Shown here one piece after another: positions 1 to 42,479 of a stretch of 42,479 nucleotides of DNA. The translations under genes and the position numbers were made by a program. The number at the start of each line of letters is the position of its first letter. Positions within the stretch are counted from its first letter, which is position 1. Source of the DNA: a virus (Duplodnaviria; Caudoviricetes); the IMG/VR virus record IMGVR_UViG_3300031453_000005, positions 1 to 42,479 of that record. One strand, 5' to 3'. The notes below the pieces were generated by a model that was given only the letters and a program-made list of their open reading frames with translations, had not been told where the DNA came from and did not search any database.

Positions 1-415
1 CCCAAGGGTCAGAAATTCTCCGCTTCGAGAATCCCCAAAACAGATCAGTCGCCTCGTTCGCTCCGCACCTGTTGCAAATCAGACTCAACGGTGACGACAA
101 CAGAGCGTTGAACAGCCCTGGGACGGCAGGGCACATTGAGGATCGGCGCGGGCCAGTCCTTGAGCGAACGGGGCCGTCAGCGAGAAGAAAAACGAGCGCA
201 TAAAGTCTCTACTTTGCTTGGAGCACCTTGCGGCCGGCGATTGCGATCGAACTCGGGTAACGGTTCCTGCTGAAGTGGAGCGAGATCATCTGTGGCGGTG
301 TCGGCTACAACGCGGGTGAAGTAACGAGAATGTGAATTCAGCAGCGCAGTCTATTGCGCTCGCTCGCAACTCCGACTGCGGGAATGGTTCCTGAGCAATC
401 TTCTACGAGGTCGAC

Positions 416-667
416 ATGTCCAGCTCTCATGACATTAACTTTGACAGCCCAAGCGCGGCTAAGGTCGATGCGGCTGTGCGAGTTCACTCGGTATTGCCGC
501 GACTCTCGCTGACGATCGTTGAGGCCGCAGGCGCGGTAGGCATTTCTCGGAGGCAAATCTACATTGAGTTGCAGTCCAGGAGGCTTGCAAGCATCAAGGT
601 CGGAAAACGTCGTTTAATCCCGACTGAAGAACTGAAGCGCTGGCTGGGAGAAAGGCCTGCCGGATGA
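416..667 (+). CDS. Excisionase-family helix-turn-helix DNA-binding protein
   Basis: LTIVEAAGAVGISRRQIY...LASIKVGKRRLIP..EL..WL pattern typical of HTH_17/Xis. Confidence 0.85.
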   Translation: MSSSHDINFDSPSAAKVDAAVRVHSVLPRLSLTIVEAAGAVGISRRQIYIELQSRRLASIKVGKRRLIPTEELKRWLGERPAG

Positions 668-701
668 CGCTGTGACGCTCCTGCCCGGAGTTGACCCTGC
701 T

Positions 702-1270
702 TCAGCGCAGTAAGGTCAGCAGCTCGACGTTCGACTGCTTGACGATCCCGAGTGGACCAAAAGCAGCTCTGACGGTGTCTGCCACACAATTCGGAGTCAA
801 ATGAGCGTAGTGTCGCTCGGTCATGCGCGTGCCGGCGTCCCCGAGCTGCGCAGCAATGACCGGCAGCGGCGTTCCGGCCAGAGCGAGGCGGCTGGCATAC
901 GTGTGCCGCAATATGCTGGCTCGATGCGGGCCGAAGCGTAGGCCTCGCGCAGCGGCCGGAACTGATGCGATTGCCCCCAGACTTCACCATCCTGGCGCAT
1001 GAAAATCAGAGTTGATCCATCATGTCCGGCTACGGCCTGCTGAAAGACCCTCCGTCCTTCATCGGTCAGGTAGACATGGCGGGCTTTCCCACTTCTGCTG
1101 GTTTGCACGGTGATGATGCCGACATCGGCATTGAACCGAGGCACCGGAGCCGACGAATTTAACCGTAGCGCAGCCCCGTCAGCATTCCAGCAATTACGAT
1201 GTCGCAAAGATTCGGTTTGCACGCATTCACCAGGCGGACGGACTCGTCATCGATAGATGCCGGATGAGGC
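702..1270 (-). pseudogene. Frameshifted remnant of the C-terminal half of a tyrosine integrase
   Basis: Three frames give VRLVNAC..TGLRYG*, SRSGKARHVYLTDEGR..SHQFRPLREA and RHTYASRLALAG..TERHYAHL, colinear with the integrase at 1425-2738. Confidence 0.9.
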
Positions 1271-1424
1271 GGGCGAACCCCGCTTTTCGCCACGGGCGAA
1301 AGACGGACAGCAGCCCGTCGGCAAGCGGCCGCTCTAGCTGCAGCGCATCCGTGATTGGGGCCGTCATCCAGGCTCCGCACGACACCCCCAAGCGTAGTTC
1401 TTGTTGACGGCAAGTTCCCGGTCC

Positions 1425-2738
1425 TCAGGAACCCTTGGTGCCGACCGGTGAGGCCGTCCCATTCGAGACCTCCACGATGCCGAGCGCCCCGAAGGTCGCC
1501 CGGACCGTGTCGGCCACATAGCTTGGGGTCAAGTGGGCATAGTGCCGCTCGGTAATTCGCGTGCCCTCATGGCCAAGCTGCGCTGCGATTACCGACATGG
1601 GAGTGCCAGCCAGAGCAAGGCGGCTTGCGTAGGTGTGTCGAAGGATGTGAAACGATATGGCGGGCTCGATGCGGGCGGCGGCGCACGCCTCGCGGAGCGG
1701 TCGGAACTGATGCGACTTACCCCAGGCGTCGCCGTCCTCGCGCACGAAGAGTAGGTCGGTCCTGGGGCGGCCGACTGCGGCGTGTTCGAAGAAGGCACGG
1801 CCTTCATCTGTCAGGTAGATGTGTCGCGGCTTGCCGCTCTTGCTTACTGCGACGGTGACGTTGCCCACCTCGTTGTTGACGTCCAGCGCGCGGAGGCGGG
1901 TGATCTCGCCGTAGCGCATCCCGGTCAGCAAGCCGGCAACAACGATCTTCCGCAGCGCCGGATCACAGGCGTTGACCAACCTCACGACCTCCGCGTCCGA
2001 GAGATGCCGTATGCGCGGCGAATCCACCTCGCGGTAGGGTTTGACAAGCTCCCAGGCCGCCTTCGAGTGAACGCGGCCCTCCTGGTGAGCTAGATTCAAC
2101 GCCGCCTTCAGCAGCGACAGAATGCGGTTGACGGTCGCTCGGCGTCGCCGGATCCCATCCGCGTCGGATGGGTCGAGCACCCGCCGCCTTGAACCGGCTG
2201 GCGCGGAGCGGCGCGTTCGCAGACGAGGCGCCGCCTCCGCAAGATCGTCACGCCAGGCAATAATTCGACCGCGCGTGAGGCGATCGAGCCGAACAGTCCC
2301 CAGCTGGCTTTCAAGGTGAGCCTTGATCGTGTTTTCGGTGTCTTTGACGCGCTTGCCCCCACGACGCCGGTAGGCACGGACGTAGTCCGCTAGGGCATCG
2401 CTCACAGTGAAGGGCGCTCGGGTGGCGTGTGACGGATCAATCCCGGCAGCAGCATGGTGCTGATTGCTGGCTTCCGCTCGGGCCTTGGCTTCGGCTTGGC
2501 GGAAGTCGAGGTAAGTTACTCCATCCGCCTTGATGACATCGTCGGCTCGGCCCAGCGATCGGTCGCGATAGCGTCCCTCGACCATGGTACGGACAACCCA
2601 GGTTCCACCGCTCGCTCCGCGTCTATACCCGAGGGACACGCCCGCACCGATGCTGCGGAAGTAAGGGTCGCGACGCACCTCGAGCCGTTCGCGGGCGGTA
2701 CGGGTCGTTATCGGCTGGTCTGCTGTCTGTCTCGGCAT
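1425..2738 (-). CDS. int: Tyrosine recombinase/integrase (element 1)
   Basis: Catalytic motifs TGMRYGE, SKSGK, HILRH, LGH, HYAH; N-terminal arm-binding domain (LGYRRG..GTWVVR); start taken at MPRQT. Confidence 0.95.
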   Translation of the reverse strand: MPRQTADQPITTRTARERLEVRRDPYFRSIGAGVSLGYRRGASGGTWVVRTMVEGRYRDRSLGRADDVIKADGVTYLDFRQAEAKARAEASNQHHAAAGIDPSHATRAPFTVSDALADYVRAYRRRGGKRVKDTENTIKAHLESQLGTVRLDRLTRGRIIAWRDDLAEAAPRLRTRRSAPAGSRRRVLDPSDADGIRRRRATVNRILSLLKAALNLAHQEGRVHSKAAWELVKPYREVDSPRIRHLSDAEVVRLVNACDPALRKIVVAGLLTGMRYGEITRLRALDVNNEVGNVTVAVSKSGKPRHIYLTDEGRAFFEHAAVGRPRTDLLFVREDGDAWGKSHQFRPLREACAAARIEPAISFHILRHTYASRLALAGTPMSVIAAQLGHEGTRITERHYAHLTPSYVADTVRATFGALGIVEVSNGTASPVGTKGS

Positions 2739-2752
2739 CGTTCTCTGGAATA

Positions 2753-2776
2753 GTGGGTAGAATGGTGGGTAGAATG
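2753..2776 (+). repeat. Tandem 12-bp direct repeat GTGGGTAGAATG x2, probable integrase arm-type sites
   Basis: Exact tandem repeat between the int start and the att core. Confidence 0.55.
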
Positions 2777-2869
2777 CGGTGTCGTGCGACGAGGTGCAAG
2801 AGAATGCGTTAGGAACCAAAACAACGCACTGCGAACGCCTCTGCATACTCGTGCATTGTTCGGGAACCA

Positions 2870-2913
2870 CTCTCACGGCGGTAACAGGGGTTCGAATCCC
2901 CTACGGGACGCCA
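2870..2913 (+). other. att core: 3' half of tRNA-Glu(CTC), from the anticodon loop to CCA
   Basis: CTCTCAC-GGCGG-TAAC-AGGGGTTCGAATCCCCT-ACGGGACG-CCA; T-arm and CCA present, 5' half absent. Confidence 0.9.
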
Positions 2914-2935
2914 TCAGGTCAATTACTGACTTAAG

Positions 2936-2948
2936 TATCAATGGGTTA
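2936..2948 (+). promoter_or_regulatory. IHF-binding site in the prophage att arm
   Basis: TATCAATGGGTTA matches WATCAANNNNTTR, 23 bp from the att core. Confidence 0.6.
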
Positions 2949-2981
2949 TCAGAAGTTTTACAGTCTAAGGTCTGGCGTTTG

Positions 2982-4013
2982 TCAAACCTTGTTCATGATT
3001 CTGCCCCGGCCAATCGACTTTATCGCAGATCGGGCAAGCCTCTCCTGGTCGGCTGCAAGTGTGTAGCGCTGAACCTCTGCGAGCGTCTTGTGCCCCGTCA
3101 CGGCCGCGATCTGGTGCGCTGTGCAACCGGCCTCGGCCATGCGTCGTGCAGCAGCCTTGCGGAGGCCGTGCGGGCTAAGCCCGTCTGGTAGGCCGGACGC
3201 CGTTACCCACTTCGCGAACCGCATGTAGAAGCCGTTGGGTGTAAATGGCGCGCCGCGTTCGGTCATCAGGAACGTCAGCCGATCGGTCTCGAGGGCTATC
3301 AGGTCCGCCAGCTCGGCATGCAGCGGGATCAGCAGCCGCGCCCCTGTTTTCTGCTGGCGGACCTCGATCGCGTCCCCTCGAATATGCTGCCGACCCATCC
3401 GAACCACGTCGCTGCGGCGCTGCCCGGTGTAGAGCATGAGAGCCAGCGCCAGTCGCGGTCGCGTTCCGGCAGCCCAGCGCGCCTCGAAAGCCGCGATGTC
3501 CTCCTCACTCCATGTCTCCGCACCCTCGCCGTGTTCTTTGAGCCGGTCCACATCACGCGTTGGGTCAGTTTGGATTAGGCCTTGTCGGATCGCATGCTTC
3601 ATCAGCGCACGCAGGGTCCGCAGGAAGTGGTTTGCCGCAGCCGGTGTCGCTGACCGGGCCTCCATCATCTCGCGCACCTTTTGTGCTTGGAGATGCGCGA
3701 CCCGCTTGATGCCGTGCGCATGCACCATGTCATCAATAATCCGACGATACACTCGCTGCGTACTTGCTGCGAGTTGACGGTATGCGGAGCTGGCAAGATA
3801 GCTGCGGGACACGGCTTCGATTGAGCCCTCGACCACGCGATCAGTCTTTGCGATTGGCTCGGACGCTGCCAGGGCAGCGGCATAAGCTTCGTGGAACGAA
3901 GGATCATCCTGCGCCGGCAGCGTAATCCGCTTGCAACCCGGCCGGCGGAAATACAGGCGCGGTCGCCCGTAGCGGTCTTTGAAGGCCTGCACATATTTCA
4001 GACGCACGATCAC
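2982..4013 (-). CDS. int: Prophage tyrosine integrase
   Basis: YTGQRRSD, QQKTG, HGLRK, GH, QRY motifs; N-terminal KDRYGRPRLYFRR; GTG start just after the xis stop. Confidence 0.95.
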   Translation of the reverse strand: MIVRLKYVQAFKDRYGRPRLYFRRPGCKRITLPAQDDPSFHEAYAAALAASEPIAKTDRVVEGSIEAVSRSYLASSAYRQLAASTQRVYRRIIDDMVHAHGIKRVAHLQAQKVREMMEARSATPAAANHFLRTLRALMKHAIRQGLIQTDPTRDVDRLKEHGEGAETWSEEDIAAFEARWAAGTRPRLALALMLYTGQRRSDVVRMGRQHIRGDAIEVRQQKTGARLLIPLHAELADLIALETDRLTFLMTERGAPFTPNGFYMRFAKWVTASGLPDGLSPHGLRKAAARRMAEAGCTAHQIAAVTGHKTLAEVQRYTLAADQERLARSAIKSIGRGRIMNKV

Positions 4014-4014
4014 G

Positions 4015-4251
4015 TCAGCCCCAATCGTTCTCCAGCGTTGATGCTGCCCCTCTGGCCCCCTGTCGCGCAATCCATGCGTCGAGATCAGCCCGGCGCCAGC
4101 CGATGCGCTTCACCGTGAGCCGGATCGGGGGCACGGCCGGCGCGACTTGCTCTCGGAATGTCGTCGGCGAGAGGGACAGGTAGGCAGCCGCCCACTCTTC
4201 GTGCAGCACGGCTGGCCAGCCGGGGAGGACGGGGCGGCCGTCGTTAGGCAT
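4015..4251 (-). CDS. AlpA/excisionase-like DNA-binding protein
   Basis: AAAYLSLSPTTF...PIRL..KRIGWRRADLDAWI; directly upstream of int. Confidence 0.85.
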   Translation of the reverse strand: MPNDGRPVLPGWPAVLHEEWAAAYLSLSPTTFREQVAPAVPPIRLTVKRIGWRRADLDAWIARQGARGAASTLENDWG

Positions 4252-4278
4252 CGCTGGTTCGGGTTTTTGCCTGCGCCG

Positions 4279-4872
4279 TCATCGCAGCACCAGCGCATCG
4301 TATCGCTCGATGAACTCCACGGCGGCGTTCTCGGCGGCCCGTGGGACGATGGTTTCTTCGAGCGGCTTGATGCCAGCCAAGCAACCCCACTGCTCCCCAG
4401 ACGTCGGCATCAGGTCGCGCTGCTCTGTTGCCAGCATCACCAGGTCGAAATGCTTGATCAGCTCGCGATCCCGCATCGTGACGGAGAACCGTCGCTCCAA
4501 CGCGGCTTGGCAGCGCTTCTCGACGGCTTTATAGTCCGGGCAGATGCTTTTCAGCGGTGACGTCATGTCGCCACAGACCGCCTCGCCGAGCTCGTGCATC
4601 AGCGCGTCATAGGCGTGCTCGACCGGGACGATCTCGCTCATCCGGACGCAGTGCTCCGCGACCGAGTAGAAGACGCGCTGCCCTGTGCTCCGCTCCCGGC
4701 AGTGACCGGCGAAGCGACAGGTGAACGCCAGGCCGTAGGCGATGTCCTCGATGGTGATGTTCGAGCTGGCCGGGTCCTCGAAATCGAAATAGCTCCCGCT
4801 GCCGAGCAGGATCGTCGGCCCTATCACGCGGCGAACGCCGGGGCGTTCGGCTGGGTTGAAGGTCTCAGCCAT
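4279..4872 (-). CDS. HD-domain phosphohydrolase (YfdR/5'-deoxynucleotidase-like)
   Basis: IEDIAYGLA..CRFAGH, YSVAEH, ALMHELGEA..GD, DLVMLATE motifs. Confidence 0.85.
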   Translation of the reverse strand: MAETFNPAERPGVRRVIGPTILLGSGSYFDFEDPASSNITIEDIAYGLAFTCRFAGHCRERSTGQRVFYSVAEHCVRMSEIVPVEHAYDALMHELGEAVCGDMTSPLKSICPDYKAVEKRCQAALERRFSVTMRDRELIKHFDLVMLATEQRDLMPTSGEQWGCLAGIKPLEETIVPRAAENAAVEFIERYDALVLR

Positions 4873-5059
4873 GTCGCACCTTGCTGCTCCGCCTGGCGTT
4901 CCAAATCGCCAGAGCAAGCCCTGCCGCGCAGAACCCTGCCCACAACACGACGCGCCACCAGCCGTTGGGCTCAAAGACCAGGACCGGCGCACCGAGCACA
5001 AACGCCACCACTGCGAGCGCGATCGACATGCGGACGGACGGCAGCGGATTGTTAACCAT
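4865..5059 (-). CDS. Small two-helix membrane protein
   Basis: Two hydrophobic segments; overlaps neighbours in the operon. Confidence 0.55.
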   Translation of the reverse strand: MVNNPLPSVRMSIALAVVAFVLGAPVLVFEPNGWWRVVLWAGFCAAGLALAIWNARRSSKVRHG

Positions 5060-5282
5060 GATTGCGCGTAAACATTGCGATCTGACGAAAATCAGAACGA
5101 GCGGCATGAAGCTCGGCCCAATCCCGATCGGCAGCAGGGCCAAGCGATTTGGCAGCTTGGATATCAGCCTTCATCGCATCTGCTTTAGCTTTTAGCTCTT
5201 TGGCTGTGCCTTCAAGCTCCTTAGCTTCCGCGTAAAGGGCATCGGCCCTTCGCCTGAGCCAGTCAGATTTGTTTCCCATCAC
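5052..5282 (-). CDS. Hypothetical coiled-coil protein
   Basis: Operon-coupled ORF with Ala/Lys/Glu heptads. Confidence 0.6.
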   Translation of the reverse strand: MMGNKSDWLRRRADALYAEAKELEGTAKELKAKADAMKADIQAAKSLGPAADRDWAELHAARSDFRQIAMFTRNHG

Positions 5283-5797
5283 TTACCTCCCGCCACGGCA
5301 GCAAGCCGGGCAGCCGCCAGCAGCGCCAGCGCACCGAGCAACACAGTCCAGCTTGCTGGCTCTGACGTCGCCACCACCATATTGCCAGGCGTGCTCGCCG
5401 CGATTTCGCTCAGAGCCGGCGCAGCCTGATGGCTTGAGCCGATCGGCACCAACACACCGGGGAACCCAGCGAGCGCGCTGCCGGGCACGCCTGGTGCAAA
5501 GCCCCCGCCGCCACTGGGATAGCCGCCGGCACCGGCATAGGGAGCGCCATATCCGCCCATGCCGCCATACGGTGCATCATACCCGCCGCCGTAGGGCAGC
5601 GGAGGAAGCAGCGGCAACAATCCGCCGACGATCAGCCCCGCCTTGAGGCACACGGGCGGCAGGTTTTCGACCAGCACTCGTGGCGCATGCCAGTGCGGGT
5701 GACCGATTGCCCAGCGGTGCCAGCGGTGGATTGTGTTGACTGATACCCAGCGCCAGCAGCGTGTGAGTGGGTCCAGGATGTAGCGGCCGGTCATCAC
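5279..5797 (-). CDS. Gly/Tyr/Pro-rich protein with a PEP-CTERM-like C-terminus
   Basis: YGG repeats; ends TSEPASWTVLLGALALLAAARL. Confidence 0.6.
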   Translation of the reverse strand: MMTGRYILDPLTRCWRWVSVNTIHRWHRWAIGHPHWHAPRVLVENLPPVCLKAGLIVGGLLPLLPPLPYGGGYDAPYGGMGGYGAPYAGAGGYPSGGGGFAPGVPGSALAGFPGVLVPIGSSHQAAPALSEIAASTPGNMVVATSEPASWTVLLGALALLAAARLAAVAGGK

Positions 5798-8700
5798 TCG
5801 GCCGCTTCCATTCCCGGAGCGTCGAGTATGTCGAACAGCGTCGGCGTCGCGCGCTTCTCGTCCTCGGCCCGGCAGTAGGCGACGGCGTCGCGCCAGTAGG
5901 ACCGGCTTAGCTCGGTGCCGAGACCCTGGCGACCTAGCTTCACTGCCCGCAGCGGCACGGTGCCGATGCCGGCAAACGGGTCATAGACGACGTCCCCGGG
6001 ATTGGAGAACTGGACGATTAGCCGATCGACGATGTCGAATTGCAGCGGGCACAGATGCACCTCGCGCCCCTTCTGCACCTGCTCTCCGTTTAGCGTCCGC
6101 ATGCGCGCCACGTCGGTCCAAACGTCAGGGTGCGGCGAGTGCGGCGGGAACAGCATGAACGTCGCCGGTAGGCGCTGGAGCGCGTCCAGGTCCTCGGAAA
6201 TCCCAAGGTGCTCGCGGTAGTCGTAGACCCGATCGGTCGACCGCGCGCGCCACCACTTGAACATCTGCTCGTGCGGCAGGGAGCGCAGATCGTCGCCGGA
6301 CAGCAACCGATCCCCCGACGATCGCGCATAGCCATGGGCATCGATCTGCCAGGCCGCGCGCGAGTAGCCCGTGCCAGGCGCCGGTCGCTTCCAATTGGTG
6401 CGCTTGTCGAACGGTGCTGTGGTGTCGTCGTCCAGGAAGCAGAGCGGCTTCTCCTTCACGACGCGATCATCCGCATAGCCAGAGCTCGCATCGGTCGGCG
6501 GGCGGCGGAGCAGCAGCAGGTATTCCGGCACGCCGCACCCCATGCGCGACCCGTCCTTGCACTGCTCCGACCAGCCGAGCCGGTAAGTCTGGTTGTTCTC
6601 GCGCACAACGTCGGTCGTGATCGTCTTCATCCCCAGCAGCGCGAAGCCGTGCCGGCGATAATGCTCAATCGCCTCGCAGTGGAACGGATGCAGGGTTTGG
6701 AACCCCAGGCCACTCAGGCCGCCGGGCATGATCCGGTCCTTGACATGCACAGCCATGACCCGGCCGGGATGCAGCACCCGGAGCAGGTTCGGCGTCAGGT
6801 AGTCCATCTGCCGCCAGAAATGGTCGTTGTCGTCTGTGTGGCCGAAATCGCAGTTGCCGCTGATCGAGATCACGCCGTTGCGACGCACAACAAGCGTTCC
6901 GTTCGGGACCTTGGCGCACCCGATCATGCCAGAATATGCAAGGAGATCGGGCGCCCGCCTGATTTCGGGAAACACCTGACTGCGGCCGATCCGGACGACG
7001 TTGCCTCGAATGGCCGTGCCCCAGCCCGTCAGAAAAGCAATGTGTTGGAAGTCGTCTCGCAGCTTCGGACTGACTGAAGCGTAGTCGAACCCTCGGGCGC
7101 CACCGTCGCCCTTCATCATCGTGTCGCGCAGGATGAGGAGGAGCGTCCCGTCCAGTTCTTTGACCCAGGCCGGAATGGACTTGTGGTAGGAGCCTGATCC
7201 GAACTCTGAAACCAGCAAGCGCGCCAATGCCCGATTGTGAGCGATGATCGCTTTAGCGTTGATCTGGACAGTCAGCCCGATCCTGTTGAACAGGGCGCAG
7301 ATTTCATCACGATACTTGGGGTGGACCAGCGACTGCGAAATCGTGATCCGCCCGGCATGCGGACCTCCCAACGCATCGCAATAGCCCTCTGACAGATACC
7401 AACCCGCCAGTTCCATGAAGTCTTCGACGGCGATGCTTCCAAGTTCCTTTCCAACAGGCCCGCGAGCACCACGAGCGGCCGGCAGAACTTCGATGCGCTT
7501 GGGGTTCTTGCCGATCGGCAAATACCGGATGGCGTTGACCATTCGGTATTTGCGGGAGACGAAATTGTCGGCGATCTCCGACGCCCGCACTTTGCCATAG
7601 CGCCTGTCCTTCCGCCCGGTCTCCTGGTTTCCCACACGGCGATCCACGAACATGCCGTGATCCGGGGTGACAAGAAGGTCGAAGTTGTTGCTGTTAACGA
7701 AGTGGAGCATGTCTCCTGAGTAGTGCTCCCACACCGTCGCGATCGGGTGCTGCCACTCTAGGGACAAGAGGCTCTGATCCACGGTCGCAAGCTTGTCTAT
7801 TAACCCGACCTCGCCGAAGCTGATCCAACCACGATCCGACAAGACCTCCGTGCTCTCATCGTAGCAGTAGTTCGGCGTGTACTCGTATTGGGTGGCGAAC
7901 GGAATCGAGGTGACGATCAGCCCGACGCTGGCCTCATCCATCGCAGCCGTCTCGATCACAGTGTCGTTGTTGATCAAGCGCCAGGCGTCTCCCGCGGCCT
8001 CCTCGCGCGGTACGTGCATCTCGCGCTGGAGCGACTGCGCCATCGCGAGCCGGTTCAGCCCGTATTCGCGGACGATCCCGCGCATGATCTCGACCTGTTC
8101 GTCATGCCGGGCCCACTTCGTCTCGATCGCCCGACGAACCTCCCGCTCGGCCTCGCTGTAGATGAAGTCGACCCGCACCGGCTGCGTCTGCCCGAAGCGG
8201 TGTACACGGTGGCACGCCTGGATCATGTCGTAAAATTTAAAGCCGATCCCGAGGAAGATCGACCATGCGCAATGCCGCTGGAAGTTGCATCCGACGCCGG
8301 TGACTGAGGGTTTGCCGGCGAGCTCGGCGAACAGCCCGTCCGAAAAGCCGATGATATTGGCCTCGCGCGTCTCGAGGTCCTGCGACCCATAGACCGACAT
8401 GACGCCAGGGATCGCCGCTTCGATTGCCCGGCGCTCGTCCTCGAGATCGTGCCAGAGGATGCGATGCGCGCCGGGGTTCTCGTCCCGCAACTCGATCATT
8501 TTCGCAATGCGGGTTCCCAGGGTGGCCCGCTTCTCGGCCGCGGCATCCGATACGCCGATCGCTGCATTACGGAACATGCGGCCCTGGCCGTCGCGCTCTG
8601 CGCCGGCTTTCGAGTGATCGCTCGGCACCTCGTGCCAGCGCACGTCGAGCGGCGGCAGATCATATCCCTCGTCGGAATGTCCGAGATCGGATGGCCTGGT

Positions 8701-9417
8701 CAGGAACAGCGCCCAGGATGCAACCCAACACCAGAACTCGCGCTCCTTGTGGGGATGCAGGGTCAGCTTGTCGGCGTTGCTGCTGTTGCGTTTGAAGAAG
8801 CGCGTTTTCGCCTCGCCGACCTCCATCACGCCAAGGAATGCGGCATAGCTGAGCAGCTCGATGTATTCGTTCGGGCTGGGTGTCGCCGTGGCAACGAAGC
8901 GGAACCGCGTGCCCTCGAACTGGCGCATCAGCTCGCGGAACGTCTTGCTACCGCCGAACCCGCGCAGAATTGCGGCCTCGTCCAGACTGACCGCATCGAA
9001 CAGAGAGACATCGATCTTGCCCTCGCGCACGCTCTCATAGTTGGTAAGGTAGATGCCCGGGCCGGCGATCTCGGCCGTGGTGCGGATGAACGGAAGGTCG
9101 AGATCGAGCATGCCATCGTCGCGGGTGAACTCCTGGCGCACACCGAGCGGCAGGACGATCAGCCCATACTTGATCTCGCCGCGTTCGATGAGCTGTCGCA
9201 TCGCCTCAATCTGCATGAGCGTCTTACCCATGCCGAAGCCGGCGAATAGCGCGGCGCGACCCTTGCGCAGCATCCAGGACACCGCGTCGCGCTGGTGCGG
9301 CTTGAGGACGGGATGCAGGTCTTCCGGCATTATGGCTGCGATGCCGGCCTCGCCAAACTGCGCCACCTTGGCCCTGAGGAAGTCCTCGTAGCTGGGCTCG
9401 TGCACGGTGATGCTCAT
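5794..9417 (-). CDS. SNF2-type helicase fused to an N4/N6 DNA methyltransferase, intein-containing
   Basis: GFGMGKT, LDEAA, TATP, QACHRVHRFGQ helicase motifs; MTase VTSIPF and YDPFAGIGT. Confidence 0.92.
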   Translation of the reverse strand: MSITVHEPSYEDFLRAKVAQFGEAGIAAIMPEDLHPVLKPHQRDAVSWMLRKGRAALFAGFGMGKTLMQIEAMRQLIERGEIKYGLIVLPLGVRQEFTRDDGMLDLDLPFIRTTAEIAGPGIYLTNYESVREGKIDVSLFDAVSLDEAAILRGFGGSKTFRELMRQFEGTRFRFVATATPSPNEYIELLSYAAFLGVMEVGEAKTRFFKRNSSNADKLTLHPHKEREFWCWVASWALFLTRPSDLGHSDEGYDLPPLDVRWHEVPSDHSKAGAERDGQGRMFRNAAIGVSDAAAEKRATLGTRIAKMIELRDENPGAHRILWHDLEDERRAIEAAIPGVMSVYGSQDLETREANIIGFSDGLFAELAGKPSVTGVGCNFQRHCAWSIFLGIGFKFYDMIQACHRVHRFGQTQPVRVDFIYSEAEREVRRAIETKWARHDEQVEIMRGIVREYGLNRLAMAQSLQREMHVPREEAAGDAWRLINNDTVIETAAMDEASVGLIVTSIPFATQYEYTPNYCYDESTEVLSDRGWISFGEVGLIDKLATVDQSLLSLEWQHPIATVWEHYSGDMLHFVNSNNFDLLVTPDHGMFVDRRVGNQETGRKDRRYGKVRASEIADNFVSRKYRMVNAIRYLPIGKNPKRIEVLPAARGARGPVGKELGSIAVEDFMELAGWYLSEGYCDALGGPHAGRITISQSLVHPKYRDEICALFNRIGLTVQINAKAIIAHNRALARLLVSEFGSGSYHKSIPAWVKELDGTLLLILRDTMMKGDGGARGFDYASVSPKLRDDFQHIAFLTGWGTAIRGNVVRIGRSQVFPEIRRAPDLLAYSGMIGCAKVPNGTLVVRRNGVISISGNCDFGHTDDNDHFWRQMDYLTPNLLRVLHPGRVMAVHVKDRIMPGGLSGLGFQTLHPFHCEAIEHYRRHGFALLGMKTITTDVVRENNQTYRLGWSEQCKDGSRMGCGVPEYLLLLRRPPTDASSGYADDRVVKEKPLCFLDDDTTAPFDKRTNWKRPAPGTGYSRAAWQIDAHGYARSSGDRLLSGDDLRSLPHEQMFKWWRARSTDRVYDYREHLGISEDLDALQRLPATFMLFPPHSPHPDVWTDVARMRTLNGEQVQKGREVHLCPLQFDIVDRLIVQFSNPGDVVYDPFAGIGTVPLRAVKLGRQGLGTELSRSYWRDAVAYCRAEDEKRATPTLFDILDAPGMEAAE
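6853..7866 (-). mobile_element. Intein (338 aa) with a LAGLIDADG homing endonuclease
   Basis: Starts CYDESTEVL, block B VTPDH, LAGWYLSEG and MMKGDG motifs, ends VRRNG..SGN, +1 residue Cys. Confidence 0.92.
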
Positions 9418-9575
9418 GGCGCACCTCCGCTCGCCGGCAAGCACCGCCCCTCGGCCTCCAATTGCGGCGGCTCACCCTCGTCGATGCAGGTCCAGTAGCA
9501 TTCGCGATTGCCGCGGCACCAGTCGGGATCGGGGCAGCCGGGCGGGTGGCGGCGATGGTCGGCGGGGATGATCAT
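9414..9575 (-). CDS. Small Cys-rich protein (53 aa, not in the ORF track)
   Basis: MIIPADHRRHPPGCPDPDWCRGNRECYWTC...; ATGA overlaps at both ends fill the gap exactly. Confidence 0.6.
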   Translation of the reverse strand: MIIPADHRRHPPGCPDPDWCRGNRECYWTCIDEGEPPQLEAEGRCLPASGGAP

Positions 9576-10522
9576 GCCGACACGTCATCATTCGCGGTGG
9601 GGGCGCCCCGGTCCATCGTTTCAGCAATCCGATCTAGCGTGGCCTGGCGGACGATCTCGACTTCGGCCTCAAGCTCTGGTCGATCCGAGCGCAGCTTGTC
9701 CCATTCGGCTAAGATGCCGGTGTGCGTCATGACTGCGTTGTAGCTTTCCTGGTCGGTAGCTTGGGCAAGACGTGCCTTAATACGCTCGGCAACCTTCGCC
9801 ATGCGATCGGGCTTTGGTGCATCGAAGTCGGGGATGTCGTCTCCGTGCATCGTAGTCTCTAATGTAGGCCGCACCTGTTGTAGCTTTTGAGCGGGAGTAT
9901 GAGCACCATCAATGGTCATTCCCTCAAACGTCCTGCCCTCCATTTCCTCGGCCGTGTTGGTGTTCCCGGTTTCATCGGGAAACGCCATCCGGAGCGCCTG
10001 GCTTTCACTGCACTTGGCGAGCTGCGCAAATGGACGCTTGCGCCACATATCGTTGACGCCCTTCTTTTCCTTTCCGGATGCATAGTTTTCAAGCCAGAAT
10101 TCGCAGGCCGTGAAGGGGCGAGCCGCACCATGGACTAGACGCATCACGGTGACTTTGCACCATTCTGGCGCAGCGACTTTGATGCCGTCGATATCAAATG
10201 TTTTCGTTGGGCCAAACTCTGGCTCTGTCTTGCCGGCATAGTTACCGGTGCTTGCCGCGTCTGATCGGTAAGTGCCGATGCCTGGCATGAGGACATCGCG
10301 CATTCCACCTTGCCCAGTCGTTGCATCCTTGACCCACATGGGGACGATATGAATCGGCTTCTTCATAGGGTCGCGGCCGGTTGCACGGCACCAAGCGAGC
10401 ACCAGGGCTACACTTTCAGGTTTAGCGCCTGGATAAAGGCTGTTCCGAAGAACCTCAATCACTCGATCTTCCGTAACAGCGACGGATGTTCCGGGCTGTG
10501 ACGTATTGCTGATAGCATTCAT
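9572..10522 (-). CDS. bet: Phage single-strand annealing protein Bet (Red-beta/RecT family)
   Basis: LRNSLYPGA..CRATGRDP..KPIHIVP, GIGTYR, MWRKRPFAQLAKCSESQALRMAFP. Confidence 0.93.
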   Translation of the reverse strand: MNAISNTSQPGTSVAVTEDRVIEVLRNSLYPGAKPESVALVLAWCRATGRDPMKKPIHIVPMWVKDATTGQGGMRDVLMPGIGTYRSDAASTGNYAGKTEPEFGPTKTFDIDGIKVAAPEWCKVTVMRLVHGAARPFTACEFWLENYASGKEKKGVNDMWRKRPFAQLAKCSESQALRMAFPDETGNTNTAEEMEGRTFEGMTIDGAHTPAQKLQQVRPTLETTMHGDDIPDFDAPKPDRMAKVAERIKARLAQATDQESYNAVMTHTGILAEWDKLRSDRPELEAEVEIVRQATLDRIAETMDRGAPTANDDVSA

Positions 10523-11007
10523 GCCGCTTCCCTTTTCCTGATCTGGATGGTTTGCTCGCCACCGTTGGACAGCACGGCGCCCGGCACGCTCACGCCAGAT
10601 CGCAGCCGTTTGGCAATCTCGACGAGATCAGGTTTGGGCTCTGGCGTTGAGAATAGCTCGGCCGGGATGGCGTTCCGGTCCTCAATGATTGCACCCCGTA
10701 TTGCAGCCCGCAGAGAGATGCTGTGATAGCCGTCTGGCGTTAGGATGCTCTGTGCACCCGTGTCTGCCATGCTGCGAGCCAGATGCAGGCGGAGATCGGC
10801 TTCGGCGCGCTTAGCCACGCCGTGCAGCGCCTCGCACGCAAGGATCGCATCGGCGACGTAACCCATGACGTCGACCAAGTCGGTTACATTGTTCATCTCA
10901 TACCGAGCATCGCGAGCCTCAGTCACTGGTTTCGAGAGTTGAGAGAGGGCGCGCTCCGCCGCAGCCTGCAGCACGCTGGACGCTTCGGTTGCGCCACTCA
11001 TCGCCAA
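10519..11007 (-). CDS. Siphovirus Gp157-family protein
   Basis: IIEDRNAIPAELF..PEPKPDLVEIAKRLRSGVSVPGAVL; adjacent to the annealing protein. Confidence 0.75.
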   Translation of the reverse strand: MAMSGATEASSVLQAAAERALSQLSKPVTEARDARYEMNNVTDLVDVMGYVADAILACEALHGVAKRAEADLRLHLARSMADTGAQSILTPDGYHSISLRAAIRGAIIEDRNAIPAELFSTPEPKPDLVEIAKRLRSGVSVPGAVLSNGGEQTIQIRKREAA

Positions 11008-11267
11008 GTCTCCCGCGCCAGCATCGGCAACCGCCGCACGATCTCGATCGAGACGACAGGCGCCCGCTCGGGGTCGAGCGCATCCTTCCAGCGCATCATC
11101 GCCATCGGCAAGCCCCGTAGCTCGCAGCGCTGCTCCGGAGTGAGGCCGGTTAGGCTGTCGATGCAGGCGGCGAGCTGGCGCGCAGCGGTGTCCAGCTCGT
11201 TTGCGACGGCGATCACTTTCTCCGGATGAGCCTTCAAGCCACTAGCTTTATTCAAAGTAAGCTCCAT
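10998..11267 (-). CDS. Hypothetical phage protein
   Basis: Operon-packed ORF. Confidence 0.5.
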   Translation of the reverse strand: MELTLNKASGLKAHPEKVIAVANELDTAARQLAACIDSLTGLTPEQRCELRGLPMAMMRWKDALDPERAPVVSIEIVRRLPMLARETWR

Positions 11268-11700
11268 TCATCACCCGCTCGCAGTCGAACATGAAGTCCC
11301 GGCAGAACTCGTTGCGCGCCATTTCGATCGCGTCTTCCAGCCAGCCGGACATGTAGCGATCTGGGTCATTGCCGCCGCGCCCACTATGGTAGTCACGCGG
11401 GTCGGCTTTCTCGGTCTTGTCCGTCTCGATGCGCTGCATGTTCCAGTCCAGCACAGCAACGAAGCCGTCGTCTCCCACGCCGCCCAGCAGAGTGCCGAGC
11501 TGTTCCAGCCGCTCCTGTGCCGCCTCGTCCTCGCCGCTCGGGTCTGCCGCCTGCTGCTTATCCAGTTTGGCGCAGAGCGCGGCGGCGGCGGTCTGCGGGC
11601 AGATGCGCTGCTTGACGGCGGCAACGACGCGGTCGCCGATCGTGGCAGGGGGATTGCGGAGGGCCTGCTTGAACAACGTCTGGACGATCAAAGCGCGCAC
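11248..11700 (-). CDS. Hypothetical phage protein
   Basis: Operon-packed ORF. Confidence 0.6.
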   Translation of the reverse strand: MRALIVQTLFKQALRNPPATIGDRVVAAVKQRICPQTAAAALCAKLDKQQAADPSGEDEAAQERLEQLGTLLGGVGDDGFVAVLDWNMQRIETDKTEKADPRDYHSGRGGNDPDRYMSGWLEDAIEMARNEFCRDFMFDCERVMNGAYFE

Positions 11701-11996
11701 TCCTCGACGGCGCGGCGCGCGGTGAGCAGCGAACGCGCCAAGTCTGCGGTGACGAAGCCGGCGGCATGTGTACCTGCAGCGATACCCTCAAGCACCGCAT
11801 CCGGCAGGTGCTCGAACTGGATCAGGACGCCGCTGAGCACCTGCATCAGCGTCGGTTGCGGCTCAGCGTCGAACAACAGCCCGTGCGGGCGGCGCGTGCG
11901 GCCGAAGTCGCGCATGCCCTCCTCGACACGGCCTGGCATGTCCAGCGGCACGCCTTCGCGGCGCACGCGGAATACTTCGGCGGGATCGTAGCTCAT
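11688..11996 (-). CDS. Hypothetical phage protein
   Basis: ATGA-coupled to the upstream gene. Confidence 0.6.
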   Translation of the reverse strand: MSYDPAEVFRVRREGVPLDMPGRVEEGMRDFGRTRRPHGLLFDAEPQPTLMQVLSGVLIQFEHLPDAVLEGIAAGTHAAGFVTADLARSLLTARRAVEECAL

Positions 11997-12220
11997 GCGG
12001 ACACCTGCAAGCCGGCCGGCGCCGGTATCTCAGTGCCGAAGTGCTCGCCAGCAAGCCTGGCCAGCGTCATAACGCGGACGCTGATGCTACCGCGAGCGGT
12101 ATCTTGGCCGGACGTGAGCGCCAGCTTCGTCGCCTCCGCGACCAGGCTCCTTACAAGCAGCGCCTCAAGGCTGGGCGCCGCATCTGGCTGGTGCGCGATG
12201 GTGATGTTCTGCGGGCTCAT
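11993..12220 (-). CDS. Hypothetical phage protein
   Basis: ATGA-coupled at both ends. Confidence 0.6.
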   Translation of the reverse strand: MSPQNITIAHQPDAAPSLEALLVRSLVAEATKLALTSGQDTARGSISVRVMTLARLAGEHFGTEIPAPAGLQVSA

Positions 12221-12948
12221 GCCGAAACTCCTGCATCGGCGCGCAACGATGCGAGCGTGGTTTCATTGTCCGCATAAAAATTTGGGACAGGCTGGCCTGG
12301 ACGAGAGACCAGATAGATGAGCGTGCCGGCCGCCTCTGACCCGACTTTGCGCTCAAGCTCCTTTCCGGCCTCGCCAGCCGTCACCACCGCCCATCCGGCC
12401 CTACAATGAGACGTGCCGCAGGGGTGGTGCCAGGAAGACATATCCAGTCCGCCACCAGCCTCGATGGCAGCGAGAATTGCGGCGTCAAGGTTGGGAACGA
12501 TAGGAATATCGCTCAGGGAGGCATCGCTCAGGACGGCACCGCTCAGGTCGGCACCGCGCAGGTCGGCACTGCTCAGGTCGGCACCGCTTAAGACGGCACT
12601 GCTCAGGGCGGCACCGCGCAGGGAGGCGTCTCTCAGGTCGGCGTCGCTCAGGTCGGCGTAGCGCAGGTCGGCACCGCGCAGGGAGGCGTCGCTCAGGTCG
12701 GCGTAGCGCAGGTCGGCATCGCGCAGGGAGGCGTCTCTCAGGTCGGCGTCGCTCAGGTCGGCGTAGCGCAGGTCGGCACCGCGCAGGGAGGCGTCGCTTA
12801 AGACGGCACCGCTGTCAAATGTCCAATTCACTGCTGCGCCAATTTTCAAGCGCCAGTCTAGCCAAGTTGGAATTTCAGATATGAACTGCACCTCCCCCGT
12901 CCAACGGTTATTGACGGGGTAGCTCTCGGTCTGCGGCGCCTCGGCCAT
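12217..12948 (-). CDS. Pentapeptide-repeat protein, first gene of the leftward operon
   Basis: About 19 A(D/S/V)L(R/S)x repeats; C-terminal WHHPCGTSHCRAGW; GGAGG RBS. Confidence 0.9.
   Translation of the reverse strand: MAEAPQTESYPVNNRWTGEVQFISEIPTWLDWRLKIGAAVNWTFDSGAVLSDASLRGADLRYADLSDADLRDASLRDADLRYADLSDASLRGADLRYADLSDADLRDASLRGAALSSAVLSGADLSSADLRGADLSGAVLSDASLSDIPIVPNLDAAILAAIEAGGGLDMSSWHHPCGTSHCRAGWAVVTAGEAGKELERKVGSEAAGTLIYLVSRPGQPVPNFYADNETTLASLRADAGVSA
12523..12815 (-). repeat. 15-bp-period tandem repeat encoding the pentapeptides
   Basis: Recurrent units such as gcgcaggtcggc and gctcaggtcggc. Confidence 0.9.
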
Positions 12949-12986
12949 CTCGGTCCTCCAGGGCGCCGGGGTGGCGCTGATGGAGC

Positions 12987-13030
12987 ACACTAAGCAATGC
13001 CTAGCACTCCTGTCAATAGGCATTGCCTAG
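12987..13030 (-). promoter_or_regulatory. PL-like promoter with two repressor operators
   Basis: Minus strand TTGACA-N18-TAGTGT; operators CTAAGCAATGCCTAG (12990-13004) and ATAGGCATTGCCTAG (13016-13030). Confidence 0.8.
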
Positions 13031-13065
13031 CAGACGATCGGGATTGTTCGAGCTACCTTGCGTTC

Positions 13066-13368
13066 ATGGATGATCCGCCGGAGAGCGACGCGGCCAATGG
13101 GCTTAACTCGGTTCAGAATGACCTTGCTGCTGCTGCTGAGTTTTTCCAGAAAGCCAAGGCTGCGGCTGCCTGTCCCATTTGCAATAATCCGACTTGGGAA
13201 ATGCTGTATGCGGGCGAAGACCTTGATCTACGGCCAGCCCTGTCGATGCTAGCTGTGAGCTCTTCGCAAAAGCACCTAGTGCCGCCGCAAATGCCGTTAG
13301 TCGGGCTCGTCTGCACGAACTGCGCTTACGTCCGGCTTCACATCAGGCAGAAGGTGCTTGGTCAGTGA
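13066..13368 (+). CDS. Zn-ribbon protein (moron gene 1)
   Basis: CPIC...CTNC pairs; lower GC. Confidence 0.75.
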   Translation: MDDPPESDAANGLNSVQNDLAAAAEFFQKAKAAAACPICNNPTWEMLYAGEDLDLRPALSMLAVSSSQKHLVPPQMPLVGLVCTNCAYVRLHIRQKVLGQ

Positions 13369-13721
13369 GCAGCAGCGGCCAATATCATCGACCGGTTCCA
13401 CCACTGACCACGGTGGCAGGGTCGGATTTTGTTGCCGGAAGTGGACCGCCACCCCATGATCCGGGAATGGAAGCGCGCGTCACAGCGATTGAGAGCCGTC
13501 TAGACCGCATCGAGGTCAAGATCGATAAATTTGACGAGCGACTGCGATCCGTCGAAACCGGCATATCTGCCCTGGATGCAAAGATGACGCTGCTAGCTGA
13601 GAAGATTGTCAGCAAGCTTCCAAGTTGGTGGCAGATGCCGACCGCAGCAGTGGGGACGATTGCCGCTCTTGGGGCTTTGGTAGCGCTCGCTCAGCGGTTG
13701 CATATATTCGGAGCACAATAG
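13365..13721 (+). CDS. Coiled-coil protein with a C-terminal TM helix (moron gene 2; alternative start 13467)
   Basis: MEARVTAIESRLDRIEVKIDK heptads then hydrophobic helix; GTGA overlap with the previous gene. Confidence 0.75.
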   Translation: MSSSGQYHRPVPPLTTVAGSDFVAGSGPPPHDPGMEARVTAIESRLDRIEVKIDKFDERLRSVETGISALDAKMTLLAEKIVSKLPSWWQMPTAAVGTIAALGALVALAQRLHIFGAQ

Positions 13722-13754
13722 CGAAAGCCAGAAGTTTTCCCTAATCTCGATATG

Positions 13755-13806
13755 TAGACAGGCATTCCGTCCTAAGGCATGTTCTTGAGACGTTCACGTC
13801 TGGAGG
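13755..13806 (+). promoter_or_regulatory. Putative SOS promoter with an alphaproteobacterial LexA box, plus RBS
   Basis: TAGACA-N17-CATGTT; GTTCTTGAGACGTTC (13781-13795) = GTTC-N7-GTTC; GGAGG at 13802. Confidence 0.7.
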
Positions 13807-13813
13807 CAGCGTC

Positions 13814-14056
13814 TTGGGCCAACTATGCAGATTTCCGGCGAGCAGCGGCCAACGTCTCTGCCGTGGTGAGCAATGCGTTCCGCTCGTCAAGAGACAACAA
13901 AGTCCAAGCGCGGCGGATCAAGAGAAGCTGCTGCTCGACCGATTGCTGAACCTCGTAGACACCCTTGAAGCCAGAGCGCGGGACGACGGAGCCAAACGGT
14001 CGGCTCAGGTCTTCTCCGCAGAGTTCGTCAAGAGTCACGTCGTAGAGAGCAGATAA
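13814..14056 (+). CDS. Candidate SOS-induced antirepressor, antisense-overlapping cI
   Basis: TTG start 7 nt after GGAGG, downstream of the LexA box; function inferred. Confidence 0.45.
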   Translation: MGQLCRFPASSGQRLCRGEQCVPLVKRQQSPSAADQEKLLLDRLLNLVDTLEARARDDGAKRSAQVFSAEFVKSHVVESR

Positions 14057-14212
14057 CTCAAGCAGCTTGTCGATTGCAGGCTTACTACGCCCCAACTCCC
14101 ACTGAGCTACGGAAGCCGGGGCGATGTTGAAGTGCTTCGCGACTGCGGCTTGCGACAGTCTAGGCTGCGTCGCATTCCGTAGTCGTCGCAACCGATCGGG
14201 CCAGGCTTCCAT
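13823..14212 (-). CDS. cI: CI-like XRE repressor without an S24 peptidase domain
   Basis: RLRRLR..LSQAAVAKHFNIAPASVAQWELGRSKP HTH; divergent from cro; 129 aa. Confidence 0.9.
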   Translation of the reverse strand: MEAWPDRLRRLRNATQPRLSQAAVAKHFNIAPASVAQWELGRSKPAIDKLLELSALYDVTLDELCGEDLSRPFGSVVPRSGFKGVYEVQQSVEQQLLLIRRAWTLLSLDERNALLTTAETLAAARRKSA

Positions 14213-14215
14213 CCA

Positions 14216-14291
14216 ATAAGCATCGCCTACCGCGAACGGTAGCGCGCCTAGTGTTTGCCTATTGACGCGCACGCTAAGCAACGCCTAGTGT
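14216..14291 (+). promoter_or_regulatory. OR region: three operators and the PR promoter
   Basis: ATAAGCATCGCCTAC, CTAGTGTTTGCCTAT, CTAAGCAACGCCTAG; TTGACG-N18-TAGTGT. Confidence 0.8.
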
Positions 14292-14297
14292 CGCATC

Positions 14298-14516
14298 ATG
14301 CGAACTGTAGACCCTGTAATCGAGATTGCCATCAGAGCTGCCGGCAGTCCGACGGCTCTGGCTCGCATTGCGGGCGTGAAACTTCCTTCGATCTATTCTT
14401 GGTCACGCATCCCCGCTGAACGGGTGATCGCAGTTGAGGCCGCGACGGGCGTCCCGCGGCATGTTCTGAGGCCAGACGTCTTTCCGGCGCCAGTTCCGGA
14501 CACCCAGGCAGCATGA
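14298..14516 (+). CDS. cro: Cro/YdaS-like regulator
   Basis: AIRAAGSPTALARIAGV..SIYSW.RIPAERVIAVEAATGVPRHVLRPDVF. Confidence 0.92.
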   Translation: MRTVDPVIEIAIRAAGSPTALARIAGVKLPSIYSWSRIPAERVIAVEAATGVPRHVLRPDVFPAPVPDTQAA

Positions 14517-14884
14517 CCGCTGACCCGCGCCCACTCGACACCATGCTCTCCCCCGGTGAGCACCGCCGCCGCTGGGCGATCGAGCAGCTCATACACATGC
14601 GATTGCGGTGGAAAGACGGCGCACAGCTTTGCAATGCCGCCGGCGACCTTGCCGATTTCGTTGGCGGACATCTGCCTCCCGACGTCATCTCCAAGCCATC
14701 AGGCCCGACACCGGCCGCGCCGCTGGAACTGCAAGTGCAGATCCAAATGCTGGTTGCCGATGTCGAGCTGCTGAGGGGGTGGGTTAGGTCGCTTTCTGTG
14801 GGCCGCGAAGGTCGGTCAGAGCCGCGTGATACGCAGCCTGAACCGCATCCCGCCCGTCCCAATCCAGAGGGAGGACCGGCTTGA
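14513..14884 (+). CDS. Hypothetical phage protein
   Basis: ATGA-coupled to cro. Confidence 0.6.
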   Translation: MTADPRPLDTMLSPGEHRRRWAIEQLIHMRLRWKDGAQLCNAAGDLADFVGGHLPPDVISKPSGPTPAAPLELQVQIQMLVADVELLRGWVRSLSVGREGRSEPRDTQPEPHPARPNPEGGPA

Positions 14885-15115
14885 TCTCTACCCCAAGATC
14901 CAACGGTATCTTTGTCATTTCGTCGAACGCTAAGGCTTTCGTCGCAAGCAGACGGACGATTTCGCGTGTAACGCGTAATTCGTGCCGTAGGATCTCGATG
15001 CCAGCAACAAGTTGCTGCATGGTTGGTTCGGCCAAGGCTCTCTCCATCGGGTGTGTCGCAACTCCGATGGTGCGGGAGACCGGGGGAGCAGGCAACTGCG
15101 CCTCCGGTTGCTCTC

Positions 15116-15232
15116 ATGTTTAGCGAAAAACCTCGAGCCGTTGCGAGCCGAGCCGTACGGGGCATCGTCAACGGCGTGCTGTTCGCGGTGCCGCTTTGGG
15201 CGGCAATCATCGGTGCCTTGCTGTGGCTGTGA
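15116..15232 (+). CDS. Small membrane peptide (38 aa)
   Basis: RGIVNGVLFAVPLWAAIIGALLWL; GTGA-coupled to the next gene. Confidence 0.5.
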   Translation: MFSEKPRAVASRAVRGIVNGVLFAVPLWAAIIGALLWL

Positions 15233-15762
15233 ACCGCCCCCGGTTCCGCCCAACCGCCGAGATGGATGCGGAAATGCGCCAGATGCGCGCGGACAGGGTC
15301 TCCGCGCTGGCGATTTGCGACCGGTTCGCGATCGTCGGCAACACCTATTATCGCTGGGTCGATCGGCTTGGATTGCCGAAGCGGCAGATGGTCAACAATC
15401 GGATTCATCAGCCGGCGTCCGTGCGACAGCTCGCGCCCGTGCGCCCGCCGCCGTCCGCCCCGATCCCCTGGGACGTCGAACTTGCCATCAAGATGCAGCA
15501 TCGCGGAACCCCTAACAGGGCCATTGCGCGCTGTTTCGGTATCGACCAGAAGTCCTGCCAATTGAGGCTGGACCGCGCGCTCGCGTCCAGCGTCGGCCAA
15601 GCCAAGCAGGCGCCGATCACTCGCCCATGTCTCGCGTGCGACAGGCCCTTCGACAGCATGTGGATCGGAAACCGCGTCTGCTCCGACTGCAAGAAGAGGG
15701 ACGATCGGCAATATAGTAGTGCCGATCACGGCGTTGCTTCGGGCATTCGGGTGTCGGCGTGA
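15229..15762 (+). CDS. HTH plus Zn-finger protein, putative regulator
   Basis: Two HTH-like segments; RPCLACDRPFDS.WIGNRVCSDCK. Confidence 0.7.
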   Translation: MNRPRFRPTAEMDAEMRQMRADRVSALAICDRFAIVGNTYYRWVDRLGLPKRQMVNNRIHQPASVRQLAPVRPPPSAPIPWDVELAIKMQHRGTPNRAIARCFGIDQKSCQLRLDRALASSVGQAKQAPITRPCLACDRPFDSMWIGNRVCSDCKKRDDRQYSSADHGVASGIRVSA

Positions 15763-15912
15763 TCGCGGCAGAGCCGGATGGAGAAGCGCGTCAACGCTTC
15801 CCCGTCTTTTGGATTGCCCGCTCTGTCGCTCCCGCTTTCCATCAATCCGCCTGCTCAACGGGTCGGATGATGGAGGCATTACGCCTCCCGCGTCTACAAA
15901 TTGGGATACGGC

Positions 15913-16030
15913 TATGTCCGTAGGCTTTTCGAATATCGCAGACGCGGCGCGTGCATATGATCATGCCGCTCTAGCAGCTTACGGTTCTTTTGCCCGACTG
16001 AACTTTCCAGTTGAGAACGACTCCAAATGA
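15913..16030 (+). pseudogene. AP2 DNA-binding domain fragment
   Basis: GFSNIADAARAYDHAALAAYGSFARLNFP is the AP2 C-terminal signature; no coherent N-terminal part. Confidence 0.6.
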
Positions 16031-16371
16031 CCAAGCCTCAAATAGCTTGTCCGTCAATGGCTGAGATTCTGAAGTCTGTATGGCCTCAAGGAACGGCAAA
16101 ACATGCAGCCGTAGCTACCAGTCGTTCGCACCGAACGATTCAGGACTGGCTGCAAAAACGCTGCACACCGTCCGCCGACACGCTGCTGAAAATGGCAGCA
16201 GAAAACCAAGAATTGCGCGCGGAACTGATCCGGCGTCTGGAGGCATTCGGGTATGATCCATTACTGGAAGCGAGTGCTGGCGCTGATCTTGCGCCGATGC
16301 GGCGTGAAGATGGCGACGCTGGCGGATCGGATCGACCCGCCGGTGCGCCTGACGCCCTGGGGACTCGGTGA
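16027..16371 (+). CDS. CII-like HTH protein
   Basis: TAKHAAVATSRSHRTIQDWLQKRCTPSADTLL. Confidence 0.6.
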   Translation: MTKPQIACPSMAEILKSVWPQGTAKHAAVATSRSHRTIQDWLQKRCTPSADTLLKMAAENQELRAELIRRLEAFGYDPLLEASAGADLAPMRREDGDAGGSDRPAGAPDALGTR

Positions 16372-16536
16372 ATGGTAGCCGCTATTCTCATCGCCGCCAC
16401 CGTCGTCAGCGCGCCACCGCCCGCGGTCGATCGCGAGCGCAACCTGGCCGAGATGATGCGTCGGACGCCGGCACAAGAGCGCTGGTATCGTGACCAGTAT
16501 CGCGACGGGCCCAAACTGCGCGGCGAAGCGCGGTGA
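16372..16536 (+). CDS. Small hypothetical protein
   Basis: Starts right after the previous stop; hydrophobic N-terminus. Confidence 0.35.
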   Translation: MVAAILIAATVVSAPPPAVDRERNLAEMMRRTPAQERWYRDQYRDGPKLRGEAR

Positions 16537-16624
16537 ACCAACCGTTCTGCTCCGTTTGCGCCCGGCCGGTCTTGGCCTCGCTCCGCTGCGCCTGCGGGGC
16601 TGCGGGACAACAACAGGAGGTCTC

Positions 16625-17140
16625 ATGACCCTGCAAGATGAAACAAACACCGGAAGCCAAGAAGCGGAAGCTTCTGCTGAAATCCAGGGTGCGGCGGCAA
16701 CGCCGGCTGCGAAGGCTGATCGCATCAAGGTCAGCTACGACGTCGGCGCCGGAGCGGTGACGGTCCAGGAGGGAGACAGCGTCCGCACGCACTCGCTCGA
16801 CGGCATCCCAGAGCCCGTCCGGACCCATCTAGCGCTGATGGGCCTGCACGTCGTCACCCATCGCTCGATCGACGCCGCAGAGACCGTGCGACGCATGCAG
16901 GCCGGACAAATCCCGGGCCGGGCATCGGCGCAACCGAAGGCCGAGCTGTCCGACTGGCGCTTGGCCTACGCTCACGCCAAGGTCGAGCAGACCAAGAAGA
17001 GCGACGCACCGCTCAATCTCGATGACGCCAAGGCAGTGGCCAAGGCGCTCACGCGCGAGCAGCTCAGTGCCATCAAGAAGAATCCGCTCGTGGTCAAGCA
17101 CTTCGCCAAGCTGACCGGCGTTGCGCAGGATCTGATCTGA
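16625..17140 (+). CDS. Hypothetical phage protein
   Basis: AGGAGG RBS; GC3-rich codons. Confidence 0.75.
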   Translation: MTLQDETNTGSQEAEASAEIQGAAATPAAKADRIKVSYDVGAGAVTVQEGDSVRTHSLDGIPEPVRTHLALMGLHVVTHRSIDAAETVRRMQAGQIPGRASAQPKAELSDWRLAYAHAKVEQTKKSDAPLNLDDAKAVAKALTREQLSAIKKNPLVVKHFAKLTGVAQDLI

Positions 17141-17733
17141 TGAGCCGGCGCAAAATCGGCCCCGCCCAGGACGAAACTGCTGGGACAACCGTTGGCGCCG
17201 ACGCCAACTCCACGCTCGCCATCAACGGTGGAGAGCCAGTTCCGGTCGACGACTTCTTCGACCCGGTCGAAAACCCCGCGCTCGACTTGGCAGCCGCCAC
17301 CCTCACCGGCGATCTGCGCGATTTCATTCTCGACCGCCTGAAACACGAGCAGAGCAAGCGCCCGTGGCACGAGCGCTCCGAGGCCGACCAGCGTGCCACC
17401 GTGCACGAGGTCGAGGCCGCCGTCCGATCGACAATCGTCCGCGCTGTCGAGCTGATCTCTGGCGAAGGCAAGCGCTCGATCAAAGCCACGCTTGAGAGCG
17501 TTACGGTAAAGGACGGCATCAAGGCCAGCCTGTCGCTTTCAAAATTCGATCCGCACCGTTTCGGTCTGATCGACGCCACCGGGCACACGGTGCTGATCAT
17601 TGTCGCTGATCCAGACGAGTTCACCGGAGAGCGTGAGCCAGTCACCATCAATCCTGACCAAGCTTCGATGCTTGGCGACGGCGTTATGGTGCAGCATGCG
17701 GCTGCCGACGGTGCTGAGACACCGCTCCACTGA
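17140..17733 (+). CDS. Hypothetical phage protein
   Basis: TGATG-coupled at both ends. Confidence 0.75.
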   Translation: MSRRKIGPAQDETAGTTVGADANSTLAINGGEPVPVDDFFDPVENPALDLAAATLTGDLRDFILDRLKHEQSKRPWHERSEADQRATVHEVEAAVRSTIVRAVELISGEGKRSIKATLESVTVKDGIKASLSLSKFDPHRFGLIDATGHTVLIIVADPDEFTGEREPVTINPDQASMLGDGVMVQHAAADGAETPLH

Positions 17734-19148
17734 TGCTTTTACGGCCGCATCAGACCGCGGCCCTTGAGGGCGTCCAGGCAGTATACCGCACTGGACGCCG
17801 TCGGGCGCTCCTCGTAGCACCTACTGGCTTCGGCAAGTCAGCGCTGACCCGGCACATGCTTGGCCGTACAACCAAACGATCGCTCATCCTCTGCCACCGC
17901 GAGAACTTGCGCGACATGATCTCCGGCAGTCTCGACGTTCCGCATGGTGTGATCGGGGAACGTGGCGATTCCCGCGCCAAAATCCAGGTTGGCATGATGC
18001 AGACCGTGTCACGCCGGCTCGATAAGCTGCAGGAATTCGAGTTCGTCATCAGCGATGAGGCGCACCTTGCGATGTGCGCTACTTGGCGGCGCATCCTACA
18101 ACACTATGGCAAGGCCTGGCATCTCGGCCTGTCCGCCACTCCCTGTCGCGAGGATGGGCAGGGCCTGGGCGCCGAATATTCCGACATCGTCTACGGTATG
18201 GGCGTTCGCGAGCTTACGGCGCGCGGGTATCTTGTTCCACTGCGCTTGTTCGCGCCGCCGATCCAGGCCGATCTGCCGATGCAGTCGGGGAAGGAGTTCA
18301 ACACCGCTGCCGATGCTGCCGCACTCGACAAGGCCAGCATCACCGGTGACGTGATTGAGCACTGGCGCCGCCTCGCCTCCGGCAAGCTCACGCTTGGCTT
18401 CTGCGGATCTCGCGATCACGCCAAGCACTGCGCGGAGCAGTTTCGCGGCGCCGGCATTCCGGCCGCCCATGTCGATGGGAGCATGCCGAAGAGCGAGCAG
18501 GACCGGATCCTCGCCGATTTCGCCGCGCGCCGCATCCTCGTCCTATTCAACGTCGACTTGCTCACCACAGGATTCGACTGTCCGCAGATCGAGTGCCTAT
18601 TGCTGCTTCGACGGACCAAGAGCCTCGCGCTCTTTCTGCAGATGATCGGCCGGGCTCTGCGCACTTTTCTCGGGAAGTCCGAGGCCGTGATCATCGATCA
18701 TGTTGGCAATCTGCATGTGCACGGCCACCCCGACGCCGATCGCGAATGGACGCTCGACGGCCGACCGCAGCGAAGTGCAGCCGCTACGGTCCTCATGTGC
18801 CCCAAATGCTACGCCGCGCATCGGCCGACACCTCGCTGCCCTAGTTGTGACTACGTCTACGCCACTGCGGTAGCCCGTGCGCGCAAGCAGATCGAGCAGC
18901 GTGAGGGCAAACTTGAGGAGATCGTTCGGGATGAGGCAAAGCAGTTCGGTGGGCGCAGCCTCCAGGAGGCTCTGAAGCACGCGCGCAGCCTCGGGGAAGA
19001 CGATGCTCGCCATGCTCTGACCGAGCTCCAACGCGCCCTTGGCTACAAGCCCGGCTGGGTCATGATGCAGATGCAGCTGCGCCGGCGGTTCAGGCTTGGT
19101 GCCGGTATGCGCCGCAGTCAATTGCCTGCGTCGGAGCAATCCGCATGA
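17733..19148 (+). CDS. SF2 DEAD/DEAH-box helicase with a Zn finger
   Basis: APTGFGKS, DEAH, SATP, GFDCP, QMIGRALR, CPKC..CPSC. Confidence 0.95.
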   Translation: MLLRPHQTAALEGVQAVYRTGRRRALLVAPTGFGKSALTRHMLGRTTKRSLILCHRENLRDMISGSLDVPHGVIGERGDSRAKIQVGMMQTVSRRLDKLQEFEFVISDEAHLAMCATWRRILQHYGKAWHLGLSATPCREDGQGLGAEYSDIVYGMGVRELTARGYLVPLRLFAPPIQADLPMQSGKEFNTAADAAALDKASITGDVIEHWRRLASGKLTLGFCGSRDHAKHCAEQFRGAGIPAAHVDGSMPKSEQDRILADFAARRILVLFNVDLLTTGFDCPQIECLLLLRRTKSLALFLQMIGRALRTFLGKSEAVIIDHVGNLHVHGHPDADREWTLDGRPQRSAAATVLMCPKCYAAHRPTPRCPSCDYVYATAVARARKQIEQREGKLEEIVRDEAKQFGGRSLQEALKHARSLGEDDARHALTELQRALGYKPGWVMMQMQLRRRFRLGAGMRRSQLPASEQSA

Positions 19149-19543
19149 CGGCCGAATCTCCCCTGCAAGCTGATATCCGCCTTGCAATCGGCAAGGTTGC
19201 TCACGCACGTCTGTTCCGCAACAGCGTCGGCGGCGGTTGGGTCGGCGAGGTGCTCGACAACAGCAAACTATCAGTGACACTTCGGCAGGCACGATACGTC
19301 ACGTTCGGTCTACAGGTAGGGTCCGGCGACCTGATCGGTTGGACCACTGTCACGATCACCCCAGAGATGGTTGGCCACCGCATTGCCGTGTTCACCTCGG
19401 GCGAGGTCAAGCCGCTTGTTGCTCGACCGCGGAAGGACCAGGAGCACCAGGAGCGCTGGCGTGCGACAGTCGAAGCCGCAGGCGGGTTCGCAGAGGTGCT
19501 GCGCTCGGTTGAGGACGGGCTTAAGCTGGTGAGGGCGGGATGA
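19145..19543 (+). CDS. VRR-NUC family nuclease
   Basis: ESPLQADI..LFRNSVG..GSGDLIG..EVK..Q..W..VEAAGG. Confidence 0.85.
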   Translation: MTAESPLQADIRLAIGKVAHARLFRNSVGGGWVGEVLDNSKLSVTLRQARYVTFGLQVGSGDLIGWTTVTITPEMVGHRIAVFTSGEVKPLVARPRKDQEHQERWRATVEAAGGFAEVLRSVEDGLKLVRAG

Positions 19544-20031
19544 GCCTCACCGAGCTTTGGGCCGAGGCGGACGGCTTCGTTCCGTCTGGAGCGGTCATTC
19601 CGCCGCCCCCGAGCGATTGGTCGGATGTGCTCGGTTATGCCGAGCAGTTGGCGGTGTTGGTCGCTCGCAGTTGGCTGGAGCCCTCAGACGCCTTCGGTTG
19701 CCTCGCTCTCTTCGCGAGCCAGCGCCACAGTCGCGATCTAGATTTCAGCAAGCGACTGCTGTTCGCCCGATGGCTGATGGGGCAGCGGGCGAACAGCATC
19801 GATCAAGCCAGGGCGCTGACCGAACACCGTGTCCGTCGAGCTGCTTGGCCCCTCTGCGAAGAGCGTCGCCCGGGCGTTGAAATTCTGCGGGTAGCTGAAA
19901 GCGTGGTGGATTCCGGCGGCCTAGCGCCAGTCCTGCCGGATGCCATCCTGCTGCCAGACGAGATCCTTGAGATCTGCCGCACCGTCGCGCGTCAAGCGTC
20001 AAAACGCCGAGGCCCGAGTGGACGCCAATGA
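19540..20031 (+). CDS. Hypothetical replication-module protein
   Basis: ATGA-coupled; lies between nuclease and ATPase. Confidence 0.65.
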   Translation: MSLTELWAEADGFVPSGAVIPPPPSDWSDVLGYAEQLAVLVARSWLEPSDAFGCLALFASQRHSRDLDFSKRLLFARWLMGQRANSIDQARALTEHRVRRAAWPLCEERRPGVEILRVAESVVDSGGLAPVLPDAILLPDEILEICRTVARQASKRRGPSGRQ

Positions 20032-21220
20032 TCCAGTTTGGGGACCGGACAACATCGTCCGCCTGGCATCACCTGCGTTGGTGCTGCGGGCGGCCAAGCT
20101 GCCCGACCCGACCACCATACCGCCCCGCCAGTGGCTCTACGGCACGCAGCTGCTGCGTGGCTTCGTGACCGTGCTCGTGGCGCCTGGGGGCACCGGCAAG
20201 AGTGCCTACGCGATGGCAGTCGGAGCCTCCCTCGCCTGCGGCCGCTCGTTCCTCAACGAGCACGTTTTCGCCCGCGTCAATGTCGCCATCCTCAACCTTG
20301 AGGATCCTATGGATGAGCTGGACCGCCGGCTCGCTGCGATCGTCATCCGGCACGGCATTGATGAGAGCGAAATCGAAGGTAGGCTGTTCATGCACTCCGG
20401 TGAGGACCGCCCCGTCCACATGGCCAGCATCGGCAACGACGGCTTCCAGGTCGTCCACCCCGACGAAGCCGCGCTAGTCGAGCAACTCCTGGCTAACCAG
20501 ATCGGAATGCTGTGCGTTGACCCCTTCGCGGAGAGCCACACCCTCGAAGAAAACAGCAACCCACATATGATTGCCGCCGCGGCAGCCTGGCGTCGGGTCG
20601 CGCGCGCCACCAACTGCGCCATCATGCTCGTGCACCACGTCCGCAAGGGGGCCGTCACCGACATCGATAGCGCCCGCGGCGCCAAGGGGCTGACCGACAG
20701 TGCCCGTGTTGGCCTGCTGCTCTCCCCCATGACCGAAGACGAGGGCGAGCAGATCGGCATCCCAACTGAGGACCGGTGGAAATACGTGCGACTCGACAAC
20801 GCGAAGGCCAACATGGCGCCGCGCGCCGGCCGAGCAAAGTGGTTCATGCTCGACCAAGTCGATCTCCATAACCCAACGAACGACTATCCCCACGGGGACA
20901 AAGTCGCGTCCGTCGTCTCGTGGGAGCCGCCTACCATGCTCTCTGCACAGACACCGGAGATCCTCAACAGTGTGCTTGATCTCATCGCCGAGGGGCCGGA
21001 GCCGGGGATGCTATTCAGCAAAACGAATCGGGGAGGATCGAGCAGATGGGCTGGTCAGTTGTTGATCGACGAGTGCGGCATGCTGGAAAAACAGGCGTCG
21101 GGCACGATTGCAGCGTGGCTCAAATCTGGCCTGCTTTATGAGCAGGAATTCCGCAGTTCCGTGACACGAAAGATGATGCCGGGCCTCAAGGTCGACAACT
21201 CTAAGAGGCCCTCCGAATGA
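20018..21220 (+). CDS. AAA_25/RepA-like RecA-family replicative helicase
   Basis: PPRQWL, APGGTGKS, LNLED, VDP, LVHHVRK, SARGA, KAN. Confidence 0.9.
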   Translation: MDANDPVWGPDNIVRLASPALVLRAAKLPDPTTIPPRQWLYGTQLLRGFVTVLVAPGGTGKSAYAMAVGASLACGRSFLNEHVFARVNVAILNLEDPMDELDRRLAAIVIRHGIDESEIEGRLFMHSGEDRPVHMASIGNDGFQVVHPDEAALVEQLLANQIGMLCVDPFAESHTLEENSNPHMIAAAAAWRRVARATNCAIMLVHHVRKGAVTDIDSARGAKGLTDSARVGLLLSPMTEDEGEQIGIPTEDRWKYVRLDNAKANMAPRAGRAKWFMLDQVDLHNPTNDYPHGDKVASVVSWEPPTMLSAQTPEILNSVLDLIAEGPEPGMLFSKTNRGGSSRWAGQLLIDECGMLEKQASGTIAAWLKSGLLYEQEFRSSVTRKMMPGLKVDNSKRPSE

Positions 21221-21233
21221 GCATGGCCCCGTT

Positions 21234-21542
21234 CTTTCGGCGCACCTTTCGGCGCACTTTTGGCGCATCTCTTGGCGCACCTTTCGGCGCACTTTTGGCG
21301 CAACCCAATAAAACCGGGCAATCCAAAAACTCTCAAAAACCCATATTTTCCGGCGTTTTCGAGCGGCGGAGGGCGGGGTGCGCCATACCCCCCCCTAAGG
21401 GGGGGGGTATGGCGCAACCACCACACCATCCCCGGAGCCGATTTAAGGCGCATCTCTTGGCGCACCTTTCGGCGCACTTTTGGCGCAAATCCCTTGGCTC
21501 CGCGCATTTTCAGCGCAGCCTTTTGGCGCATCTCTTGGCGCA
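21234..21542. repeat. Iteron array around a C8/G9 hairpin; probable replication origin
   Basis: 12 direct GGCGCA-ending units at 11-12 bp spacing; palindrome TGCGCCATA-C8-TAA-G9-TATGGCGCA at 21379-21416. Confidence 0.85.
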
Positions 21543-21673
21543 AACACCAACGCGCATTCTACGCTGCTCGGCAGAGTTGTCCGGGTGATCTGCGGGTTGG
21601 CCGCCATAACGGCCTCTCCCGCGCGCATGGCAGTTTGATCATCAAACCGTGCGCGCGTGAAAAGGAAAGATGA

Positions 21674-22132
21674 ATGAAGAAACGGCATCTTCCCACTGAT
21701 CCCGTTATTGATTATGGTTCGCGCGGTGCGGCGTATCGGTCGCGACCATCATCAATTCGAGAGACAATACAGGCCGGCGTCACATATCGTGCTTACTCGG
21801 ACGCGCACCTGATTGACCGTATGCATCAGCGTGCTCAACTGAGCGATCTGCAATACGAGGCAGCTCAGCGGGTGATCGAGCTCCACAACGCGGCCGGGTT
21901 TGAGCCGAACACCACGTCTGGCTACGTGCCGCCTGGATGGAACAAGGGCCATGATGACGATGAGCAGGAGGCAGCGGCGATCACGCGGTTTCGCTTTTTG
22001 CTTGGCTCACGTTCGGCGGCTGCGGCAGGAATCTTGCACGGCATGTGTCTTGAGCAGCATCCCGGCACAGGTAGGCTTGCGACGCTGCGGGCGTCGCTGG
22101 ATGATCTTGTGAAGCAGTGGGGGTTGGCTTGA
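21674..22132 (+). CDS. Putative late-gene regulator (Q-like position)
   Basis: Last early gene; IDRMHQRAQLSDLQYEAA motif. Confidence 0.55.
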   Translation: MKKRHLPTDPVIDYGSRGAAYRSRPSSIRETIQAGVTYRAYSDAHLIDRMHQRAQLSDLQYEAAQRVIELHNAAGFEPNTTSGYVPPGWNKGHDDDEQEAAAITRFRFLLGSRSAAAAGILHGMCLEQHPGTGRLATLRASLDDLVKQWGLA

Positions 22133-22261
22133 TTGGAGTTTCTTCTTGCCAATCCGCTAAATATGCTGCCTAAGTGAGGGCGGCGTATTGCGCCCGGTGT
22201 TCGGGCAGCAGCAATCTCTTAAAACTCAAGCCTTCCAACTCTTCTCCGAGAGGCGAAAACT

Positions 22262-22540
22262 ATGGCCGAAGATCACAAGTCCTTGCCGATCAAAGACGGC
22301 ATTCATCGCGACGAGCCGGCCAAGCCGGAAGATAAAAAGCCTGAGTTCAAGCCGCCGACCGAGCCTGTTGATCCAGTGGCGCCAAACTCGACGCCCGGCA
22401 TTACGCTCGATCGCCCCGTGATTGTCGAAGATCCGGCCGGGAACCGCTATGCTGCTGACCACGCTGGCAATAAGCCGACCGCGCTGGACACCGACCGCGA
22501 CCAGACCGATAGCAAGCTCAAGCCGACCGCTCAAAAGTAG
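22262..22540 (+). CDS. Pro-rich hypothetical protein
   Basis: GAGG RBS; GC3-rich codons. Confidence 0.65.
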   Translation: MAEDHKSLPIKDGIHRDEPAKPEDKKPEFKPPTEPVDPVAPNSTPGITLDRPVIVEDPAGNRYAADHAGNKPTALDTDRDQTDSKLKPTAQK

Positions 22541-22559
22541 CCGGCAACACACGAAACTG

Positions 22560-22910
22560 ATGATGGCTGATTACGACAAGGGTGGTGATCGGCCGGCGAC
22601 TGGCGCTGGCTACGGCGGTCCGGCCAAGGGTTTCGTGCGGAACACGAACCGCAAGAAAGATTTCGGATCGAAGACGAATGCGCAGGGGCATTCGGTGGCT
22701 ACTCTTGCGCCGTTCAACCGCGCTGAAGTTCGGCGCCAGCGGCAGGACGCGGTCGAGGAGCATATGTTCAACTTAGCGCTTGGTGCCGAGCTTGAGCGGG
22801 ATCAGATTTCCGCGGGCAAGGCATTCATGGTTGAGCGCAAAGAAGTTATGGGCGCCGATGGCGGACCGCTGCAAATTGTTTATTCATGGGCTGACGAAGA
22901 CAAGGAATGA
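22560..22910 (+). CDS. terS: Putative terminase small subunit
   Basis: Upstream of terL; ends EVMGADGGPLQIV. Confidence 0.65.
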   Translation: MMADYDKGGDRPATGAGYGGPAKGFVRNTNRKKDFGSKTNAQGHSVATLAPFNRAEVRRQRQDAVEEHMFNLALGAELERDQISAGKAFMVERKEVMGADGGPLQIVYSWADEDKE

Positions 22911-24208
22911 TGATCCAGCGGCAGCCTTTGCCGTTTGCTCCGCGCGCCTGGCAACGACCACTTATTTCCGATCCAGCCAAGCGCATTACCGCCGTCGTTC
23001 ACCGTCGAGCTGGAAAATCAACGTGCCTCATGTGGCGCGGCATCAAGCGGGCGCTCTCTATTCCGCGCCGCAATCCGCCGCCAAGAGTGATCCATACGCT
23101 GCCCTATCAGGTCCAGTGGGACCGCACGGGTCTTTGGGACATGCTTCATGCGGCAGGTTTGGCCATTCCAGGCGCGCGGGCCATGAAGTCCGAGCTGCGG
23201 TTGATCCTGCCGAACGGCGGCGTCTACCAAGCAGGCGGCATGGACAAGCCCGATAGCTGGCGCGGCGGCTACGCTGACGAGATCATTCTTGACGAATATG
23301 ACGATACGCAGGCCGAGGGGCAGACGACGGCTATCCTGCCGATGCTGGCCGACTTCGATGGCGTTCTAGTTCGCTCTGGCACACCAAAAGGCTATGGACG
23401 GCTCAAGACTGCTTTTGTCGAGGCAGGCTCAACGCTTGGACATTCACGCTATTTGCTGCGCTGGCAGGACACGGGTGTTTTGAGCAACGAGATTATCGAC
23501 GGTTTGCGATCAGAGATGACACCGGAAGAATTCGCGCAGGAGTTCGAATGTTCGTTCGAAACACCAAATAGCGGTGCTTTCTTTGCGAAAGACTTGCAAC
23601 AAGCTGAGACCGAGGGCCGTATCACCGCAGTGCCTTATGACCCGATGCTACCGGTCTGGACGTCCTGGGATCTCGGGATGGATGATAGCACGGCCATTTG
23701 GTTCGTTCAGGTTTCGCCGGGCGGTGAGCTGCGTTGGATCGACTACTTTGAGGCTGGCGGGGTTGGCTTAGAAACTTATGCCGCGCTGCTAAACAGCAAG
23801 GGCTACACCTACGCCAAGCATATCCTTCCGCATGACGTTGATGTGCGCGAGCTTGGAACCGGTGTGTCGAGGTTGGAGATCCTGAACCGGCTTGGTGTGC
23901 GACCGATCAAGGTCGTGCCGGCTATGAACCCGATTGAGCGCATCACGGCGCTACGAATGAAGCTACCGCGATCTCGGTTCGATGCCGGGCGGTGTGCGGC
24001 AGGCCTAAAGGCGCTCTGGCACTACCGGCGCGAGTGGAACGAGAAGGCTAGCGTATTTAGGCCAAACCCAGTTCACGATTGGGCTTCACACGGGTCCGAT
24101 GCGGCTGGACACCTAGCCGTTGGGCTTGAAGAAAGACCGAAGATTGCGCGGCCCAAGTTGAAATTAAGCCCCGACGCTATAGCGGGGGCTGGCGGGTGGA
24201 TGGCTTAG
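22907..24208 (+). CDS. terL: Terminase large subunit
   Basis: HRRAGKS, ILDEY, GTPKG, FAQEFECSF, WDLGMDD, HDWASHGSDA. Confidence 0.95.
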   Translation: MMIQRQPLPFAPRAWQRPLISDPAKRITAVVHRRAGKSTCLMWRGIKRALSIPRRNPPPRVIHTLPYQVQWDRTGLWDMLHAAGLAIPGARAMKSELRLILPNGGVYQAGGMDKPDSWRGGYADEIILDEYDDTQAEGQTTAILPMLADFDGVLVRSGTPKGYGRLKTAFVEAGSTLGHSRYLLRWQDTGVLSNEIIDGLRSEMTPEEFAQEFECSFETPNSGAFFAKDLQQAETEGRITAVPYDPMLPVWTSWDLGMDDSTAIWFVQVSPGGELRWIDYFEAGGVGLETYAALLNSKGYTYAKHILPHDVDVRELGTGVSRLEILNRLGVRPIKVVPAMNPIERITALRMKLPRSRFDAGRCAAGLKALWHYRREWNEKASVFRPNPVHDWASHGSDAAGHLAVGLEERPKIARPKLKLSPDAIAGAGGWMA

Positions 24209-24242
24209 CGCACGATCCTATGGAGGTTCTTAGATTTAAACC

Positions 24243-26492
24243 ATGAACGTAAGCGACGATACTCCGTTGGATGGTTCGTCGCCAGAGGACATCCTTGCCG
24301 ATGCGTACACACGGTTCAAACGCTGTCAAGACTGGGAGCACGACGCACGCGAGAACATCCGTGCCGACATGAAGTTTGCCGAGGGTGACAGTCGAAACAA
24401 TTACCAATGGCCCGAAAACATTACGACCGAGCGGCAAGGCGCTATGAAGCCGCTGCTGACCAACAACATGGTCCGGCAGCATAATCTTCAAATCGTTAAT
24501 GACGCCCGCCAGAACAAGCCGGGGATCGAAATCCGCGCTACTGGCGATGGCGCGACCTATGATGCTGCCAAGGTGTTCGAGGCGCTCGTGCGTCACATCG
24601 AATATCAGTCGGATGCCCAAGATGCCTACGATTCGGCGACGTATCACCAGGTTTACGGCGGGATCGGATATTGCCGGCTGATCACCAAGTATTCCGATGA
24701 CGATGGCTTCAACCAGGATCTCATGATCCGCCGCGTCGACGATCCGTTAAGTATCTACCTCGACCCCGATATCAAGCAATACGACGGCAGCGACGCGCGG
24801 TTTGGGGTCTCGTTCAGCGACTTCGACAAGCGCGAGTTTGCCCGTAAGTATCCTGCCTATAAAGACACAGCGATTCGACCGCAGTTCGCTGACGTTGCCT
24901 CGGACTGGGTCAGCGCTGACAAGGTCCGGGTGGCCGAGTTTTACCGCAAGGTGGACAAGTCAGACTGGCTGTTTGAGGTGCCCCCTGGCATCATGCCGGA
25001 CAAACAGGATGGTGGCGTGGTCCGTGGCAGCGATCTGCCGGAAGAGATTGTCGTTGCGTTCAAGGCAGCCAAGTTCCGCAGCCGCCGCATTACAAAAACG
25101 GTTGTGGAGCATTTCACGATTGCGGGCGGCGACGTAATCGCTAGAACCATCTGGCCTGGCCAGTATATCCCGATCGCAAGGTTCGTAGGCGAAGAAACCG
25201 TCATCGACGGCAAGCTCGACCGCAAAGGTCATACGCGCTCTATGATCAGCGCGCAGCAGATGCACAACTTCTTCTATAGCGCCGCCGTCGAGCACGTAGC
25301 GTTGCAGAACAAATCGCCCTATCTCGCGGATATCCGGTCGATCGAGGGATACGAGGAATACTGGCGTAACTCGAACACCAAGAATTATGCCTTCCTGCCC
25401 TACAACGGCGTGGACGATAACGGCACCGAGCTTCCCCCGCCACGGCGCGAGCCGGCCCCGGAAATGGCGCAAGCCTTCATCCAGGGCCTAAACGTCTCGT
25501 CTCAGCTCATCATGGACGTGAGCGGCCAGCACCAAGCAAACCTTGGCGAGCCGAGCAACGAGAAGTCTGGCGTCGCTATTCAGCAGCGTCAGCGCCAAGG
25601 CGACAACGCCACCGCCCACTACATCGACCACCAGGCGCAGGCTGTGCGGTTTCTTGGACGCATGATCGTCGATGTCATTCCGAAGATCTACGACACCAAG
25701 CGCGTATTCGAGATTCTCGATCCTGATGGCTCCCGCTACAAGCTACAGATCGATCCGGCGCACCCCGATGCGCATGAGCAAAAACAGAACCTGGAGGCGC
25801 CAGAATACGATCCCAGCGCGGTCGCGGCGGTCTTTAACCCCAGCATCGGTCGATATGCCGTCATCGCCGACATCGGGCCGAGCTTCGCCACAAAACGCCA
25901 GGATGCCTTCAACGCTTACTCGCAGCTTCTGGCTCAGAACCAAGAGCTGACGAAGGTCGCGGCAGATCTGATGTTCAAGAATGCCGACTTCCCAGGTGCG
26001 GATGAACTGGCGCAACGACTGCGGCGCACAATCCCGCCGAACCTATTGTCAGACGATACCGGGCCGCCGCCCGCGGTTCAGCAGCTACAGCAGCAGTTGC
26101 AGGCAATGCAGCAGCATGCCCAGCAAGTGATCGGCCAAGCCGATCAGGAGACCACGCAACTCAAGGCCGAGAACACGAGGCTCAAGGCAGACATCAGCGA
26201 CCGTGCCGCGCGGACCGCGATTGAGGACTACAAAGCCGAGACCGCACGTATGGCAGCTGTTGCGCAGATCGATCCGACAGCGCTCATTCCTATCATCCGA
26301 GAGCAAGTGTCGCAGATGCTTGGCCAACCGGCGCTGCCAGTGATGCAGGCGCATCAAGTTCAGGATGAAATGCACGCTGCAGCGATGGACGCGGCGACAA
26401 CCCAGATGCAACCGCCACAGCCCCAGGATGGGCAGGCGGCGCAACCGACCCCGGCTGCACCGGGAGCGCAGAACCAGGCCGGGCCTGCTTAA
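24243..26492 (+). CDS. P22-like portal protein
   Basis: 749 aa after terL; QWPE..R, NEKSGVAIQQRQ.QG, IPKIYDT.R, Gln-rich C-terminal coil. Confidence 0.92.
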   Translation: MNVSDDTPLDGSSPEDILADAYTRFKRCQDWEHDARENIRADMKFAEGDSRNNYQWPENITTERQGAMKPLLTNNMVRQHNLQIVNDARQNKPGIEIRATGDGATYDAAKVFEALVRHIEYQSDAQDAYDSATYHQVYGGIGYCRLITKYSDDDGFNQDLMIRRVDDPLSIYLDPDIKQYDGSDARFGVSFSDFDKREFARKYPAYKDTAIRPQFADVASDWVSADKVRVAEFYRKVDKSDWLFEVPPGIMPDKQDGGVVRGSDLPEEIVVAFKAAKFRSRRITKTVVEHFTIAGGDVIARTIWPGQYIPIARFVGEETVIDGKLDRKGHTRSMISAQQMHNFFYSAAVEHVALQNKSPYLADIRSIEGYEEYWRNSNTKNYAFLPYNGVDDNGTELPPPRREPAPEMAQAFIQGLNVSSQLIMDVSGQHQANLGEPSNEKSGVAIQQRQRQGDNATAHYIDHQAQAVRFLGRMIVDVIPKIYDTKRVFEILDPDGSRYKLQIDPAHPDAHEQKQNLEAPEYDPSAVAAVFNPSIGRYAVIADIGPSFATKRQDAFNAYSQLLAQNQELTKVAADLMFKNADFPGADELAQRLRRTIPPNLLSDDTGPPPAVQQLQQQLQAMQQHAQQVIGQADQETTQLKAENTRLKADISDRAARTAIEDYKAETARMAAVAQIDPTALIPIIREQVSQMLGQPALPVMQAHQVQDEMHAAAMDAATTQMQPPQPQDGQAAQPTPAAPGAQNQAGPA

Positions 26493-26510
26493 AACCCGAG
26501 CGGAGAGAAC

Positions 26511-27404
26511 ATGTCAGACGCACTAGACAAAGCTCTAGCTTCGGACGAAGCGCGCTATCGCGATTCTGTCGTCAAGTCGGATGTCATCGTTCCGGCGGAG
26601 GTAGGCGCCGGCGGTGAGTCGGTTCAGGCAGATGCCGAGCCGGCACCGAAACCAGCCGAGGCTGAGAAACCCGCTGAGGTCGTAGAACCGACGGAAGAGG
26701 ACAAGACCAAAGACCGGCAGTCACGGAACCAAGAGGCTCAGGATCGCCGCTGGGCACGCATGACGGCAAAACTTGGCGATGCAACCCGCGCCACTGAAGC
26801 CAAGGATGCTGAGCTCGCGACCCTTCGTGAGCAGATCGCGCGGTTCCAGGCACCATCAGAGCCCGCTGCCGAGCATGGACAGGCGCCGCCGTCGCAGCCC
26901 GCGGCTCATGCGCCGACGAAGGCCGAGATCGAGCGTATGGTCGAGGAGCGCGCCTCGACCATGCTGTTCAACGAGGACTGCAACAAGATCGCCGCCAAGG
27001 GCCGCGAGACGTTCGGAGACGGCTTTGGAGCAGCCATCGGCTCTCTTTGGTCTACCGTCGACGGCCTCAAGCCGGATGGGAGCTTTACTCAGGCCGGTCG
27101 GGCGATCATTGAGGCCGCCAGCGAAGCCGACAACCCGGCCGAGATCCTGCATTATCTCGGCACCAACCCGTTCGAGGCGGAGCGTATTCGCGAGATGTCG
27201 CCGGCTCGTATGGGCGCCGCCATCGCCAAAATCGAGACCTCGCTTGCTGCCGCCAAGGCAGCGGCTAAGCCTGCCACGTCCCGCGCTCCGGCTCCTCTTG
27301 ACCCGGTTGGCGGTGGCGTTCGCGCCGAGCCAGGTAATCTAGGACCGAAGAATATCGCGGACTGGATGAAGTGGGACGAGGAGAACAGCAAAAAGCGTCG
27401 CTGA
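26511..27404 (+). CDS. Scaffolding protein
   Basis: Between portal and coat; ILHYLGTNP.EAERI, SRAPAPLDPV. Confidence 0.8.
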   Translation: MSDALDKALASDEARYRDSVVKSDVIVPAEVGAGGESVQADAEPAPKPAEAEKPAEVVEPTEEDKTKDRQSRNQEAQDRRWARMTAKLGDATRATEAKDAELATLREQIARFQAPSEPAAEHGQAPPSQPAAHAPTKAEIERMVEERASTMLFNEDCNKIAAKGRETFGDGFGAAIGSLWSTVDGLKPDGSFTQAGRAIIEAASEADNPAEILHYLGTNPFEAERIREMSPARMGAAIAKIETSLAAAKAAAKPATSRAPAPLDPVGGGVRAEPGNLGPKNIADWMKWDEENSKKRR

Positions 27405-27561
27405 CGCTGCGATCCGACCAGGGCGGACAAACCCTGAGCTAGTAACGCCTAACCGGACTTGGCTGCGATTACACTCCTTTTCGCCTGTCCTGGATGTCAC
27501 TGCCGCAAGACCTCTTGCAGTGAGCGGCATTTTCAATCAGTAGACTTACTACAGGAGAATA

Positions 27562-28815
27562 GTGGTGGCTAACAGCCTCATTACCAACCAGTACATCGCC
27601 CGCAAGGCGATCAAGCTCGCGCGGAACAAGAACTCGTGGATTCGCATGGTCGATCGCCAATACGACAGCGAGTTTGAGCGCAGCGGCGCTGTTCCAGGCC
27701 AGTCCATTCGCATTCGCCAGCCGGTTGATTACGTGCTGCGTCGCGGGGCCAATGCGGTCATCCAGAACAGCACGCAGAATGTCGTCACGCTGACCGTCGC
27801 CAGCCAGACAGGTGTGGATATGGGCTTTACCTCAGTCGATCGCACGATGAACGTGGATCGGTTTACCGAGACGTTCATCGTGCCCGCCGTCAACGTCGTC
27901 ATTGGAGGGCTTGCCGTCGATACCATGGCGGTTGTCGAGGGCGGTTCGTCGGCCTTCTCGGCTCGCTTCGACGCCAACGGTAACTTGCTTACACCCAATG
28001 CCGGCACTTGGCTGCATGCCAAAGCAGCGCTAGAGAATACCGGTGTCCCGTATGATGACTACAAGGTCGTTATGTCTCCTGACACGCAGGCGACAACGGT
28101 TGAAGCACTCGCTGGCTACTTCAATAGCCAGCCTTTGCTAGCGAAGCAGTACGAGAACGGCGACATGAGCCGCGCTCTAGGCTTTGACTGGATGGACGAT
28201 CAGACCATCCTCATCCACACCACAGGCACGCTCGCAAGCGCCGGCTCGACCTACGCTGCGTCCAAGGGGTGGTCCTTTACGACCGTTGCTGGTGCAAATC
28301 AGACAGGCAACGTGCTGACCGTCGCCGCTCTGACGGGAACCCTGAAAAAGGGTGACATCATCTGCATCGACCTCGTGTGTGGGGCAAACCCGGTCACGAA
28401 GTCCTCGACGGGTGGCCTGCGCACGTTCGCGGTTACGTCGGACGTTCCGTCTGGCTCGACGACGATTCCGATCTATCCCGCTCTTCTCGGGCCGGATGGC
28501 ACTGGTAACCAGCAGCAGTATCAGACGGTCATGTCTTCGCCGACCAACGGCGCCGTGATCTATTCCAAGATCGCGGCGAGCGTCGCCTATCGGAAGAACA
28601 TTGCGTTCGTGCCTAAGGCAGTGGCGCTGGTAACTGTCGATCTGATCATGCCGCCGAATGTCGATTGCGCGCGCGAAGTGTTCGACGAAATGTCGGTTCG
28701 CGTGCTCACGCAGTATGCGTTCGCCAGCGACGTTCTCGGCACTCGTCTCGACCTGCTGTCCGGGTCGGTCGGGCTTAAGCCAGAGTGGGTCGTAACCGTT
28801 GCCGATCCTGTGTAA
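27562..28815 (+). CDS. P22-like major capsid protein
   Basis: ANSLIT, VDRQYD..F, GQSIRIRQP, LKKGD, TRLDLL.G...KPEW. Confidence 0.92.
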   Translation: MVANSLITNQYIARKAIKLARNKNSWIRMVDRQYDSEFERSGAVPGQSIRIRQPVDYVLRRGANAVIQNSTQNVVTLTVASQTGVDMGFTSVDRTMNVDRFTETFIVPAVNVVIGGLAVDTMAVVEGGSSAFSARFDANGNLLTPNAGTWLHAKAALENTGVPYDDYKVVMSPDTQATTVEALAGYFNSQPLLAKQYENGDMSRALGFDWMDDQTILIHTTGTLASAGSTYAASKGWSFTTVAGANQTGNVLTVAALTGTLKKGDIICIDLVCGANPVTKSSTGGLRTFAVTSDVPSGSTTIPIYPALLGPDGTGNQQQYQTVMSSPTNGAVIYSKIAASVAYRKNIAFVPKAVALVTVDLIMPPNVDCAREVFDEMSVRVLTQYAFASDVLGTRLDLLSGSVGLKPEWVVTVADPV

Positions 28816-28829
28816 GGAGTAAAGGCGTC

Positions 28830-29081
28830 ATGTTCCATGAATATCCCAAAGCGGTTTACCTGCTTAAATCAGGTCAGCCGCATATTGCGGAAAGCGTGGA
28901 ACATGAGGCCGAACTACGCGCCAAGTACGTCGAGATGCCTGCGTCTGCGGAGGCTGATGAGCTTGGCGCACAGGGGCTTACGGACCAGCCCGGCGCCAGC
29001 CGAGCCGACAGAGACCGCCGCCGGGGGCGCCCGCCCAAGTCCTCCTACTTCATCAGCGAGCAGGACCTGAATGACGCCTAG
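28830..29081 (+). CDS. Small head-associated hypothetical protein
   Basis: EYPK start and RRRGRPPK motif after the coat gene. Confidence 0.65.
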   Translation: MFHEYPKAVYLLKSGQPHIAESVEHEAELRAKYVEMPASAEADELGAQGLTDQPGASRADRDRRRGRPPKSSYFISEQDLNDA

Positions 29082-29874
29082 CGCACTCATCATGCGGGCG
29101 CTCAAGAAGTCCGGCGTCAATGGTGTGGGGCAGACGCCTAGCCCCGTTGACCTAGCCGACGCACTGGATGATCTGAACGACATGTTCGGCCAGTGGCAGC
29201 GTCGCCGCTGGCTCGTAACGGACTTGGCCGAAGTTGTGTTTTCGAGCACTGGCAAGCATCTCTACACGGTCGGTTCGGACGTCACGAACGACATCATCAT
29301 GACCCGGCCCGATCGCCTGGCCGATGCGTTCATCCGGTTCAATCCGAATGCTGCCACATCGGTCGACAGCCGGCTCGGCATCATCGAGAGCCGGCAGGAC
29401 TACAATGAGATATCTCTCAAGGGGCAACAGGGGACTACGACTTCGGTCTACTACGATCCCGCGTTCCCTATCGGCCGCCTCTATCTCTGGCCGACGCCGG
29501 TCGCGAACGGTCAGACTGAGATTCACTTGTTCTTCAAGTCGCAGGAGTTCCTGACCCTCGGCTTGAACGACAACATCAATCTTCCGCCGGAATACAACGA
29601 GGCAATGCTCTACAACCTCGCTGCCCGCCTGCGCCCGTCTTACCAGCTTCCACCAGACCCTTCGATCGTAGCGATTGCCAAGTCGGCGCTCGCCACGATC
29701 CGCAAAACAAATGCGCAAATCCCAGAACTTGACATGCCCAGCGACGTCGCCGGCCTGGTGATGCGCGGCGGATATGGCGGCTTTGCCTATGCGGGGGGAA
29801 GCGATGGAGGGGGCAACTCTGGCGTGTTTCGTGTCGACATATCCCCCCTTGATGGATCGGACGTGCTGCTATGA
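29071..29874 (+). CDS. Head-tail adaptor (P22 gp4-like)
   Basis: LIMRALKKSGV..GQTP...DALDDLNDM..W; LPPEY.EAM.YNLA.RL. Confidence 0.8.
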   Translation: MTPSALIMRALKKSGVNGVGQTPSPVDLADALDDLNDMFGQWQRRRWLVTDLAEVVFSSTGKHLYTVGSDVTNDIIMTRPDRLADAFIRFNPNAATSVDSRLGIIESRQDYNEISLKGQQGTTTSVYYDPAFPIGRLYLWPTPVANGQTEIHLFFKSQEFLTLGLNDNINLPPEYNEAMLYNLAARLRPSYQLPPDPSIVAIAKSALATIRKTNAQIPELDMPSDVAGLVMRGGYGGFAYAGGSDGGGNSGVFRVDISPLDGSDVLL

Positions 29875-30605
29875 CGGTGCCAAAGATCTGGAACGCTGGC
29901 GAGAAGATTTTGCATGCCGATCTCAATGTCAACTTTCAGGCGATCGACACAAGCGCCGCCGTTGCCGCCGCCACCGGCACAACGAACGGCACCGCGATCA
30001 GCACGCTTCAGGCAAAGGTTGCGGGCTTGCCGACAAATCCGGCTACCGTCGATCAGGACATGGGCGCCCGCCGCCTGTTCAACGTCGCACAGGGTACCGC
30101 ATCGACCGATCCGGCACGACTGGATCAAGTAACATGGCGCACGATTTCCCGTTTTGTGATTCCAACTCCGCAATTGGGCGTCGTGGTTTCCTTGCCCATT
30201 GGTTACAATCGCTTTCGGTTGGATCTTGAAGCAATTAGCCCGTCATCGGGAGGATTTCCGTATATTAATTTTAGCTTTAACGGCGGGTTGAGCTATTCAA
30301 CCGGGCCAAGTGACTACGCTTGGGTAATGATCAAGGCTGACACGTCACTGACGCAGACCTATGCGAATGGCTCAACGCTTGTTCAGATCGGGCCTACTGG
30401 CCTAACGTCGGGGCAGTCCGGCTGGTTGGAATTTACCCCAGACGATAAGACGGTGTTTGCGACTTATTGGGGGTCTGGCTCGATGATTGAGGGGGCAACT
30501 GTTCAGGGGCGGTGCAACGTTGCTGGAACTCCGACACACATTCTGTTCGCTGTTTCAGGGGGCAGCATCAATTCTGGTCGTGTCCGCCTTTCAGGCGTGG
30601 TCTAA
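29871..30605 (+). CDS. Short tail fibre/spike-like protein
   Basis: N-terminal W.AGE.I.H.DLN.NF motif; beta-rich lower-GC C-terminus. Confidence 0.6.
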   Translation: MTVPKIWNAGEKILHADLNVNFQAIDTSAAVAAATGTTNGTAISTLQAKVAGLPTNPATVDQDMGARRLFNVAQGTASTDPARLDQVTWRTISRFVIPTPQLGVVVSLPIGYNRFRLDLEAISPSSGGFPYINFSFNGGLSYSTGPSDYAWVMIKADTSLTQTYANGSTLVQIGPTGLTSGQSGWLEFTPDDKTVFATYWGSGSMIEGATVQGRCNVAGTPTHILFAVSGGSINSGRVRLSGVV

Positions 30606-30922
30606 TGAGTACGATTCTCATTGATGGCGTCGTCATTGCTGCGTCAAGTGAAATCCAGTCAGCGCTCACGCGGTCGAGTCAAATATCGATTCCCCGCACG
30701 ATCACGAGTGCGGCGTTTCTAGCCCTTTGGACCGCCGCCGAAGTGGCTTCCGCAGCTGCTGCTGATCCCGCGTTGTTCTATGGCATGCTAAGGGTGGCGA
30801 CGCAGGGACAGGTTAATTTAGACAGCGTCGACCTACAGCCCCTGCTTGACTTGGCAGTGAGCAAAGGGGGCCTGACTGCTGCCAGAGCCGCGCAAATCCG
30901 AGCCGGGACGGGTCCAGCCTAG
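30605..30922 (+). CDS. Putative tail-fibre chaperone/accessory protein
   Basis: TITSAAFLALWTAAE...VNLD...LTAARAAQI; follows a fibre-like gene. Confidence 0.55.
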   Translation: MSTILIDGVVIAASSEIQSALTRSSQISIPRTITSAAFLALWTAAEVASAAAADPALFYGMLRVATQGQVNLDSVDLQPLLDLAVSKGGLTAARAAQIRAGTGPA

Positions 30923-32326
30923 ATGCGGATACCGCTGTCGGGCGGAGCCTATACCGCGCGCAGCATCATCGCTGGCGCTCAGGCCTGCATCAACCTTTTC
31001 GGCGAGCCGGTTCAGGAGGGGCAGGGCAGGGTCGCTTACTATCCAACGCCCGGACTAATCCGGCTCGGGACAGCCCCGCAAGTCGGCTGTCGCGGACTCT
31101 ATCGCTCCAAGCTGGGTGCGCTTTATGGCGTGTATGGTACTGGAGTTTACGCGATCGGGGCCGATTGGAGCTTCACGTTGCTAGGCAGCATCGCAGCCGG
31201 CGCGTCTCGGGTCAGCATGGCCGATAACGGCGTTGTCATGGCGATCGTTGACGGCACGTCGTCCGGCTACCGGGTGACGCTCTCCAACAACGCCTTCGCG
31301 CCGATCGTCTCCGCCGGCTTCTACGGCGCCGATTATGTCGAGTTCTTTGCAACCTACTTCATTTTCAATCGGCCCGGCCTGCCGCAGCTCTACGTGTCGG
31401 ATAGCCAAGCACTGACGTTCAACGCACTCTACTTCGCCAACTTCTCCGGCCAGCAGGACGCCATGATGGGTATCATGGCCGTGCATGGAGCCATGACCAT
31501 CGTGGGCACGATGCATACGGAATGGTGGACGACGTCGGGCGCTCCAGACTTCCCGTTCCAGCCGATCCCGACCGCGACGGTCGACAGCGGCGCGGTCGCG
31601 AAATATAGCCTCGCTCGAGCAGATAACGCCCTCTTCTGGATCAGCCAAAACTCGGAAGGGCAGGGCGTCGCGATCATTTCCCGTGGCTACGCAGCGGGCC
31701 GCATCAGCACGCACGCGATCGAGGCGGAGTGGCAAAGCTATGCGCGCATTGACGACGCGGTCGGATGGACGTTTCAGCAGGGTGGTCATACCCTCTACGT
31801 AGTCACGTTTCCGACTGCCGACCGGACTTGGGTGTTCAACATCGCAAGCCAGTGGTGGCATCAGTGGGGCAGCTTCGACGGCAGCACGCTCGCACGCCAT
31901 CGTGCGCAGTGCGGTGCCTTCGCTTTTGGGCAGAACGTCGTCGGCGATTACGCGACCGGCGCGCTCTACCGCCTCAACCCCGGCACCTTCACCGACGACG
32001 ACACACCCATCGCGCGGCAGCGCGCGTTCCCTCATTTGCTGGAGGACGGGCGCCGGGTCTTCTACACGCAGTTCCTTGTTGACATGGAGTGCGGCACGAC
32101 GACGGGGGCCGAGCCGCCGCTGACACTTGAGTGGTCTGATGACCGTGGCGCGACCTACACCGGCCGGCAGACCGCGATGCTGGGGGCCGCCGGCGTGGCG
32201 ATCACGTCCGTGCAATTCCAACGGCTCGGCATGGCGCGCGATCGGGTGTTTCGGCTGACTTGGACGGCACCGATCAGGACGGCTCTCATGGGTGCTTGGA
32301 TCAGTAAGAAGGTTTCTGGATCGTGA
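30923..32326 (+). CDS. Tail hub/packaged-DNA stabilization protein (P22 gp10-like)
   Basis: 467 aa beta-propeller-like; PTPGL, VSMADNG, RISTHAIE, WSDDRG, RLGMARDRVF. Confidence 0.88.
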   Translation: MRIPLSGGAYTARSIIAGAQACINLFGEPVQEGQGRVAYYPTPGLIRLGTAPQVGCRGLYRSKLGALYGVYGTGVYAIGADWSFTLLGSIAAGASRVSMADNGVVMAIVDGTSSGYRVTLSNNAFAPIVSAGFYGADYVEFFATYFIFNRPGLPQLYVSDSQALTFNALYFANFSGQQDAMMGIMAVHGAMTIVGTMHTEWWTTSGAPDFPFQPIPTATVDSGAVAKYSLARADNALFWISQNSEGQGVAIISRGYAAGRISTHAIEAEWQSYARIDDAVGWTFQQGGHTLYVVTFPTADRTWVFNIASQWWHQWGSFDGSTLARHRAQCGAFAFGQNVVGDYATGALYRLNPGTFTDDDTPIARQRAFPHLLEDGRRVFYTQFLVDMECGTTTGAEPPLTLEWSDDRGATYTGRQTAMLGAAGVAITSVQFQRLGMARDRVFRLTWTAPIRTALMGAWISKKVSGS

Positions 32327-32652
32327 GCCTCGCGCAACCATTCGTCCCGGTCGGAATGCCGCTTGTGGACAGCAATGGAATGCTGACACCGATTGCAGTA
32401 CAGTTCTTTTTAAACCTCTGGCAGCGCACGAATGGGGCGGCCGGGCCATCTGCACCGCTTACCGGCGAAATAGCGGCGTCGAATACGGCGGCGATAAATG
32501 CGGCGACCAGTTCGGCATCCGCAGCTTCGTTAAGCGCCTCTACTGCGCAAGCATCTGCCGCTGACGCCCAAATTCTAGCCGCACTCAATGATCTTGAGAC
32601 GGCACGATCAGACGATCATGCTGCGTTGCTTGCCCAACTCATAGCCGATTGA
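32323..32652 (+). CDS. Tail needle-like protein
   Basis: PLVD..G.LTP...FF..L then Ala/Ser coil; position after gp10. Confidence 0.55.
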   Translation: MSLAQPFVPVGMPLVDSNGMLTPIAVQFFLNLWQRTNGAAGPSAPLTGEIAASNTAAINAATSSASAASLSASTAQASAADAQILAALNDLETARSDDHAALLAQLIAD

Positions 32653-32662
32653 GGCGATACCC

Positions 32663-32992
32663 ATGGCCATCCTTCCCGCGGTGCTGCAAGGCGGCGCCAC
32701 GCTAGGCACGACTGCGACTGTGCTTTACACGACGCCAACGAACATCAAAGCCGTCGTCAAAAAGGCGACCTTCACCAACGTCTCGGCAGCGTCGGTCACC
32801 CTTACGGTCTCAATCGGCCGCAACGGTGGCGGTGCGTTGACGGTGACGAGCGTGCAAGCGATTCCTGCTGGACAAGCTTACATTGCAGTCGAGTTGGGCA
32901 ACCATGTGCTTGGGCCGGGTGACACTTTGAACGCGGTGGCCAGCACGGCTGCGGCTCTCAACGCGATCGTGTCCGGATACACTGTCGCATGA
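32663..32992 (+). CDS. Small beta-rich virion protein
   Basis: LYTTP...TFTN...LGPGD pattern; GAGG RBS. Confidence 0.65.
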   Translation: MAILPAVLQGGATLGTTATVLYTTPTNIKAVVKKATFTNVSAASVTLTVSIGRNGGGALTVTSVQAIPAGQAYIAVELGNHVLGPGDTLNAVASTAAALNAIVSGYTVA

Positions 32993-33408
32993 TCGTAACG
33001 CGGGCGACGCCAGATATGTTGGAGGGCTTGCCCGTTCTACTGCCTATCGACGAGCGAAAGTGGTTTGATGCGGCTGTGCTTAATCGTGCGCTCGCACAGA
33101 GCGAGATCACGTGGGTTGGGCTCACAATACAGGGTGTGGTGATGCTGGGTGGCATTTGCCGCGCTGATGCGGACACTGGACGGGTTTGGCAGGTCGGCAC
33201 GCGACTGATTGCAGAGCACAAGCGCGATTACCTACGGGAGAGTCTGGTTTTGATGGGCAAGGGGCTCTCCTTGTTCCCTCGGCTAATCACGGTCGTGCGT
33301 GCTGATTACACGGCTGCGCTTCGGCATTGTCGGCGGAATGGCTGGATAATCAGTGCGCCGCAAGATTTCGGCGGCACGCGAGCGTGTCTGTGTGAGAGGG
33401 GCCGCTGA
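32989..33408 (+). CDS. Hypothetical protein, possibly GNAT-like assembly factor
   Basis: Position before ejection genes; GRVWQVGT motif. Confidence 0.5.
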   Translation: MIVTRATPDMLEGLPVLLPIDERKWFDAAVLNRALAQSEITWVGLTIQGVVMLGGICRADADTGRVWQVGTRLIAEHKRDYLRESLVLMGKGLSLFPRLITVVRADYTAALRHCRRNGWIISAPQDFGGTRACLCERGR

Positions 33409-34394
33409 TGAACGGTTTTGGGGCAGGGCTAGAGCGCTTCCCGCGCCCATGTTTTGATGCATTCGGGGCGGGGCAGGCGATTAGCGGTGTCGCCAATGCG
33501 GCTGCAACATATCAAGCAGCTAAAACGCAAGCTGATGCAGTCAAACAAGCTTCGCAGCAGGCGCAGGATCGATACAATCAGACCCGCACCGATCTGCAAC
33601 CCTTCGCCCAGGCGGGGCAGCAGGCCTTCGGTCAGGTCAACGATCTGCTTCCCACGTTTGTTCAGAATGCCCAGAATTTCACCAACCAGATGGGCGCTGA
33701 TATGCCGGGGCAGACGCTCCAGGATGTCGGCAACTTTCTGCCCCAAGCGCAGAACAACAGCATCGTGCCCGGTAGCATGTCGCAGGCCGAACTTGAGGCG
33801 ACGCCTGGGTATCAGTTCAATCTATCGCAGGGTCAACAAGCGGTGGCGTCAAGTGCAGCAGCCCGTGGGCTGGGTGTTTCTGGAGCCGCGCTCAAAGGTG
33901 CGGCGACGTTCGCTACGGGGCTCGCCGACAATACATACATGAACCAGTTCAACATCAAGCAGCAGCAGTTCAGCGATCAGCTCTCGAAAGACAACCAGAA
34001 CTTTGGGCAGGGCAACACCAACTTCAACAACATCCTGAACCTGCGTCAAGGGCAGTTCAATCAGCAGCAGACGCGGCTGGGTGATTGGAACGCGATCGGC
34101 CAGTTCAGCCAAGGTGCGTTGCGAGATCGTCTCAATTTTCTATCAACAATGGGGACGACGGGCGAAAGCGCTGCGGCGCAGACCGGCTCGATTGGCGCCA
34201 GCTTGGCGAACAATTCAGGCAACCAGCAGATTGCCGGCGCTACGCAGATCGGGAATACGATTTCGCAGGGCGCAAACGCGCTCTCTGGCAGCATCAACGG
34301 CTACCTTAACAATCGGCAGCAGCAGAAGTATGTAAGCCAATTGAGTGGTAACGGCACACCTGGCGGTGATCTTCAGACAGGCGGCCTCTACTAA
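33408..34394 (+). CDS. DNA ejection protein (P22 gp7-like)
   Basis: LQPFAQAG, TPGYQF.L.QG..A...AAARG..SGAALK. Confidence 0.8.
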   Translation: MNGFGAGLERFPRPCFDAFGAGQAISGVANAAATYQAAKTQADAVKQASQQAQDRYNQTRTDLQPFAQAGQQAFGQVNDLLPTFVQNAQNFTNQMGADMPGQTLQDVGNFLPQAQNNSIVPGSMSQAELEATPGYQFNLSQGQQAVASSAAARGLGVSGAALKGAATFATGLADNTYMNQFNIKQQQFSDQLSKDNQNFGQGNTNFNNILNLRQGQFNQQQTRLGDWNAIGQFSQGALRDRLNFLSTMGTTGESAAAQTGSIGASLANNSGNQQIAGATQIGNTISQGANALSGSINGYLNNRQQQKYVSQLSGNGTPGGDLQTGGLY

Positions 34395-35926
34395 TGGCTG
34401 ACAACACTCTCGCTGTAGGCAACCCAACGACGCGACTCCAGACGCCGCTTGAGTCTCTGGGACAGGTAACTCAGGTTGTCAATGCCCTCGCCGCCTACAA
34501 GGGGCGCCAGGCCGTAGGCAACGCGCTCCAGCAGGCGACGGACCCCAACACCGGCCAACTTGACCCGCTCAAGTTCAACAAGCTGGTCGCAGCCGATCCT
34601 GACGCACGCTTCGGCATGCAGGATGCCGCATCCCAGAGCCAGCAGTTGCAGGGCCAGCAGCAAGGTCTACAGCAGAGCCGCAGCGGCGTGATCGGATCCA
34701 TGCTCGGATCGGTACTGGCCATGCCGGATGGCCAGCTCCACGACGGCGCCGCGTCGGCGCTCGACCGGGCTGTCACGATGGGCCTCGTGCCGCAGACCCA
34801 AGCGACGGCGCTTGCCATGAAGCTCCCTAACGATCCCGGAGCACTTCGCCAGACGCTCGGGCAGATGCAGCTTTCGATGCAGTCACCAGGCGAGCAGACG
34901 CAGCAGATCTACGGCACTCCGACGCAGCAGAGCAACGGCCAGGATCTAATCTCGGGCGTCACGGCTCCGGCACGCGCTGGCGGAGGGTTCAGCGGCACAA
35001 GCGCGACACCGCTCGTCCCGTCGCGCTCCGAGCTTCTGCAGCAGGTTCCGACACAGAATGCGCAAGGCCAGCCGGAATTGACCCCGGCTGGCGTTGTCGC
35101 AAACCGCCAGGGCGCCGGCGCCCTCACTGGCCCGGCCGGCGCGGCGCTCCCCGGCCGGGGCTTGCCTGCCGGCCTCGTTCCGCCTGGTTACACGGGCCGC
35201 TATGCCCCACCCAAGGCAGATGGATCGATCGCGGCAGGGCCTATGCCAGGCACGGTTCAGGCCGCCGCCAAGACGGCCGAGGCTGGAGCCGACCAGGGCA
35301 TCGCTCTGCAGCAGTCCTCCGACAACAGCCCGACCCGCCTTGGCATGCTCGGCAACATGATGGCGGACCTACAGGGCTTCACGCCGGGCCCTGGGCAAAC
35401 ACGCGAGACATACCTGCAGAACTTCGCACAGCGCTACGCGCCCGACCTCGCCAAGAGCTTCGGTATGGACCCGCAGCGTGTTGCCTCGGCCGAGAGTTTC
35501 GAGAAGCTCGCGACCAACCTCGCGACGCAGCAGGCGCAGACGCTTGGCAACGGCACCGATGCCAAGCTCGACGCGGCCATTCATGGCAACCCGCATGGCG
35601 GGATGTCGAAGATGGGCGCCACCCAGATCCTTCAGATGCTCCAGGGTAACGAAGATGCAATCGTCGCCAAGAACAAGGCTTGGCAGACCTATCAGGGGCA
35701 AAACGGCGCCGGCAGCTACGGCACGTTCTCGACGCAGTTCAATCAGGCGTTCGACCCGCGCGCGTTCCAGGCAGGCCGCCTCGACCCAGCCGATCGGGCG
35801 CGTATGCTTGAGGGGATGCCTCCATCGGAGCGCAATGCCTTCCGCGCCAAGGTCAATACCATGGTCAAGAGCGGCCTGATCCCAGACCCTCGCACCCCGG
35901 CGGCAGGCGCACCGAATGGCCAATGA
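34394..35926 (+). CDS. DNA ejection protein (gp20-like)
   Basis: Gln/Ala/Gly-rich; second gene of the ejection cluster. Confidence 0.65.
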   Translation: MADNTLAVGNPTTRLQTPLESLGQVTQVVNALAAYKGRQAVGNALQQATDPNTGQLDPLKFNKLVAADPDARFGMQDAASQSQQLQGQQQGLQQSRSGVIGSMLGSVLAMPDGQLHDGAASALDRAVTMGLVPQTQATALAMKLPNDPGALRQTLGQMQLSMQSPGEQTQQIYGTPTQQSNGQDLISGVTAPARAGGGFSGTSATPLVPSRSELLQQVPTQNAQGQPELTPAGVVANRQGAGALTGPAGAALPGRGLPAGLVPPGYTGRYAPPKADGSIAAGPMPGTVQAAAKTAEAGADQGIALQQSSDNSPTRLGMLGNMMADLQGFTPGPGQTRETYLQNFAQRYAPDLAKSFGMDPQRVASAESFEKLATNLATQQAQTLGNGTDAKLDAAIHGNPHGGMSKMGATQILQMLQGNEDAIVAKNKAWQTYQGQNGAGSYGTFSTQFNQAFDPRAFQAGRLDPADRARMLEGMPPSERNAFRAKVNTMVKSGLIPDPRTPAAGAPNGQ

Positions 35927-38246
35927 TCCTACCCTCTACGAGGAAGCCGGGCGCGCTTGGGGCGTCGACCCATCGCTGCTGCAAGCGATTGAGGGCGTCG
36001 AGAGCGGCGGCAAGGATACGGCGCTATCGAACAAAGGCGCGCAGGGCCGCATGCAGCTCATGCCAGACACCGCACGCGGCTTGGGCGTCAACGATCCTCA
36101 CGACCCTGTGCAGGCCGTGTTCGGCGCCGCGAAGCTTATGCGGCAGAACCTAGACGCGGCCAAGGGGGACGTCGTCACTGCGCTTAAGCTCTACCAAGGC
36201 GGCCCGAACACGGCTGGTTGGGGGCCGCAGAATGCCGCATATCCTGGACTGGTGCTGGGCAAGCTTCGGGGCGTCCAGGGCCGCGCTCCGGCGCCCGCTG
36301 CTGCTCCGGTAGCGCAGGACAGCGGAGATGCCTTCTCGGCCATGTTCGGCCAGGCCGCTCCAGCGCATGCCCCGGAGGCTCAGCAATCCGCAGCCGCTCC
36401 GGACGGAGGGGATGCATTTTCGGCTCTGTTCGGATCGACGGGGGCAACCCCTGGCACGCCGGCGCCCCCGCCCAAGCTTGCCGATACTTTCGGGCCGCTC
36501 GCAGCCGATGCGGCAGACGCGCATCTCGCCGCCGTGCGTAACACGGAAGCTGCCAAGCCGACCGGCCAGATTGTTCAAGAAGCGCTCGCGCCGGATCCGC
36601 AGGCGACCTATGGGGCCATCCTACCGGTTGCGCGCAATGGCGATGGCCCGCTGCGCTTAGCGATGCCCACTGCGGTCCGCGACATGCTCCAGGGCGCCGC
36701 TGAGATGTCTCAGGGGCCGGCAACAGGGGCCGTCACACCGGCCGCCAGCATGGCGCTTGCCAACGTCCTAGCCGGCGGCGTGGGGGCTTCGGTCGCGCGG
36801 GGAACCGGCGGCGCCATCGCGAACCGTCTGCTGTCGGCTGGGGACGGCGCTCTCGGACGAGCTGAGGTGTCCAGCCTAGCCGGCCCTCAATTTGCCGCCA
36901 ACCCGCTCGCCACCCCCGGCGCCGCGACACCGTCCATGCTCGGCCCGACCTCTCCAGTGCCAGTGTCATTGGCAGACCAGGCCCTGAACCTGCTCGCCGG
37001 GCGTCCTAGGATGCAGATTGGCGATGCGGCTGCGCCCCCCACGGCCAACGCTCTTGCAGGAGACGTTGCCGAGGCTGGTGGCCCTGGTGGCCCTGGTGGC
37101 CCTGGTGGCCCCGGCCCGGCACCAACTCGCCCGCCGATACCAACCGACTTCGCCGCGCGTGCAGCCTACGAACAGGCACAGCTCGCTAAGCCGCGCACCA
37201 CTGCGGACGGACATGATCCGACGCAGTATGTGCCGGGGGTGAAGCCGACGCTGGCCGAAGTTAGCGGTAAGGTCACAGACGCCAACGATCAGCGGTTCCT
37301 CGCCAATCAGCCGGACAGCAAAGAGGCGTTCCGCCGCGTCCAGATAGCAAATAATGATGCGCGAGTTGAATACCTTAGCCAAGGGGCCGGCGACCGTCAA
37401 ACGCTATCCAACGCTGTCGCTGCTCGCAGCGCTCAGGCTCAAAAGGACCTAGCCGCAGCGTGGCAGAACAAGACCGATGCGAATGCACAGCCAGTTGTCG
37501 CACAAATCGATCAGATGCTCGCCGGCCCGGCCGGGAAGCTTGGCGCGGTCCGAACCGCGTTGAACCGAGTGCGCGACAATATGTCCAACAAGGATGGTGC
37601 GCTCGAAAGCGACCCGGAGATCCTCTACGGCATCCGCAAGGATGTCGCGGACATGCTCGGCAAGGCTGCGCAGCAGGAGACCCCGACCCTGCGCAACGCT
37701 GCCAATCAGCTCGGGGCGCTCAAGGATACCCTTGATGGACAGATCGAACTCGCTGCGCCTGGCTATCGCCAATACCTCTCCAACTATTCGGCGGCGAGCC
37801 GGCCGATCGACAGCATGAGCCTGCTGCAGGATGCCCTGCCAGGGTTGCAGACCGGAAGCGACAAGCGACTGACCTTCGCCGGCATGAATCGTTTCATGAA
37901 GGGTATTGTTGATGCTCGCCAGGCTGGAGGCTCCAACGAGGCAAAGAGCCTGGATAATCCGGCGATGGAGCGACTTTGGAACGTCTACGCGGACTTGCAC
38001 CGGACGCAGCAGGCGCAAGATGTCGGCGGGACATCCGGATCGAGCACGCAGCCTTGGCTGGCGCAGGCTGCGAAGCTCGGTGCCGAGGGCGTAGGTCACG
38101 TTGCTGCCGGCGTTCTGACGGGCGGTAACCCCTTAGCTAATATGGCCTTACGTGGGGTCGTTAAGACTGTCGGCGCGGCTCGCGGGAATGCTCAACGTTC
38201 GTCTCGGGTAAACGAATTGCTTGACGGGTCGAATTACAAGCCCTGA
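35916..38246 (+). CDS. Ejection protein with an N-terminal lytic transglycosylase (SLT) domain
   Basis: AIEGVESGG, GAQGRMQLMP, ALKLYQGGP. Confidence 0.88.
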   Translation: MANDPTLYEEAGRAWGVDPSLLQAIEGVESGGKDTALSNKGAQGRMQLMPDTARGLGVNDPHDPVQAVFGAAKLMRQNLDAAKGDVVTALKLYQGGPNTAGWGPQNAAYPGLVLGKLRGVQGRAPAPAAAPVAQDSGDAFSAMFGQAAPAHAPEAQQSAAAPDGGDAFSALFGSTGATPGTPAPPPKLADTFGPLAADAADAHLAAVRNTEAAKPTGQIVQEALAPDPQATYGAILPVARNGDGPLRLAMPTAVRDMLQGAAEMSQGPATGAVTPAASMALANVLAGGVGASVARGTGGAIANRLLSAGDGALGRAEVSSLAGPQFAANPLATPGAATPSMLGPTSPVPVSLADQALNLLAGRPRMQIGDAAAPPTANALAGDVAEAGGPGGPGGPGGPGPAPTRPPIPTDFAARAAYEQAQLAKPRTTADGHDPTQYVPGVKPTLAEVSGKVTDANDQRFLANQPDSKEAFRRVQIANNDARVEYLSQGAGDRQTLSNAVAARSAQAQKDLAAAWQNKTDANAQPVVAQIDQMLAGPAGKLGAVRTALNRVRDNMSNKDGALESDPEILYGIRKDVADMLGKAAQQETPTLRNAANQLGALKDTLDGQIELAAPGYRQYLSNYSAASRPIDSMSLLQDALPGLQTGSDKRLTFAGMNRFMKGIVDARQAGGSNEAKSLDNPAMERLWNVYADLHRTQQAQDVGGTSGSSTQPWLAQAAKLGAEGVGHVAAGVLTGGNPLANMALRGVVKTVGAARGNAQRSSRVNELLDGSNYKP

Positions 38247-38414
38247 GTAGGGGGCGTTAGATCGAAGGATGAACATTCTTCGAGCTCTCTTGCGTTCCAT
38301 CAAATCTCGCAGCAGCAAGTTCACAAAATGACACGCGCCGATCAGAAGCGATCCGCCGATCACCGCGATCGGAGTGAAAGACAGATCCTGCCGCATTAGT
38401 TCGGGCAGGATCAC
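38148..38414 (-). CDS. Small membrane protein (moron)
   Basis: One TM segment; GTGA-coupled to the lipoprotein gene; overlaps the previous gene's end. Confidence 0.4.
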   Translation of the reverse strand: MILPELMRQDLSFTPIAVIGGSLLIGACHFVNLLLRDLMERKRARRMFILRSNAPYSGLVIRPVKQFVYPRRTLSIPASRADSLNDPT

Positions 38415-38657
38415 ATCGGTTCCTTTGAGGCAGTCCAGCCATGGGCCTGCATGCAGTGGGAGAACAACATCAACGTTTGCATCATGCCGAAGTTGGTTAG
38501 CGTCGGTAACTGACCGACCCCAGCGTCTCGCTCACATTGATAGCGGTCTTGATTGTAGTCTGTTTCTGTTGAGGCAGATTTGTTCCAAACCGTGCGCGTT
38601 TCTTGCTGCGCAAGATCCGAGAAGCAACGCAAATCCGATCACCAGTTTACTGAGCAT
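38411..38657 (-). pseudogene. Lipoprotein gene split by a frameshift near 38608
   Basis: MLSKLVIGFALLLGSC lipobox in one frame; QQETRTVWNK..DRYQC..CMQAHGW in another. Confidence 0.7.
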
Positions 38658-38658
38658 C

Positions 38659-38682
38659 AAAAACCCACCGCACAAGCGGCGG
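38659..38682 (-). terminator. Possible intrinsic terminator
   Basis: Minus strand CCGCCGC-TTGT-GCGGTGG-G-TTTTT. Confidence 0.4.
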
Positions 38683-38736
38683 AAACCATGCGCGCAATCC
38701 AGGGCGCATACAACGCACATCGCGAAAGGCTCCTGC

Positions 38737-38949
38737 ATGCCCGCAATTAAGACATGGGCTCAGCTAGAGCCAGTCTCCCACAATGACCTCAACACCAACT
38801 TCGTCTCGCTTGATCTTCGGCTGCTGGCCGTAGAGCAACTTGCGAACGCCTTCTCTCAGGGCTCCATCCGCACCGGCTATTCGCTGATTTTTTCGGACGG
38901 CTCGCCTGCCGTGTTTACGGATGGTTCGCCCATCCTTCTCAGCTCCTAA
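38737..38949 (+). CDS. 70-aa putative tail-fibre adaptor
   Basis: N-terminus KTW..LE.VSHNDLNTNF resembles the protein at 29871; C-terminal FSDGSP/FTDGSP repeat. Confidence 0.65.
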   Translation: MPAIKTWAQLEPVSHNDLNTNFVSLDLRLLAVEQLANAFSQGSIRTGYSLIFSDGSPAVFTDGSPILLSS

Positions 38950-38960
38950 GGGGAAATACA

Positions 38961-40931
38961 GTGGCTGCTTGGCAGGGGCTTCGGTTCACGAACTTGGTTG
39001 GGATTAAGATTCCTGCCGATAACGGCGCGACGGGCGGCTATGTTCTACCGAGTGACCTTATCGGCACGATCGGCACGACGGCCGGCACGTTGGCGGCAGG
39101 CAATGACAGCCGCATCGTCGGAGCCTTGCAGCCCGCGGCAATCCCAGCTGCGGCCGGGCAGTTGCTCGGTGGGTCCGGCACGGCGGGGCAGGCGATTTCG
39201 TTGACGCTGGGCTATGGATTTTCTGTTGCAAACGGCGTGCTGAATTTTAGCAGCGCTGCTACATTCACGTTCGGGACGATCGCTCCGGCTATGGATGGGG
39301 CCGCTGCGGTCGGCGTCGCTACCACAGCGGCCCGTTCGGACCACGTCCATCCGACCGACACAAGCCGCGCGCCGACCGCTTCGCCTAGCTTTACCGGTGG
39401 CGTCAACGTCTCCGGCGGCCTGACCATCGGCAGCAACGGTCTCAACGTCACCGGCGGTACTACCATTGCCTCCGGCGGCCTCTCGGTGACCGGCGGACTC
39501 TCGGTCTCGACCGGAACTGTCAGTCTGCCGGCAGGCGCCGTTGGCTTGGCTGCACTCGCCCAGGGGTCAGCTACACTCAATCAGGTCATCGCATGGACCG
39601 GCACGGCTTATGCGCCCGTAACGCTGACGGGTTCCTACACCCTCCCGGTGGCAACCACGACGCAGCTTGGCGGCGTGAAGTCGGACAATAACACAGTTTC
39701 GATCGCCTCCGATGGTACGCTATCGGTCGTTGGGACCACGATCGGCGCGCTGACCGCAGCGCCAGGCGGGCCTGTTTCGACTGACTTCTACTCGATCTTT
39801 CGGTCCGGCGGAGCCACGACGGATTACAAAGCCCCGGTGATCACCGCTGACGGTGTCACTATGACAATGAGCGCCAATGGCGTGCTCTCCGTCAACACCG
39901 TCAGCACGAACGCGCTGCCGGCAGGTGCCGGGCTGGCGGCAGGCGACAAGATCGCGACCTACTCAATCGCTGGCGCGGGTGACGTGGTCTACACAGCCGC
40001 GCAGATCACGGCCTACATCCAGAGCAACTTCCAGAGTTGGAGCACGGCAGGCCGTCTGACGCCGGCCGCAGGGCGGTATGTCCAGGGCTTCAATGCGACC
40101 CTAGGCCGGTTTGAGTTCTGGAACGGCACGGTCTGGAACCAGCATAACCGCGTGTCGGACTGGTCTGCGACGGCGACGCAGTTGTATGCCGGTTCGGCGA
40201 CGCCGGGTGTGGGCACGCCGATCACGCTCGGCACTAATTTGTCGCTGACCGGAACAACGCTAAACGCGGCAGGTGGCGGTGGTGGTGGAAGCGGTGCTCC
40301 TGCCAACACGCCGCAAACGATCCTGCAGTATGGATTTTCCCACAACACTCCTGAGTCTCGGGGGGCGTGTCTGCTGCCTTACAATCCGAGTGTCGGCAAT
40401 GCTTTAGTTGGTTTCGTGTTCGGCAGCCTCAATGCTCCGACTGGTTACTCAAGCGCAACTGCCACGCCTCCGACTTGGACAAATGTTTATAACGGTACGC
40501 CAAACCAATATCAGGGTTTGCGCGTCGATAGAACGACCGTTAACAGTTACACGGGCACTAAATACGGGCCAAATACAGGAGCTGGTAACGGCTCCTGTCA
40601 GGGAGTTTTTGAAGCTAATGGCTTCACCTCCATTGCTATCTACCCAGGCTCCTGCACAGTGTCAGGGACAAGTCTTACTGCGACAATTCCTGCAACATCC
40701 ACGACTTCTAAAGTCTTCGTCGTCTTTCAACACGACGACCCGGCGCAGAACCCGACAAGCAACTCTGCCAACCTTACCTACTTGACCGACTTCGGTTCAC
40801 TTGGGTCTGCGTTCGCGCATGGCGGATACATGTTTAGCATCGCCGGCTCAACGACTGCGACGACCGCGACCATAACGTTACCAGGCGCGGTCGGTTTTCC
40901 GGCATACGCAGTGTTCGTTTTCACCCCGTAA
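38961..40931 (+). CDS. Tail fibre protein
   Basis: Gly/Thr/Ala-rich; ARSDHVHP, LPVATTTQLGGVK and GGLSVT repeats. Confidence 0.85.
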   Translation: MAAWQGLRFTNLVGIKIPADNGATGGYVLPSDLIGTIGTTAGTLAAGNDSRIVGALQPAAIPAAAGQLLGGSGTAGQAISLTLGYGFSVANGVLNFSSAATFTFGTIAPAMDGAAAVGVATTAARSDHVHPTDTSRAPTASPSFTGGVNVSGGLTIGSNGLNVTGGTTIASGGLSVTGGLSVSTGTVSLPAGAVGLAALAQGSATLNQVIAWTGTAYAPVTLTGSYTLPVATTTQLGGVKSDNNTVSIASDGTLSVVGTTIGALTAAPGGPVSTDFYSIFRSGGATTDYKAPVITADGVTMTMSANGVLSVNTVSTNALPAGAGLAAGDKIATYSIAGAGDVVYTAAQITAYIQSNFQSWSTAGRLTPAAGRYVQGFNATLGRFEFWNGTVWNQHNRVSDWSATATQLYAGSATPGVGTPITLGTNLSLTGTTLNAAGGGGGGSGAPANTPQTILQYGFSHNTPESRGACLLPYNPSVGNALVGFVFGSLNAPTGYSSATATPPTWTNVYNGTPNQYQGLRVDRTTVNSYTGTKYGPNTGAGNGSCQGVFEANGFTSIAIYPGSCTVSGTSLTATIPATSTTSKVFVVFQHDDPAQNPTSNSANLTYLTDFGSLGSAFAHGGYMFSIAGSTTATTATITLPGAVGFPAYAVFVFTP

Positions 40932-40961
40932 TTTTAGTCAGACTTTGGAGAGCGACGAACC

Positions 40962-41366
40962 ATGTTCGCACACGAAATGAACGGCCTCGTGATCGACACT
41001 CAATCAGCAACCCCGCCCGCCTCTCCGGTCGGGACGTGGCGCAGCGCCCCGGATGCGGTGCAGGTCTACTGGCGCTGGGACGGATCGTCATTCCAGCCGC
41101 CCGCCGCCTCGACCACCATCCGTGTGCCGGACAAGGTCTCAGCGTTTCAGCTCTTCGACGTGCTCTCGCTGTTCGGCGAGCTGGACGCGGCCAACAACGC
41201 GGTTGCTGGGATGGATGGTCTCGCCAAAACGCTGTGGGCGCGGGAGGAAGAGTTCGACCGGGACAACCCGGTGCTCGCGCGTGTAGCCGTATCGCTATGG
41301 GGCGCTGACCTCGCGAACCTGAGAATGGACGCGCGATTTATCGACGCTGAGGGGGCGCGGGTCTGA
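40962..41366 (+). CDS. Tail-fibre assembly/chaperone-like protein
   Basis: WRWDGSSFQPP, VPDKVSAFQ, W....FDRDNP; follows the fibre gene. Confidence 0.65.
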   Translation: MFAHEMNGLVIDTQSATPPASPVGTWRSAPDAVQVYWRWDGSSFQPPAASTTIRVPDKVSAFQLFDVLSLFGELDAANNAVAGMDGLAKTLWAREEEFDRDNPVLARVAVSLWGADLANLRMDARFIDAEGARV

Positions 41367-42479
41367 TGGCGAACGATCTCACGCTCACCGGTGCCGGCTT
41401 CGGGGCGGGCCAATACGGTCAGGCGCTTGCGAGCGGCCGGGCCGATGGCTCTGTCGCTGTCAATGGTTCGGCGTTTGCTCTGGGACTCTGGGTTATCTCG
41501 ACGGGCGGCGACCCCTACGGCTGCTTTCTGCAACTCGAGGGTGCGATCTCGCTGGGCGGTGCGGCCGGCGGTCTACAAACCAATGGCGGAGCGACCGCTG
41601 TTGGTGCAAACACAATCGCAACGACCGGCGGCCGACCATCGTTCTCAACGAGCAGCTATCATTGGATTTACGTAACCTTCACCGGCCAAACCACCGTTTA
41701 TATGGATGGCGCGGTCGTTGCGTCATTCACTCAGGGACTCCCCTCCGGGTCGCCGCTGCTTCATCTCTTCGCACCCTTGGCAAACACGACTGGCTTTGCG
41801 CTCGATAGCTTGGCGATCTGGAACACGCCTGATGCCGCGCGGGCCGCGCCACCAACGGGGGCTTTTTCTGGCAGCGAAGCCAATCTGATCGCGCTGTATC
41901 AGCTTGACGGCAATGGCACCAACACGGCCGGTAGTGCCCAGACACCCACTCCGACTCTGACGCCTACCCCGACACCCACGCCTGCCCCAACATCCACTCC
42001 GACCCCGACGTCTACCACCACCGTGCTGCGCGTGCTGGGCGGGCGGAGGTTCAACGGCTTGCCGGTGGGGGTCCAGGCCATAACGGCCACCACAGCACCC
42101 ACACCCACGCCGACACCGACACCGACACCCACCCCGACGCCCACACCCGCTCCAACCCCGACGTCGGCAAGCCACTTCACCCTCGCCCTGACCCCGGCCA
42201 GCGGCACGACCGGCGCGGCGTTCCAGGTCATCGCTACCCCGGTCGGCGGCGCGTGGCCGTTCAGCCAGTCCGTCGTCGCGACCGTCACCAACGGCACGTG
42301 CAGCAACGCGACGCAGACCGCCAGCGCCAGCACCGCCGTCACCTTTAACGTCGTCGCGACCGGCCCGGCCGGCTCCTACTGCACCGTCAACGTCGCCGCC
42401 TCCGGCATGGTCAATGACACCGGAGCCGAGCAATTCGCGGTCATCCAGCCCGCCGGGACGGCCAATCGGTTCGACGCAG
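41366..42479 (+). CDS. Partial multidomain protein: LamG-like domain, Pro-Thr linkers, Ig-like domain (runs off the window)
   Basis: Translated by hand: MANDLTLTGAGFGAGQYGQAL..VYMDG..LAIWN..LIALYQLDGNG then (TP)n. Confidence 0.75.
   Translation, partial: MANDLTLTGAGFGAGQYGQALASGRADGSVAVNGSAFALGLWVISTGGDPYGCFLQLEGAISLGGAAGGLQTNGGATAVGANTIATTGGRPSFSTSSYHWIYVTFTGQTTVYMDGAVVASFTQGLPSGSPLLHLFAPLANTTGFALDSLAIWNTPDAARAAPPTGAFSGSEANLIALYQLDGNGTNTAGSAQTPTPTLTPTPTPTPAPTSTPTPTSTTTVLRVLGGRRFNGLPVGVQAITATTAPTPTPTPTPTPTPTPTPAPTPTSASHFTLALTPASGTTGAAFQVIATPVGGAWPFSQSVVATVTNGTCSNATQTASASTAVTFNVVATGPAGSYCTVNVAASGMVNDTGAEQFAVIQPAGTANRFDA
41941..42163 (+). repeat. Two Pro-Thr hexanucleotide repeat tracts
   Basis: ACNCCN repeats at about 41941-42010 and 42093-42160. 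Confidence 0.85.

Follow-up and report, generated by a model that had tools for sequence, protein, structure and literature searches.

The window, by which we mean the whole stretch of 42,479 nucleotides that was analysed, is a viral contig whose proteins (portal, coat, terminase, two tyrosine integrases and RecT) mark it as a temperate P22-like phage. The nearest named relatives of its cI helix-turn-helix (HTH) domain are found in Gluconobacter, Gluconacetobacter and Acetobacter genomes, so that the host family is likely to be Acetobacteraceae and an alphaproteobacterial host, as presumed in the first-pass annotation of this DNA, is the most likely one. The region around cI contains the following features.

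12987..13030, minus strand: left operator region with two operator-like palindromes and a predicted pL (TTGACA, 18 nt, TAGTGT), from sequence and motif scan
13066..13721, plus strand: two accessory genes in the interval between pL and the box, one for a four-cysteine protein, the other for a protein with a coiled coil plus a membrane helix
13755..13783, plus strand: predicted promoter facing cI (-35 TAGACA at 13755-13760, 17 nt, -10 CATGTT at 13778-13783)
13781..13795, plus strand: LexA-type box GTTC-TTGAGAC-GTTC, overlapping the -10 and the predicted start site (~13790)
13802..13806, plus strand: Shine-Dalgarno (SD) sequence GGAGG, 7 nt ahead of the TTG (duplex of -9.3 kcal/mol with a generic anti-SD)
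13814..14056, plus strand: 80-codon ORF with a TTG start, candidate antirepressor, antisense and in register to cI residues 53-129
13823..14212, minus strand: cI-like repressor of 129 aa (Pfam, PHROGs), stop codon at 13823-13825
14217..14291, plus strand: right operator region with TAGGC-N3-GCCTA-like sites at 14217 and 14274 (motif scan), common to relatives
14262..14291, plus strand: predicted pR (TTGACG 14262-67, 18 nt, TAGTGT 14286-91), from sequence
14298..14516, plus strand: cro-like gene of 72 aa (PF15943, PF14549, phrog_35), divergent from cI

Domain searches matched HTH_3 in the cI product and no Peptidase_S24, in agreement with the first-pass description of a 129-aa repressor devoid of the S24 autopeptidase. 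RecA-cleavable repressors of the λ type carry this domain at their C-terminus, whereas the cI of the window lacks it. In the AlphaFold model of the protein (mean pLDDT 86.8), an HTH domain (residues ~4-65) is followed by a low-confidence linker (73-86, pLDDT under 50) and a C-terminal helical hairpin (92-128). The S24 domain is present in the close HTH relatives at loci L120 and L127, and a tblastn search of phages and plasmids with cI returned only distant HTH proteins, mostly Gram-positive. The accessory genes, with products of ~100-123 and 118 aa, matched no receptor-like family and thus are not arbitrium aimR/aimP; a look-alike gene pair occupies the equivalent place at locus L132.

A perfect GTTC-N7-GTTC had been placed about 30 bp past the cI stop at first pass; all coordinates were confirmed, with 27 nt between box and stop codon. 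The predicted TAGACA-N17-CATGTT promoter facing cI, with the box lying across its -10 and start, is likewise read directly from the sequence. It matches the E. coli consensus at 8 of 12 positions and, falling below the threshold of the promoter scan, was left uncalled. The perfect box occurs once in the whole window, where chance predicts 1.17 copies, and one is present in 68 of 100 shuffles: taken alone, without comparison, the box does not exceed chance. When scored with a leave-one-out matrix made from the other boxes, it reaches 7.8, below several unrelated sites of the window. With the box count at chance level and the promoter under threshold, the case rests on comparison.

The motif itself finds its counterpart in the likely hosts. 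GAAC-N7-GAAC lies upstream of lexA in 3/3 such Acetobacteraceae genomes and a box is present upstream of recA in 2/3; the Caulobacter LexA consensus is given as GTTCN7GTTC in the available text of PMC12700426. The identification of GTTC-N7-GTTC as the alphaproteobacterial LexA site is supported. Judging from the motif, it is highly probable that LexA binds the box of the window.

The promoter is kept in two further records (5 and 6 of run X2), and the layout TAGAC-N17-YATGTT recurs at an unrelated locus, L267. The 18 listed differences (19 in total) between record 5 and the window all lie outside the hexamers, box, SD and start; the two are 97.6% identical at the accessory-gene and switch region, which makes the integrity of these elements weak evidence. 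Record 6 retains the promoter and both half-sites with 6 of the 7 spacer bases of the box changed. There, in an alignment to window 13736-13784, the same promoter and box lead into AGGA and an ATG. Among the 119 viral-contig loci with the exact promoter-plus-box pattern, none matched the cI profile. No intrinsic terminator was found in 12800-14600.

What the earlier annotation missed is the GGAGG site and the TTG-started frame of 80 codons that lie just beyond the box. Of the 243 nt of this ORF, 234 overlap cI. An ATG at 13779, opening a 56-codon frame, was considered as the start of the product and rejected because it sits within the -10 element. The model of the ORF product (mean pLDDT 68.7, pTM 0.38) has a predicted helix at residues 33-62 that lies largely opposite the cI linker 73-86. 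Neither a stand-alone homologue nor homology to known antirepressor families was detected by homologue search or in Atlas, PHROGs, Pfam and NCBIfam, and a profile comparison gave no sign that the antisense proteins mimic cI. The predicted 5' end of the transcript (13790-13840, plus strand) can fold so as to pair the SD with the early coding region (-16 kcal/mol), a structure that could damp leaky translation; the folding z-score of the wider region is only -1.7.

The arrangement was followed in relatives through cro-like genes from 401 genomes each of Acetobacteraceae and Alphaproteobacteria, comprising the loci returned and another 54 hits in short frames; XRE genes were kept if they are divergent from cro and have 150 nt of downstream DNA. 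In this cro-linked set, 45 of 56 repressors are without S24. A perfect box facing the gene within 150 nt was found behind 10 of the 45 S24-less repressors and none of the 11 S24-bearing ones, a contrast that in the cro-anchored set has p 0.18. These ten boxes lie 26-76 nt past the stop, in hosts that are nearly all Acetobacteraceae. By comparison, one of 130 windows taken further downstream contains a box, and the genome background is 0.0026 per window. Some related prophages thus carry the same box 3' of cI; the perfect box is absent in 35 of the 45. Adding rows found by similarity gives 13/50 S24-less against 0/24 S24-bearing (Fisher 0.007), and clustering the rows gives 12/44 against 0/13 (p 0.05). 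The spacer is exactly 7 in 13 of the 50 rows; spacers of 3-6 and 8-12 account for 0-1 rows each. A held-out test added three new box rows (4/29 against 1/44, p 0.08), one of them a loose match at a gene without a cro neighbour. On comparison with relatives, then, the box at this place and in this orientation exceeds what chance would produce, and its occurrence tracks with loss of the S24 domain, with the proviso that the cro-anchored contrast alone stands at p 0.18.

The rows with a box are dispersed through the HTH tree, requiring 12 changes, at least 8 of them forced by well-supported branches, and the HTH of the window's cI nests among S24-bearing repressors in this tree of 75 columns with many open forks. 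This distribution suggests that the C-terminal module has been exchanged. Of the close S24-less relatives, A. musti L128 has the box 52 nt past the stop and L132 has it at 115 nt, in the same orientation; no perfect box was seen among the close S24-bearing HTH relatives, nor at the more distant S24-less locus L140. The row that represents L132 in the 13/50 count is the second, 109-aa repressor of that locus. L132 contains two immunity-like modules; behind each repressor stands a LexA box that faces it, at 115 nt in one and 118 nt in the other. The A. musti strain with the L128 module, LMG 30640, also carries a second one (L480, G001:C3) with a similar 3' flank. Its SD is strong and its ATG lies at -9; GAAC-N4-GTTC replaces the N7 box there, possibly for another regulator.

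In the class-wide survey of Alphaproteobacteria, cI-cro pairs were few and a perfect facing box was absent from all of them; spread beyond Acetobacteraceae therefore rests on the viral contigs L334, L362, L374 and L375 (an HTH hit was obtained in 22 of 120 viral contig loci). At two loci, L321 and L390, small LexA-boxed ORFs are convergent with S24-bearing repressors without overlapping them.

The frame recurs with the box. All 8 box-bearing genes of group A have an in-frame start between the box and the cI stop, and their antisense frames remain open for 62-88 codons; in A. musti L128 an SD and ATG stand at the same -9 offset as the ORF start of the window. SD strength does not separate genes with the box from box-less S24-less genes (p 0.61) and does separate them from S24 genes (p 0.025). 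A start and open frame exist without the box in several group A genes (L291, L270, L440, L480). Five cro-linked genes of the held-out set have a start and open frame, one with a perfect facing box, one with a near-perfect box, one with a reversed box and two with none; three others have neither box nor frame. In a second family, with repressors of ~100 aa (L278, L280, L219, L275, L258, L289, L211, L282, L294 and L298), proline-rich antisense ORFs of 46-66 aa occur in a different frame, mostly with a strong SD; their length appears to be forced by the cI sequence.

In-register antisense frames are often open, and for the window gene alone an open frame has a probability of 0.12 by chance; controls within the gene were used for this reason. 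We counted in cI the codons TTA, CTA and TCA, which stop the antisense frame, for 8 repressors that have the box and a helical C-terminus, among them the window's and L217, which has a near-perfect box, lacks a cro call and was added by hand. Relative to all Leu/Ser codons, these triplets number 22/92 in the first 60 codons and 0/105 in the last 60 (p 1e-8); the corresponding counts in S24 genes are 57/266 and 70/222. The five cro-anchored loci by themselves give 13/52 and 0/64. TTA and CTA are the most depleted. No other A-ending codon is depleted individually, although ATA, GTA and ACA together fall from 7 to 0. Box-less group A genes are depleted too (31 vs 15, p 0.001), and the held-out set points in the same direction without reaching significance.

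Two further tests used 19 aligned genes that were picked for open frames and are mutually related. In the overlap, synonymous choice is conserved site by site (1189 vs 1038 +/- 26, a value attained in 0/300 shuffles), whereas the HTH control of the same genes is unremarkable (737 vs 729, 103/300 shuffles). Similarly, conservation of the antisense protein exceeds a synonymous null throughout the three overlapped parts (0-3/200) and not in the HTH (141/200); in the linker, this protein surpasses cI in conservation at 10 of 15 columns, compared with 0 of 49 HTH columns. Amino-acid identity is 0.32 in the N half and 0.29 in the C half (the pairs being non-independent), which speaks against recent sharing of the C half. 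To a large extent, the antisense proteins resemble one another because conserved residues of cI force them to, and for this reason resemblances of the KVV-D type were rejected as evidence. Taken at the family level, the pattern of selection argues that the ORF is a real coding gene; for the window gene by itself the chance of an open frame is the 0.12 given above. It is likely that the ORF is translated in the phage of the window.

These properties inspire comparison with the AimX-AimC-AimL system of the Bacillus phi106 family. In phi106, a LexA site precedes a 29-aa aimX ORF that overlaps aimC by 30 bp; in this pair, the one system of such a layout that has been tested, stop mutations abolished the effect and recoding of the overlap did not, the protein rather than the antisense RNA being the effector (10.1101/2025.11.23.689978, in the portion available). 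Antisense action had been the earlier hypothesis for this same locus (10.1101/2021.09.20.460909, abridged text). In both systems, a LexA-type site immediately precedes a small ORF (29-80 aa) that converges on the repressor gene and overlaps its 3' end. AimC, like the window's cI, is short and non-cleavable, is encoded divergently from a cro-like gene and consists of an HTH, a linker and C-terminal helices, and AimX is a small helical antirepressor, as the window product is predicted to be. The window differs from extended arbitrium (aimR-aimP-aimX-aimC-aimL) in having no aimR receptor or aimP peptide genes upstream, and from phi106 in its alphaproteobacterial box and host; no sequence similarity to the phi106 system was found. 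The overlap differs in extent as well: it takes in 234 of 243 nt, in register, where that of phi106 spans 30 bp, although aimX genes with longer overlaps may exist.

A non-cleavable repressor is also a feature of the systems of GfoA/GftA (Gifsy phages), Tum (186) and AntC (N15) (PMC3121763, in part), with which the window would further share SOS sensing through host LexA and a small protein antirepressor. According to the same text, the Gifsy antirepressor genes are separate units outside the immunity region, whereas the ORF described here lies inside the repressor gene, on its other strand.

The OOP RNA of phage λ is short and has no known role as a protein. Unlike such short non-coding RNAs with a terminator of their own, the window transcript would carry an SD and an 80-codon frame, and no intrinsic terminator was called. 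The likeness would lie in a transcript of the phage that promotes lysis and has a LexA site at its promoter; OOP is cited, in the text available, as an antisense RNA on cII-O mRNA (PMC5869508). It targets cII in a phage with a self-cleaving CI, whereas the element of the window faces the repressor gene.

We lean towards the reading that the locus encodes an AimX-like antirepressor which is gated by LexA and whose gene lies within that of its target, cI. In a lysogen, host LexA would hold the promoter shut. Upon DNA damage, RecA-stimulated cleavage of LexA would open it, and an mRNA starting at ~13790 would be translated from the TTG at 13814 into a helical product of 80 aa. By analogy with AimX on AimC, this product would bind CI, most likely at the C-terminal helical hairpin, and break the CI oligomer; pR and pL would be freed and the prophage induced. 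Antisense transcription may help, probably in a secondary way. That the ORF product acts as an antirepressor is, we believe, probable. The first-pass proposal of an SOS switch at this site is probably correct, given a box that matches those of the host lexA genes and tracks with S24 loss.

The same proposal held that the transcript silences cI by antisense action or collision. In its present form this explanation would have the SOS transcript act in cis, through collision or RNA pairing, with translation of the frame merely carrying polymerase past Rho. The promoter does face cI, the 234-nt overlap far exceeds the 30 bp of aimX, no terminator intervenes, and the suppression of cII by OOP, with a LexA site in oop-pO, provides a precedent (PMC5869508, in part); moreover, cis silencing predicts avoidance of stop codons too and is congruent with the use of different frames in different repressor families. 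It does not predict conservation of the antisense amino acids above a synonymous null, and a stable bound repressor would be expected to survive silencing of its mRNA. Nor does silencing as the main mechanism sit well with the SD and with an 80-codon frame that the family keeps open and whose protein sequence it conserves. When the start codon was changed to a stop in phi106 and phiW23, the response was lost while the transcript remained, and the aimX/aimC effect, lost with stops, was unaffected by recoding of the overlap (10.1101/2025.11.23.689978, portion available). On the analogy with aimX and the protein-level selection, we prefer the embedded antirepressor and regard silencing in cis as rather unlikely.

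It is less likely still that the ORF specifies an SOS-induced protein with another job (inhibitor of growth or division, protease adaptor, antagonist of a co-resident prophage), the prophage being induced otherwise or never. Binding of the product to CI is a prediction, small LexA-boxed ORFs are common in alphaproteobacterial phages, also facing cleavable repressors, and in record 6 of run X2 the promoter and box lead to a different ribosome-binding site and ATG. Yet in the surveyed pairs the box stands solely behind peptidase-less repressors, it is the sole perfect box of this phage, and none of the 43-45 window proteins scanned matched a known antirepressor family. We consider it very improbable that box and ORF reflect chance or a decayed relic. 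The 1.17 boxes expected per window, the 0.12 probability of an open frame and the low leave-one-out score could be read in this way, as could the general openness of in-register antisense frames in GC-rich genes, box-less XRE genes among them holding such frames open for more than 120 codons. Against this, box, promoter, SD and start are found within 60 nt, placed and oriented as in unrelated relatives, and record 5, weak witness as it is at 97.6% identity, has none of its listed differences (18 of 19) in these elements.

If the embedded antirepressor is real, it would explain how DNA damage is sensed by prophages whose repressors are short and non-cleavable and which have no annotated antirepressor: the gene goes unannotated because it sits within cI on the opposite strand. 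With 45 of 56 cro-linked repressors lacking S24, the question is not marginal. It would extend the aimX logic outside Bacillus and outside arbitrium, and provide a rare bacterial antisense overlapping gene backed by evidence of selection. The alphaproteobacterial host, the near-complete in-register embedding and the family-wide evidence of dual coding are new here; no report of such a layout in Alphaproteobacteria was found in the literature searched, most subscription journals lying outside it. It is tempting to speculate, as a conjecture for which the balance is not quite even, that prophages of Alphaproteobacteria widely use a switch of this type, with repressor and antirepressor on opposite strands of the same codons. 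Oligomerisation module and inhibitor would then make up a single exchangeable cassette in place of the S24 self-cleavage domain, inseparable by recombination and co-evolving base for base, the antirepressor having been born by overprinting with its helix opposite the disordered linker. A single synonymous change in cI can stop the hidden protein while leaving the repressor unchanged.

Some observations concern other genes of the window. Inteins begin with Cys and end with Gly-Asn followed by Cys. In the helicase/DNA methylase gene at 5794-9444, a 338-aa segment (6853-7866, minus strand) starts with Cys and ends with Gly-Asn before Cys, and so looks intein-like; family searches returned no intein match for it. 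The two tyrosine integrase genes are arranged in tandem on the minus strand (1425-2876 and 2982-4070), and a pentapeptide-repeat protein (12217-13023, minus strand) is encoded by the first gene downstream of the predicted pL.

Follow-up and report, generated by a model that had tools for sequence, protein, structure and literature searches.

A candidate LexA-controlled antirepressor gene nested antisense within the cI repressor gene of a temperate alphaproteobacterial phage

Introduction

The closest described system is AimX/AimC(-AimL) of the Bacillus phi106-family arbitrium phages, in which a LexA site precedes a small ORF convergent on the gene of a short repressor. According to the available text of that work, the AimX protein and not the antisense RNA acts, the heterodimer blocks DNA binding, models put AimX on the C-terminal domain of AimC, and AimX candidates are 29-80 aa long and sometimes overlap aimC (10.1101/2025.11.23.689978). 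A structure of the complex is listed as PDB 9sf2. The Gifsy antirepressors GfoA, GftA and GfhA are described as LexA-controlled in the accessible part of PMC3121763, where 186 Tum and N15 are cited alongside. LexA-gated antirepressor logic is already known from AimX and Gifsy, and in convergent form from AimX.

Translated ORFs embedded antisense in other genes are described, in the portions of the sources available, for olg1/olg2 of Pseudomonas aeruginosa (PMC8850804) and olg1/olg2 of phage Fc02 (PMC9936078), with a review in PMC7457138. An antirepressor almost fully nested in a repressor gene was not found in the literature searched, and the supplementary table of the AimX study may list longer overlaps. 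Many prophages carry repressors unable to self-cleave and no annotated antirepressor.

Results

The phage and its immunity switch

The window analysed here is a whole virus record, a 42.5-kb stretch of DNA with two integrases, replication genes, terminase, portal and head genes, and it is a temperate alphaproteobacterial phage. The named relatives of the repressor HTH come from Gluconobacter and Acetobacter, which makes a host among the Acetobacteraceae (Alphaproteobacteria) likely. The predicted switch is of the lambdoid type, with cI and cro on opposite strands (Table 1). By their position, the operator-like palindromes are putative CI operators; the SOS promoter described below contains none of them. 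Positions 11440-11472 were matched by a contig of run X3, in which an identical 28-nt repeat, resembling those of CRISPR type I-E, lies on either side. This match is a putative CRISPR spacer against the window phage or a relative.

Table 1. Features of the window
Feature	Position	Strand	Remarks
Tandem tyrosine integrases, two	1425-2876 and 2982-4070	-	
1216-aa protein	5794-9444	-	PHROG matches helicase and methyltransferase-like
Pentapeptide-repeat protein	12217-13023	-	heads leftward early operon; Pfam E 1e-31
Left operator-like palindromes TAGGC-NN-TGCYTA	12991-13003, 13017-13029		ahead of leftward early genes
123-aa Cys-rich ORF and 118-aa coiled-coil ORF with hydrophobic end	12997-13721	+	between left operators and cI
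Predicted sigma-70 promoter	13755..13783	+	-35 TAGACA (13755-13760), 17-nt spacer, -10 CATGTT (13778-13783)
LexA box GTTC-N7-GTTC	13781..13795	+	overlaps -10; sole exact copy in window
Shine-Dalgarno GGAGG	13802..13806	+	7 nt ahead of TTG; no listed difference in X2 record 3
80-codon ORF, candidate antirepressor	13814..14056	+	TTG 13814-13816, stop TAA 14054-14056; antisense in cI
cI-type repressor, 129 aa from ATG	14212..13823	-	XRE HTH, flexible linker, two-helix C-terminal domain
Right operator-like palindromes TAGGC-NN-TGCYTA	14217-14229, 14249-14261 (2 mismatches), 14275-14287		between cI and cro
cro-like gene, 72 aa	14298..14516	+	Pfam YdaS/P22_Cro, phrog_35; strand same as SOS transcript

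A Pfam scan of the 129-aa cI product returned HTH_3 only (E 8e-10), and the S24 autopeptidase was absent. The AlphaFold2 model consisted of HTH helices at 4-65, a low-confidence stretch at 70-87 and helices at 84-103 and 108-128. Gene callers lengthen cI upstream to 149-152 aa, across the operator region (14213-14281). Translation more likely starts at the ATG at 14212; the extended N-terminus seems similar to the homologs P0004 and P0007 probably because the operator DNA is conserved.

At the level of sequence, the locus has what is expected of control by a LexA-regulated antirepressor: the repressor lacks a RecA-stimulated S24 autopeptidase, and the promoter ahead of a small ORF carries a putative LexA operator. 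Among the window ORFs scanned with Pfam and PHROG, which include part of the small ones, none matched an S24 or antirepressor family. Hence, with neither S24 in cI nor such a match in the scanned ORFs, SOS induction needs another input.

The predicted SOS promoter and LexA box

The predicted promoter aims into the 3' end of cI; its -35/-10 pair was read by eye and scores below a strict consensus scan. The GTTC-N7-GTTC sequence overlapping the -10 hexamer is presumably the alphaproteobacterial LexA box. A GTTC consensus is named in the available text of PMC6473078. Shuffled windows held a mean of 1.25 exact boxes; because the single copy present equals chance expectation, the weight of the box comes from its position and conservation.

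Conservation was seen in related metagenomic contigs. Record 3 of run X2 (a rock metagenome) matched 13400-13837 with 11 differences, and none of the 10 that are listed falls in the hexamers, the half-sites, the RBS, the TTG or the first 8 codons. Past 13837 the sequence diverges into a different cI tail, and the frame stays open over the 30 letters (10 codons) shown. Record 4 of the same run matched only 13736-13784, with 4 differences, one of them located; it preserves the two GTTC half-sites but not the 7 nt between them, and an AGGA RBS and an ATG come next. A functional LexA operator would be expected to preserve its half-sites while the spacer is free to vary. The promoter differences listed in related contigs lie in the spacer or upstream only. 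In record 4, the same promoter and LexA box precede a different gene, whose ATG lies 13 nt after the box.

The same TAGACA-N17-CATGTTC-N7-GTTC layout was found at phage locus L010. There, the SOS-type promoter lies upstream of an 81-aa ORF (2237-2482, -) and a gene at 1626-2234 (-), which was assigned as SRAP-like by reading its translation. A box (exact or with one mismatch) was found within 200 nt of the stop at none of nine loci (five distinct proteins) of the 212-213-aa repressor relatives; database relatives of this length class carry Pfam S24.

A scan found no terminator-like sites between 13795 and cro. The 123-aa and 118-aa genes upstream could add basal antisense transcription, because they are aimed at the SOS promoter and no terminator-like site was found. 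A related contig keeps both of them (97-98% identity) beside a different sequence at the position of cI.

The nested ORF

The preliminary description of this DNA had reported GGAGG, 7 nt and a TTG directly after a LexA box, opening an 80-aa ORF (MGQLCRFP...) almost wholly opposite the C-terminal half of cI. All these elements are present as stated, the box lies just ahead of the GGAGG and TTG, and 234 of the 243 nt (96%) overlap cI, opposite its residues 53-129. The span given for the ORF, 13802..14056, proved right at its end, whereas 13802 belongs to the RBS and the start codon is at 13814.

The codons of the ORF and of cI are exactly in register, ORF codon 4 (CTA) being the complement of the cI stop, and residues 1-3 are encoded outside cI. 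Since the start codon lies outside cI, the ORF could be knocked out without touching the repressor. Folding of the RNA at 13790-13860 was less stable than that of shuffles (z +1.75). In the AlphaFold2 model of the product, which is weak (overall pLDDT 65), a helix at 33-57 was the most confident part, with pLDDT of 73-82 over residues 31-50. Searches of Pfam, PHROG, Atlas and viral folds gave no family or fold match, and the codon usage was at the low end of the phage genes (mean log RSCU -0.02). A 56-aa ATG ORF at 13779-13949 was ruled out as the SOS gene: because its start sits inside the -10/LexA box, it cannot be on the SOS transcript.

Recurrence of the layout

Viral contigs were scanned for the promoter plus box; 120 of about 170 loci were listed (92 distinct strings, most of them apparently chance matches; 40 held at most 641 bases). 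At two of the loci listed, L031 and L126/L144, a repressor gene has its end 25 and 37 nt beyond the box. The former encodes a 164-aa HTH repressor without an S24 match and a divergent cro-like gene; its 76-aa ORF is in register, starts 3 codons past the cI stop and is 96% nested, with a weak RBS. This DNA is also present in NZ_OW485608.1 (Rhodovastum atsumiense plasmid RHOApg, a named cultured-strain record), for which the PLSDB table, an incomplete one, has no gene at the ORF. L126/L144 encodes a 145-151-aa repressor with a weak HTH match and likewise a divergent cro-like gene, and its 77-aa ORF is in register, starts 6 codons past the cI stop and is 92% nested. The L126 ORF also begins with M-G-E. 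The repressors of both loci are S24-less and dissimilar to the window cI.

In all three prophages, the ORF starts 16-19 nt after the LexA box. Homology among the three ORFs was not detectable by hhalign (probability 0.7% and 0.1%): an amphipathic stretch of L126/L144 aligned to residues 38-52 of the window ORF, not significantly, and the L031 ORF gave no alignment to it. Judged by their sequences, the three are analogous layouts and not one protein family. In L144, a 127-aa ORF of tandem 17-residue repeats lies right after the cro-like gene (about 8130-8510, +); the repeats presumably resemble NUMOD3 repeats.

Further searches covered other collections. No LexA box was present at four distant short HTH loci (L014, L015, L016 and L158). 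A narrow pattern of box plus cI tail matched in 10 of the 401 class-level genomes searched, and inspection by eye recognised a convergent repressor in none of these. Homolog DNA was sought in viral contigs, which gave nothing or long-type cIs only, in metagenomes, which gave two identical copies of the window phage, and in genome contigs, which gave one long-type cI. No close homolog of cI with a short C-terminal domain was found in family-level samples of 391-401 genomes, and searches of GenBank phages gave partial or distant matches only.

Open antisense frames and chance

The preliminary description had cautioned that open antisense frames are common, and this was confirmed. The antisense in-register frame was open for at least 76 codons from the stop in 10 of the 35 phage genes of at least 78 codons in the window; in-register antisense frames were also open in 9/19 and 7/11 long ORFs of the two other prophage regions, and a long cI without a LexA box had such a frame open over 172 codons. 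Synonymous recoding of the window cI left the antisense frame open in 13%. Frame openness was rejected as evidence for a gene, such frames being too common in these phages. With open frames in a quarter to two thirds of genes, the argument rests on a start at that short distance past the box, in register, three times.

Possible selection on the ORF residues

A phmmer search of 1.84 billion proteins returned a single match to the ORF product, P0005 (98 aa, E 8e-5, 41% identity), and a profile search with the ORF returned P0005 only. This protein starts at the same position as the ORF (M-G-E-L), three codons outside cI, and its residues are those expected from the antisense frame of another cI homolog. 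Since the middle base of each codon is common to both frames, part of this identity arises automatically. The null for the comparison was synonymous recoding of the window cI.

Against this null, the identity to P0005 was at expectation over ORF residues 9-37 (8/29 vs 7.8) and 65-80 (6/16 vs 5.3), as well as beyond the stop of the window ORF (9/18 vs 8.2, that is, about 50% from cI constraint alone). It was above expectation over residues 38-62 (15/25 vs 9.7, P 6e-4) and 5-8 (3/4 vs 0.9), and a sliding scan gave a corrected P of 0.024 to 0.0006 with a peak at 47-69, an excess that partly hinges on two alignment gaps and that a shared recombined tract would resemble.

A hold-out test was performed with the cI proteins P0004, P0007, P0008 and P0010, aligned without gaps and anchored on the stop; P0009 was left out, being nearly identical to P0008. 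Opposite ORF residues 38-56, the residue stayed encodable in 21 of 48 distinct substitutions against 10.2 expected (P 3e-4), under a BLOSUM null in which exchanges among E, Q, K, D and N, which likewise preserve the shared middle base, may be given too little weight, and with homologs that are mutually related. The control segment 9-37 (7/39 vs 5.9) and residues 57-61 (4/18 vs 3.9) were near expectation, and the tail opposite residues 5-8 gave 3/4 against 0.5. Taken singly, three homologs had an excess at 38-56 (P 0.012, 0.0002 and 0.012), whereas P0010 alone had none (4/14 vs 3.0). As P0004, P0005 and P0007-P0010 are protein sequences only, the tests concern encodability and not boxes, starts or stops. 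Opposite L44, L47 and L51 of the ORF, cI alternates between Q, K, E and D, each of which forces a hydrophobic antisense residue, and the differing tail of P0004 still permits L-C-R-F-P in the ORF frame.

The central helix and the N-terminus of the nested ORF look constrained. It had been proposed earlier that repressor and antagonist, encoded on opposite strands of the same DNA, are forced to co-evolve, with antisense-frame conservation in cI homologs suggested as a check. The check gave an excess at 38-56 in three of the four homologs and none in P0010. The claim of forced co-evolution stands in part: the excess lies mostly opposite the flexible linker of cI, and no extra constraint was seen opposite its last helices.

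Discussion

Proposed mechanism

We proposed that the 80-codon ORF is probably a LexA-repressed gene for an AimX/SinI-like antirepressor of the non-cleavable CI that would bind its C-terminal domain, a reading held with moderate confidence. Production of the protein and its antagonism of CI are suggested by the analogy with AimX/AimC and by the lack of another inducer among the scanned genes. The earlier reading of the ORF as an SOS antirepressor gained partial support, from a LexA-type promoter aimed into a non-cleavable cI, a nested ORF whose central helix and N-terminus look constrained, and a layout that recurs in two other prophages.

In the lysogen, host LexA would block the SOS promoter. 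DNA damage would remove LexA, and a transcript antisense through cI would be made and translated. The amphipathic helix at about 38-56 may take, within the CI dimer, the position of the partner's C-terminal domain, by analogy with AimX/AimC and SinI/SinR. CI would then dissociate from its operators, and expression of cro and the early genes would begin. Convergent transcription may add to the effect. The two proteins likely share the DNA at low cost, because the conserved helix mostly overlies the flexible linker of cI.

The similarity of the ORF product to the CI C-terminal domain was not significant (hhalign probability 0.06%, E 0.75). A pseudo-palindrome making the ORF a self-mimic of the first C-terminal helix of CI was considered and rejected as not exceptional. 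The helix pairs look alike by eye in all three prophages, and at a half-window of 6 a centre within the C-terminal domain ranks among the top two in each, the ranking shifting at a half-window of 8. The best scores of L031 and L144 are reached by 4/13 and 15/28 gene blocks, the best centre in the window (residues 6-18) lies outside the ORF, recoded cIs give much of the score, and the self-antisense similarity of cI is no higher than that of other genes. The likeness of the helix pairs is a consequence of the genetic code acting on (E/Q/K)n-(L)n motifs.

Alternative explanations

The promoter could also act through RNA, in the manner of an inverted lambda PRE: antisense RNA or polymerase collision would silence cI, transcription would maybe read into cro, and translation of the ORF would only sustain elongation. 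We consider this unlikely. The promoter and box are indeed the best-conserved parts, the scan for terminator-like sites found none on the way to cro, which is on the same strand, and the ORFs of the three prophages share a layout without detectable sequence similarity. However, constraint on specific ORF residues at 38-56 would not be predicted, and in phi106 and phiW23 an antisense transcript without AimX protein had no effect, according to the available text (10.1101/2025.11.23.689978). Moreover, halted cI synthesis would leave the existing CI in place and induction would be slow.

It is quite improbable that the ORF encodes an SOS-induced protein with another role, such as a CI protease adaptor acting via its N-terminal motif, which may resemble ClpX-binding motifs, or a protein with a host target (LexA, cell division). 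The first 8 codons are kept where the rest of cI is swapped, the different tail of P0004 leaves the N-terminal motif possible, and the M-G-E start is shared by L126, all of which would suit such a role. Yet the N-terminal conservation may only mirror the translation start region and the RKSA tail of cI, and the longer of the apparently constrained segments is an amphipathic helix of the kind found in dimer-decoy antirepressors. A shadow ORF, kept open by codon bias, never translated and resembling P0005 only through cI, is very unlikely. The commonness of open antisense frames, the low codon usage score, the lack of family, Atlas or fold matches and the half-identity to P0005 beyond the window stop would agree with it. 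It is opposed by the RBS and start placed alike past the LexA box and in register in three prophages, by the start of P0005 at the same position outside cI, and by the apparent excess of constraint opposite a variable linker.

Implications

Tentatively, and at slightly less than an even chance, antirepressor genes that are codon-for-codon antisense to the repressor gene are in repeated use among alphaproteobacterial prophages whose repressors cannot be cleaved. If the antirepressor reading is true, one DNA stretch would encode a protein and its direct inhibitor, a natural sense/antisense-encoded interacting pair. A swap of the cI allele would then carry the matching antirepressor along, and immunity and induction would stay paired. 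Such genes would form a class missed by annotation, which could be found by looking 25-40 nt past the stop of cI for a LexA box accompanied by an in-register antisense gene. If functional, a gene of which about 95% is nested in that of its own target would be, for bacteria, a rare example of antisense coding with full overlap, and one that can be tested.

Comparison with known systems

Like the Gifsy, 186 Tum and N15 systems, as far as the accessible part of PMC3121763 describes them, the locus would set a LexA-repressed small protein against a non-cleaved repressor. The olg1/olg2 cases are not described, in the available portions of their reports, as direct antagonists of the opposite-strand protein. 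SinI-SinR of Bacillus subtilis, as described in the AimX study, resembles the locus in that a small helical antagonist is paired with an XRE HTH repressor whose oligomerisation domain is short and helical, and PDB 1b0n (SinI-SinR) appeared weakly (E 0.05). However, sinI and sinR are separate chromosomal genes, and SinI mimics the oligomerisation domain of SinR, whereas the window ORF has no significant similarity to that of CI.

The locus and the AimX system both have a LexA site that precedes a small ORF, a short HTH repressor gene towards which this ORF converges and the product of which is non-cleavable and has a helical C-terminal domain, and a divergent cro-like gene. It differs in its alphaproteobacterial LexA box, in the lack of demonstrated sequence similarity and in having no arbitrium genes among the scanned window ORFs; upstream of the window ORF lie the Cys-rich and coiled-coil ORFs, which have no AimR-like family match, and not an aimR-aimP pair. 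Hence, the window ORF would work like AimX but is not an AimX. In phi106, aimX overlaps aimC by 30 bp according to the text available, whereas the window ORF lies almost entirely inside cI and in register with it. What appears to be new here is this near-complete in-register nesting, together with an apparently constrained helix placed mostly over the repressor linker.
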